NCBI GenBank assembly: GCA_965113315.1 | Contig: OZ220365.1 | DNA length: 64,000 bases | Reading direction: 5' to 3' (one strand) | From: Podarcis vaucheri | Taxonomy: Eukaryota | In this document: piece after piece, positions 1-64,000 of the stretch | Position numbering within the stretch: the first letter of the stretch is position 1 | Layout of the letters: every line of letters starts with the position of its first letter | Translations under genes and position numbers: made by a program | The notes under the pieces: generated by a model | The model's database searches: none | Told to the model about the DNA's origin: nothing | The model's input: only the letters and a program-made list of their open reading frames with translations

Positions 1-449
1 CAGCTCTGTAGGGCTGGGTGTCCACTTGACATATGGCTAAAGCATTTGAGAGCTGCAATGTGCCATGAACCTGCAATGTGTATGCTGCCGGACCTGCTGT
101 GTCAGCTACAGGCTTTTGCCTGCTGTAGCTCTGCATCACTTTTTTCTGAGGAAGTATAACCTGTCACTTGACCTGTCTCTTGAAGAAATATGTATCTACA
201 TCCTTGACAGTTGTCAAGAACCTTCATTGAGCTGTATTGGCTCTTCTTAACCCTGTCTGGTGAGCCAGGCTTTGTCTGCAAAGTAATGCAAGACCAGCTG
301 GATTTTCTGTTCATTACTCTTCGAGTTTTCAGCTGTTCTCTTGTATTTTCTATCCCTTAATAAATTTACTCATCTCCTCCATCAGAGGCTGTATGCTATC
401 AGTTGCTGAAACCACAGGAAATGAGAGATGGGTCACTAGCCTAATCCAT

Positions 450-760
450 CAGGCTTTTCTTAGGTTCCTAAATCTAACCACAAGACCCAAGAGAATCCTT
501 TTCTGGCTTGCCCATACACTGAGATCATTAGCTCAGGTCCTCCTGGTTGTCCCTCAGCCTACACAAATCCATCTGGAGACAACCAGAGGAACGACCTTTT
601 TTGTAGTGGCTCCCAGCCTTTAGAATCAGCGCCTATCTAGCTGTGAGATAGGCATCTTGATTGGCTGAAGACCCATTTATTTACTGAAGCATTTACTACT
701 GTTGTCACCTAGCTTTTAGTATTTGTATTTTCCTACTGTTTATATTGTATTTTTTTCCTG
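450..760 (+). mobile_element. Degenerate L2-clade LINE 3' end
   Basis: Decayed 'LRS...LL.VP....HLETTRG.TF.VVAP.L*N' motif (ORF 393..623) followed by a T-rich tail; resembles the better-preserved copy at 36620-37010. Confidence 0.55.
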
Positions 761-2502
761 ATGTTATTGTATTGTTGTTTTATGGAAACCTTAGGGGAAT
801 CCACCCTGAAATTTTCAATGAAGGGTGGTGCACAAGCTTCAATCCAAAGCCCCCTTGCACCAGCTTGAGAGGGACTGTATTGGGTGGGAGTTTTTGTTCA
901 TCAAGCCCTGCTGACTTCTGCTCACAGAGCGATACCAACACCCCTTCCCACCCACCAAATGGGCAGGTGAGTGGAAGTACTGCTAATGGGATCTCTGCCA
1001 GTAGTAGCTTGCAGAATGCTGTTCTGTAGGATGGGCTGAGCCATGCCAGGGATCTGCTGAATCCCAGCTGACTCCACTGCCATCCCTCGACAACACTGGG
1101 CTTCGTCCAGGGCCAATGGCTGTACTGTCTCCAGGCTGATGGAGTGATTTGCCTTTCTTCCCCCAGCATACCTTCCCAGGTGTGAGCAACAGGGCTGCAG
1201 ATATTGTGGTTTCTCCATTTCGCCACACATCCCCACTTCCCAACCAGGGTTTGGATTATCCTACAACAGCTTGAAGAACTAAGTAAATGAATGAATATTC
1301 TGAAAACCTTGATAAATGGAAGTACAATTTGCACAGAATGTCATAGCTCGTTCTTCAACCCCACCCACTTGCCTGGAGTAAAGGTATCCAGGCAACTCCC
1401 AGCTGTCCTCTGTTCTTTTGCTGGTATATGCAGTCTGAACAGATTTAAAAGGCTTACACTGCGACACAGAAGCAACAAGATGAAACACCCAGGGTGGAAA
1501 TGTTATCGAGAATCAAGGCTCCCCTCCTGGTCTCTGATCCAATTTCTCTTAAGCCAAAAAGAAGTAATATTTTGTCCTTGGGTCCCATCCAGCAATTTGC
1601 TTTGCTCTGCACTAATCTATAATTAAAAAGCAAGAGAGTAATCACAGATGCAAAACAAGATGATAAATAGCATATTTGCAAATGTGTGTAGCATAATGCA
1701 GTGAAATGCCAGTTCCCGTCAAAAACAGTCAATGTGCCAGCTTTGCAGTTGGTCTATATCAGTAGCAAGGGAAGTGGGGAACCAACAAGTCCATGAGAGA
1801 GATCTGGTAAAATAATTAGCTAGTAACTGCTGTAGTTAAGGCTGAAAGCTAACAGCTGCTTTGAATGTTCATAGGAGGTAGCCAGAGCAGAGTTACAAGG
1901 TTTCCCCCCTTCTTTTTCTTGCACTTCCAGGTCTTGTCCAAAGTGGGTAGAGGACCATTTCACAAGATTCATATCTTCCTTCCCTTCCAATGAGACTCAG
2001 GTGGGTGGGGACAGGAAGCACAAGTTACTTGTGCTTCCTTTCCATTTATGCATTGCTAAGTAAAATCTTTATTGTTGTGGTCAATGACCAGCAGTGAGAA
2101 AACAGAATAAGAAGTACATAATATATATTATCCAAGTGTGTATAATAAAGAGAATAGAATAGAATAAGGTAAATAAAAATTGGCATAGAGTGAAATGAAA
2201 TGGGCACAAAAAAGCTTAAAAGATGAAATCATGTGACGAACTCCAAAGGGAAAAATTACAGTGTCTGAGCTCAAGTTAATGGTTGACTTTACTTGCTGCA
2301 GCACAGTCCTTGGTCATAGTGAGAGTGATATAGATGCACTTTGATCTGAAAGGAGTAAAAGGACACAAAATGCATCTGATCATCCTGACAAGCTTGACAA
2401 GAGGGAGCCAATAAAGATTTTGCACAAATCATGGTAGGAGGACATGGGTCTCTTACTTGACCTCTCCAAAGTCACAGGGGCACTTGAATTCATGGTAGGG
2501 TT

Positions 2503-2534
<32 letters not shown>
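2503..2534. repeat. (TG)n microsatellite
   Basis: Visible dinucleotide run. Confidence 0.95.
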
Positions 2535-2535
<1 letters not shown>

Positions 2536-3841
2536 CCTTCCCTCCAGAACTGCTGTAGGGAGGACATTTAAGTAGGCTGGGAGTACAGAAAGCTAGCTAG
2601 TTTGTTGGACAGGAATTCTCTGTCAATTAGAGTGTGGTTGGAGAATGTGGTTGGATGCATTGCTTGGGAGCATTGCTAAACAAGAGAAAATGCACCAGCA
2701 GAAATGAAGGCAAAAGAGGGCTCAATTTTGTATATAATTTGTATCCGCTAATTTATAGGCATAATTATAGATTTATAATTAGTATATTTTTGCATAGTCA
2801 TGCACCTCATGATTGTGACGAAGGCTATGTGTAGACATGCAGGGAATGAGGTCTACTTGCACAAGGCGACTTCCCCCCTCCTCTCCTTGTGTGTCCCCCC
2901 CCATCTAAACCTATGGGGGGTTTCCTTCAAACTTCTAGAGCAGATTTTGAGGGTGCGGGGGGAGGGAGGAAGTCTTTATTTCGTACATAACACAACTTAA
3001 CAGGGGTGCCAACTTGAATAAAATATTTAGCGGGGGGGGGGGGTAGGTAAGCCCCACCCCACATAATCAACCATGCATGGTGCACACACACCATTTGAAT
3101 GGCAATGCCAATTAACTTTGAGGGGACCGGCCCCATCAAATATTTTATTAGTGGGGCCAAAAGGTAGGACAGATAGTCACCCTATTTTGAATGCTCAAAG
3201 CAGTGACTAAACATATGCCTACTCACCCTTTGATGGTACCAACATCAAGGGATGACTTGTATGATGTATGCCACAACAATCCAATACAGACAGACAGAGC
3301 TTTCATATTTCTTCACACCACCCCAAACACGAGATCTTTCAATACAGGGAATAAATTCCTCAGAGCTGTGAATCTTCCAGTGGCATTATCAAAGAACTTT
3401 AATATTGCCTTACATCACCAAAACACCTCACACGCACCTGAGATCTTTCAATAGAGGTAATGCTAGAGTTCAGCTGTCAGTCACCATGCGATGCTAACAA
3501 GTGGATGCCCAGAAGTCAAATGACAGTTATAGAAAATAAATTGAACAAAACAGCAAACTAAGCAAACTAAGTGTATATTTCCTATACGAAAAGGAAAAAG
3601 TCACAAAGAGAGTGGGATAAAGTTAGTCTTGGATGCTAAATGGCCTATGGTCCCACTTTAATATTTCAGAACCACAAATGACAGGGCAATAAGTCTACCC
3701 AAAGCAACTTCTGTGAGCTTGGCGGAGCACCAAGGATCCTCCTATCTTGCTACATACAGAATAAAAGGTACCCATTTCCATCAAATCTATTGCACTGCTG
3801 CAATCCCTTAAGGACTTGGCCGTGCTGCATTAATCTCTTTG

Positions 3842-4257
3842 TTAATGTTGTTGTTTAGTCGTGTCCGACTCTTCATGACCCCATGGACCAGAGCACGCCA
3901 GGCACTCCTGTCTTCCACTGCCTCCTGCAGTTTGGTCAAACTCATGCTGGTAGCTTCGCGAACACTGTCCAACCATCTCATCCTCTGTCTCCTTCTCCTT
4001 GTGCCCTCCATCTTTCCCAACATCAGGGTCTTTTCCAGGGAGTCTTCTCTTCTCATGAGGTGGCCAAAGTATTGGCGCCTCAGCTTCACGATCTGTCCTT
4101 CCAGTGAGCACTCAGGGTTGATTTCCTTCAGAATGGATAGGTTTGGTCTTCTTGGAGTCCATGGGATTCTCAAGAGTCTCCTCCAGCACCATAATTCAAA
4201 AACATCAATTCTTCGGCAATCAGCCTTCTTTATGGTCCAGCTCTCACTTTCATACAT
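3842..4257 (-). mobile_element. Bov-B (RTE clade) LINE, 5'-truncated 3' fragment
   Basis: ORF 3808..4257 YESESWTIKKADCRRIDVFELWCWRRLLRIPWT...LEKTLMLGKMEG...WRALVHGVMKSRTRLN is the Bov-B RT C-terminus; (CAA)n-like tail. Confidence 0.93.
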
Positions 4258-4785
4258 TCTTTGTTAATACCAATGTCCAAACTTTAGTCCACCCCCTAGA
4301 CATGTTTTCACTACAGTAACTAAGTGGATCAGCCCACTGCCTTCCTCAGGGCTGGCACGTCCCATTTCGCCACTTGGGGTCAAATGGGACATGCCACCCC
4401 ATTCTGCCACCCCACCCAACCTGCTGCTGGCATTGCCTGCTGAGCCACTTCTGCCACTGGCAGAAAGCAGTGCATACATTGGTGCCAATTTCCGTCAACA
4501 TCTCGTCAGAAATTGGTGCCAATGCCAGCGCCATTTCTCTGCCAGCATAGCTTCTGAACCTGCACTGTTTCTTTGCCAATTCCACTTGTCTGCCAGTGAT
4601 GGAGACAGCAGGGCAATTGGAGTACCCATGGGTCTTCTGCCACCTGAGGAAGCTGCTTCACACCACCTAATGAGTGCGCCGGCCCTGGCCTCCCTTCTGG
4701 GTTACACCTTGATGTATGTTCCACCTGCCAGCCTAGAACTTCATGGGGAGGGTAACATAATCATTTTTCTTTCCTCGTACTATTA

Positions 4786-5205
4786 GAATCATAGAATCAT
4801 AGAATCATAGAATCATAGAATCATAGAGTTGGAAGAGACCACAAGGGCCATCGAGTCCAACCCCCTGCCAAGCAGGAAACACCATCAGAGCACTCCTGAC
4901 ATATGGTTGTCAAGCCTCTGCTTAAAGACCTCCAAAGGAGGAGACTCCACCACACTCCTTGGCAGCAAATTCCACTGTCGAACAGCTCTTACTGTCAGGA
5001 AGTTCTTCCTAATGTTTAGGTGGAATCTTCTTTCTTGTAGTTTGGATCCATTGCTCCGTGTCCGCTTCTCTGGAGCAGCAGAAAACAACCTTTCTCCCTC
5101 CTCTATGTGACATCCTTTTATATATTTGAACATGGCTATCATATCACCCCTTAACCTCCTCTTCTCCAGGCTAAACATGCCCAGCTCCCTTAGCCGTTCC
5201 TCATA
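4786..5205 (-). mobile_element. CR1 LINE 3' end with (ATTCTATG)n tail
   Basis: [22 protein letters not shown]...[20 protein letters not shown]; (AGAATCAT)x5 at 4786-4825. Confidence 0.95.
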
Positions 5206-6403
5206 TTAAATTGATCTACAGATGGAATAAGTGGTTTCTGTGAAAGATCTGTAAATCCAATGATGAGAATATTATCATCATACCAACTTTTCCAGGAAGT
5301 GGAAGAAACTCTGCCAGAAAACCAAATGTGGAATATTTCTAAAATTATGTATAACAAAGGTTCCAGTAAACATATTATGGACCCAGTTCCGTTTAGTACC
5401 AAACTCAGTTCATTATTCCTTTGGCTCATTTCTCTTACTCAAAGGCTTCTCCATTCATATTGCAACCACACACATCATATTTGACTGCTTTCATGATTAG
5501 TTAATCATTAATAGGCCTTCCATCGTAGCCTTCCTCTTGCTCAGTATGTGGCTCTCATTTATTTAAAGAAATCGGCAGTCATTTGTTACAATAAATACCA
5601 TTAATTGTAATGGATTAACTTTCATTATAATAAAACATACACTCAACAGTAATCAATCTACAGAAACGGGGGCCAAAGATGTAGTGAGCTTTTTGATATT
5701 TAAAAGGCCATTTCTTTTCTTTTCTTTTCTTAAGCAACCACTATATCATTTATTACATAATGCGCACCTAATGAGTCCCATACTAGAAATGGAACTTTAA
5801 TTCATAGAGATATAATGGTACATTTAATCAATGTAGTTTGCGATTTGAGTTTTCTTAAAATAAATGGCATGCTCCTTGTGGGGGGGGGAGCATGCTTTTT
5901 AGGAAAAATTATTTGCAAATCAGCATTGTCATGGTGGGTGATGTACATGTCTGCGACTAAAAATTTATTTCTATTTGCTGATTATGTTGCCTCTGACAGT
6001 GCTTATTGATAGAATGATCTGGCTCCCCCAAATGCTTCACTTTTCCTCATGTGTGGCAGTGCTTCGCATGAAGGATTACCTCCCAGTGGCCCTTGTGTAT
6101 GCACTGAGTTGTGAATGCAGTTTTCCTTGCACAGAATCAGATTGCATCATTCTCTTAGCTTTGCTACAGACTATTATAATTTAATGTATTACCCACCCTT
6201 CACCATAAGGTCCCAGGGCAAGTCACAAGAATTTAAAATACAACATTTAAAATAGTTTAAAACAAACTGCAATCACAAGAATAGAATGAGTACTAAATTG
6301 TGTGTGTGTGGTATCCAGGCAAGAAGGTACACACAATCCGAAAAGGTTGATAGGGATCTTTATTCACGAAATGTCTGCAACCAGATCAAAGTTTTGGCTT
6401 TGT

Positions 6404-6413
6404 TACACACACA

Positions 6414-6445
<32 letters not shown>
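6404..6445. repeat. (CA)n microsatellite
   Basis: Visible run. Confidence 0.95.
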
Positions 6446-6446
<1 letters not shown>

Positions 6447-7185
6447 CCTCTGGCCCCAAACTTGGGTACAATTACACTTATGTTCCAGACTGTCCATGTT
6501 CTATTCCTCAGTGTAATCTTTTAAGTTGCAAAAAATAAAGTGCAGTTTGAGGTCTTTCAGCAAAACTAAACCCAATTCTGCATGAGGAACGCAACAGACC
6601 TCTGATCTGCATCAACAGTTGATGTAATGTGATGCTGTCCGCCCAAATCATTCTTCAAACTGCTACTTGTCACGAAACCTGAGCCACGTCAAGCTCCAAG
6701 GGCAATTGCTGTTTTACTGAGCAATGATGTTGATCTCTGAAGTTCCATCTATAGATACTTCATCTGCTGGTATATACAGTTACTATTCAGGGGCATCTGG
6801 TTGGCTATTGCACAAAACAGAATGCTAGACTACATGGACCTTTAGTGTGATCTAACAAGACCTTTGCTATATTTGCAGTGCGCCCTGTAAGACTGAACTG
6901 GAAGGGAAATTGATGTCTCTGTGACATTATTGCTGGTGTTCAGTCCCACTGAATTTTATTGACTTATTTCAGGGACAGTATTTCAACATCAATGCGTTTC
7001 AGGGCAGTATTTTAATCTCAACATGGCTACCACTAAAAATGAAAAAGCTTTGGAAAAAATTAAGTGCAGTGTGGGACTTCTTTCCTTGTGCAATAATCTC
7101 TTTATGTTGCATTGGAGAATTATATGGTGATTTTAAATTTTTTTTTAAAAAAAATAGATTTTCTTCTGCTCCTCTTCTGCGTTAG

Positions 7186-7816
7186 AAAGTCTAGAAGAAA
7201 GTAATTAAAGGTCATTTAAGGGACATTGCATCTACTCCAGAGATATCAGTACATTACTCTGAAGTCTCCATGGGCTTCATTCAAAGTGCACTAGAGAAAG
7301 TTGTAAAGCATTACATTTCATTGATGGGCATTATGCTGTACATTCTTTAATTTTCAGAAGGCAGAGTTTGTGCATCACTTAAAAGAACCGATTGATCAAA
7401 TTAGTAAAGAAATCCTGCTTGGGAAAAGATATTATGTTCTATGGTTATTGTAGCTCCGACAATATAAAATATCCTGTATTTGCATCAGATTGCAGAGAAA
7501 TCCAATCTAGGAGAAAAGCATAACCTACTTTAAATGAATGCTGAAGAATTCATGAAGACGAGGCTTTACCCAGAAATAATAGTTGTGTATCCAGGAAGTA
7601 ACAGCTTCACTGGTATTTATCTTCCTGGGCCGGATTCTGGCATAATATTTATATTCTTTGGATGATACATAAGATAGTTATTACCTGAATTTATATACCA
7701 TTCCACATCAAGGCTCTCCGAACGAGTTATATTAAAATGTACATAAAAATAAATAATGAGTGCAAGAAAAACTGAGAGAAATGAAAATGAGTGGATGGAT
7801 TTGTCCATTCCTACGC
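7186..7816. pseudogene. Coding-like, frame-broken segment (possible decayed exon; strand unresolved)
   Basis: Plus strand: polypyrimidine acceptor ending 7185, then KV*KKVIKGHLRDIASTPEISVHYSEVSMGFIQSALEKVVKHY / QKAEFVHHLKEPIDQISKEILLGK / MNAEEFMKTRLYPEIIVVYPGS. Minus strand: AG..GT-bounded 132-nt exon 7816-7685 encoding a hydrophobic stretch. Confidence 0.3.
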
Positions 7817-7904
7817 CTAAAAGACAGTAGGAAGGCTACCAAGTGGTCCTCCTTGGTAGTATCCTAGCAGGGGCCACCCAGAATCACCAATCCCTTTGTA
7901 CTGT

Positions 7905-8420
7905 AAATAAATAAATAAACCTTTATTGTCACTACACCACCTGTGTGCAGTGAAATTAAACGACCCCCCCCCATACACTCAATCTTGTTCACACTCTGTG
8001 TGCTTGTCGGAAGTCAATTGCACCAATATTTTTGTTTTCATTTAGCAACCCAACAGCCCACAGATAAAGCCTGTTCTTTAACCTGTTGGTGCGGCTGACT
8101 ATACTTCTATATCTCCTGCCTGACGGTAGGAGATTAAAGAGGTGCTGGCCGGGGTGTGAGTCGTCCCTAAGAATTTTCCTCGCTCTCCTGAGGCAGTCAT
8201 CTAGCGAACTCAGGGGACAGCCCATGATATCATGTTCTGCATTCACCACCCTCTGTAGGGACTTCCTGCCCGTGGCTGTCAAACCAGCGTACCACACTGT
8301 AATACAGTATGAAAGGACACTTTCTGTTGTGGACCGGTAGAAGGAGATCATCCATTTTTGTTTGACATTGTTCTTTTGCAAGACCCTGAGGAAATGGAGT
8401 CTCTGCCGGGCCTTCCTATT
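7905..8420 (-). mobile_element. Rex1/Babar-type LINE 3' fragment
   Basis: KARQRLHFLRVL...FYRSTTESVLSYCITVWY...LRDDSHPGQHLFNLLPSGRRYRSI...RTNRLKN; (TTTA)n tail. Confidence 0.85.
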
Positions 8421-9077
8421 GTGCATAATTCCCAAGAAAAGGAAGATATGCATTTTAAAATAAAAGCTTTACAACATACATTTTTTTACCATCACGAGAA
8501 AATTATAATAGCAGAAAGGATGCAGGAATACTCCAGCAGAAGCAATGCTCTTTATTTTAAACACACAGATCAATTTAGGTTGTTTTTTAACCAGCCTTAC
8601 CTTCCAATTGAATTGACTGTTGTAATTAGATTGTTTTGGTTTTCATTACAACTTTGTGCTCTGATTAGAGAGCCGCGAAGTTGTAGAGACTGTGCTTACA
8701 CTTTTACTGGGCTTCCCATGGTTTTCTACTCAGAAGTAAGCCCCACTGAGTTCAGCGGGACTTACTCCCAGGTAGCTGTGTATAGGATTGCAGCCTGAAT
8801 CAAAAAGAAAAAGCTTTGGAAAGCAAATCTTTACAAGCTGTGAAGCTGTTGGAGGGCGCAGAGCTCTATTCTTAAGTACCTTTGTGATGGACTAGAGAAC
8901 CAGTTGCAGCCCTAAGGGCTGTATAAGAATACATCGTGTGAGCATTGGATTTCATATGTGACTAGAGACTTTTCAAAGGACGGTAAGAGAAGAGATAACA
9001 AGGAGCAGGAACAAGGTCACTGGTGTCATTCATCCATGTTTGCTTCAAGCTTCAAGTGACAGATCATTCTCTTCTAG

Positions 9078-9110
9078 GTTGACTGACAGGTTTCTCCCAG
9101 TGGATATCAG
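9078..9110 (+). other. Candidate 33-nt exon (LTDRFLPVDI)
   Basis: ttctcttctag acceptor and perfect CAG|gtaagt donor; next acceptor ends at 9204 (94-nt intron) and continues in frame as RLSLSGPGHSTPVIEATDPNCPVRKRR. Confidence 0.3.
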
Positions 9111-9544
9111 GTAAGTCTTTGCATTTCTCACTAATTTCCTCCATCTGCTGCATTCTTACTCAACCATTTCCACAGGTGATTAAATCTTTCTTTCCCTGCC
9201 ACAGGCTCTCCCTAAGTGGACCGGGCCATTCTACTCCTGTCATAGAGGCCACTGATCCCAACTGCCCAGTGAGGAAGAGAAGAAGCTTCTGTCACTGAGG
9301 ACTCCTATCATCTCCGCTTGCTGCTGGGCACCTCCTCATCCTTCCCATACAGTCTTGGAAACAACTGCCCTGTGGGGTAGAACAAGAGGAACATCTGCTG
9401 TAGTGGTGATGGTGCCAAATGGGCAGACACCATCCCTGCTAAGCTTCAGACCCCTGGCTAAAATGATTCTTGTTTTATGAGGCCTTTGTACTTTCAATGC
9501 TGTTCCGGTGTTTTAATATCTGGTGTTACGCTTCTGGTTTAAAA

Positions 9545-10260
9545 TAGAATCATTGAATTGTAGAGTTGGGAGGGATCCTGAGGGTCATCTAGTCCAACCC
9601 CCTGCAATGCTGGAATCACAACTAAAGCATCCATGGTAGATGGCTGCCCAACCTCTGCTTCAAAACCTCCAAGGAAGAAAAGCCTACCACCTCTCGTGGG
9701 AGTCTGTCCCAGTCTCAAACAGGTCTTACTATCAGAAAGTGATTCCTGATGTTTAGTTGGAATCTCCTCTCTTGTAACTTGAAGCCATTGGTTCAGGTCC
9801 TAGCCTCTGGAGCAGGGGAAAACAAGCTTGCTCCATCCTCCATGTGACAGCCCTTTAGATATTTGAAGATGGCTATCATATCTCCTCTCAGTCTCCTCTT
9901 TTCCAGGCTAAACATACCCAGTTCCCTCAACCATTCCTCATAAGGCTTGGTTTCCAGACCATTGATCATCTTAGTTGCCTTCCTCTGCACACCTTCCAGT
10001 TTGTCCCATATTCTTCTTAAACTGTGGTGCTTAGAACTGCATACAGTACTCCAGGTGGGGTCTGACCAAGGCAGGACTATGACATTCCTTGACCAGGACA
10101 CTAGACTTCTCTTGATGCAGTCTTTTTATTTTTTTCTGTTGCTGCTGTTGATTCAAGTTAGGCTGGTGGTCTGCTATGACCCCTAGATCCTTTCAACATG
10201 TACTACTGGCAAGCCAGGTGTCCCTCATCTTATACTGGTGCAGCTGGTCATTCCTGGTTA
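9545..10260 (-). mobile_element. CR1 LINE 3' fragment (older, diverged)
   Basis: [51 protein letters not shown]; degenerate AGAATCAT tail. Confidence 0.92.
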
Positions 10261-10474
10261 TATCACCAGAGCTCTGGTATACTGTCGTCTACCCAATCTG
10301 ACACCTTTCACTGCTAACGGGGTAAAAAGCATGGAACATGTGACTGATTCTGGCATGGCTTCACTGAATTAGTTCCAGCACACTTTTTCCCATTTGAAAG
10401 GAATACATGTGGAAACTATGACATAATGGAAAATCCACATGGACAGGAAGAAAGATCAACAAACAGAGTCTTAC

Positions 10475-10562
10475 TGTTCCTGTTCATGGATATAATGGGC
10501 AGGGAAGAATATATTTTCATCTGTAAGGAATGTTTTCCATGCACACCTCCACACTTATTTGC
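10475..10562 (-). other. Candidate 88-nt exon, phase-compatible with exon 7816-7685
   Basis: tttttccttcacag acceptor, ACA|gtaaga donor; spliced reading ...MKIYSSLPIISMNRN-SVGMDKSIHSFSFLSVFLALIIYFYVHFNITRSES. Confidence 0.3.
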
Positions 10563-10762
10563 CTGTGAAGGAAAAACGTTTTCAACATAGCAGTCACACC
10601 AACACTGTCTTTTGATATACAAAACCACGAACAGCACAGAGCTGGTGGCAAGGGAGAAAGGGTGGCTTTAATCTGATGATCTGAAGTTCTTCACATTATC
10701 TTCCATGCCCCCTTTGGTAGATGCAAAATGCGATGGTGCTATTTTGCCATGAAAGTCTGCCA

Positions 10763-10766
<4 letters not shown>

Positions 10767-10818
<52 letters not shown>
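10767..10818. repeat. (CT)n microsatellite
   Basis: Visible run. Confidence 0.95.
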
Positions 10819-13569
10819 TTTATATTCGCAGGAGTAGAAACATCTGTGGCTATGCCAAAATCCCTTCGTTTTCCTCCAATGCAAATGCAAGAAGCTATTT
10901 CTCTACTGCAGGCAAAATATAGTTGAGCAAGATATGCCAGGAATAGTGGGTGATGGTTAAAGAACTGCTTCTAATCTTCTGGGACATGGAAGTGATGGGT
11001 TGGCCAAGGATTTGCTGGATCCTAAACTGGTCCGGTGCCTGGAGAGGGGCCTAATCCAGGACTCTCTGTTATGCCACCCTGGAACTGGCACACCCACATC
11101 CACAGATATTACGAGGTCCCCCATTTTCTGTCCTGGACAGTACGAGCAGGGCTTTCAATGTGGCAATGATTCTGCCATATTCCTTGACTCCCATGCTCCC
11201 TAGCTAGAGATAGGACTGCTATGACTGCCGTCAGTGTTGTCCCCCATACTTGCTCATCTACCTCCTCGTGATCCTTCTCCAGTTGCACACTGCTGCTTCT
11301 TCTTGTTAGGGTGGAAGTGGCTGATCCTTTCACTTGGGGGCGGGGAGAGGAAATCCTTATTCCATAAGACACAAAAGATACCTTGTTAACTTCCTAAGGA
11401 GGAAGATGCTGTAGTAAACACTTGTGTTTGGTTGGGAATGGCTGAGTGTTTGGTTTGCTGCTCTGCCTGTCTTTTCAGCCTTGCTCAAAGAATGGGCGGG
11501 AATAAATTTGGAAAGGAGAGCAGAGAGATACAAGAGGGCATAGCCACAGAAGGCTAATAAATTAAACTTATTCCTCAGCTAAGCAGAATAACAGTATTTC
11601 TGAAACTTCAGATAAAGCCAGGATCTTAAATCACCTAACCTTTATGGGATATCTTTATGTGACTTTATTGGAGAAGTCATGCATTTTCTTTCTTTTCATG
11701 TGCTGTCGCAGCAAGCTCTATGCTACCACCTTGGTAAATCTGATATATTGTATACTGCATAACTACTTTTTTCTCAGTTCCCTTTTGTAATCATTAAAAT
11801 AATTAAAGCCATACCCTCCCTATAATGAATAGTATTTGCACTGATCCATTGGCATTAGTTGCTCTGTTCATTTTGGCCAAGGCCAATTTTATTACATTCA
11901 AAGAAAATAAATATTTATTGTGTTACATGAAACCCATTTTCTATGTAAAAGTTTCTGGATTCCTGCTTTTATTAAAAGTAAATCTACATTTCAATAAAAT
12001 TTTACCTTTTTTAAGTATAAGGTTACTTTTCTAATGGGGGTCTTTTAAAAGGCCTCTTATAGTTCTGTCTCTATTCAGCAACCAAAGGTAGTTCACTTGA
12101 AAATACTTCAAAGGGATTCCTGTAAAGTGATAGTTACACATTTTTTAAAAAGTGCAGGTTCAACATGTAGAGCCAGGTGTGTGTATCTCTCATTTCCCAT
12201 GTGCTTGGGACATTTTGCAGGAAAGATCTGTTGTGTGTGAAAAGAGCAATCCACTAGTCTCCCTTACATGTATACATGTATATATGTGTAAATAAACCAT
12301 ATATCATAATGACACTACAGTCACCACTATGCTTCATTTCCAAAAAGGAAGCATGAACCCTGGGTAAGTGTGCCTGGAACCCCGGGAAACATGCAGGGTG
12401 GTGTGCAAAAGTACAAAATCTCCAGCTAACTCTGGAAGCATCAGTAATGGGTTAAGTGCTCAGAAGCAAGTCAACAAATCAATGGGGAGTACTCTGCTTG
12501 AGGTGGCTGCCTCAAGCCACAGATTCTGGTGAAAGCAGAAGCCCTCATCATTCCTCCAGGTTCTCCTCAACTAGCTCGCTGCCCTCAGATATCGCAAAAG
12601 ACCAGAGGCAGGGCATCCCATTTAATCACCTGAGGAGAAATGGGAACATACCTGGGAAGCCAAAGAGGTGATACTCTTGCCAGCAGAGGCAGGGCATGAA
12701 TCCTCTTTTTCTTCCGCTGCCTGAGGCAGCTTTTTCACACCCACCTCATGGGTAGTCCAGCCCTGTGCAGGATGTTGCCTCTTTGTCACTGTTGAAATAG
12801 GATTCAACTGTCGGTGTGATCCGTTTCTGTCATTTATCCCTGACTGCTGGCCATGTTGACTGGGACTGATGGGAGTTGGAAAGCCGAGGTTAGCCAATCC
12901 TGCTGTATAGGCTGAGTCCAATTCTCACCGAGTGAGCCTCCCTGGCCTTCCCCCATTCTTCCTAACAACTTAATCCTGAACAGCATTCACATCTCTTCTT
13001 TTCCCATCTGCTGTTGCTTCACATCAAAATATATTTGGCCATCCCTGCAACTGAAGCAAATGAGGGTCATCTCTTGACACATAATAATAGTTGTTCTGTT
13101 ATACCACTTCCTTCTGCTTGGATGCAAATGACTTCCAAATTCTACGTATGTCCCTCTTGCAGTTTCCATAAATGGAACTATTCTGTAATGGCTCCCCCCC
13201 CCATGCTAGCAAACACGATCCGGGCCAGCATGTTTGTTATGCTTAGACTAAACAGCCGTCTTTGGTACGAAATGACAGGAGATTTTTTTTTTAAAAAAAG
13301 CAACAATAAGCAAGGCTCCTTGGATAATGAGTGAAGAGAATTAATTGTCCATCTGTCTTGTATATGAATCTCATGCAGGACCGCCCACGCATGTGCGCAT
13401 ATGCAGGCACACAGAAAAGAGACCTTATCTTGCTTGAAATCTCTGATCTCAGACAATAACAGAAACTGTTGCACAGTAAACTACACTCAAGTGTAACCCC
13501 CAAGTGAAAACTCACATGATTATCACCCTCAGCATTGCTTTAGCGCTTCATACATCTCAGAAGAATTCC

Positions 13570-14900
13570 TCATTATTTTTATTTTATTTTTTGAAATAAT
13601 TTTTATTAAAAATCTTCATGAACTACAAAGAATGTGCAATGTCTGTTTCTCTCTTTTTTGATCAGACTATAAAGTCTTTTGGTTACATTTTCCATTCCCC
13701 TACAAAGGTAGGGGAAGAGGGTAGAGGGTGGGAGGTAAACTTACACACAATCTTGTTTTGTCAACTTGGTGTGTATGTGAGATTTTCAAGTGGGTGTCAA
13801 TTGAGTAGGTTCTCTTTCTGCATATTTGTTGGTTTATATTGGCAATGAGAGAAAATTTGGGGAGAAATGGCATGTGTGTTTGCCTTTAATTGCCTTTGAT
13901 TAACCGTAGTGAGATTTGTTTGTGTTTGAGGAAGGGAGGTATGGAATATTGGGTCAAGTTAGCTATATTGATCTGTATGCTAGTGGTAGATCCCTCCTAT
14001 CATTGCTGTCAGTTTGAGATGTGTGTGTAATAAAAGGGAGCCATACCGGGGTGAATAAGGCCATTTCCCATACAATTTGGCACCAGTGGTCTATGCTTAC
14101 TCCGGACAAGTCTCTCCAGTATCTAACTATGATGTTTCTGGTCACCAAGAGAAGGTTATAAGCTCTTTATGGTGCAAGTAAGCGTTATTGTCTTGGAAAA
14201 TATTTAATAGGGCCAATTCTGGGGTGGCTTCCAATACCTATTTAGTTATTTTACATATTTTTTGTAGGACTGCCATCCAAAAGGGTTGTATTTGGGGACA
14301 TTCCCACCACATGTGAAGGTATGTGCCTATAGAAGTACAGCCTCTCTAGCATTTTGGTAAGGTTCCTGGATGTATTAACACCAATTTCCTCAGCGTCAGA
14401 TGCCAGTGATAGATACCTTTTAAAGTGAGTTCCCTTCTTTTGGCTGAGATGGATTTAAAGGGAGGTTTGGACCACATTGTAGTCCATTGGGTAGAGTTTA
14501 TTTCATAACTTATGTCATGTTCCCATTGTTTTTTAATTGTGTTGACTGAGATTGCAGGGTTGTGGAGCAGTATTTTGTATATTGCAGATACCGTCCCCCT
14601 ACCATGCCATCTGCCAACAAAAGAAGGCTTTCAAAGGTGGTCAATGGTCTAGTGGTTGCTGCTTTTACTGTTGGGTTATTTAGGAAAGCATGTTGGTACA
14701 TGGGGGGGGAGTACTTGGGGTAACATTGTAAGGGCGAATTCGACAGGTCTGTAGGAAGGGCGAGGGAGGGGAAACGTAGCAGTATCGAAGGTAGGATTTG
14801 GTTTAAGGATATAGGTATGGGTGGGAGGGGTCGGCGGATAGGTGGGGAAGGAGCGAGAGGGTCCATCAGTTTGAGTTGTTGTCTAGTTGCCATAGTTGGA
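13570..14900 (-). mobile_element. L1-clade LINE 3' portion (ORF2 C-terminus plus 3' UTR), decayed
   Basis: Reverse complement gives C*RGCTSIGTYLHMWWECPQIQPFW and VTRNIIVRYWRD...WCQIVWEMAL; A-rich tail near 13570-13610. Confidence 0.8.
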
Positions 14901-15577
14901 TGTGATCTCCAGTATGTACTCGGCCTTCAGTGCCTCACTCAGCAAATGCACCAGGCCACCACTCTGCTCTCCCAGGCCCTTATTGCACTCCTACCTGGCT
15001 CAGACAGCTTCCGCAATCCCGCCCATTGTTCCTAACACAACAACAACGATGGCAGCGCTGGCAACGAAACAGCAACGGTGCAAACGGTTCCCTGTTCAGC
15101 AGGTGATCATCATTTTTGTGGTGGTCGCCATTTTGCTGCACCCCTTATTATTTTTATTTATAGCGTATCCAGGCAATACAATTGTAACTCATCTATGACA
15201 AACGTCTCAAGTTGTTTACATATGATCTTACAAGCTCTTTTTCTTAGCAAGTGCATAAATCCAGCACTTGGGAAGATATGTCCTGAATCCTGCCTAGACA
15301 TTGTTCTGAAGGCAACTATACTCAGACCTCCCTCTACTGCTGTTAAAAGTAGCATGTCAGGACAGGAAGGTCTCATTGGAAGTGAAAAATTCATTATGTT
15401 ATTATTATTTTAGCTTATTAACTTTACTGGGAAATGTGGAGTTGGAGGGAGAAATTAAATGTGATATTTTTTTTTGTTGGATTCCTTTTCCTGGGGGCTG
15501 TTTTTCTTCTCAGAGCCTCTCTCCCTAAGATGCTCTTCTACCAGTAGGAAAATGTACATTATTTTTCCACATCTTCT

Positions 15578-15695
15578 CATAAGAACAGAAGAGCCTTGCT
15601 GGATCAGGCCAATGGCCCATCAAGTCTAGCATCTTCTTCTCACAATGGCCAACCAGATGCCTATGGGAAACCCACAAGCAGGACCTGGGCACAAG
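15578..15695 (-). mobile_element. CR1-related short 3' end fragment
   Basis: cataagaac...ctggatcaggccaatggcccatc motif; related copy at about 23596-23740. Confidence 0.55.
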
Positions 15696-18044
15696 TCAGT
15701 GCCAACCAGGGAGCACCAGCAGAGTCTTCCCTGTCAACCATAATACCCAAGATGGGGGTTCTTCAACAATTACGTATTATCATCAGCTAGTGGAGGTGAG
15801 CTGGGCTGGGATGCTTCTATTTGTTTTGAGATGTTTAGATAATTGAAGCCTAGTATCAGCTAAGTATTGGTATTTTGTATGACTTATAATTGAACGATCG
15901 CTCAAATAAAGTCATGCAACTTCTAGTGCTTGGAAATGTCTCCAGCTACATTGTGTTTTCCCTATAGCAGGAGTGGCTTAGCAGTGGCCTCTCCCCGTTG
16001 TCCCTGACTGTTGACCATGATGGTTGGGATTGATGGGAGTTGGCGGGCCAGAGGTTAAGCTGATCCTGTTGTATAGGCTGAATTCAATCCTCAGCCCAGC
16101 TTTCTTGCCTTTTCTCCTCTGAACCCCAGACCTTAGCACAGGTGGACACATTTGCAAACCAAGGGAACTGTTGTGGGCACTCCACTCACATCACACCACA
16201 CCCTAGTCTATTTGTAACAACAGAATGTTCATTTCAAGCCTACCTTTATCAGAGGGGAGGGATCTTGTGGGTGCCAGGGAAAGCAGACTGTTAGCCCCTA
16301 AGCACCACATTGCTAACCCCTGCCTTAGCATGTTAAACCTCCTGTTGCCCCCCTGCGGGTCTTCTCCTGTGCTACCTTCTGAAAGCAGCCAGCCCTGTCC
16401 TCTTTTCAACGGCATCCTTGTTTCCCTTTCTACAAGCATTCAGTGTACATGTTCCAAGTATGAATTGCACACAGCGGAAATCTTTATAATTGTTTCGTGA
16501 CTAAATCAAGCGCAGATTTGGTAAAATGTGATATTTTCAGTCTCCGCCGTATTAATGAGAAATAAGGGAGGCAATTTTACATTTCATCACCTGCCGTTGA
16601 ATATGAAAGAGGAGCTTATTAAAGTTTTGCTTATCGTGAGCAGGACTTTGAAATTACGTAATTTTTAAAAACTTGTAGGGGGAACTAATTAAATCCACCC
16701 ACATTCAGGCAAGCAATCAAGCAAGCACATTCAAGGCTGGGCAGGTAGACACACAGAGAGAAAATCCCTGAGCAAGCACATCTCAATGAGATGTGTTCTG
16801 AAATAGATTGTGCCAAAGCACACCTGAAATGTGTTAGGTTTTAGGCACACAGTCTGATCCCTGCTCATCTATATGGCAGGAGGACAGGGGTGAAGGATGC
16901 TGCATTGCCAACAATCCCTTGAGCAACAAATTCAGGGCTGTGTGTCTCTTTGAAGCCAGAGCAGTGTAGCAAGCACAAAGATTTGAGAGATTTTTTTGTA
17001 AGGTAAGCAGGACGCAGCTGGATGTGGGGTCGTCCCCCTCGTCCCGGGAAAATACAATACAAATTGCTAGATAAGAAGACTGCATTTCTTTCTATAAGAG
17101 GGAGGTCAGGGCATAATTTGTATAGCACATAATTTGTACATCTATTCAGAAGTCATACTTTTGAGGTCAGAACCCATTCAGCAGTGCCACTAGTTATGTG
17201 AGCCGAAGGAAGCATGGTTTTTCTTTGCCATCAAACACCTGGTCCCTATGCCACATGGCAGACTGCTTTTCAAACTGATGGGAGTTTCAATAGAATAGGG
17301 TCTACTTTTCAAGTGGGGGGGGGAGTTTCGCCCAAGTCTTTAGATTCTACTGCAGCTTTTCATTGTAGTAACAAAGCAATCAGAGGCTGATTAAGAGGAG
17401 CACAACCAGTTTGGCTGCACTGGGTGCAGAGTCTTAGAGGCCCCATAACAATGATATAGAATGGAATGTTAGAGGCTGGAGCACCAAATTTTGGAGTCAC
17501 TGAAATCTGAGACCTCAAGGTACATCACTGAGGGAGTCCCAGTGGTGTCTATGGGACTTCTAGGTAAGCATGCTTTGGATTACATCCCTGCAAACATGAT
17601 CATATTGAGAGGACTAGTTAGTAGTTCCACTACAGCTGAAATCCTAACTATGGAATGATTCTGTAGTCCCAATAAAGCTGCACTTACCTGGGAGCAAGCT
17701 TTATTCAATGAGATCTGCTTCTGAGTATGGTTAGGATTGCAGCCTTATTCGCATAAGGGTGCATAGGCACCAGAAAAATAATTGAGTTTTGTGTTACTGT
17801 AGATCATATCCTGTGGGAGTAGTTACAAAGAGAAAGGTATGACAAATAGGTTCTTACTGTATGGTGTGCATTTATCTTAATATGTACCTGTATGAATGCA
17901 CATTTGCCTAATGTACACAATTTTACAAAGCAATTTTGCCTAACATAATGCATTTTTGTATGTTGTTTTCAGAAATATAAGCATTTTTGTAGATACTTTA
18001 CCCACATATGTGTGTTTTTTTACACATTACTTAGTAGAAGAAGT

Positions 18045-18211
18045 CAGTGACGTAGCGTGGGGGGTGCAGGGGGGCGGCCGCACCGGGCGCAACATCTGGG
18101 GTTTAGGGTTAGGGAGCACAAATCCACGGGTTAGGGGGCGCAAATCCACGGGTTAGGGGGCACAAATTACTTGCCTTGCCCCGGGTGCTGACAACCCACG
18201 CTACGCCACTG
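18045..18211. mobile_element. hAT MITE with internal TTAGGG-containing tandem repeats
   Basis: TIR CAGTGACGTAGCGTGGG / CCCACGCTACGCCACTG; 8-bp TSD GAAGAAGT at 18037-18044 and 18212-18219. Confidence 0.9.
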
Positions 18212-18736
18212 GAAGAAGTGCAAAATGCAGCGAAGTGGAAATTTCAAAGAATGGCTGTAGCTTGGTTTGCATTTTTGGGAAAATGCAAATTGGGTAGGTT
18301 TGCCTTTAAATGCAAACTGAATCAGATTTCTCTATCTTTTCTACCTGGTCTCACTTGCCTTATCCCTCACACACAGCTGAGTCAGTTCTGCATCTATTCG
18401 TTCTGTCTTTCTCCATCTTTGGCAGTTATTGCTTGCTTGCTTTCTTGCTTGCTTGACTGCTTGATTAAAGTTATCAATATCACCTAGTGAGCTTCATGGC
18501 CAAGAGGGAATTTGAAGCTCAACAGTCCTAGTGTGATTCTGGCCACTATGTGCTCTGACCACTATAGTCATCTCTCTTCTTCCCCAAAAGTGTCAGTGTG
18601 GGAGGCATTCAAGAAACAACATTTACAAGGAAGAAGTAGAATAATTGACCAATTGTTCAATAATATGGATGGAAGGAATTTCTTCCAATATGGTCAGCCA
18701 CTTAAGGAAACTGTTTGAAAATATATTGTAAAAGGA

Positions 18737-18970
18737 CAGCATCTGCAAGTCTTCTTTGATGATCACTCGTAGCCAAGTAAGATTGTCTTCCATGAACATG
18801 GTTTTAATAGTGAGTCCATAAGTAACTGTAAAGGCCAATTCCAGATCCACACATCCTTCCAAAGTGGGGGCATAGGTTTCTGGGTGGGAGTTGATCACAA
18901 TGAGGGTTTGCCAAACATGCCTTCCTCTTAGCACGTTTCTCCCTTTCGTCCTGAGTTCAAGTGTCTTCAG
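18737..18970 (-). mobile_element. RTE-clade LINE 3' end
   Basis: Homologous (inverted) to 60288-60770; C-terminal CPHCGR-type zinc-knuckle region. Confidence 0.8.
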
Positions 18971-19655
18971 AGACACAGCAACAAAGCTTGGATCTGCTCA
19001 GGGAACAAGCTGCTCAGTGAAATGTTTTCAAGTGAATCCCATCTGCATAACATGGGCTCACAAACTAGGTATTTGGTAGGTAAACATTCACTAAGGATGA
19101 CAGTACGATCTTTTTATTTCTTGTACATTTTTTCGCTAAACAGTGTTTGTTTTCTCTCAGTGACTTTACATGAAAATATGTACTCTTGGAAGACGTGCTT
19201 TGCATTAAGTTCACAGTGGGACCTTTACTGACCAAGTAAAGCACACAGATTGGTTTAACTAATGAATTTGGTCTGGCCTTCATAACAAATTACGTTCCTT
19301 CCAGGGGTTGGGAGTTCTGTGGTTTTCAATGCCAGTGTTTTCTAAAGGCTGCTTATCTTGCCTGTAGTTGTTCCTTTGTATAGCTTAGATTCTGATCCGA
19401 GTTGGGTAGGGGCATATTTTATTCTCAGTTTAGTCATATAACTGCTGAAGAAGAGGCTGAGCATCAGACCAAAGATTGATGGATCTAACTAGATTCCTCT
19501 AGGAAATCCACCTAATAACCACTTAATCAGAGAGACATTTTTGTTTCCTTTCCCTTTCATTTTCTCAAGATCATCACAAGGCAAACCTTGGCTCTAATCT
19601 AGTATTCTCTTTTGTGATTCTTTCCACCATTTTAGGGCCTTTCCACACTTTAGGA

Positions 19656-19792
19656 CAGGCATTCCCCAAACTTGGCCCTCCAGCTGTTTTGGGACTACAA
19701 CTCCCATCATCCCTAGCTAACAGGACCAGTGGTCAGGGATGATGGGAATTGTAGTCCCAAAGCAGCTGGAGGGCCAAGTTTGGGCATGCCTG
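19656..19792. mobile_element. Palindromic hAT MITE (~137 bp)
   Basis: Near-perfect hairpin; 8-bp TSD CTTTAGGA at 19648-19655 and 19793-19800. Confidence 0.92.
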
Positions 19793-20617
19793 CTTTAGGA
19801 GAAACTATGCCACACTGCTCTGGTCCGTCCATCAGCGCCAGCATTTCAGCTTGCCAGATCTTATGATCGTCCCACTTCTTTCCCCACATGCTATTTTTTG
19901 GGTTCTCCCACCCCAACTAGAACCAATTTCAGTGAGGAGAGGGTGGAAATCCCCATTGCTCAGGGCTTCTGCTGACAGGAATCTTCACCGTTTATAGTGG
20001 CATGGTTGCTGCTTGTATCGGATTTTTGTTGACATGTTGCCACACGATTTCATCATTATTCAGCTTAGGACTCCAGAATAATGCAGTTGAAAACCTGCTT
20101 TTTCTTCTTCTGGCTTTTGTGAGAAATCCGTAATGGATTCTCAACATTTCCATTCGTGCAGCATGTGTACAAGCACTGTCCTGGTTTCTGTGGTGAGGGG
20201 GTTGGAGTCAGTGGGCATCTGTTTTGCGCCTCTTTCCTCTGACTGGTGTAAGTTGTCAGGTTTTGAGGCTGGGGCAGAGGAGAGCTGTGGCAAATAGAGA
20301 TGATGGTGCTAAGTCAAAGTACCTCCCGACACAGCAATCATTAGCTGCAGGAAAAACTTCATCTTGGTAACTAGGTTCATTGTAACTCAGGCAGACACAC
20401 AGGTCCTCTTCTCATCTGTACTCCCACAACCTTAGAATTCTGAAATACTAGGCATTAATTAAAAATAAGTCATGAAAAGGGCTATCTGCGTGCATGCTCA
20501 TAACTAAGGAGATATGAGGGTCTGTATTGCATCCCTTTGCCGAGTGGCTGAGCTGCAGTTGTGGCAGTAGTTCTGTTGCTCCACACAACCCTGTCAGTGG
20601 GGGGATTGGATTGTAGT

Positions 20618-20912
20618 CGGTGCTTTTTTTCTGGGGGGACGCAGGGGTATGCATACCCCTAAACATTTTGTAAATCTAACGGGAGAAGAAACTTTAAAAA
20701 AATATATAGTTTCTTCTCTAGCATGGTGAATCATCAATTCTGTTCTTACCACCTCCAGTGGCAGCCTCATTTCATTTCCCGGTGTAATGTGCGTTCTTTG
20801 TACTTTTGTCCACATACTGTATTCATTTTTCCTGATTTGAACTATAAAATGGTGATTTTCTTGAGTCAAAATGAGAGTACCCCAAAACATTTTTAAAGAG
20901 AAAAAAGCACTG
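20618..20912. mobile_element. hAT MITE, CAGTGCTTTTT family
   Basis: Ends c(a/g)gtgctttttttct...aaaaaagcactg; homologous to 28048-28239. Confidence 0.8.
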
Positions 20913-21790
20913 CCCTTAATTAATAACTTCTTGCCACAGATACTCAACTTATTTTGCTTCTGCTCCTGGGGACACAGGTCCAGGCATGGAGAATTCATTA
21001 CATTTTAGAGTAAATGACACTAACTGAACTTTCAAATCTCACTGCTTTTCAGTGCCACAGCTTTAAGCAAATACTTAACTAACTGTTGAAATCAACTAGA
21101 CTTGGCTGGATCCTGCTCCAACTTTTCAAGCTCATGTTATTCATGTTCCATTCTAAAATACAAGCTTTGGGACAAGAGGCAGTGAAATTAGCAAATCTTT
21201 AGTGTGGAAACCAAACAGCCTCACTTATTACTGTTGCTTAACAGGCAGCCTTCTTTCAGTTTGACACTTGGTAACCATGGTAACGTTCATGTATTCAGGG
21301 TCTGATTCCAAGGGAACTGGGAATGAGAATGACAAAACACTCGTCCTATAATGAGACAAGACGTATTGTGGCCTGGAAAAAAACCCCACCCCACCCCAAG
21401 AAATCACAATGAAATCATTTCACTTACAAAAACTTCCCTTACATCAGAGGGGGAGCCACAAACATGGTGGTGTCCTTCAGTTGTTACTGGACTCCAAGCC
21501 ATCATGGCCAAAAACAAGGGTTGATGGGAGTTGAAGTTCAACATCTCGAAGGTACTGTAGTAGCTCCCCCTGCTATACAGGCTATCGGTCAATGTCTAAT
21601 TGATGATCTAAGTAATAATAACAATAATTAGTCAATCAAAATGCTGGTATCCAGTTCTGTGCCTGGTTCAGAGCAAAGGCCAATTTGCTGATGGTAGAGT
21701 GAGATGCCTGTGGTTTCTGAAAGGTCTAGGACAAAACTGTGCCCTTTTTTGTCACACACTGATTTTTTTAAAAAAAAAATCCCTACTGCC

Positions 21791-21813
21791 TTATTATTAT
21801 TATTATTATTATT
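21791..21813. repeat. (TTA)n microsatellite
   Basis: Visible run. Confidence 0.9.
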
Positions 21814-22710
21814 AAATCAGATTTCTTACTCACCTTTTACCATGAGGTTGCAGGGCAGGTTGCAGCACTTTGAACACTTGAAAGTCGTGTGTGTGTGTGT
21901 GTGTTGAGATTATTTTCATACTCATTTGACATAAGGTAGAAGTTAAGCTATATTAGAGAAATAGGAGAAAACTTGTATCGTGGCTGGCTACACTCTGTAA
22001 ATGACAAATACCTTCTTTTGCCAGTTTTGACAAGCAAACACCTCTCTGGGTGAGAAAATAGAAATCAACAAGAAATGAAAACAAGGCACACATTCATTAA
22101 AACATTAATCAAAATAAGGAGAAAGTCATGGGCAGAATAATAGTTTTGGGTTGCCATTGATGGGAGCACTCCAGATGTTGCATTTTGTCTCTACATCTCC
22201 TGAACTACAGGCTATCCTTACTGAATTTGAATGAGTCTCAGACTGCTTGGTGTTATTAAGTTATCCACAGTAGCTCAATGGCTTATGAAGCTGCTAAGTT
22301 CTTTGAAATCAATGATAAACAAATAAAAGGTTTTGAATGACCTATAGAACCACCACCAAAGGAATGATTATGATTTATTAGCTACTTTCATTTGCTGACT
22401 TAGAAGTGTAGTTGCTTCAGGTGCACTTTTATCTGTAATCGTTACCTCCCATGCCACTTTTTCACATCTTCCAATTTAAGGATTATCTTAAATAGTCTAA
22501 CATAAAATAATCTTCCTTCAATTTAAACCTACTGGTTTGGATTGAGACCAAGCTGCTGAATTTAGCTCCCATGATTGAAATAAATGGGACAAGTTAGTCC
22601 TGATTTAAATTACTTGTCATTTATTGCACTATAAATGAGAACTGTAGTCTAAAATCTGAACTCTTGTATGCCTGACTTTTGAATACTGCCTCCAAACTCA
22701 GGATAAACTA

Positions 22711-22963
22711 CAGTGGTACCTTGGGTTTAAGAACAGCTTAGTTTATGAACAACTTGGGTTAAAAACGCTGCAAACCTGGAAGTAGGCGTTTTGGTTTGTG
22801 AACTTTGCCTTGGAATAAGAACATGTTTCGTTTCCTGTTGAGTGTGTTCCATTTGTAAACTGAGTCCCCTGCTGATGTGGGAAAGCATGCCTTGGTTTAA
22901 GAACGTTTTGGTTTAAGAACGGACTGCCGGAATGGATTAAGTTCTTAAACCAAGGTACCACTG
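22711..22963. mobile_element. Tc1/mariner (Tigger-like) MITE
   Basis: TIR CAGTGGTACCTTGG / CCAAGGTACCACTG; TA at the left end. Confidence 0.88.
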
Positions 22964-23799
22964 TGCTAGTTTTTTATTTTTGTTTTTACACAATCAGAGA
23001 AAACAGAAGGGCCCATTCAGGCCATGAAAAGGAATACTTGGGTGTATAAGCTGAAAAACAAGAGGGGAAAGTAAAATTAAATGCATGTGTTCCAAAGGAA
23101 CCCCTAAATGCATATAGTCTTTTGTTTCCACCTATGGCAAAAGGGCTGCCAACAGCTGCTCACACGGTAGCATCCAGTCCTGAAAATAGCTAATGTGAGC
23201 TGGAAAAAGATCACAATCCCGTCTGGAGCAGCAGTGATTGGGACCGTTAGCCTAGGGATGACGTAAATCACATTCCTGCAAAATGCTAGGTACTTTCTGA
23301 ATAGTTAAGCATGCTTCACCTCCCAGTGTCTTCGGTAGTGCTCAAAAGGGATCGGTAGCTTTAAGAAGCTGAGAGAGCAAGTGAAACAGGTGCCATATAT
23401 TGGACTCAAAGCATTTAAGCTGCACAGAATCCTCCTTCAAGCTGAGATAGCAAAGAGAATATGGTAATAATAATGAAATGAAATATAATATGATGTACCC
23501 GTATTCGTAATGCAGTTGCTAGGGTCGTGCGTCCATTGGTGGACATTAAGAATTATGAAAAAGTTTTAATAAAATATTGTTTTTTTGGGGGGAGAACATA
23601 AGAAGGACCTGCTAGATCACACCAGTGGCCCATCTAGTCCGCCATCTTGTTTTCACAGTGTCTCACCAGATGCCCATGAGATACATGCAAGCAGCACAAG
23701 AGCATTCCCCATCCCCACAGTTTCCAGCAACTGATATTTGGAAGCCTCAATCTGACTGGCTCAGTCTAAATGGTGAGGCAATGGGAGAACCAACATGGT

Positions 23800-23930
23800 A
23801 CCCACACATGGTAGGGCAGACTGCCATTTTGATGCAAGAACACCCAGCGCGTTTCATGCTTGAATCAAGATTTGAACCCTGGTCTCCCAGATCCTAGTCT
23901 GGCACTCTAATCACTATACCACACTGGCTC
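23800..23930 (-). mobile_element. tRNA-derived SINE head (Squam/MIR-like)
   Basis: Reverse complement gagccagtgtggtatagtgattagagtg...ggagaccagggttcaaatc has A-box and B-box-like motifs. Confidence 0.6.
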
Positions 23931-24774
23931 AATATAAATATAGTTATTATCTTGTATGGTACTTTTGGATTTTCTTGGTGGTAACCCCTCCTCCTACCCC
24001 CCCCCCAAAGGAAGTAAGTTTGTGGTAGCTGAACCTTAAAATCTCTAGTTTGGTGTACCAGTGATAGTTTTGTCATCCAGCACATTCAGTCCCCTATTCC
24101 TTTTGACTGGATGGATTCTTAATAGGTTCATAGACATTCCAGTCAGCTCGGGACCTAGAAAATTTGCTGCAGCTGCTGTGGTGATTTCTGACTCTTCAGT
24201 GAATTCAGTCAGAAGTGTTAAATCTTGAAAACTGTTTTAAAGCTTCAAATAGAACGTGGTTGATATCCAAGTGTGAAGATTTTGTTCCAAACTAGGCACC
24301 TTAGGGTGTTGAAAGTATCCTCTTATCTGTCCATTTGCTACCTTTAAGCTTTCTATATCAAAACACATACTTTCAAAAAAATACAGATTTGGTTCTAGCA
24401 CTATGGGGATGGGCGAACAAGTAATTACTGTTTTATAGGACATGTTCCGAAAGACAATCAGTACCTGTAGCTTATCTTCTCAGCAAAGAAGAGTTTGATT
24501 TCTTTATTTTAAGCAGGATCTCCCCATTTCCAAGCTCAATTCAAAGTACTGGAGATGACCTTGAATGCCCCGAATGATTTGGGGCCAGGCTATTTGAAGG
24601 GCTGCCCTCACCTGTATGCACCTGCCTTCAGCCCCCAAGGCCCTGCTTGTAGAATGGAAAAGACTTTCATTTCTTGAGATTCCTTCACTGTAGGGGCTTG
24701 TATTAGATGGTCTCTTGGGGGAACGTTCCTTCTATGATTCTTCCTGTCCTCCAGTCCTTGAACAAGTTGCTACA

Positions 24775-25413
24775 GTGATTGGGATGGACTAGGAGGGGAA
24801 GAAATGGAGGCAGTGAGAGATTTTACTTTCTTGGGCTCCACAATCACTGCAGATGGTGATAGCAGTAACGAAATTAAAAGACGCCTGCTTCTGAGGAGAA
24901 AAAACAATGACAAACCTAGACAGCATCTAAAAAAGCAGAGACACCACCTTGCCAACAAAGGTCCGTATAGTTAAAGCTATGGTTTTCCCAGTAGTGATGT
25001 ATGGAAGTGAGAGCTGGACCATAAAGAAGTCTGATCACCCAAGAATTTATGCTTTTGAATTATGGTGCTGGAGGAGACTCTTGTGAATCCCATGGACTGC
25101 AAGAAGATCAAACCTATCCATTCTGAAGGAAATCAGCCCTGAGTGCTCACTGGAAAAACAGATCGTGAAGCTGAGGCTCCAATACTTTGGCCACCTCATG
25201 AGAAGACACCCTGGAAAAGACCCTGAAGTTGGAAAAGATTGAGGACACAAGGAGAAGGGGACGGCAGAGGATGAGATGGTTGGATAGTGTTCTCGAAGCT
25301 ACCAGCATGAGTTTGACCAAACTGTGGGGGGCTGTGGAAGACAGAAGTGCCTGGTCTGCTCTGGTCCGTGGGGTCACGAAGAGTCGGACACAACTAAATG
25401 ACTAAACAACAAC
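24775..25413 (+). mobile_element. Bov-B LINE 3' fragment
   Basis: gaagaaatggaggcagtgagagattttactttcttgggctcc...gagtcggacacaactaaatgactaaacaacaac; homologous to 3842-4257. Confidence 0.93.
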
Positions 25414-26311
25414 AGGAGGTGGTAAAAGAGGGAGGGAAATAAATACGTGAGGGCAAAAAGAAGCACAGGAAAAGAGGCCCACTTTTCCAGCTACTTGATG
25501 GTGCTCAAGGACTATGTGAACTCTGGTGAGCTAAGCTTCCTTGGTTTTACCTGGGCAGCCGTATCAGGTGGCTGAATCTAGTTGCCATTTTGACACCACA
25601 CAATGTCCTGGAATGATACCATGACAGTTGACAGCTGGGCCATACATTAAACAGCAACAACAACAACAGGGAGCCAAAGAGGGCCCTGCTGGAACCCAAG
25701 TCTGGTAGGTACTTACTTACTCCACCTCTGATTTTGCCTGCCCTCCAGATGTTTGGGACTACAATTTCCATTTGGCTCCTGTCCTGGCTGAGGATGTTGG
25801 GAGTTGCAGTACAAACATATGAAGGGCACCAGGTTGGGGAAGTCTGTCTTATAGGAGCTTCTAGATAAAGTATTCAATTTTATTTTTTAAGACATTTCTG
25901 TCCTTCCTATCAATAAAATATCTGCATAACATTAAAGGGGAAAACAGCAGATGAAATCCAGAGCCAAACAGCTAGCCACTAAAACATGATAAAAGAAATA
26001 AAAGAGATGAGCAAAAGCTAAAAATAAATTACCCACAGAAGAGCTTCACAGTACAAAGCTGAGAGGGTCACAAAAACTTCCCACAGCCCAAAGGCCTAAA
26101 AATAAGTCTTGAGGCTGCAGTGGAAGACCATTAGAAAGAGCAGGGGAGACTACAGGAACAAATAATTTGCAAGTGCCTTTGAAATTATTTCCATCAAGGC
26201 TTAAGAAGCCTATGCAAGAGCAGCTAATTGGTGCTCAAGGGGGGAAAGTATTCCCTGGGAGCCATTTTTCAGGTGAAAATAACATTGGGTATTGTATTGA
26301 TTGTAAAACAT

Positions 26312-26688
26312 AAAGGTAAAGGGCCCCTGGATGGTTAAATCCAGTCAAAGGAAACTATGGGGTGTGGCACTCATCTCGTTTTCAGGCCGAGGGAGCCAGT
26401 GTTTGTCCACAGACAGCTTTCTAGCACATCTAGCCAGTATGACTAAACTGCTTCCGGTGCAACTGAACACCGTGATGGAAGCCAGAGCTCATGGAAACGC
26501 CCCTTACCTTCCCGCCACAGTGGTACCTATTTATCTACTTGCACTGGTGTGCTTTTGAACTGCTAGGTTGGCAGAGGCTGGGACAGAGCAACAAGAGCTC
26601 ACCCAGTCGTATGGATTCAAACCACCGACCTTCTGATCAGCAAGCCCAAGAGGCTCAGTGGTTTAGACCACAGCACCACCCACGTCCT
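26312..26688 (-). mobile_element. Sauria SINE
   Basis: (AAAGGT)n tail, gtacctatttatctacttgcac core, tRNA-derived head. Confidence 0.9.
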
Positions 26689-28047
26689 GTGTACCATATT
26701 GATCGTACCATAGCTACATTCAGTGCTAAAGCAGTGTAATCAGATGTAACAGACTATGATGTTTTGTAACCCCAGATCTCTGATGCAAATTACATATGAT
26801 TAATAATACACATTTAGGTTGTCACTTGAAATGTCAAAAATCAGTTATATTGCCCAAGTGTAAAACAGGGGATATGAGGGATTTTGAGCTCTGGCTAATT
26901 TGGGACCTCCTGGGCTGGGGTTTCATTGCGGGATTTTGGTGCTGCTATGGTATTAATTTTTTTGTATCTTTTAGATCTTTCAATTTACAATTATTCACTT
27001 TGGTTGTGTACTTTTTGATGTGGTTTATTGATTATTTATGACTAGTTTTTATTATGTTTGCAATCATGTTAATCTTTTCATGTTGTAAGCCACCTTGAAC
27101 TTGGATTTAACAACGGAAAGGTGGCATACAAATAAAATTATGTTGACTGTGATGATGATCAAACAGGAAGGTCTTATGTGTTCTCTATTCATAGGTCCAA
27201 CTTAACATCTTCTGCTTTAAAAATACCATAATGATCATGCCAGGAGATACTGTACTATATAAGATCAACTTTGTGCTATCTTAGCGATTCAGTGTGATGT
27301 AGCAGCCACAGTGCCAGATATTAATTGGAAAACCTGGGTTCAAGTCCTTGGCCAGCCACAATGCTCACTGGGCCAGTCACTAGGTATCAGCCTATCCTTC
27401 CTCATACAAAGCTTTATAGAAGTATAAGAAATCTTTGTGTGTGTGTGTGTGACATCCACTCAGTGAAGACTGAGCATGCTCATAGGGCATGGAGTGACTG
27501 ACTGTTGGGGTGTGGGTGAAAAGAACAGGAAGACGGGGGATGGAATGGAATATCCTGGAAGACAATAGAACAGGCTGTCTGGAACTTTGAACAGGAGCAA
27601 ACAACTGTTGGGAATTCCATTCCACCCTTTGCTGCAGACATAGTATTGTTACGTGTCACATGTCTGTTAACATTCCAGCACAGATTGCTGGCGTGAGCGG
27701 AACTTCTGCTCGGTATTGCTTTTGCTTTTTAGTCTCTCTCCGAGAAGACAGCAAGGAGAGATGCCACGATTTCTTTGTCCTGATTTATGTATAATAAATG
27801 CATAGTTTAGTATGTGTCTACAGCCTCAGGCCTCTTCTGTTGCACAGTTTACACTCCTGAGCCTGCAAGCTTGAGTCACTGATCACGTTGGAGCAGAGGT
27901 TGAGGGATCCTCAGCGGCAAGGCTGAAGGGAGACGCTCCAGCTGGGGCTGAGCCAGCTGGCCTTTCGACCCCCCGATTCTGACAATAACACCCTGCAACA
28001 TTTGGTTTCAGATCCCACAACCAACTCCAGTTTGTGTGTCCTAAACC

Positions 28048-28239
28048 CAGTGGGTTTTTTTGCTGGGGGGGTATGCAGGGGTACGCATACCCCTAAACAT
28101 TTTGTGAATCTTTGTACCTTTGTCCATTTACTATATTTATTTTTCCCAATTTGAACTATAAAATGGTGGTTTTCTTGAGTCAAAATGAGAGTACCCCAAA
28201 ACATTTTTATTTTACTTTTTTAGAAAAAAAAGAGCACTG
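28048..28239. mobile_element. hAT MITE, CAGTGCTTTTT family
   Basis: Short TIR; TSD CCTAAACC / CCTAAATC. Confidence 0.85.
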
Positions 28240-29293
28240 CCTAAATCCATTATAATCACAGGCCTGGAGACAAGTCATTCTGTTTGGCCCTTAGGAGTCA
28301 CAACTCTCTATCCACACCCCCTATTTCCAGCCCACCCTGCCTGGCTGCGCATCCTCCATTAGTGTCTTTGCCTTGGTGGAAGCCATCATTGAACTCTGAT
28401 GATGCCTCTTTCTTGCTTGCCTAGATGGAGAGGGGTGTCCATGTGTGTATGTAGAAACAAGCATCCTGTACGGGGTGGGTGGGGGATCACATTTGTTGCT
28501 CTGGCTACTTTTGCCTCTGGCCCCAACCCCATAGGCATAAGGCCCCCAGAAAGTTGCCCCCCAAAAGAGTGCTACCCTCGAGCTGAAAAATGGTTCCCTG
28601 CCCCTGCATTATAGGACTGACGTTTCACCAGAGGCATCCTTGGCAGAGCACACAATGGCAACTCATTGCATATATCAATACAGATAATTTAACTAATTCC
28701 ACTGAAGGATTTGTGTGTTTTTGTCTGTAGCAGTCTAATAACGTGCTACATTTCTCTCCCAAAATACCATGTCTTTCTTTTCTCCTTGCAAATGCAAGCA
28801 TCATGGATTGTTTGTTTTACTGTTTAAAACTGAGCGGAACATTATTCATCCCACGCAGATCAATGCTGGACAGGAGCTAAGCTGCATGTAAAATGTCTCC
28901 TCGTCGTTAGGATTTTGTTCTTGTTGACAGCTTGAGACATCCTTTGCTGCTTACCTACACAAGAAGGGAGCAGAAACTGCCAATCAGTTGCTGTTACCCA
29001 GAGGAGGGAATGGAAGGCTGCTGTTAACAATGTATTATACCTCTTAATTGACTTCATTTTCAACCAGCTAAGTTTCCACTTAGTTTCAAAGGCACACTGC
29101 AGTGATCCAAATGGAGCGGTACAAAGGAATGGGTGATAGTTTCCAGTTCACTGTTCCCTAAGACAGTCATAACCCACTTTGAGAACAGCGAATCAGTTCT
29201 TTTCAGTGGCCCTCAAGAGGGTCTGAGCATTCAGAAAAACAACTGTGACTCAAATGCACCAACTCTCTCTGCCACCTCTAACCAACCGAGATA

Positions 29294-29636
29294 CAGTGGT
29301 GCCTCGCAAGACGAAAAGAATCCGTTCTGTGATTCTCTTCGTCTAGCTGTTTTTTCGTCTTGCGAAGCAAGCCCATTGACGGATTAGCAGATTAGCGCTA
29401 TTAGCGGCTTTTAGCTGCTTTTAGTGGCTTATCTGCTGATCGGATCAGCTGATAAGCGGCTTAGCAGCTTAGAAAAAGGGGGGAGGGAAAAAACCCAGCA
29501 GGAACTCGCAAAACATTGTCGTCTTGTGAAGCAAGCCCATAGGAGATTTGTTTTGTGCAGCACCTCCAAAACGGAAAACCCTTTCGTCTAGCGGGTTTTC
29601 CGTCTTGCGAGGCATTCGTCTTGTGGGGCACCACTG
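29294..29636. mobile_element. Tc1/mariner MITE, CAGTGGTGCCTCGCAAGACG family
   Basis: TIRs and TA flanks; homologous (inverted) to 44135-44462; internal ttagc repeats. Confidence 0.9.
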
Positions 29637-29660
29637 TAACTGCTTCCATATCCTCTACTG

Positions 29661-30056
29661 CAGGGGTCCCCAAACTAAGGCCCACAAGCCGGATAAGGCC
29701 CGAGGAACTCGTTTATCTGGCCCACAGCGACCCCTGCCACCCGCTGCCGCTGCCCGCTCTTACCGGCGCTGCACTGTACGACTGCCCACTTCCGGGTTGG
29801 AGGAGCACTGGAAATAGCTTGTGCACGTGCGCAAGTGTTATTTGCACATGTGCAAGCGTTATTTCCGGTGCACATCCAGGTGGGAGGAGGCCCGTGCACA
29901 TGCGCACAAGCTATTTCCAGCGCTCCTCTGACCTGGAAGTGCGCCGGAAATAGTGTGTTCACACGTGTATGGGCACATGCTTCCCCACCCTCTGGCCTGC
30001 CGTGCTATCGGCGCTGGAAACACCGGTCCGAGGTGTGGTAAGTTTGCTGACCCCTG
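29661..30056. mobile_element. hAT (Charlie-like) non-autonomous element
   Basis: TIR CAGGGGTC..CAAACT / AGTTTG..GACCCCTG; TSD CTCTACTG / CTCTTCTG. Confidence 0.88.
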
Positions 30057-30325
30057 CTCTTCTGAGTCTACTCCAAGGGGGGGGGGAGTAATTAAGCTTG
30101 GGAAAGCAGTGGTGGCAAAGTAGCTAGAGGTGATCAAACCAGTCCATTTAAGATTCCCATTTTTCCAGTGTTATGTTCAATTCGCCACATCAGTTCATGG
30201 TTTGTCTGGTTTTAAAAAATGAAAATCCATTGGCATTTTAATGTGAGTTTTTCTTACACATTTTTGTATGCACTTTTGCTTAATATACACATCTTTGCAA
30301 AGCAACCTCCCCTAATATAAGGCAT

Positions 30326-30534
30326 NNNNNNNNNNNNNNNNNNNNNNNNNNNNNNNNNNNNNNNNNNNNNNNNNNNNNNNNNNNNNNNNNNNNNNNNNNN
30401 NNNNNNNNNNNNNNNNNNNNNNNNNNNNNNNNNNNNNNNNNNNNNNNNNNNNNNNNNNNNNNNNNNNNNNNNNNNNNNNNNNNNNNNNNNNNNNNNNNNN
30501 NNNNNNNNNNNNNNNNNNNNNNNNNNNNNNNNNN
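30326..30534. other. Assembly gap (209 N)
   Basis: Run of N. Confidence 1.
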
Positions 30535-31200
30535 CACATACAGATTGTTACAATAAAAAAGAATCACCACGCCAGTCCTTTCCTTAAAGAAAGCAGCCCC
30601 AATATAGAAGAAAATTCCAAACAGCTGACTGTGGCAAGCTGCTAATTCTGTAGGCTCACCCTATCTATACTTAAAAACAGGAAGAATAAAATTACAAGGT
30701 AATAAAATAATAATCCTAATAATCATAGAAAGCTTTTAAAAAAATGAACGACATGAAATATATTCCACAGTGGAAAACAAGGATCAGCTTTCTACCAAAC
30801 ATAACAAATATTCATGAATGTTGCCAAATAAACTCATATTTAGAATGTGCCACCCATGAGATTTTTTGGTCATATAAATCACAAATGGCCTCCAAGCAGA
30901 AACAAAGTCAGAGGGCTCCGCATCACTCCTGTTGGCATGTATTTTTGAGTCAGTTTTTCAGAAATGGCAACGGACATGGCTTTTTAAAATCATAGAGTAG
31001 TAGAATAACAAGATGCATTCTTCCACCCTCGAGAGATCACTAGACAAGCAGCAACCAACAGATACAAAATTAATTGCTGAGAAGTGAAGTCAGCATTGGC
31101 ACCATCAAAAATGTATAAGCTTAGCATCCACGGTGACCTGTATGCCAACAATAATACCAATCTGCAGTGCTTTTTTATAGGAAAAATGGTGCTGGTACTC

Positions 31201-32121
31201 ACCCAGAGACCTCCCCACTAAATAAAGACACATTTGACTCAAATTTTAGCATAATTTAGGCCACAACTTTATTGATTACAGAAAAGTGAGTGGTTGCATA
31301 GGCTCTGATTCGACTAGCTCCCTACACCCTTCCAGGTAGTGCTGACCCAGAGCTCTATCACAGGTCAGCCAAGGGTGAACACCTGAGGCAGGTGAGAAGC
31401 CCGGGAACAGACTCTGTTCACTCCCCAGATGCTCCCCTGGACTCAGGCACAGGCACAACCCCTTCTCAGGGGTTGACCAAACCAAGTTGAGTCCCTGGAT
31501 TCCTTTAACGCAGCCTTTCTCAACATGTGGGTCCCCAGATGTTGTTGAATTACAACTCCCATCACCACTAGCTAGCAAGGCCAGAGCTCAGGGATGACGG
31601 GAGTTGTAGTCCAACAACATCTGGGGACCCACAGGTTGAGAACTGCTGCTTTAACGGAATACCCTTCACATAGGGATGGTGAGACCATTCTCCCATCCCT
31701 ATCACATGAACCAGTGCCTATCCACAACCTTACAAGTTGTGACGAATTGCTACACGGCAGGCGAAACCCAAATGGCAACAGCCAATCAGCCAAGTGGGGA
31801 AAATTCCTGCTGTGCCCCTGTCCCAACGACAGACGGCACACGATGGCATAGCAAGGTCAATCACAAAATGCCCTAAAATTAGGCAGAGGTGGGCGGGTGT
31901 TCCGATGCACGAGCCGAAAGAGGAAGCTCTGGGACACGTGCATGGGTTTATATAGGTCCCTCAATCCATTTAGACTGCGCCCCATTGGCCAGATTGCACC
32001 CAGCAAAGAGGGATCTACCAATTGGGTGTTGTGGCTATCCAATAGACCCACCCACAACCAGGAGGTCAGTCTCCAGGTCTCACCGCAACACGTGCCCTCT
32101 TTTAAGGAGGTCACGATTTAC
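31201..32121 (-). mobile_element. Solo LTR (Gypsy/ERV-like)
   Basis: Starts TGTAAATCG on the minus strand; AATAAAGTTGTGGCC near its 3' end; homologous to 35597-36385. Confidence 0.8.
31511..31648. mobile_element. Palindromic hAT MITE inserted in the LTR
   Basis: TSD CTTTAACG at 31503-31510 and 31649-31656; empty site present in the sister LTR near 36050-36066. Confidence 0.93.
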
Positions 32122-35100
32122 AGTAAGTGTCACACTTTTAACATTGGGGGGTGCCGATACTGCATACCCTTGAGTACCCCCAGAAAAAAGCACTGCCAAT
32201 CTGTATTACCCCCTTCTTCCAGAACTTGTGTACATATTTACATTCCCACCACATATGCCAATATGTTCCTCGTACCTTACAACTCAGCTAGCATAAGGGG
32301 GAATCAGATCTTACAATAAGAGCTAGTGGGACTGGGGTTAAAAACCAATGGTGGAGGACCACCTTCAAAGAATTCTCCCTAATGTTAGCAGACATAGACC
32401 TAAAGGGCCGAGTGAACCAAATCTTAAGTCACTGAGAATCTTTGAGTTCACCTATTGGGTTCGTCTTCCACACTGATTTAAAAGTAGTAAGTAGACAGAT
32501 CTGGCATTGTGTATATAACACAAGGAGTATAACAAGGAGTATATATCACAGAGACCCTGATTTCCTGGGTGCTGGCTATGGTTAGATATTCATAAGGGTT
32601 CAGGGCTACACCATGCACCACAGGATCTCTGAAGATGATGCTAATCTGGTGGATACAATGCCTGAATCTTTCCAAGTGTTCCAAAAGTTGTGATTCTAGA
32701 AGTGGCACATTATTTTCATAACAGCCTCACAGGCGATGCAGTGCCACTTTGGAAAAAATAGTACATATTGATAATTTATCTTGAGCCCGAAATTGTGGTT
32801 AATAAGGAAATGGGATTAAGGGTGAGGATGTGGAGACTAGGCTGGAGGTGGAGGGGTCTGCACAGGCAAATGGTGCCAAAGCAGAGGAACACCTTTTTGT
32901 CTCTTTTTCCTCCATGGTGTAAAATAGCTTGGACTATGTACAATGAAATAATGAGGTGGGGAGAAGATGTGTCGAGACTGGCTGCGGCTTCCAGAGGCAA
33001 AATATTCCCCACTTCCCAAGGCGGTCTCCAAAATGGCTTCCAGTTTCTTATCCTGTGGTGTTTCTGTTTGAGTTATATACTATTCATGGTCAAAAGCTTA
33101 TTGCTTTTAAAAGGATGCTGTTTAGATTAGTAAGAGGCGGACACAGCTCTTGAGCTGAAGTACCCAGGATAAAAACAGCGCCTATACCAAAACAGATCCA
33201 AGGACAGTTGTAGAATGCATTGGGTGGATTGCATAGTGCTTCACTGTTATCGAGTGTTCTGATCTCATTGTCACACTTCCACTAAGGAGAGACTAGTGCT
33301 TGCCTTTCAAAACAGATCCAGATAGGAAGGCAGAGATGTACCAGGGGTTGGCTTGCAGCCCACAAAACCTGTCTTCAGAAAGTTGTCCATGTGCTTTGGC
33401 TGCAATCTGGAGAGCATGTGCCTTGCTGAGAGTAAGAAACTATCCTAGGTTTGAGGACTGCTGTATTTAATGACGTTCATAATAGTTTCAGTCTCATGTT
33501 CTTCATTTACACTTCCAGTGAGCAGGGGAAATGTCAACTTCTCTGAAATGCAATGAATGTTTTTATTTCTACAAAATGAAATACAGCTTGGCATTAGATA
33601 TAACGTGCATCTCTTATAATTAACACTGTTGTGATTCATTACACATATTCTTGATTCACAGTATGCTCTCACTCCCTGAGTAACAATTTGGTTTTCTCGC
33701 AGCCTGGGTGCTTGCAGGCACCTGGTTCTTCTACCAATGACAACATTAAACAGGAAGTGACTCAAATCCATATCAAGTAAGAGGATGAGAGCTATCTATA
33801 TGGAAATTGGCCAGTACCTATGTGAATTGTAGCTGTCTAGATCCCTGATGATCAGACTTGATACCTGCTAATTCCTCCATTTGAATATACCATTAGAAAG
33901 GCACATTGTCCATTAGTCATATGGCAATCTGCTGACTTAAAGAAGTCACATAAAAGAAGCCGCAAATCTATTTAGATTTGCTTATTGTTGTTATTTTAGA
34001 TACACACCCAAAACAAGACCTGTTAGACCAAAGAAAACACAAAACTCTAATTCTAATTAGTCTAATTATTCTGACCATATTTGTGAAGCATTAATAGGAG
34101 GCCATCGTCTGAGAACTGATGCATACATTGGAGACAAAGGCCTTCTGGGAGTCTGGACTACAATTTTCATTTTACGAGTGGAAGTAGTGGTTGCCTGGTT
34201 CAGTGCTCCCAAATACCAAATCGGAATTCAGGCAAACAGCACATCAGGGAGAAGGCTAAGCTACAACTTCCTTGACATACTCAGAGAGATTTGTTGGTAT
34301 TTTTGCTTTGTTATAATGATTTAAAAGACTAAAAGAATTCCCTGGATGCCTAGATCCAAGTTTGGGACAAGTACTCTCTTGGTGAGAGAGCCCCAGCACA
34401 CATTTAAAATCTCAAAACATGCAGCAAAGTAAAGTGTGGAAATATAGGCTATTGGATCTTTAAAATTAGATCTTTCCAAAGTTCTCCTCTCTTCCCTTCG
34501 CATAGAAAAAGAGAGTACGTTTGGTAAGTTAAAAATAGCTTACTTACAAACTCTTCAAAAGTCAGATTCATGTGCTTTTCCAGACAGCAGCAAGAAAACG
34601 TGGACAGATTAACTTAGTTTCAAAAAGTGGTACGGGCAATTCCCAATTTACATGGGGTTTACATTCCAAGGCACTGTGCATTTAAGTGAAACTGAGCATA
34701 ATTGAGCCACCACTGAAAAAGCCTGCATACACCTTGTTCTGCTCTGTTTCACCTCTTTTTGTGATGTTTTCATGACATTTTCGAGTCACTTCCAGGTTTG
34801 GCATAATGTGTACATGTGCCATCATGCACTTATCCGATGTGTCTAAACCAGTTGTTGCCTGTAAATGCTTCTAAATTAGGGAGGTTCTCCCGGACTGGAA
34901 ATGGGGGGGGGGATATATAATGTCCTGTCTCCAAAAATGAAACGGAGGTATGATTCCTGTCCATGAGAAAAGGAGACACTTGTAGGAGTGTGTGAGCTCA
35001 CATGGAACTCTTGATCATTGAATCAACACTGGGGCAATGGGACCAAATTTACATTGTTTATGCAACTGCCAAATCCACTTGGAGTTCAACTTTAACTGTA

Positions 35101-35596
35101 AAATATTTTCTGGGCCACAGTGTAGAACTTTTTATATTGATTCCCATGAATGTTGAAGGTGGGTATCTTCTTCCAAGTGATGTTATGATCTGTAATTAAC
35201 TTGCTCAAGAACAGAATGTCTGCTTCTAAAACAACGGCTCTCTGTTTAGATTGCAATTAAGAACACCACACAGCTACGGTGAAAAAGAAAGGCACACAGA
35301 CAGCTACTGTAATTGTTACAGATTACTCTAATTATAGTGTGCAAAAATAACTTTCTCAGCCCTCCCCCCTTCCCAATATCTCCTTCTCGCTTCCGTTCTC
35401 CATGGGGAATATGTTTTACTTTACTTTTTGCTGATGAGTGCTAAAAATATTTTGGAGGAGGAGAAAAAAATAGAAAAAATGTTTTTGCATTTGTGAATTC
35501 CAGGTGATTTTCTTAGCACCTAGTTGTCAAGCAAACTTAAGGTGTTCTGGTGTGAAGGGCTGCCTTGGTTGGATTGGCTGAGGACTTCATGACCAC

Positions 35597-36385
35597 TATA
35601 AATCGTGTCCTCCCTAAAAGAGGTTGAGGTTAGACCTGGAGACTGACCACCTGTGTTGTGGGTAGGTAAGATTGGATAGCCACAACACCTGATTGGTAGG
35701 TCCCTCAATGCTGGGTTCAATCTGGCCAATTGGGCACAGTCCAAATGGATTGAGGGACCTATATATACCCATGTACGTGACCCAGAGCTTCTCTTTCGGC
35801 TCGTGCATTCGGAACACCCACCCACCTCTCCCTACTTTTAGGGCATTGTGTGATTGACCTTGCTATGCCATCGTATGTCGTCTGTCATTGGGATAGGGGC
35901 ATGGCAGGAATTTCCCCACTTGGCTGATTGGCTGTGGCCATTTGGGTTTCCGCCTGCCGCGTAGCAAATCATCACAACTTGTAAGGTTGCGGATAGGCAC
36001 TGGTTCAAGTGATAGGGATGGGAGAGTGGTCGTGCCATCCCTATGTGAAGGGTATTCCGTTAAAGGAATCCAGGGACTCAACTGGTTTGATCAGCCCCCA
36101 AGAGGGGGTTGTGCCTGTGCCTGAGTCCAGGGGGGCATCTGGGAGGTGAACATAGTCTGTTCCCAGCTTTTCACCTACCCAGGTGTTCACCCTTGGCTGA
36201 CCTATGCTGGTGCCCTGGGTCAGCGCTACCTGCAAGGGTGCAGGGATCTAGTCAAACCAGAGCCTATGCAACCACTCACCTACTGTAATCAATAAAGTTG
36301 TGACCTAAATTCTGCCAATAACCAAAATTAAAATTTGAGTCAAGTGTGACTTTATTTAGGGGGGAGGTCTCTGGGTCTGAACACA
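35597..36385 (+). mobile_element. Solo LTR, same family as 31201-32121, opposite orientation
   Basis: Collinear similarity along its length; AATAAA near 36291; CA end. Confidence 0.82.
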
Positions 36386-36619
36386 CAACAAGCAGGCTGT
36401 CTTAAAACATCCCTGATCCAACAAATGTTGCAGGCAATACTTTGATCTGATGTTTGCTATAAGATAGATGAGCAGTGATCTGGTGGTGATGGAAGTGAAT
36501 GGAGAGATCACTCCCAAATAAAGTTTGTATTGCTTGTAGGAGTTTAGGAAGGTGAAAAGGTGGGGTTAGTAGTTGCATGGCTTGCAGAGGGGAAGCTCTG
36601 GGAATTAATGTATGTTTCT

Positions 36620-37015
36620 GAGTACAATTCAAAGTGTTGGTGCTGACCTTTAAAGCCCTAAACAGCCTCAGTCCAGTATACCCGAAGGAGCATCTCCACC
36701 CCCATTATTCTGCCCGGACACTGAGGTCCAGCTCCAAGGGCCTTCTGGCAGTTCCCTCACTGCGAGAAGCCAAGTTACAGGGAACCAGGCAGAGGGCCTT
36801 CTCAGTAGTGGCACCCACCCTGTGGAACACCCTCCCACCAGATGTCAAAGAGGAAAAACAACTACCAGACTTTTAGAAGACATCTGAAGGCAGCCCTGTT
36901 TAGGGAAGCTTCTAATGTTTGACAGACTATTGTATTTTAATATTTTGTTGGAAGCCACCCAGAGTGGCTGGGGAAACCCAGCCAGATGGGCGGGGTATAA
37001 ATAATAAGAATAAGA
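36620..37015 (+). mobile_element. L2-clade LINE 3' end
   Basis: QFKVLVLTFKALN...RTLRSSSKGLLAVPSLREAKLQGTRQRAFSVVAPTLWNTLP; AAT-rich tail. Confidence 0.88.
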
Positions 37016-38420
37016 ATATATTATTGTGTGGGAGGAGCAGAGGGGATTGGTGAGCAATGCTCAAGCCACAGGAAGAAGTTAGCCATACAACTACTGTTCA
37101 TTCACTTCTGGAACCATCCAGTTATTTACACAGTACTTGAAATATACCACTATTTGCTATATTATCTTTGAAGAGGATATGTGAAATCCCCATACATATG
37201 CTCATGGGCTGCAGCTCACCACAACTTCCTAATGTATGTTACACACAACTGCGGATTTGGAGATGTGAGTCTCCCCTTCATGCTCTGCATATTTGCCATG
37301 GCAAACACCAATAGGCCTTTATGTATTGTAAAGTGTGGAGCATCTCTTAGGCCAAGAGAATTCCTAATTGAGAATAGCATTGGCAGCCATGCTTGAACTA
37401 TCTGTTGATGCCATTAATACTTTAGGCCACATTCAGCTTGCTGAATAGCATTAACATTCCTACTAATCTCAAGTAGTATTTTTTCATCCTTCCACATACC
37501 AGACTGGGAGACCTCCTGGGAATATATGTGTTGCTGCAAGACATGATTCAGTTAATGATTCAGAATGTGGCATCCCTCCCTCTGAGTTGGTGTTACATTA
37601 GGGGGACACAGCTGTTAGAAATGATATCTTGATTTGAAGTACATAGAGTCACAAAGGATTCAAGTGCATGCCCCCTAATTCTCCTTTTCCTTTCTTTTTA
37701 AAACTGATATTTTAATGCAACCGTGTTCCAGGTCAATTACTTAATATTCAAAGTACCACATAGCAAGTTAGCAAACAAGTCCTTGTTTTTGTTCGTTTGT
37801 AACTAGGAAAATGTCCATCAGTTTGATGAACTGTACTAAGGAGGCTCTTAGTCCCAGGAGAGAAGGAGGAACCTCTGGGAATTCTTGATGCTGGTGGAGA
37901 CAAGGGATATATGAAGGCATCCTTTTCCATTCTGTATTCATCACGTGCAGTTTCTATTCTGCTGCAGTTCATATTCTACCCCAAACTACCGCTGTGGTGA
38001 AATTACATAAATATCTAAGTTACATTTTCTTTATGTTATCCCACCCCATTCGTTTCAGCGCAAAGCAAATGGGAGGAGGTACGGTAATCAGTTGTGTATT
38101 GTCTGCAGACTGAAAGCAACAACAACAGCAAATATGGATTGTTTTCACTGGATTGATTTATGTTCAGGGCGTGGGATGAAAAGTGAATACCGGCAATTTC
38201 CACTCTCAATTCTGTTTTCTTCAGAATTCTCCAACAATGTTATAGCTGCTAGGTAGCCTACAGATGGCAAAGGCAATTCTCGGAGGTGATCATATTGCAG
38301 AGTCAGTCCCAGGAAAAGAAAAAACCAAAGCAAAGGCAACAGCCTTCACTGTATAAAACCCTGTGAGCTCCAGACAACCAAGCAAAAGCAAAAAGCAGGA
38401 CTCCCACCATCAATAAGATG

Positions 38421-38580
38421 GTAAGGTAAAAGGTAAAGGACCCCAGGATGATTAAGTCCAGTCAAAGGCGACTGTGGGGTTGTGGCGCTCATCTCACTTT
38501 CAGGCCGAGGGAGCCGGCGTTTGTCCACAGACAGCTTTCCGGGTCATGTGGGCAGCATGACTAAACCACTTCTGGCACAA
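38421..38580 (-). mobile_element. Sauria SINE, 3' fragment
   Basis: aaggtaaaggacccc...ggcgctcatctc...ggccgagggagccggcg. Confidence 0.85.
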
Positions 38581-39175
38581 CCATTCTGGCTCCTCAGGTT
38601 GGGTCAGCCGACAGGGAAGCAGGTCATTCAGGGAGACAGATGCACTTCTGGGAAGTAAGGATGAATGGAGAACAAGACAAATAATAGCAGTTTAGAGCAG
38701 GGGTCTGCAAGGTTTACCTTGCCTGGGCTGGTTCACTTCAGCAAAAATCCCTCTGTGGGCTGGATCGCGTGTGTGTGTGCCTGGGCCCGTGATTTCCAGC
38801 ATCTGTGTCTGCGCAGATGCAATTTTCTGCATCTGCCCAGACGCGATTTCTGGTGCCTCGGATTTCTGGTTCGGGGGTGGCTCGTGGGCTGGTTAAACAA
38901 CCCCACTGCTGGTTTAGAGTCTCATCACCTACAAGGGCTGAAACATGTGATGCAAAGCTTGCCTGGAATTCCCAGGATCCTTGTTGAATTGTCCCAGTTC
39001 CTAGTCATACTGAATTTGGTCAACAATCAAATAATCAAATCAAAGGCCTTGTTTGTGGGTGCTTCCTGTAAGCATCTTGTTGGTCATGGTAAGAATAAGG
39101 TGGATCTTTAGCACGATCAAGCAGGGCTTTTCTTATTAGTTTGAAGTGCTAAAACAAGCACAGTCAGAACATGTA

Positions 39176-39401
39176 CAGTGGTACCTCAGGTTACATACGC
39201 TTCAGGTTACACACTCCGCTAACCCAGAAATAGTGCTTCAGGGTAAGTACTTTGCTTCAGGATAAGAACAGAAATCGGGCTCCTGCGGCGTGGCGGCGGC
39301 AGGAGGCCCCATTAGCTAAAGTGGTGCTTCAGGTTAAGAACAGTTTCAGGTTAAGAACGGACCTCCGTAACAAATTAAGTACTTAACCTGAGGTACCACT
39401 G
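39176..39401. mobile_element. Tigger-like MITE
   Basis: TA|CAGTGGTACCTCAGG...CCTGAGGTACCACTG|TA. Confidence 0.92.
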
Positions 39402-40569
39402 TATTAGCATTGGAGAGTTGGATCAATGTTATGGTAACTGTGAAAGGAGTTGGTGGCATAAGGTCAGCAAGGACAGGATTAGTGGTGCTTTGGTGTCTAC
39501 TGAAACAAAAAGGCTGCATTGCAAGGGGTGATTAGGAAACTTGTATTTGAGGACAACTATGCTCAGCCGGAGATTCTGAGATCATGGCAGTCATATTGTG
39601 GATTTATGAGCTTGCATGGACTCCAGCTGATTTTCAATCTTCTCCTATGGCTAATACTTTATTAGCAGTGTAAATTTGCATATTGAGTAGATTGAAAGGG
39701 GTGAAGAAGGAGAAAGGGCTGAAATCTGATACCAATCACATACCATATTTCTCTGACCTTCAGGCACTCTTTCCGAAGATGTCAACCTACCCTGTCAGCA
39801 TATACGTTCCCAGTGAATTATGTTTCAATCACATATCTGTCTCAACTTAATATTTAAAGGCAATCACTCTGTAAGTGAAGGTTATAAGAGCATACATGAA
39901 AGAGAATGCCGATGCAGAAATGAGAACTGCGAAGGAGTAAAAATAAATAAAAAAGAGTTCATGTTTGTTAAATAAATGGGCAACGATTGGAATGGGTTCC
40001 AGCAGTTGAAGTATGAATAGATTTTGAAAAATTAGGGAAACTTAAATAAATATAATTTTAAAAAAAATAGAGAAACTTGAACAAGCTTAATTTCTGAAAG
40101 CACTCAGACTTTAAAATTTCATTTGGGCCAGTCTATATTCTGCACCTATTTCAGTTTTATAACAGTTTAAACACATGGCTTCCCCTAAAAAACGAACATG
40201 CAAACAACCCCTGGGAACTTCTGTTTAGGCTGTGTGTTAAATCAGAGCAAGAATGCCTTCTCCAAAGTTTAGGAGGAGCTTACAATTTGGTGGCAATGGC
40301 CATAACTTTTCTTTCATTCACTGGTGGCTGCTATTCTTCTTGAATTCCCCTTGAAACAATGTGATTTAGAGCATTGTTCTGAGGTATTCTTAGGGGAAAT
40401 GGTGCCTTTTTTGAGGATTTTCTGCTCTTGCTTGTGCTGATGGCCCACCCAAAATGGTCACTGTTCTCAGTTGGTTTAACAACGTTTACAACTTGCACCA
40501 GGTCTAGACTTGCCACCCTCTGTCAAGGGCACAGTCATCTAGAGTATCTAGAAATTTACCTCTTTATCA

Positions 40570-41385
40570 TGTTCCAACCATGACTTGAACATGCCTGAAG
40601 GTAATTTCCGCCCTCCCTTCCCAACAGGTGGGCGGGGTTTGTGACACCGAGTGGGGCTTACCTGGTTGGGTGCCTCCCACCTGAGTTAGGGTGGCCATCT
40701 TCCCGCCCCTGGTCTGGGAGGACAATGGACTGGTGGCTGGGGGTGGGGCAAGTGCCAAGTGAAAAGAGGCTGACCCCTTCAGCCATACCTCACATTGTTT
40801 CCTCCTCTTCCACATCCCACCATCAGAGTGGATAAGGCCAGGCTATTCAGGACTGATGGGGTACATTTGACACAAACACCCCGGGTAATGACCTCTGGCG
40901 GCACAACTTGCTCCAAGGCCTAAAAGATTGGGTGGACAGCAGGGCCTGACACAGAGCATGGGTGCTTGTTCCTCAGCTGTGGGTTTCTTGGTGGGCCTTG
41001 GGTGGCGGTTTTTAGGCCTTGGCAAGCTATCTTTGAGTGGGGTGAAGCATTTCATACAGCCCCCCACGCGGCGACGTTTGCAGGGCCCGTTAAAGGGTTT
41101 ATTGTGGGAGTCCCTGGCCCTAGAGCGGCGGCATGTAGGTCAAACTCCCAGCCGAGGTAAAGTGGGAGGGCATGCTATGTAAGTTCATGCTTTACAGTCC
41201 CCTCCCACTGCACCTCATTGCCCTGCACATCCTCAGTTCCAGCCAGGCTGTGAGGGTTACATGGCTATGCCAAGTTTCCCACATCTGAAGTTCAATAAAG
41301 TTGTGGCCAATTTGAACCCGTACTTTAGTCTCTTGACTCATTCTTTGGAGGGGGGGTAGGCTCCACGGACAGGGTTCAGCGCATG
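40570..41385 (+). mobile_element. Probable solo LTR (different subfamily)
   Basis: Shares the AATAAAGTTGTGGCC 3' motif (about 41294) with the other LTRs; boundaries approximate. Confidence 0.55.
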
Positions 41386-41412
41386 TGCTTGCAATTGTGA
41401 AGTCACCTATTA

Positions 41413-41774
41413 AAGGTAAAGGTACCCCTGCCCGTACGGGCCAGTCTTGCCAGACTCTACGGTTGTGCGCCCATCTCACTTAAGAGTCCGGGGGCCAGCG
41501 CTGTCCGGAGACACTTCCAGGTCACGTGGCCAGTGTGACGAAGCTGCTCTGGCGAGCCAGCACCAGCGCAGCACATGGAAACGCCGTTTACCTTCCCGCT
41601 AGAAAGCGGTCCCTATTTATCTACTTGCACTTAGGGATGCTTTCGAACTGCTAGGTGGGCAGGAGCTGGGACCGAAAGACGGGAGCTCACCCCGCCACGG
41701 GGATTTGAACTGCCGACCATGCGATCGGCAAGCCCTAGGCGCTGAGGTTTTACCCACAGCGCCACCCGCGTCCC
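41413..41774 (-). mobile_element. Sauria SINE, full length, young
   Basis: 15-bp TSD TGAAGTCACCTATTA at 41398-41412 and 41775-41789; CpGs retained. Confidence 0.93.
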
Positions 41775-43966
41775 TGAAGTCACCTATTACTACAGCATTT
41801 TCTCTTTTGGATGCCTCCTTGATTTCACTCTGTACCTCAGGAACACACTGGCCAGGGGGGTGTAACATGCCCCCAGTACTAAGTTACGTTTCTGGGTAGC
41901 ATCCCCTACAGTTGTTCTGTGGACTAACACAATACTGTGGAGAACACTTAGTGAGACATTTCAAGGCTGGCCAACCAGGTGGTACGGTGGCAGAGTTAGG
42001 TATTAGGTAAACAGAGCAAACATCCCACCTTGATGCTAACCAAACCAGCCGAAATTCTGTAAATTCACTTATAAATGCCGCTCTGCTCTAACAAGTCTTG
42101 TCAATACTTAGAAACTTGCTTAACAAATGTAATTCCTGAAGAAGAAAATCTGAATGTGTGTGTGTGTGGCAAAAAAAAAAAAAAATTACGGGCAGGCAGC
42201 TCACTTTAAACTTACTAAATACAGCTTGCAGCTTATTCTAAATGATTTACAACTTTCCTCCCCAACCTTCTTACGACCCCCTTGCTGAAATTATTTCCAT
42301 GGTTTCTGAGACAAAGGACAAAGAGAGGAATATTTCAGAATTTTATAATATTTTGCATTAAAATATACAAAACTTTTGTATGTTCCCTGCCAACAATCTG
42401 GCTGCAGTTCTTTGAACCTGTGGCCCTCCAGATATTGTTGGATTACAACACCCACCAACCCCAGCTAGCATGATTAGTGATCAGGGATGATGGGTATTGC
42501 AGTGCAAAAACTTACGAAAAGCAACAGTTTCCCTATTCCATGTGCAGAAAAAGTAGTGAAGTCAGAGAGAAATGAAATACAGAAGTGCTAAGTATTGTAA
42601 TTATGTTAAAACTTAAAATTCATGTCAATTCGACAGATAGAACACTGACATGTTTTAATCTGCTTCTTAGCTTATCGTTGGTTTGATTTTTTAATAATTT
42701 TAGCTAATAATTTTATTTATTCTTTTTGTAAACCACTTTGAGGTTTTTTTATGATCAAGGAGTATATAAATCTTGCAAAATAAAATTAATTCCAATGACA
42801 GTTCCCAGAGCAGTGTTGATTTTACTATATCAGCTAATATAAAATATATATTTAAAGCATTTATGTTAAAATGTTTAGTATAGGGATAAAATTCACATAC
42901 TGTATATGCACAGGCATGTATACATAGATTAACATATATATTTTTAGAAAACTAATAATGAAGGAGTTCATAGTATACAATTAATAAGCCACAAAGTCCT
43001 AAAAGGTCTTTAATAACACCCTTTGTTATGAACGTTCACTCAGAATAAAATATTCTATTCCATTAAAAAAAAAATCTATTCCCGCCTGTGTTAAATTCTA
43101 AATGGAGCTAGAAATAAATAATGGATTTGGTCTGATGGCAGTGACTACAAAATGCAGTGCATTGCTAATGTTTTATTAATACTGATATTTGCAGGAGCTC
43201 TGCACTCATTCTTGAACTTACATAATAATTGTTTATACCACAATTCAGGGTTGTGTTTTAAAGTTATAGGTTTTTCAGCCTAGGGCAAGCTGTATAAAAT
43301 GTTTCAGTTGGGCAATAGAACAAATTTTGTTTGAGGAAACTCCTTTGGTACCTATGTTACTACCAGTACGACATAGCACTGATATATCACATTACAGTAG
43401 TTTGTTAGTCGCTGGGCAAAACACAAAAGTCATGCGATCTCTGATCCGGGGACCTATTTATTTTAAAATATGTGCATGCCTTTCAAAAACACACAAACAC
43501 ACACCCCTACCTGCAATAGAAAACATAAACAGTGGTAAGGTTGCAATCCTATAGCATCTGGGAGGATGCCCTGTGGACCACAAGATACATCAGTTCATCC
43601 TCCTTGCTGCCACAGAAACACCCATAGCACTGGCTCCGACCAACGTTGGAGCTAAAAAAAGGGGACTATTTGAAGATGGTTAAGGATGTGTCAAGGGAGA
43701 ACTGGGAAGGGGCTTGAATCCAAAGGTCCAGAGCATTTTCAGCGACCTGACATGCCTGCAAATTTCCCTTCTGTTATTTCCAACTTTACTTCCCTGGGGC
43801 TGGTCAATTAAGGTAAATAGGACACTGCCTCACTGTCCCCCTGCCGCCTGTCAAATTTGCCCTCTATATGAGGGAAGATAAAGGTTCCCTAGCCGTGATT
43901 TATATTAAATCCAAGTTGTTTTAGAATTTGTCAGAAGTTGATGTTGAAATACAGCATATCCTTATA

Positions 43967-44538
43967 TAGTGGTACCTTGGGTTAAGTACTTAATTCATTC
44001 TGGAGGTCCGTTCTTAATCTGAAACTGTTCTTAACCTGAAGCACCACTTTAGCTAATGGGGCCTCCCACTGCCACCACGCCACTGGAGCACAATTTCTGT
44101 TCTCATCCTGAAGCAAAGTTCTTAACCCCAGGTACAGTGGTGCCTCGCAAGACGGAAAACTCGCTAGACGAAAGAGTTTTCCGTTTTGGAGGTGCTTCAC
44201 AAAACAAATTTCCTATGGGCTTGCTTCGCAAGACGACAATGTCTTGCGAGTTCCTGCTGGTTTTATTCCTCCCCCCCCCTTTTTCTAAGCCGCTAAGCCG
44301 CTTATCAGCTGATCCGATCAGCAGATAAGCCACTAAAAGCCGCTAATAGCGCTAGTAGTGCTAATCCGCTAATCCATCAATGGGCTTGCTTCGCAAGACG
44401 AAAAAACCGCTAGACGAAGAGAATCACAGAACGGATTCTTTTCGTCTTGCGAGACACCACTGTACTATTTCTGGGTTAGCGGAGGCTGTAACCTGAAACA
44501 TAAGTAACCTGAAGCGTATGTAACCCGAGGTACCACTG
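43967..44538. mobile_element. Tigger-like MITE hosting a nested MITE
   Basis: TIRs (t)agtggtacc...ggtaccactg; interrupted at 44135-44462. Confidence 0.9.
44135..44462. mobile_element. Tc1/mariner MITE (CAGTGGTGCCTCGCAAGACG family), nested
   Basis: TA TSD on both sides; homologous to 29294-29636. Confidence 0.92.
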
Positions 44539-44845
44539 TACAAGCTTTCATTCTTTTTAACAATTAAGTTTTGCATTAATCCTTTTATAAAATCTTAGAT
44601 ATCTCCTATTTGAGAGGGCACCATAAATAACGTGCCCTCGTCTTGAAACTGATGCCTTCCCCCACCTTCAACAGTTCATCTAAATCAACTGGCTGAATAT
44701 TCTCTGGAAAATATCCATTTTAACTATTTTTCTCTCAGCCTCCCTCGGAGTAATCAGTGGATAAAGGAACATTTCTGTTAATTCAGGTGGTACAACAATA
44801 TTTTTGGAGATAGCCAAGCAAGATTATTTGAAAGACAACAAAAAC

Positions 44846-44918
44846 CTTCCCTCTTGCTATTTTCTGTTTCTTCTCTTGCTCTTGCTCTCTTTTTCTTCTT
44901 TGCAGGAAATGGTGTGAT
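44846..44918 (-). other. Candidate exon ITPFPAKKKKRARAREETENSKRE (may extend to 44666 with frameshifts)
   Basis: tgttttttaaag acceptor; in phase 0 with donor AAG|gtaact at 45268; NLS-like basic run. Confidence 0.35.
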
Positions 44919-45409
44919 CTTTAAAAAACAGCGAGGCAAAGTTAGAGAATTATTTATTCTGTGTGCAGCTGTATTATAGTCTCATTAAGATACACATTTT
45001 TATAGAACGTGCAGTGATGGAAAACAAAACAAAATAATAAAACACAACAGGGCATGTTATAGTGGCTCATTACGTCGACCGTGGGTAGGTGAAAACATGA
45101 AGTCTTGGTGCATTAGATGTGTTTAATCTTTCACCAATGGTTACCTGTTGTGTTTTGATGCAATTTCTTGATTCCCTGTATGGTTTTTTTTCCTAATTAA
45201 CTAGGTGCTATCAAATATATCTGTACCAGAGGAGAACTTCATAGTCTCATATTGTAGCTCCAGTTACCTTTTCAGCCCTCCTTCTAGACCAGTGTTTCCC
45301 AACCGGTGTTCCGCGGCACACTAGTGTGCCGCGAGATGTTGCCTGGTGTGCCGCGAGATGTTGCCTGGAGGGAGGCGGGCGAGTCCAAAAAAGGTTGGGA
45401 AACACTGCT

Positions 45410-46200
45410 CTAACACACGCCAGCCGGGGTCTGCCTCCGCGTTGCATCAGCTTCCTCGCTCTCGGCACTCTGCTTGCCAGCCTGGTGGCCTCTGCCCCGC
45501 CCCAAGACTGGAAGGGAGGGGCGGGGCTTCCACTGCGGCTGCGTCTCTGGCTCTTTCAACTCATTCCTCCTCTGAGTGGGCTTGAAAGAGCGGCCGATGG
45601 ATGAATCGGCCGGCGACCCTGAAGCCTTGTGCAAAGTAGAGGAGGCGGAGAAGCGACGGCAGGGAGCTTAGGCGCCGCATCCGGCTCATTGCGGGAAGTC
45701 AAGATGGCGGCGGGTAAGTGTGGGAAGCAGCTTTTCCCCTCCGCCGCCCCCCTCTCACCGGGAATAAAGGGGCCCCCGCTGGGGGGTGACGTTGTAGAAC
45801 GCAGAGTTCTTATTTTGGGAAGGTTTGAGGGGTCGGACTAAGCGGGTTGGGGGGCTGGTCTGGGCTTCCGCTCCCTCCCCTCCCCACGGAGTGTACCTGC
45901 GGTGCAAGGAGGCGCTCTGAGCCACTGCTCTGGGAAAGGAAGGAGGGCGAGGCGGCCTGGCCAAGTACAGGGGAGACCCGTAGTGGGGAGCAGGGGGAGG
46001 AGGAGGCACCGAGGAATGGAGGCGGGGGAGACTCCCTCGCTTTGCAGAAACTGCAAAAAACGAGGCAGGAATTGGGTTTGTTTTTGTAGCTCAGGACGTG
46101 CTTCGCTTCTGGTGTGCCTAAGGCGGCCGCCCCAATTATCCCCTAGCCCGTCTTTCCAGGTGCTGCCCCCCCTCCACAAAGGGCCATAGAACTGTAGAGT
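45410..46200 (+). promoter_or_regulatory. CpG-island housekeeping-type promoter
   Basis: High GC and CpG density; GC boxes near 45495-45503 and 45518-45526; GGAAGT (ETS) at 45694-45699; AAGATGGCGGC (YY1) at 45701-45711. Confidence 0.8.
45704..45713 (+). CDS. First coding exon (M-A-A-x) of an unidentified gene
   Basis: Strong Kozak context aagATGG followed by G|gtaagt donor at 45714. Confidence 0.65.
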
Positions 46201-46228
46201 TGGCAGGGGTCCCAAGGGTCATCTAGTC
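46186..46228 (-). mobile_element. Tiny CR1 3'-end fragment inside the composite element
   Basis: catagaactgtagagttgg...aagggtcatctagtc matches the CR1 tails at 4820-4860 and 9556-9595. Confidence 0.65.
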
Positions 46229-46887
46229 TTAAGTTTCTCTTTCAAAAAGGAAACGTGGGTTAAAGCGGCGACGCCGCCCCCAACTCACTTTCCTGCTCTG
46301 GCTTCCCTAACAGTTTTCCGAGTTGCGTCACTGGATCCAGCCCCCTTTTCCACAGGTGACACGGGGCTGGAGGGAGGGAAAGAGGGCTTTACGTCGCACA
46401 CAAAGGCAGCTTCCTAGAAGCGCTCTGGGCCGGCGCTGTTTCGCCGAAGGACCCCCACCCTCAGCTCCTTCAGAAAGGACTGGAGCGGAATAGCCCTTTC
46501 TCTTCTTCCCCAACCCTTGTTGTTGGAGGAGTCCCTCAGTCCCTCGCTTTGCTGCCTCCTCCCCCCCCCCAAAGCTTGGAGGTTCCCCGGCAAGGGGGAG
46601 GGGAAAAAATTGAAACTTACACTTTCGTGCGTCCCTCCCGGCGTGACGCTGCGCGCTGACGTCACGGGGCTGTAATGGTGGTGTGCCTCGAGATTTTTTT
46701 CATCAAACAAGTGTGCCTTTGCCCAAAAAAGGTTGGGAAACACTGTTCTAGACATTAGTTAATTAATCTGTTTGGTACACATCTTGCATGCCCTTCACCC
46801 TAGGGTCTCAAGTTGTGGTATAGTTGGTCAAAAAAAAAAAAAAGGTAAAATAACTGAAGTTCAATTGGAAAGTAAACAAAATAATTG

Positions 46888-47223
46888 GACGTGTGTGGCA
46901 CTGTGGGTTAAACCACAGAGCCTATGACTTGCCGATCAGAAGGTTGGCAGTTCGAATCCCCACGACGGGGTGAGCTCCCGTTGCTCGGTCCCTGCTCCTG
47001 CCAACCTAGCAGTTCAAAAGCACGTCAAAGTGCAAGTAGATAAATAGGTACCGCTCCGGCGGGAAGGTAAACGGCGTTTCTGTGCGCTGCTCTGGTTCGC
47101 CAGAAGCGGCTTAGTCATGCTGGCCACATGACCCACTGGCTCACTCGGCCAATAAAGCGAGATGAGCGCTGCAACCCCAGAGTCGGTCATGACTGGTCCT
47201 AATGGTCAGGGGTCCCTTTACCT
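46888..47223 (+). mobile_element. Sauria SINE
   Basis: Head, core and ACCTTT tail; TSD TAAACAAAATAA(T/C)TG. Confidence 0.92.
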
Positions 47224-47539
47224 TAAACAAAATAACTGAACAATAGCTGTTTCTGTAACAACACCTAAGTTCCATTTCTCTGCAGGAGGCAGGAACAACC
47301 AGATCTAACACAATCCATTCTACCCAATGCCCTGGGCAAAGAGGTATTTCTTGACCTGCCAATGGAAAATGTGCAGTAGTGCCAGACACCTCTGGAAGGA
47401 GGAAGTTCCACAGTTTTCTTCTGAATGTAATGTGGGCCAACCCAAAGGATTCTACCAAGTTTTCTCACAACCATTGAGCCAAATGCAATCACACCCTTGG
47501 GGGAGATTAATGTGAGTTGTCAACTGCCACGTGTTAGGG

Positions 47540-47675
47540 TAGGCATGGCCAAACTTGGCCCTCCAGTTGTTTTGGGACTACAACTCCCATCATCCCTAAC
47601 TAACAGGACCGGTGGTCAGGGATAATGGGAATTGTAGTCCCAAAACATATGGAGGGCCAAGTTTGGCCATGAATG
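47540..47675. mobile_element. Palindromic hAT MITE (same family as 19656-19792)
   Basis: TSD TGTTAGGG at 47532-47539 and 47676-47683. Confidence 0.9.
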
Positions 47676-48036
47676 TGTTAGGGCTAAGGCATCAGTATAT
47701 GACCTAAAATGAAAGGAGGACTGCCAAAGCATCTTTAGTTGGCAATGTTTTGGTCCCTGAATCTTCCTGAATCACTACTATGTTAGTGGTTGAACATTTT
47801 CTCAGCTCCCCAATCCAGCCATTTACCAGTCCTTAATAGAGGGGAGTTAGAAAAGAGCCTGCTCTCCTGAAGTGATGGTCCATAGAGAGAGAGAGAGATG
47901 TTTTCTAAGGCCAGAACAACATGTGCTTGTCATCAAAAATAGCCCTGTGATTTGTCCTCTTCCATCTTCAATATTCATTCATTCAAGGGCAGGTTACAAG
48001 AACAAGATATACCGTTATAATTAGTAATTTGTATTA

Positions 48037-48270
48037 CAGTGGTACCTCGGGTTTCATACACTTCAGGTTATATACGCTTCAGGTTACAGACTCCGCTAAC
48101 CCAGAAATAGTACCTCGGGTTAAGAACTTTGCTTCAGGATGAGAACAGAAGTTGCGCGGCGGCAGCAGTGGGAGGCCCCATTAGCTAAAGTGGTGCTTCA
48201 GGTTAAGAACAGTTTCAGGTTAAGAACGGACCTCCAGAACAAATTAAGTATGTAACCAGAGGTACCACTG
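48037..48270. mobile_element. Tigger-like MITE
   Basis: TA|CAGTGGTACCTC...GAGGTACCACTG|TA. Confidence 0.92.
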
Positions 48271-48939
48271 TATTTAGTAATACAAAATGTCCCAATCCAG
48301 CTCATCTTTTGCCAGCGGGACAGAATAGGGATCATGAGCACTCTTGCACTCCTTCATCTTTTCCCCAGTTTTAATTTTTAATTTTAAATATTTTGAACTA
48401 TTGGAAACAACAGAAGAGAAATAACTGGGATTAAGCTACACCAGCTCCGCATCTGGTGTAGTTCAAACCCACATGGAAGGTGAGGATCCATCCTTTGGAC
48501 TGAAGTCTTCCCTTTGGTCTGCTGTTGCATGTCAGCAACACTTCCCCACCCCCAACATGGTCCTACAGAGGTCTGCTTGCCGGTAAGACCAGGAATATAG
48601 AAGTTGCTGCTGCAGCAGCAGTGAGGGGTTATCCAACATTGACCTACCTAAGTTCAGAACCCTCAGAGAGGGAGATCCAATGTGTCTTATGGCCCCCAGA
48701 AAGTCCTGTCATTACCACTTTGAATCCAGAGGCACATTTCACTTACCTATTCTAAGCAGCAGCAGCAGCAGAAAAGGGAGAAGCAGTCTGGACCAAGGAA
48801 GAGAATGAGTAGTGCACTTTTAACATCTATTTATTGCTTTCTCTGCCTGTGGTTTTCAAGCAGGGCCACTAGACTAGTAAGTAGGGCAGCCCAAGGAGAC
48901 ACTGCCTCGCCATTTCTGAAAGCACAGTAGCAGCTGCCA

Positions 48940-49320
48940 GGGCCAAATTCAAGGTACTAGTGCTAATATATAAAGTCATAAACCATATTAGAGCATCTGC
49001 TTGGCAGATGAGGCACAGGGCCTTTGCCATAGTGGTTCCCCATGTGTGGAGTGCCGTCTCTAGTGAGATGTGTCTGTCTCCCTCATTATTGACTTCTGGG
49101 AGAAATTTAAAAGCATTCTAGCTTAATCCAGACATTTGATGGTTGAAAGACACTTTTCCTGGGATTACCAGTTGAGATAATCATTTTAACTGTTTTTTAG
49201 AATGCTTTATAAAATGTTTTAAAATAATGTTTTCTTCGTTTTATGAGTGCTGTGCCTGCCCCCCTGGGCTTCTTTGGGGATGTGGGAACTGGAAAGCTGG
49301 GATATAAAGTAAATGAAGGA
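48940..49320 (+). mobile_element. Degenerate L2 3' end
   Basis: aaattcaaggtactagtgctaatatataaag...ggcctttgccatagtggttccc motif. Confidence 0.55.
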
Positions 49321-51357
49321 ATGAATCAGACTCGAAGCAAAGCATGACAGAGATATATGTGCGTATGTGCGTTTATTTGGTTTTTTGCAGTCCATTTCAA
49401 ATATGAGCTTTTTGATTACGGGTTCGTGATGTGTCTGATATGATTTAACTGTAAAAGTACCTCCGCAATATGACTTCAGGGATTTGAGAGACAGCGCAGT
49501 ACAAGCAAACCTGTTTGTCAAAGCAAAAATGCTTGACTTATTAAACAAGATGATTACAGAAGAGTCAAACTGTGACAGGCCTTGTTAGACGGAGCAGATG
49601 GTCTATTTGTCAGCATGAGGGAGAATGGTGCTTGCAACATAAACTCCACACAGCTTCCACCCTGCCTTGCCTTGACACTTGGCAGTAATTTGTTACCAAG
49701 ACCAATGGTAAGGAGAGAAAAATGCACACGATTCACCTTGTCTCCGAATCCATTATTTTAAAACTCATTAAATCTGAAAATATGTGGGGTTTACTGTTGG
49801 AATTGCTGACAACAGAACACTGTATGCCTCACAGTATGTTAATTGCTTTGTTCTCCTTTTCCTCATTGTTGCTGATGAATTCACTGATATCTGGTAATTA
49901 TCGATGCTATAATAATAAGCTTTTCCCCAGTGGATGGATAAAAGCAAAAATTAAAAAAAATTAAAAATGCTTTATATCAAAAAGACCACAAGAGGAAATT
50001 TCATTTCTTTGTTTTCTTGCAACTACATAGGAGTAGGTGAAGAGCTGTTAAGTTATTCCTGGGTGTTTGCGGAGTTATGTGGTGATTAGAATATTGTCTG
50101 ACAACTGGGGGAAAGTCTGTGAGTCCAAAATTATGAGTCAGATTTAGCTGCTGTAGCACAAACTAGTAATTTGTACTGCAGAAACAAAAGTCTCAGAATA
50201 TACCACGAACGGTGTGGAGATAACCTGTTACCACAGTTGAGCCAAAACGTCTCAATTTTTGAACAAATATTTAAAATCTTTTTTAAAAAGAGTTTATCCT
50301 GAACTATTGGAGAATTTCTGTCCTCCTCTAGAGAATACCTTGGTAGCAGCCATCTTCAACACCTCATACAGTGCAATGGCAGTTCTTCCCAGTACATTCT
50401 AGAGGCATTTGCAGCCTCACTTTTCAATGTACAGAAGCAACTGCAATTGTTAGCTGATGGGGGAAAAAATTAAAATAAATGGCAGGCCTTAGAGTATCTC
50501 ATAAAAGTGAATGATTCCCATCTTATTTGTTTTGGTTTTTTCAGGGGAACATTTCTTCTTCTTCTTCTTCTTCTTTTAGCAGCACAGAGAATAGGACAAG
50601 CTTAAATATGCAGAGTGTGATAGCAGCTTTGAATCAGAATTATACTGTGCCTTAGTTCATCCCTAACCTGGACAGTGAGACAGCTTCATATGTTCAACAA
50701 AATCAGAGCTTGGTATTTATCTATTATCAGATTCGGGTGGAAGTTATTTTTTGGAAAATTTACTGGATGGATCTCCAAAACCCTCAGCACAAAGCATACA
50801 AGAGGCTTGGGCTCTGGAATCTTGCCTGGAACCTCTATATCTTTTGCTGGAATTATTTATCCCCAGATAATAGGCAGGCTATTTGGATTTTGAGGAGTGA
50901 TTAATGCTTTCGGATTAGGCAGCTTCGTTTTTTTCTCTCTCCCCGTCCCCGAAGCACATCTTATTAAAACCAAAAGATTTACGGCGGACACGAGTGACTG
51001 CTCTGAGCCAAAGACCACAGGTGAAAAACAAAATTGTCTCTCTTCGTACTGGCATCCAGCGCCTGTTGAAGAGATGGAGCAGAAAGCAGTAAATGATTGG
51101 CACCACTGTGGAGACATGTCCTGAGAGCGATGGGAACTCAGTGTTCTTACCAGTGGGCATTTGGAAAGGAGCGAAGGAATGTTCCGAATGGGGACATGAG
51201 CCCAGGACATCATCCACTTATACTGGCCATGGCTGGACATTCACTTGCACCCTTGCTATGGAAACTGACTCTGTTTCCCCTGTCTTGGCCACTTCCAATG
51301 GGCATCTGTTGAGGAGGGTCCTCACTTTCCTTTCTCAGTCATATAGGAACCAGGCCT

Positions 51358-52405
51358 TGTTAAGTTGTGGGTGAACATATCAGACGACACAGCGATTCTT
51401 CAAACAGCTCTTGTTTATTCACAGGCCAGAACAGAACTGAACAGCAAATAGCTCAGCCGGCCTGCTTTTATAGGCAGCCAGTTGTCAACATTGTAGCAAC
51501 AACAACCCAGGGTTTCCCGCCTAAAGTAAATGATGTGGACCTGAGTGAAAACTATATACATGATACTCCTGGTGGCCAGGGTGAGAACTTCAATACATAA
51601 TACCCCTCCCCACCGAGATAAGGCATTAGTTACAATCATAGTGGTTCCATTATATACAGCAATACCCTTATTGGTTTCAGTAAGGCACATAAGCATATTA
51701 ATTGACCCTATTCACAAACAGCTTTACATGTGCAGTTTGTCCAGTGAACATAGTCTTTTAAATATGGGCTATTGGCCTTGCGCATTTCCTGGGCGGAGAG
51801 TTCAGCAGCTTCTGAGGCCATGGCCTCCTCAATGGCTTTCTGCAGCGTGAGGTCTGGCTTGGCGAGGAGACACCGTTGCAGACAGATGACCCGGACCCCG
51901 CAGATGATTCAATCCATCAGGGCATCGTCTAAGTCTCGGAATTTGCAGTCAGAGGCGGTGGTGTAGTTGTTAACTCCCCCTCTGCCTGGTTCCGGTGGTA
52001 GAACGCATAGTGGGCAACAATCTTGGACGGCTTTGGTGTGTAGTGGTTGTGGAGCTTCTCTTGAATCGTGTCCCACGGTGCTGCCTGGACTGCTTCAGAT
52101 GCAAGCAATGCTCAGGCTGTCTTGAACACCTCAGGCCCACAGAGGCTGAGGAATAGGCCCCGCTTCCGCTCCTTTGATACTTCTGCCAGCTCTTTGGCTT
52201 GGAGGTAGCAGTCGAACCAAGTGAGGTAGGAGTCCCATGATTCAGAGGCTGGCGCAAATGGCGGTAGAGGCACGAGTGAAGCCATGATTCCGATGCCGGC
52301 GTGGAGGGCAATGGATGGAACACTGTGATCTAGCCAGAACGGTCAGCTCTGAATTGGTTCTGCTCCGTGATTTCGCTCAGTGTTTCAGCTCCATGATTCA
52401 GCCCT
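51358..52405 (-). mobile_element. Internally deleted Gypsy (Mag/K02A2.6-like) element: gag remnant, PPT and 3' LTR
   Basis: LTR 51358-51602; PPT GGGGAGGGG at 51603-51611; gag remnant upstream. Confidence 0.85.
51765..52285 (-). pseudogene. gag: Gypsy gag remnant with stops and a frameshift
   Basis: MASLVPLPPFAPASESWDSYLTWFDCYLQA...KRGLFLSLCGPEVFKTA*ALLA...LHNHYTPKPSKIVAHYAFYHRNQAEGE / CKFRDLDDALMD*IICGVR...LQRCLLAKPDLTLQKAIEEAMASE. Confidence 0.88.
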
Positions 52406-52742
52406 ATCTCGGCCACTTCCAATGGGCATCTGCTGAGGGGGGTCCTCACTTTCCTTTCTCAGTCATATAGGAACCAGGGCTAGAAAAGCATACTGAAATA
52501 TACTCAGTCGAGCAGTGATTTCATGCTCTTTATTTCAGCTTATAAGAACAGTGATTGAATTCCCCCCCCATACCTCTGACTTTATATACATTACATTATT
52601 TACACAATGGGTCCCGCATGATTGGTTGATTCTGCTCCCTTCCTGGAGCTTGATTGGGCTGCTCCTGCAGGCCGATCGGATGCAGCATTCTAGTATCCTA
52701 CCTGCCTATTGTACTAGTGACAGGCTGATTCACTTCCTATTG

Positions 52743-53374
52743 TAGGGTTACCAGATGTCCCTGTTTCCCGGGGACAGTCCCTGGATTTGCGAATAAGTTC
52801 CTGGACAAATTCCATCCCCGGAATGTCCCCTGATTTCATCTAATGTCCCTGGGAAATGCAGCAGTGGCAGTCTCAGCAGCCCGGAGCAGTTGGCTCTGGC
52901 TGGCTTCAGGAGCCGCTCTGAAGTCCCCATATGATGGTGGTGCAGGGGCTCGAAGATGCAGCTTCCGGGCTGCCTCCACCTTCCCTGACCCCAACAACTA
53001 AGCTGCGAAGGGAGGCTTCATGCTGCCTATCAGAGCAGCCTCCCAACTCCTACTTGCATGCAAGCAGGAGCGGGGCGAGGATCTCTCAGTTAGGCAATGG
53101 GAAGCCTCCCTTCCCAGCTGAGAGATTCCCACCCCCTCCTGCTTGCACACAAGTAGGGATGGGTTTGGGGCTGCTCTGATGGGAAGGGAGGCATCATGCT
53201 GTCCGAGCCTCACCGCCGCCGCTGCTCTCGGCCCTCCTTCTCCACCTTCCATGCCTGACCCACCACGCACCGCTTCCTTCACCACCTTTGCCGCCGCCAT
53301 TGCTACAGCATCAACGTCCCGAACGTGCAGTATTTATTTATTTAAAGTGTCCCTGGATTCATCTGGTAACCTTA
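52743..53374. mobile_element. hAT (Tip100-like) non-autonomous element
   Basis: TIR TAGGGTTACCAGAT / ATCTGGTAACCTTA; TSD TCCTATTG at 52735-52742 and 53375-53382. Confidence 0.9.
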
Positions 53375-53438
53375 TCCTATTGTGGCCTGATTGGACGGCT
53401 CCTGCAGGCCACTCAGGTTGTTGCCTTCTAGGATCCTA

Positions 53439-53664
53439 CAGTGGTACCTCAGGTTACATACGCTTCAGGTTACAGACTCCGCTAACCCAGAAATAGTACC
53501 TCGGGTTAAGAACTTTGCTTCAGGATGAGAACAGAAATCGTGCTCTGGCAGCGCAGCGGCAGCAGGAGGCCCCATTAGCTAAAGTGGTGCATCAGGTTAA
53601 GAACAGTTTCAGGATAAGAACGGACCTCCGGAACGAATTAAGTACTTAACCTGAGGTACCACCG
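53439..53664. mobile_element. Tigger-like MITE
   Basis: TA-flanked CAGTGGTACCTCAGG TIR. Confidence 0.92.
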
Positions 53665-55720
53665 TACTTGCCTGTTGTTCTAGGACCCAAGCTCAGTACA
53701 TAACACCTACAAATGTCCATTCAAACTCTGGGTTAGGACAGACTTTCTCCTTGTATATTCATCATTTATATTCATCCAAAGAATTAAAGGTGATAGACAT
53801 GGTTCCCCCTTTTATCTTTACGATAACCAGATAAGGTAGGCTAGGGTGGGAAATGGTGACTAACTCAAGGTCACCCCATGAGCTTCATGGTTGAATGGGG
53901 ATTTAAATCTGGCTCTCCCAAGTCCAACCCTCTAGCCACTAAATCACATAGCTTGTCTCTGTTATACCCCCACCCCCACCCCCACCCCCACCCCGCCACC
54001 CATTTTGAGGAACCGAGGATCTGGTTAACCTGCCAGGAATAGTAATAGACGTTGCAAAAGAGATAATGAACTTTAACTGCAGTTGTATAGTAATGCCTTT
54101 TAAAACTGTGAAAAAGAACAATGGCACAAATAAACTCAAAATGTAGCAGGGGAAAGGAGGAATAATAGCTGAAGCAGGCTGGGGGATATGAAGTACAAAG
54201 GGGATGTATTTCACAAAAAATTATAATGATAATTTTGTGTGTCATTTCACCACTAAGAAAGAAAGTAAAGTAAAAGTTTCACTTGCCGTTAATAAGGGTA
54301 CCAAGAGAAAATTAAAAAGAGATGCTCTTGAAAGTATATCCTTTTGTTATATGCTCTGTAATAATAATTGCAAAAATGAAGCAACGCAAACGGGCCACTG
54401 GATAGAGTGTTTAATTTTAACCAGTCTAGCTTCAGCCATGGGCTCAGAATTTATCTTCATAGGAACAGTGGGGGCCAGGAGAAAAACTCTGAAGTGCTGT
54501 TTCATCACATTAGTCTTGGAAAACTATACAGCCCTTTTCACAGCTGGAGCTAATCCCCTGCTGATCTGGGTGGCAAATTTGAAATTGTGAGGAGTGCACC
54601 TTGCACCACCCAAGGAGAGGTGTGCAAGACTATGTGTAATCCTGTTCCATTAGTTTGATGCAAAGGAGTACATATTGCAGGTGTCACCAGTGTGGTGCCA
54701 ATAGACTGTGGTGCTCTTGAGGTGCTCTTTTATGTGAAGATCAAGCAATAAGCACTAGTGATGATCACCTGCATGACAAAAGGAGAGAATCGCAGAGACT
54801 AGTTCCAGGTTCCTTCTCCAACTCCTGAAGAGCTGGTCAGCGCTTTGGCCGATTTGCTAACTAGGGCTATGTGCGTGCTGCTCAGGCAGATTGATCAGCA
54901 GGGAAGAACCACAATGCAGGATTCTTCTGTGCTTATCCATCTAAGATAATGTGTGAAGACCAGCTTCCATGTGCACCATCAGGGGCATAAGTCTTAGAAT
55001 CCTAGGCAACAGCAGGATCAGCCAGCAAATTACGGAACATACCCAGTATCAGCACTCTTAATCAACACAGCATCCTCCCCTCCTCTTTAAACATTTGCTG
55101 CTGTGAAACACAGAGAGAGACTGTGGGGCCCAGAGGCATTCTGGAGGAATGAAAATGGTGAGCACACTTGGACCAATACTTCACTAAGCAATTCCCCTGG
55201 CCACCTGAAACTAGCTGTACATGTTAAAGAAAAATAAAATATGGCCCCCCTTTGTGCCGCAGCTTGCTAAGGTTGTGGTGGCGGGGGCGGGGGATGCATA
55301 CCCCACAAGTGTCCCAAGAAAAACAGGACATCCATTTTTTATTGTGAGAGAATAGCGTGAATTTTAGGGCCATGATCTTGTGTGGCGCCCCCCCAGCGTG
55401 TTTTTAGGCACTGTGTCTGAATAAATTGCTTGGGGGGGGGGACAGCAGCGCAAAATTGCACAAGACCACAGCAACCAAAATGGCCACCGTGCTCTTGCAA
55501 TAAAACCAGGAAGTTGGCGTCCAGGAAGGTGGCATCCCAGATTTGGGTTTCAGAGTGTTGGAGGGTATGGGAATGGAAAATGGTGGCAGGGGGCAGAAAA
55601 CAGTATTGTTGCAGGAGGAGAGAGCAGCTTGGGCATACGGGTGGGTCCCAGAAGGCCCCTTGCTCAAGGCCTGCTTAAAACTGGCAGCACTTCTGCTTGC
55701 GTATTTTAAGAGCTGGATTA

Positions 55721-55722
<2 letters not shown>

Positions 55723-55768
<46 letters not shown>
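55723..55768. repeat. (GT)n microsatellite
   Basis: Visible run. Confidence 0.95.
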
Positions 55769-55770
<2 letters not shown>

Positions 55771-57024
55771 CACATTCTCAACATGGCATCTTCTCTTACT
55801 GCTTTTGATTTGCAGACAACAATAGGAAGGGGAGAAAGCAGAGGGCTTGGATAAGATCAGTGTGGTAGGTTGCCTAGCCCTCTTTCCCACTGAGACTCAG
55901 CTGACCCAAAGTGCAACCTGTAACAGGAGGCATTCATCAGACAAGGCCCCTGCAGGGTGTCATTGCATTATGAACGGCTCCTGGGCAGGCAGCTTGACCT
56001 GAGCGGCTGCACTGCCATATTTAAGGCAATGTGAAATGACATTGTTTTGAGTCAAAGGGCAAGAAACCCAGACCAGTAAACATTCATAATCTATTCATTT
56101 CTTCTCGTTCCCCAATGAGATATGATTTCCCCTTGTTGGTGGCTATCCTTACTAGTTTGCTGATTGGACTTTATAAGCTGTCTAGCGAAAATCTGCAGCC
56201 ACATCTTTAGCTCCTGGATATAGCCAGTGAATGATGCAGCTGGGATGCATTCTGACCTTGAAGCCCATCTTCCTCCAGCTTATGAATTTATGGTTGCTTA
56301 GTGACTCAGTGGTGGCTGGTGCCCATTGGGATTGGTAGAGGGAAAGGAGGGAGATCAGTCATAGGTGGAGCTAGAGCCAGTGGCAGGAGGACTCAGCCCC
56401 TGACTGGTGGTATGTAAGATGAAAGAGAGGTGGGGGCTGGCTGACAGCAAACTGGGGCTGGTGGGGCACTGCCCCATTTGTCCTAATAGACCAGTCAACA
56501 CTGTAGTGATGAGAAAATGTTCTGCTGCATAAGCCCCCCCCCCAAAAAAAACCATCCCCTTTATTAAGAACTTATTGTGTACCAATGTTGATCCTTCACA
56601 TTGAAAAGCTCTGATGAGAGTAAAATGGAAAATATCGTTATTATGGCTCTTGCAGGAGGAAGCAACAAACAGGGTATGTATGTGTTTGAAAATGAGCTTT
56701 GGTCACCCGCAGCTCTGCACATCTATGAGGAATTTTCATTTTCACAACAGGGGCCACCAGTCTTTTGAGGGCAGTGGGCAAATTTGGAATTTGAGAGAGG
56801 GCTGGATAAAAATGGCAGCCATTGCCATGGAGTATGTGGAATACCACAAAATAGCTGCCACAATTAAAAGCGGGGGGTGGGAGGAAGACAATACCGCAAA
56901 ATAGTACAGGCATGTTACAGCCACTAATCAATGGAGAAAAAGGCACCAACACCATCCATCACTATGCCCACTCGCAGTGACCTTTCTGTGGGAGATTTGC
57001 AGCCAAATGTAGCAATGCTTATTA

Positions 57025-57246
57025 CAGTAGTACCTCGGATTAAGAACTTAAGAACTCGTTCTGGAGGTCCATTCTTAACTTGTAGCTGTCCTTAACTGAG
57101 TACCGCTTTAGCTAATGGGGCTTCCCACTGCCGCCGTGCCACCAGAGCATGATTTCTGTTCTCATCCTGAAGCAAAGTTCTTAACCCAAGGTATTATTTC
57201 TGGGTTAGCGGAGTCTATAACCTGAAGTATCTGTAACCCAAGGTAT
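57025..57246. mobile_element. Tigger-like MITE, right end truncated
   Basis: Homologous to 43967-44538 host element. Confidence 0.8.
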
Positions 57247-59439
57247 TGTGAGTTAGCATGTGAATGGGTTAAGCCCACAGAGCGACCCTGCTGATAGGCA
57301 GACTCAGACCATAGAAATGTAATTGGTAGAAAAGGTTCTGTGTGATATCACTGCCCCTCCTTTATTGGGCGGGAAGAACAAAGTATTTATTGTCCCCCCC
57401 CCTTTCTCTTCAAATAGTGATCAGAACACATGTAGAGCCAACTGCTCCAGCATCAGGCACATCCCTGGGACTCTTTAGACGTAAATCTATGTATTTTGCT
57501 TGCATTTATTTTACTGTTGTTGCTTCTAAGAACAAATGCTTGGCTATGAGTAAATAAATCATGCTTTAAACTTACTTCTCAGTCTGTTGTCTGATTCTTT
57601 GTTAAGCGGGGTAAGAAAGGTAGAGCCAGTTTGCTTTGCAGCTGGACTTAATTAAAAGAAGGCCTTAATATGCTTTCTATGTTTCTGCTCAGGATAGGAC
57701 TTTGAACACTGCTTAGCCTTGTGTTTTAAATGAAGTGGTAAGTCTGGAGGAATAAATTGCAATTGATATATCTTCTCCTTCCTGCTAAAACTCACCCACA
57801 CTTTCTCAGTAGGCAAAGTATTCCTATTTCAGAAAGCCTTTTAAATGGAGATCTTTCACCCACCATACCATTTGTGGTATAAAAAGTTACGGGATTTCAG
57901 GGGGAAGTTAGAGGATATGCACTGATTGGAAATGAAGCAGTATGACCACTCCAAAACCTTTGCATGTGCGAACAGCATTGAAGGTGGGATCACGTGTGAC
58001 CACCCCATAGCATCATGGGCACAAATAATCATGATCGTGCAATAAAAAGGACATCTGGAGTGTTCCTCAGTCTCAGCTGAAGCGATGTCATAGGATTGTT
58101 GCTAAGATAAAATGGGGAAACCATGTATGCTGCCCTGGACTCTGCTGCAAGAAAGTGGAATGAATAAACAGTCTGCCTCATAACAATATGCTAGCCCTGA
58201 GTTAGAACAGCAGGAGCATTTCTATAGTCTATTGTTGTGCAAAAGGTTAGATCAGGTGATCAATGTAATCCCTCTGGGCCTTCAAATTACTGTATTTATG
58301 AATCACTGCAGAACAAATGCTCACCTCCCCACCCCCCTCGCCGCCACCCAATTCAAGGTTCAGCTTAACCAAAGGCATGGCTGACCTGTTTATGCACTAT
58401 GTCAGAAGGAGTACTTCTCTAGGTTGATTAACCACGCTAATGCATTGTTATGTCATTGGACAGAAGAGAAAGACGGTGCATTTACAGAGAGTGCTGAGGA
58501 GAGATGTAGGTCAAGGCACTTAAAGTGTTGAAGCTGAAACGGTACTGAGACACAGAAATTATTTAGCAATTCCTGCCAGGGACTGTGTTTAGCTACATAA
58601 ATGGGTGGCACTATTTTTCAGAGGGATCGACTGTAGCAATTCCCCATTATCGTTAAAAGTTCAGGCAATTTGTGTGGCTGCTGCTAAATATAGGCTTCGG
58701 GTGTTTTTTTGTTTCTGGACACCCAACTGAAAGCCACTAATCTGTTCTAATTTTGTTTTTCACAACAGATTTACCTTCATTCCCTAGGCATGGTAATTCA
58801 GTGTGGCTCTAAATCCAGGTTTCTATTCTTCCCACATTCCATCTCTTGTCAGTCCGTCATCCTGACTACCAATCTAGCATAAATGACAAGGAATCCCCTA
58901 TTATCCCAAGGCAGTCATTAAGTGCAGGAGGAGAAGGTTACGAAACCTGACAGCATTTTTGCAGTCTGTGAGAGCTAACAATTCATTCCCATCTCCAGCA
59001 CTGGCACACATTTATTTACTTATTTATTTGAGCTTAGATCAAACGTCTAAACCCTGGAGCTAAGCTTGGGAATTGGTGTGCTATCAAAGCAAATATGAAA
59101 TAATAGTAAATTGAAACATTCCATCCTTCACAATTTTATTAGCCCCTAACAGGAATAGTTTCCTAAATATGTTCAAGCTAGGGCTTTGGCAACCTTCTAG
59201 GGAAAGTAGCTCCATAAATATAAAAGAGGGAGAGAAGAGATAATCTCTTGCCTGATTGTTGAATTTCAACTTGGTATATAGATTATTTTGCTTTATTTTA
59301 AAACATTTCTATGCCTCCTTTCCATTTCATCAGACCACCAAGGCAGCTAACAGGAGGCTATACTTGTGATCTCACCACCAAGTAGGGGCATTAGAGAAAT
59401 TCAGGTCAGTTCACATTTAAAGCCAAATATACCTAACTG

Positions 59440-59778
59440 GGGACGCGGGTGGCGCTGTGGGTTAAACCACAAAACCTAGGACTTGCTGATCAGAAGGTCA
59501 GCGGTTCGAATCCCCGCGTGAGCTCCCGTTGCTCGGTCCCTGCTCCTGCACACCTAGCAGTTCGAAAGAACGTCAAAGTGCAAGTAGATAAATAGGTACC
59601 ACTCCGGCGGGAAGGTAAACAGCATTTCCGTGTGCTGCTCTGGTTCGCCAGAAGCGGCTTAGTCATGCCCCGAAGCTGTATGCTGGCTCCCTCGGCCAAT
59701 AAAGCGAGATGAGCACCGCAACCTCAGAGTCGGTCACTACTGGACTTAATGGTCAGGGGTCCCTTTACCTTTACCTTT
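59440..59778 (+). mobile_element. Sauria SINE
   Basis: gggacgcgggtggcgctgtggg head; (ACCTTT)n tail; TSD ATACCTAA. Confidence 0.92.
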
Positions 59779-60287
59779 ATACCTAATTTGCACTTTGTGA
59801 AACAATACATGAACTGAAACATAGTCGGTCTTCGAAATCCACACTTCTCCACATTTCGCAGTGCGGTTCTCCTGTGGAGTAATGTGTAAAATAATACACA
59901 TACTAAAACAAAATGTGGGTAAAAATGCATATCAATGAAAATAACGTACTAAAATGCATTATGTTAGGGACCATTTATATGCAAAAAAAGTGTATTAGGC
60001 AAAACTGCATACAAAAATGTGAATATTATGAGAAATTCACATTAAAATGCTGGTGAATTTTCACAAGGACTTTAAATAAAAATGTGCAAACTGATGTGGA
60101 AATGTAGAGACCTGAACATTTCATAGTGTTCAAAATGGACAGATACAGCCATCCCTACCACCAGGTGGAATTTGAGCAGCTGTGACAAATAGCAGGGCCT
60201 TCCTTGTAGCAGCACCCTGTCTCTGGAACTACCTCAGCTGACATGGTTTATTGCCTGCTGTGCTATAGTTTCATGTTGTCTGTTGTA

Positions 60288-60770
60288 CTAACCAGTGTTG
60301 AAGCAATGATTTTTCAACATCAACTTCATTGGACTGGTCATGTTGTGTGGATGCCTGATTATCGTCTTCCAAAGCAACGACTCTATTTTGAACTTAAAAA
60401 TGGAAAGCGTAATGCTTGTGGTCAACAAAAGAGGTTTAAAGACTGTCTTAAGGCAAATTTTTAAAAATGTAGTATAAACACCAACAATTGGGAAACACTT
60501 GCCTGTGAGCACTCCAATTGGAGAATAGCCTTTACCAAAGGTGTCATGGGCTTTGAAGACACTGGAGCTCAGGATGCAAGGGAGAAACGTGTTAAGAGGA
60601 AGACACGCTTGGCAAATCCATACTGTGATCAACTCCCGCCCGGAAACCTATGTCCCCACTGCGGGAGGATGTGTGGATCCATAATTGGCCTCACAGTCAC
60701 TTACGGACTCTTTGTTAAAACTGTGTTTATGGAAGACAATATTATTCAGCGAAGAGTGATCGCCAAAGAC
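60288..60770 (+). mobile_element. RTE-clade LINE 3' fragment
   Basis: TSVEAMIFQHQLHWTGHVVWMPDYRLPKQ...ELKNGKRNACGQQKRFKDCLKAN...CPHCGRMCGS. Confidence 0.88.
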
Positions 60771-60774
60771 TGTG

Positions 60775-60931
60775 CAGTGGTACCTCAGGTTAAGCTGCCA
60801 CGCCGCTGCTGCACGAGTTCTGTTCTCATCCTGAAGCAAAGTTCTTAACCCGAGGTACTATTTCTGGGTTAGTGGAGTCTGTAACCTGAAGTGTATGTAA
60901 CCTGAAGCATATGTAACCCAAGGTACCACTG
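60775..60931. mobile_element. Tigger-like MITE, internally deleted
   Basis: Both TIRs present. Confidence 0.85.
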
Positions 60932-60970
60932 TATTAACATTTTACTTTTCTATTATGTGGGTTGTATCTA

Positions 60971-61322
60971 AGGGATGTGGGTGGCGCTGTGGGTTAAATC
61001 ACAGAGCCTAGGACTTGCCGATCAGAAGGTCGGTGGTTCAAATCCCCGCAACAGGGTGAGCTCCCGTTGCTCGGTCCCTGCTCCTGCCAACCTAGCAGTT
61101 CAAAAGCACGTCAAAGTGCAAGTACATAAATAGGTACCACTCCGGCGGGAAGGTAAATGGCGTTTCCGTGCGCTGCTCTGGTTTGCCAGAAGTGGCTTAG
61201 TCATGCTGGCTGCATGACCCGGAAGCTGTACGCCGGCTCCCTCGGCCAATCAAGCGAGATGATCGCCGCAACCCCAGAATCGGCCACGACTGGACCTAAT
61301 GGTCAGGGGTCCCTTTAACTTT
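60971..61322 (+). mobile_element. Sauria SINE
   Basis: Head, core and tail match the other copies. Confidence 0.92.
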
Positions 61323-61441
61323 ATCTAGGGATGAAGAAGGTCCAATGTGGGAGCAGAAGACTCTGAGGTGACAGTGGGGACAGGTATGTTGGGGTGTTTA
61401 ATGCTGAAATTTCACCTTTTGAAAAAATGGTGCAAATTCAA

Positions 61442-61462
61442 AATAATAATAATAATAATAAT

Positions 61463-61512
<50 letters not shown>

Positions 61513-61513
61513 C
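61442..61513. repeat. Compound (AAT)n(AAC)n microsatellite
   Basis: Visible run. Confidence 0.95.
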
Positions 61514-64000
61514 TGCAATGATACCAGTAAGTCTCTATGATTTCAGTCCAAAGAAATCCAAACCCAGGTAATCTCTAGAAACCTCTCACTCCTTGTAGAA
61601 TTGGGCTGCACATAACCTATGCTTTGCTATGCCAGCTTCCAGGGCACTCCATGCCATCCACACATATCCCACCATCAGGCAGCATTTTGTGCCCACTGAA
61701 CATGCTCAATTCCTACTGTAATGTGTTGTTATCCACCAGCAACAATTTCCCCTCTTTGTTTCTACTTCTGCAAACCTAATCAGTGAAGAGTGGGGGCTCC
61801 ACTGTAAGGCAAAAAAACCTTACTGTTTAAGCAGCCTTTTTCAGATAGGCATTATTATCCTTACTTGGTTGCATGGCTTTGTTTTGTCTGTTGCCTCCGT
61901 CTCCCTTTTTATTACATTATACTATCTCTGTTTCTTTATATATTGTATTTTTAGAACATGATTGTATTTTATAGTCCATCTGGATTGCTGCGACCCGCCC
62001 TGAATGATGTGTAAGTGCTAGAAGGGCAGGATATAAATGTTCATGTGTATTAAATAAATAAATGAAGCCCTCCCTCGGAGCAATATCTTCTTCCAGCCTG
62101 AGCTACTGTCTGTGAAATGTACAAATTGTACAATGGAAGAAAACAGCCCCAGTCACAGGGATGGCACACAGTGGAATCTTCCCTCTGCTGAAGATGGTGC
62201 CTAACTCCCATTACCTTTAATGGGAACTAAATGAGTGCCAAGAAGAGAGTGAAGGATTTAGGCATTCAAGCATAGACAGTGAAATCAATTTAATCTCCCT
62301 AACATTTTTCATTCTGTTACAATCAGGTGGGGGGAAGTATCAAGACTAACAGCAGGAAATTGAGATTCTTGAATTTTCGTGTACCTGATAATTTAGTGGC
62401 TTTTTAGTGCTTTTATATTAGCTTTGTCTCTCTCTCTCTCCCCCCCCCCTCACTAAATTGTGGGATGTATTGTGACATGCCTCGTGAAATTGCCCATAAC
62501 AATGGGCAGATGGGGAAGACAGAGTGCCTGGGACCAGCAAAGATGCCCTATGTTGTCTTGGTTCTGTATTGCTTTATGAAATATCTGAACTTTAGTGGGC
62601 CTTGCCAGAGGAATCCTCCCATTGACCCTTGCCTGTTAGTTATGTGGGGTGGGGTCTGGAAGTTTGCAATGTGGTTGGCTTGGCTGTCCCCTCTTGTTGC
62701 TTGACTATTTGACTAGTTAAGCACCTCACATGCATCTCTCTACACACGGCCAACTCCACAAATTTGTTGTGAGATTGGTTTCAGTGTTAGAAAGTGTTTG
62801 CAGGGTCCATCCCTTCCAACACACTGCAGTTGAAAACCAGATTGTGTGACCTGCACAAGAGCACAACACCCAAAACTGCACCTTTTGGGGTGCCGCAATC
62901 TCACATGTTTTGGGGCACCATGCTTTTGCACGTTTTGGGGCACGATCTCCCAAAATGGGATGTCCTTATTTAATCGGGGCAGTTGGGGGATATGCAGCCA
63001 TGTAAGCGACTGCTGTGTGAGGTGTGGAGAGGTGATGGGGTTGTAATGGACAGCTCCAGAAGGCTGCATATACTCACATAAGATCTCTCAGGAACTTGGA
63101 TTACCCCACATGATCTTGCGGGAGCAGCTCAGAGCAGGCATACTGAATGTGTCTTGCTTCTCAGACAAGGTGGGGAGCTTAAAAGTGAAGTAACTCCAAG
63201 CAAACTTGTTGTAAAAAGAGCATTTAAGCTCACCACCTGGCTTGGGACTTGCCTTCCATAATTTTAACCAGCCTGCCTTCAGCTGTTTATGGTTGAAACT
63301 GTGCAAGTCTAAAGCACGTAAGATGGAGGATTACTGTACTTGTTTCCATAGACTTTAATGGGGCAAGGAAATGTTAATGAGCAGCTGATCAGAACTTCAC
63401 CAAGGCAGTGAAAGTGTGGACTCCACTACAAGTCTGAATAAAGTACACCAGTAGTTTTACTAAAAATTAGAAATAAATATATAATGTGCCATCCTAATAA
63501 CTGGAAAAAGGGGTTCCATTTTCAGTACTTTTTAACTCAATGTATCTGTGGTAAATTTTATTGGATCAGTTGGAAATTTGGCACTTCAGGTAGGTCAGGT
63601 ACACCAAATTTCAGGTTATTGACTCAATAGATGCCATTTTCATCAGCTATAGAAACTTGTTTTTGCTATTCACCGTCACTCCTGTGCTCCAATAATAATG
63701 TAGTAGCTTGAAAAATAGTTTCAGAAAAATAAATCCAGTTCAAATGAATTATTTCCTGCTGGAAATTCAACATGCAATCAGTTTCTTAATACACTGCTTT
63801 AGTATGAACATTAAAAAAAAAAACCGAGAAAACATAACATAAATATTTCATTAGCAAATAGGACTTATATGGGTCGGCATTAAAAGGGACATTTCTTGGC
63901 AATGGCAAAATATATAGTATTCTGTGAGGTGGAAATTAATTATGTCAACCTCATGGGTGGGGAAAGATTGATTCAGTTTTAAGAGGGCCTTGAATACACT

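Follow-up and report, generated by a model that had tools for sequence, protein, structure and literature searches.

The interval 45290-46745 of the window (the whole 64-kb stretch of lizard DNA that was analysed) is probably a young, three-ended composite hAT transposon that inserted as one 1,456-bp unit, is built in layers, occurs in about 10-20 copies in the version with cargo A, the promoter-like segment found here, and carries that cargo passively. Taken for itself, the element is likely a non-autonomous hAT with Charlie/SPIN-like CAGTG termini and an 8-bp target duplication of the form NTCTAGAN. It belongs to a known kind, the Pack-TIR type, of which multi-copy forms are rare in animals.

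Data and scope

Evidence on copies comes from whole-genome contigs from the runs of two related organisms (X14 and X1), plus a further run, X15. Copy estimates are per-contig depth ratios within each run, and summed contig depth is no formal copy number. X15 is labelled 'RNA?'; since its depth ratios (cargo at 16.3 vs ~1-3) copy those of the DNA runs, it was taken as low-coverage DNA and no conclusion on expression was drawn from it. The RNA evidence consists of one raw RNA-seq run (X23), about 12% of its reads, tissue unknown.

Termini and target site

A sequence-only reading had proposed composite hAT ends at this locus, and the matching 8-mers, the left TIR and the outer right TIR were all found where it had placed them (Table 1). 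The left TIR, CAGTGTTTCCCAACC, is matched by two perfect inverted copies (15/15) and starts with CAGTG, in line with the hAT motif YARNG. On the + strand of the window the flanking octamer occurs at 45282 and 46746 only, and the TCTAGA core occurs 13 times. The third, internal right end (45385-45407), also described earlier together with its non-matching flank, agrees with the outer one (46723-46745) at 23/23 bases and is directly followed by CTCTAACA; as had likewise been noted, the window holds no second left TIR, here with 3 mismatches allowed. Other copies of the element's family were not found within the window, and neither the window nor the loci retrieved contain an autonomous hAT transposase partner with the same ends. 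The 8-bp target-site duplication (TSD), short YARNG TIRs (a criterion from PMC3014272) and genome-repeated ends, which reach a contig depth ~10^4 times single-copy, are those of the hAT superfamily.

The 23-nt right end recurs at 50 loci in metagenome contigs, which have only the terminal 23-40 nt in common with the window element and come from another eukaryote, without CpG depletion; there it closes MITEs of 176-511 bp whose 8-bp flanks match at 7-8 of 8 positions. Judged by these sequences, the loci confirm the 8-bp TSD and are uninformative on the cargo. The left-end 32-mer gave 0 matches in viral contigs.

Table 1. Features of the composite element and its target site (positions in the window)
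Feature	Position	Strand	Remark
Left TSD TTCTAGAC	45282-45289	.	8/8 identical to right copy; fits NTCTAGAN
Inner MITE, complete, 118 bp	45290-45407	+	Left TIR 45290-45304, internal right TIR 45393-45407
Tandem duplication, 22-nt	45321-45364		Inside the MITE
GGCACAC/GTGTGCC subterminal motifs	within 45290-45407		Inside the MITE
Cargo A, newest captured layer, ~820 bp	45408-46228	+	CpG island, 10-nt coding start, GT donor, intron-like stretch, CR1 scrap
CTCTAACA octamer	45408-45415	.	Putative remnant of the target duplication that the MITE had in the donor locus
Two GC (Sp1-type) boxes	45495-45526	+	At 45495 and 45518
ETS-like GGGAAGT	45693	+	
YY1-type AAGATGGCGGC	45701	+	Includes ATG
ATG	45704-45706	+	
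Exon end (predicted) and donor GTAAGT	45713; 45714-45719	+	
CR1 3'-tail fragment	46185-46228	-	Cut at the cargo/arm junction
ATCTAGTC octamer	46221-46228	.	Right edge of cargo A; putative relic target site of a second element
Layer B1, older filler, ~300 bp	46229-46530	+	Common to a ~100-copy three-ended sub-family
Right arm core, 215 bp	46531-46745	+	Outer right TIR 46731-46745
CRE-like TGACGTCA	46657		Right arm
hAT subterminal GTGTGCC motifs	46681; 46711		Right arm
Right TSD TTCTAGAC	46746-46753	.	8/8 identical to left copy

A layered interior

The layers are distinguished by contig depth and by their junctions. In X14 the junction contig, which joins the right TIR end straight to 46231/46233 and is present in X1 and X15 as well, and the B1 contig (46233-46479) are equal in depth (1023 vs 1002), and on this equality the layering is based. 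B1, which departs from the window copy by 6 substitutions and a 9-nt indel in 247 nt, is an older, more diverged and more abundant family layer than cargo A. Further to the right the depth rises again, an X15 contig over 46531-46656 standing at 390 vs 42.7 for B1, and one X14 contig matches only from 46531 rightwards, preceded by a different, GCC-rich sequence. The boundary between B1 and the right arm (46530/46531) does not resemble a target, so this layer may have had a different mode of origin.

At the edges of cargo A, CTCTAACA shares 4/6 of the TCTAGA core, with 3.8% of window octamers equal or better, and ATCTAGTC shares 5/6, with 0.4% equal or better. The CR1 scrap at the right edge has 86% identity to the CR1 3' tail at 9551-9594; other CR1 copies in the window continue ...catctagtcCAACCCCC, and this one ends ...catctagtc. 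The arms-only junction seen in contigs leaves out 45407 to 46228-46233, its commonest form in X1 being the right end followed by A and CTTAAGTTTC, and relative to it the cargo edge adjoins a loss of 1-2 nt. The junction at ATCTAGTC resembles a hAT excision footprint, and the octamer itself, we infer, would be a relic target site. A reading of TT at 46229-46230 as P-nucleotides was dropped, the commonest X1 arms-only junction already having CTTAAG.

Three features add to the sequence-only description: the complete foldback MITE at the left end (45290-45407), which as single-stranded DNA folds at -31.1 kcal/mol (z = -5.2); the hAT-target-like octamers at both cargo edges; and the older, more abundant family layer to the right of ~46229, which is separate from the cargo capture.

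Copy number and apparent recent movement

Over the cargo, X14 yields a single unbranched 753-nt contig (45413-46166) at depth 151, vs ~8-10 for flank contigs, and X1 yields two contigs (45428-45818) at depths 948 and 943, vs ~96 (92-126 for flanks). Relative to single-copy sequence the cargo stands at ~10x in one run and 15-19x in the other, and the cargo-A composite is present in roughly 10-20 near-identical copies. That the island is no native single-copy promoter, as the sequence-only reading had supposed, is borne out by this depth and by the repetition of the composite junction: in X15 a contig at cargo depth spans 45685-46262, across the cargo/B1 junction, so the repeated thing is the composite, not the cargo alone. 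The X14 contig begins at 45413, not at the MITE junction, which means that copies differ just left of 45413. The window copy and this family contig differ at 7 sites, and at 4 of these a CpG has decayed in the window copy (CG to CA or TG). Variants specific to the copy at this locus are 45467A, 45504A, 45558A and 45573T. The flank contigs of X1 agree with the window throughout (0 differences in 763 nt) but its cargo contigs differ from it at 6/392 sites, the same sites as in X14, and must therefore stem from other copies.

At the site itself, the alignment of the left-flank contigs of X1 and X14 breaks off precisely at 45281, one base ahead of the TSD. The X1 contig (846 nt, depth 92) continues for 83 nt beyond that point and the X14 contig (1030 nt, depth 8.5) for 267 nt; TIR or MITE words run at depth 10^5-10^6, and tails at single-copy mean depth cannot be transposon ends. 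The 83-nt tail would correspond to 46746-46828, ending at an A-run. Judged from tail length, depth and the exact stop, two other sequenced individuals appear to lack the insertion here, an indication that the element moved recently and in one piece. The composite may have spread by transposition, for which the composite junction at cargo depth and the apparently empty site in two runs are indirect evidence. The window copy is ~0.9% off the family contig, more than would be expected for a still-polymorphic insertion unless its source copy already differed.

With the cargo repeated in ~10-20 copies and the insertion apparently absent in two other individuals, it is effectively excluded that a native CpG-island promoter lies here between a full MITE to its left and a hAT fragment to its right, inserted independently of each other and alike in their outer flanks by chance. 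The caution that such a chance match is easier here than for random octamers holds, related lizard hATs sharing the NTCTAGAN target (PMC3014272): given this preference, two independent insertions could share the octamer, by a chance match of its two free positions, at ~1/16 at best, and the CpG o/e of 0.62 is island-like. A native island is nevertheless contradicted by cargo that is multi-copy in three runs and differs from the window copy at shared sites, by a GC switch that falls exactly at the element ends, by flank contigs of two runs that pass into single-copy sequence at the TSD, by the lack of transcription in RNA run X23, and by a right-hand part that, with its junction to the TIR end, is a ~100-copy repeat. 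The question of native versus composite is decided by depth and flank contigs, not by the TSD.

Nature of the cargo

The interior 45408-46660 has a GC of 0.61 and a CpG o/e of 0.62, vs 0.30 for the whole window, and the 200-bp windows directly flanking the element have 36-37% GC; the values of a CpG island (GC >= 0.55, CpG o/e >= 0.6, > 500 bp) extend over 1,253 bp. The CpG island, GC boxes, ETS and YY1 motifs, ATG, GTAAGT and CR1 scrap listed in the sequence-only reading, as well as the AT-rich flanks, are all present. An arrangement of Sp1, ETS, YY1-ATG and GTAAGT is typical cellular promoter and first-exon grammar. By these motifs, cargo A has the appearance of a CpG-island promoter of the housekeeping type, followed by a first exon of three codons, its donor and ~500 bp of intron that ends inside CR1.

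Searches gave no protein homologues of the 125-aa cargo ORF, nothing above the Pfam cut-off for ten ORFs of cargo and arms, no Rfam match over the whole window, and 0 matches in metagenome contigs to an exact 30-mer spanning ATG and donor. Ending in a CR1 tail and having no coding domains, the cargo is, on this showing, ordinary genomic DNA. Non-transposon sequence thus lies between both ends of a TIR element, the mark of a Pack-TIR, since 45408-46228 is missing from the ~100-copy arms-only form, has no TE domains and ends in an unrelated CR1 scrap. Of the earlier claim that a gene's promoter, start codon and donor had been captured, the part concerning foreign promoter-like DNA in a composite hAT stands; origin in a gene is indicated by motif grammar only, the donor gene not having been found.

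The cargo's multi-copy state could also mean that no gene was captured and that the segment is a repeat-family interior, either the hAT sub-family's own or the promoter region of another repeat, which mimics a cellular promoter and exon. Such an account would fit the failure to find a donor gene, protein homologue or domain, and the absence from the ~12% of X23 reads of any at >= 88% identity from a putative parent exon 1; where copies are many, moreover, the source of filler DNA can be obscured (Du et al., PMC3260210). It is improbable all the same, given a segment that closes with a cut-off piece of CR1 tail, has target-like octamers at its two edges, is missing from the arms-only form of ~100 copies and keeps the motif order of a cellular promoter and first exon.

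Expression and fate of the promoter-like cargo

Within the X23 reads used (one run, ~12% of reads), the interval 45573-46163 has zero reads on both strands and no loose read ends fall at 45713. The RNA-seq check of the 45713 donor that the sequence-only reading had called for thus gave neither reads nor a loose end, and its idea of a portable promoter plus donor is unsupported, in view of the missing reads and of CpGs lost relative to the family sequence. A minus-strand exon, with an empty site restoring ATG ... GTAACT, was also considered and is unsupported, there being zero RNA reads in the flanks.

That the promoter and splice donor function here, as a new alternative first exon feeding downstream host exons, is very improbable. 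The motif grammar and consensus donor are intact, the CpG o/e is still 0.62 and some animal Pack-TIRs are transcribed as chimeras (PMC8277862), but the silence in X23 extends over either strand and the donor. CpG decay, which accounts for 4/7 of the private substitutions, suggests methylation of the window copy, in the germline by implication. In addition, GC boxes, ATG and donor have been lost from ~4 copies in X1 through a 331-bp deletion (45457 to 45789), hence no sign of constraint. The window copy shows no sign of function, and we think it likely that the cargo is passive baggage, silent in the examined RNA data and losing its CpGs.

Proposed route of capture

The target-like octamers at both cargo edges speak for capture by two element ends, or for a short-range jump of the inner MITE, rather than for filler made by repair synthesis. 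The most likely route would start from a donor locus with a MITE upstream of the promoter and a three-ended element in intron 1, the left end of the former pairing with the right end of the latter. Such an arrangement would be reached most simply by a hop of the three-ended element's inner MITE ~0.8 kb upstream, with a footprint left behind; transposase would then have mobilised all DNA between the paired ends. These macrotransposon-type features, CTCTAACA (4/6) after the inner MITE and ATCTAGTC (5/6) at the cargo edge, were recognised post hoc, and a second left end is missing.

The same composite could have gained its cargo by repair synthesis, with a template switch after excision (abortive gap repair, SDSA, FoSTeST) and the foldback MITE as a stall point, which we regard as unlikely. 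Mechanisms of this kind are favoured for Ds filler DNA (PMC3260210) and for animal Pack-TIRs, where Tan et al. preferred template switching (FoSTeST) (PMC8277862); the strong hairpin of the 118-bp MITE could explain junctions at its edge, the boundary at 46530/46531 does not look like a target, and 1 nt of microhomology (C at 46228) is common to the CR1 consensus and the start of B1. Repair synthesis, however, leaves the complete internal right end with its target-like octamer, and likewise the 5/6 cargo edge with its 0.4% background, without reason, and does not predict a return point at a pre-existing end/B1 junction of a ~100-copy family. Contrary to the FoSTeST preference, the edges of the lizard element point to two-element transposition.

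Capture may even be an active process that extends itself in this lizard lineage, with three-ended hAT composites growing stepwise into a genome-wide, still polymorphic, multi-copy Pack-hAT family, a possibility that we put forward tentatively and hold to be more doubtful than not. The complete inner MITE would hop a short distance upstream and its new left end would pair with the old right end, each hop packing the intervening host DNA behind an internal end, with the newest layer innermost. Since hATs insert into open 5' regions, most of the cargo would consist of CpG-island promoters and first exons.

Comparison with known elements

Multi-copy elements with GC-rich 5' gene fragments are familiar from the rice Pack-MULEs, which are also TIR elements and differ in their superfamily (Mutator), 9-bp TSDs and long TIRs; Pack-MULEs of plants are often transcribed. 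Among animals, a survey of 100 genomes counted multi-copy forms as 4/370 Pack-TIRs (Tan et al. 2021, PMC8277862), and one multi-copy Pack-hAT, Pack-hAT-N8_XT of the western clawed frog, carries the CAPSL 5'UTR (PMC8277862). It and the lizard element are both non-autonomous hATs with GC-rich, 5'-end gene-like non-transposon DNA between their ends and several copies, in the lizard presumably made by transposition. The lizard element differs in its copy number (~10-20 vs 3-5), three ends, complete inner MITE, at least two stacked filler layers, and a parental gene that was not found.

In maize, Ds2 and Ds-l4 enclose filler DNA between hAT ends, and the same paper has a macrotransposon precedent too (Du et al. 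2011, PMC3260210). Shared traits are unrelated and sometimes genic filler, related clusters with common filler, and a donor that often cannot be traced; unlike them, the lizard element has a vertebrate host and a cargo that starts exactly at an internal complete end. Its apparent presence/absence polymorphism would also mark it as recently mobile; most Ds-l4 elements, by contrast, show no response to Ac (PMC3260210). In maize Ac/Ds macrotransposons, as cited in PMC3260210 (further titles on the subject are PMC4270019 and PMC1592236), transposase acts on the outer ends of two neighbouring elements, and the intervening host DNA is moved along. There, as here, internal ends stay inside the product, the lizard element's membership being read from junction sequences only. 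The maize cases are alleles from the laboratory, as a rule with four ends and without amplification; the lizard product became a small family and is without a second left end, plausibly lost by excision of the inner MITE.

The YARNG start of the TIR and a TSD fitting NTCTAGAN are shared with the Anolis hAT-N3/HT3/SPIN families. The lizard MITE families hAT-N3_AC, hAT-HT3N_AC and SPIN_NA measure 135-800 bp and reach 10^2-10^4 copies (Novick et al. 2010, PMC3014272); they share termini of the form CAGTG(G/T)TTCCCAACC and an 8-bp TSD of NTCTAGAN/NYYTARRN. The present element has T for G at TIR position 6, in a comparison with the published termini, and those families are not described as carrying host promoter cargo (PMC3014272).

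Implications

That cut-and-paste transposons capture and spread fragments of host genes has been amply documented for plants and is rare in animals, multi-copy cases being very rare (PMC8277862), and a young, apparently still polymorphic hAT in 10-20 copies with promoter- and first-exon-like DNA would offer a natural system for how vertebrate DNA transposons acquire host DNA. Its retained internal end and target-like cargo edges provide junction evidence able to separate two-element transposition from repair synthesis; should the self-extending system prove true, it would represent a vertebrate Pack-hAT family with a mechanism readable from its junctions. Dispersed CpG-island-like copies of this kind are also a recurring source of sequence that can mislead the annotation of promoters and genes in squamate genomes.

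Element structure and termini

The island lies inside a three-ended, non-autonomous hAT composite of 1,456 bp, in which every sequence feature listed by the sequence-only reading was recovered in place. On the plus strand, the target octamer occurs at only two sites in a scan of the 64-kb window, both flanking the element, and the internal right end (45385-45407) is identical to the element's final 23 nt (46723-46745) and followed directly by the octamer CTCTAACA. No second left TIR at up to 3 mismatches and no further member of the element's hAT family were found elsewhere in the 64-kb window.

Missing from that reading was the nature of 45290-45407, a complete 118-bp foldback MITE that folds as single-stranded DNA at -31.1 kcal/mol (z = -5.2) and carries GGCACAC/GTGTGCC subterminal motifs, present again in the outer right arm. 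Contig comparison places a 3-nt segment at 45359 that is missing from many other family copies, and the terminal bins of the element reach a depth about 10^4 times single-copy. Termini and target site both agree with those of Charlie/SPIN-like lizard hATs, namely CAGTGGTTCCCAACCT and NTCTAGAN/NYYTARRN (PMC3014272).

The exact 23-nt right end was also present in 50 JGI metagenome contigs (L001-L050; e.g. L013:312-822, L021:8432-8643), where it closes MITEs of 176-511 bp whose 8-bp flanks match at 7-8 of 8 positions. Their source is a eukaryote without CpG depletion (GC 0.40, CpG o/e 0.84), not vertebrate-like, and shares with the lizard element only the terminal 23-40 nt of the MITEs; ancient conservation of a hAT end or, in the manner of SPIN, horizontal transfer may lie behind this sharing.

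Features of the element and of its surroundings (window positions)
Feature	Position	Basis or location
Target octamer TTCTAGAC	45282-45289 and 46746-46753	window sequence
Left 15-nt TIR CAGTGTTTCCCAACC	starts 45290	window sequence
Inverted TIR copies, perfect	45393-45407 and 46731-46745	
22-nt tandem duplication, 95% identical	45321-45364	inside inner MITE
Cargo A	45408-46228	
GC boxes, ETS-like site, AAGATGGCGGC		within cargo A; motif scan
ATG	45704	cargo A
Splice donor G/GTAAGT	45713/45714	cargo A
CR1 scrap	46185-46228	comparison with other CR1 tails in window
Layer B1	46229-46530	
Right arm	46531-46745	
SINE-like repeats	43968-44540, 46895-47224, 47541-47740, 47937-48272	
CR1/L2-type retrotransposon remnants, including ORF pieces	3808-5178, 7989-8453, 9551-10101	supplied the CR1-tail comparison
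209 N, assembly gap or masked run	30326-30534	

A carried island

Contigs or reads from four public sequencing runs (the whole-genome-sized X1 and X14, from related organisms, together with X15 and X23) were placed on 43800-49700, and copy number was read as the per-contig depth ratio within one run, summed depth not being a copy number. Single-copy flanks lay at 92-126 in X1, about 8-10 in X14 and about 1-3 in X15, and the cargo at 948 and 943 (45428-45818), 151 (one 753-nt contig, 45413-46166) and 16.3, respectively, so that the cargo exceeds the flanks about 10-fold in X1 and about 15- to 19-fold in X14. X15 shows the same ratio as the DNA runs and is evidently low-coverage DNA despite its 'RNA?' label. 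Whereas the X1 flank contig has no differences from the window in 763 nt, the X1 cargo contigs show 6 in 392, at sites shared with X14, and were therefore built from other copies. Together with a cargo depth of about 10-19 times single-copy, this bears out the proposal that the island is carried and not native. The repeated unit is the composite, junction included, as an X15 contig at cargo depth runs through the cargo/right-hand junction (45685-46262). At four of the seven sites that separate window copy and family (45467, 45504, 45558, 45573), CG has become CA or TG in the window copy, which is decaying in the manner of methylated DNA.

The element interior has a GC content of 0.61 and a CpG o/e of 0.62, against 0.30 for the window, and base composition changes at the element ends. 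On the right, the cargo breaks off within a CR1 3' tail, ending in ...catctagtc where other window copies run on into ...catctagtcCAACCCCC; it is therefore an arbitrarily cut piece of ordinary genomic DNA. Homologue and domain searches returned no protein homologues or domains for it, and Rfam gave no match. Its putative promoter runs from Sp1 boxes about 190 bp upstream through an ETS-like site and a YY1-type box, which overlaps the ATG in good context, to three codons and a consensus donor. Because this order is typical of housekeeping promoters, the cargo is best read as putative promoter and first-exon DNA; the donor gene was not found.

Probable insertion polymorphism and transcription

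In both X1 and X14, the left-flank contig (846 nt at depth 92 and 1030 nt at depth 8.5, respectively) aligns as far as 45281, exactly one base before the octamer, and then continues into an unaligned tail, of 83 letters in X1 and 267 in X14. Were the element in place, extension of a 31-mer contig would be limited to about 38 nt of alignable letters, and TIR words at depth 10^5-10^6 would push the contig's mean far above single-copy. Tail length and single-copy mean depth thus mark the tails as single-copy sequence, the stop lies where an aligner would be expected to end at an empty site in which 8 letters are ambiguous, and an 83-nt tail would match 46746-46828 in extent, ending at an A-run. 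Tail length, depth and stop position argue strongly for an empty site in both runs, in which case the 1,456-bp unit was inserted recently enough to be missing in other individuals or sister taxa. A first exon on the minus strand of the reconstructed empty site (45258-45289 + 46754-46760; ATG TCT AGA AGG AGG GCT GAA AAG/GTAACT) was considered and is unsupported, the flanks being AT-rich and devoid of X23 reads.

In a sample of 12.8 million raw RNA-seq reads, about 12% of the single run X23, no read from either strand fell on 45573-46163 and none in the element's unique flanks, so that neither the window copy nor a sibling or parent at at least 88% identity is detectably transcribed in that sample. 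The suggestion of a portable promoter plus donor finds no support in these data, nor in a deletion derivative of the cargo, with 45457 joined to 45789 through one extra T (X1 depth 401, about 4 copies), which lacks GC boxes, ATG and donor; tissue-specific use of the carried promoter would be compatible with one silent RNA run. Repeats around the element are well covered by X23 reads. The SINE-like repeats, presumably of Sauria-SINE type, have enormous contig depth and heavy two-strand RNA-seq coverage, and dominate read pile-ups around the element.

Layered assembly and probable route of capture

In contigs of X1, X14 and X15, the right TIR end is joined directly to 46228-46233, omitting 45408 to about 46230. 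As the X14 depth of this junction (1023) equals that of the contig covering 46233-46479 (1002), a family of about 100 copies built as end, B1 and right arm exists that lacks cargo A, the form with cargo A being its younger minority. B1 is the more diverged of the two, with 6 substitutions plus a 9-nt indel against the window copy over 247 nt; cargo A differs by 0.9%. Depth increases again from 46531 rightward, and one X14 contig aligns only from there, preceded by a different GCC-rich sequence; the 215-bp right arm is therefore common to still other cargo types.

Excision footprints of hAT elements lose one or two nucleotides. The cargo/B1 junction, ATCTAGT(C)/(A)CTTAAGT, has 1 or 2 nt fewer than simple abutment, and the commonest X1 arms-only junction reads end, then A + CTTAAGT..., where ACTTAAGT conforms to NYYTARRN, the target site used by related families. 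CTCTAACA past the internal end matches the TCTAGA core at 4 of 6 positions, a score reached by 3.8% of window octamers, and ATCTAGTC at the right cargo edge at 5 of 6 (0.4%). These edge octamers and the footprint-like junction fit, we infer, alternative-ends or macrotransposon transposition as in maize Ac/Ds (PMC3260210). A three-ended element (MITE, B1 and arm) would have occupied a CR1 TCTAG within the donor gene's first intron; its inner MITE would have departed and reinserted some 0.8 kb upstream of the promoter, unless a separate MITE was there already; and joint use of the MITE left end with the right end of the original element would then have moved all intervening DNA.

Template switching during gap repair, or FoSTeST (PMC8277862, PMC3260210), accounts for filler DNA generally and perhaps for the B1/arm boundary, but leaves unexplained the retained complete internal end, the target-like cargo edges and the coincidence with the older end/B1 junction. 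The two-element route, a reading made after the sequence had been seen, is accordingly favoured as about twice as likely.

Place among Pack-TIRs

The element is of Pack-TIR type. Tan et al. counted 370 Pack-TIRs across 100 animals. Most were hAT elements and just four were multi-copy; the multi-copy ones tend toward GC-rich DNA and include a frog hAT with a 5'UTR (PMC8277862). Maize Ds2 and Ds-l4 carry filler DNA that is occasionally genic (PMC3260210). Among Pack-TIRs, the Podarcis vaucheri element is unusual in its three ends, stacked layers and 10-20 copies and, probably, in its presence/absence polymorphism.
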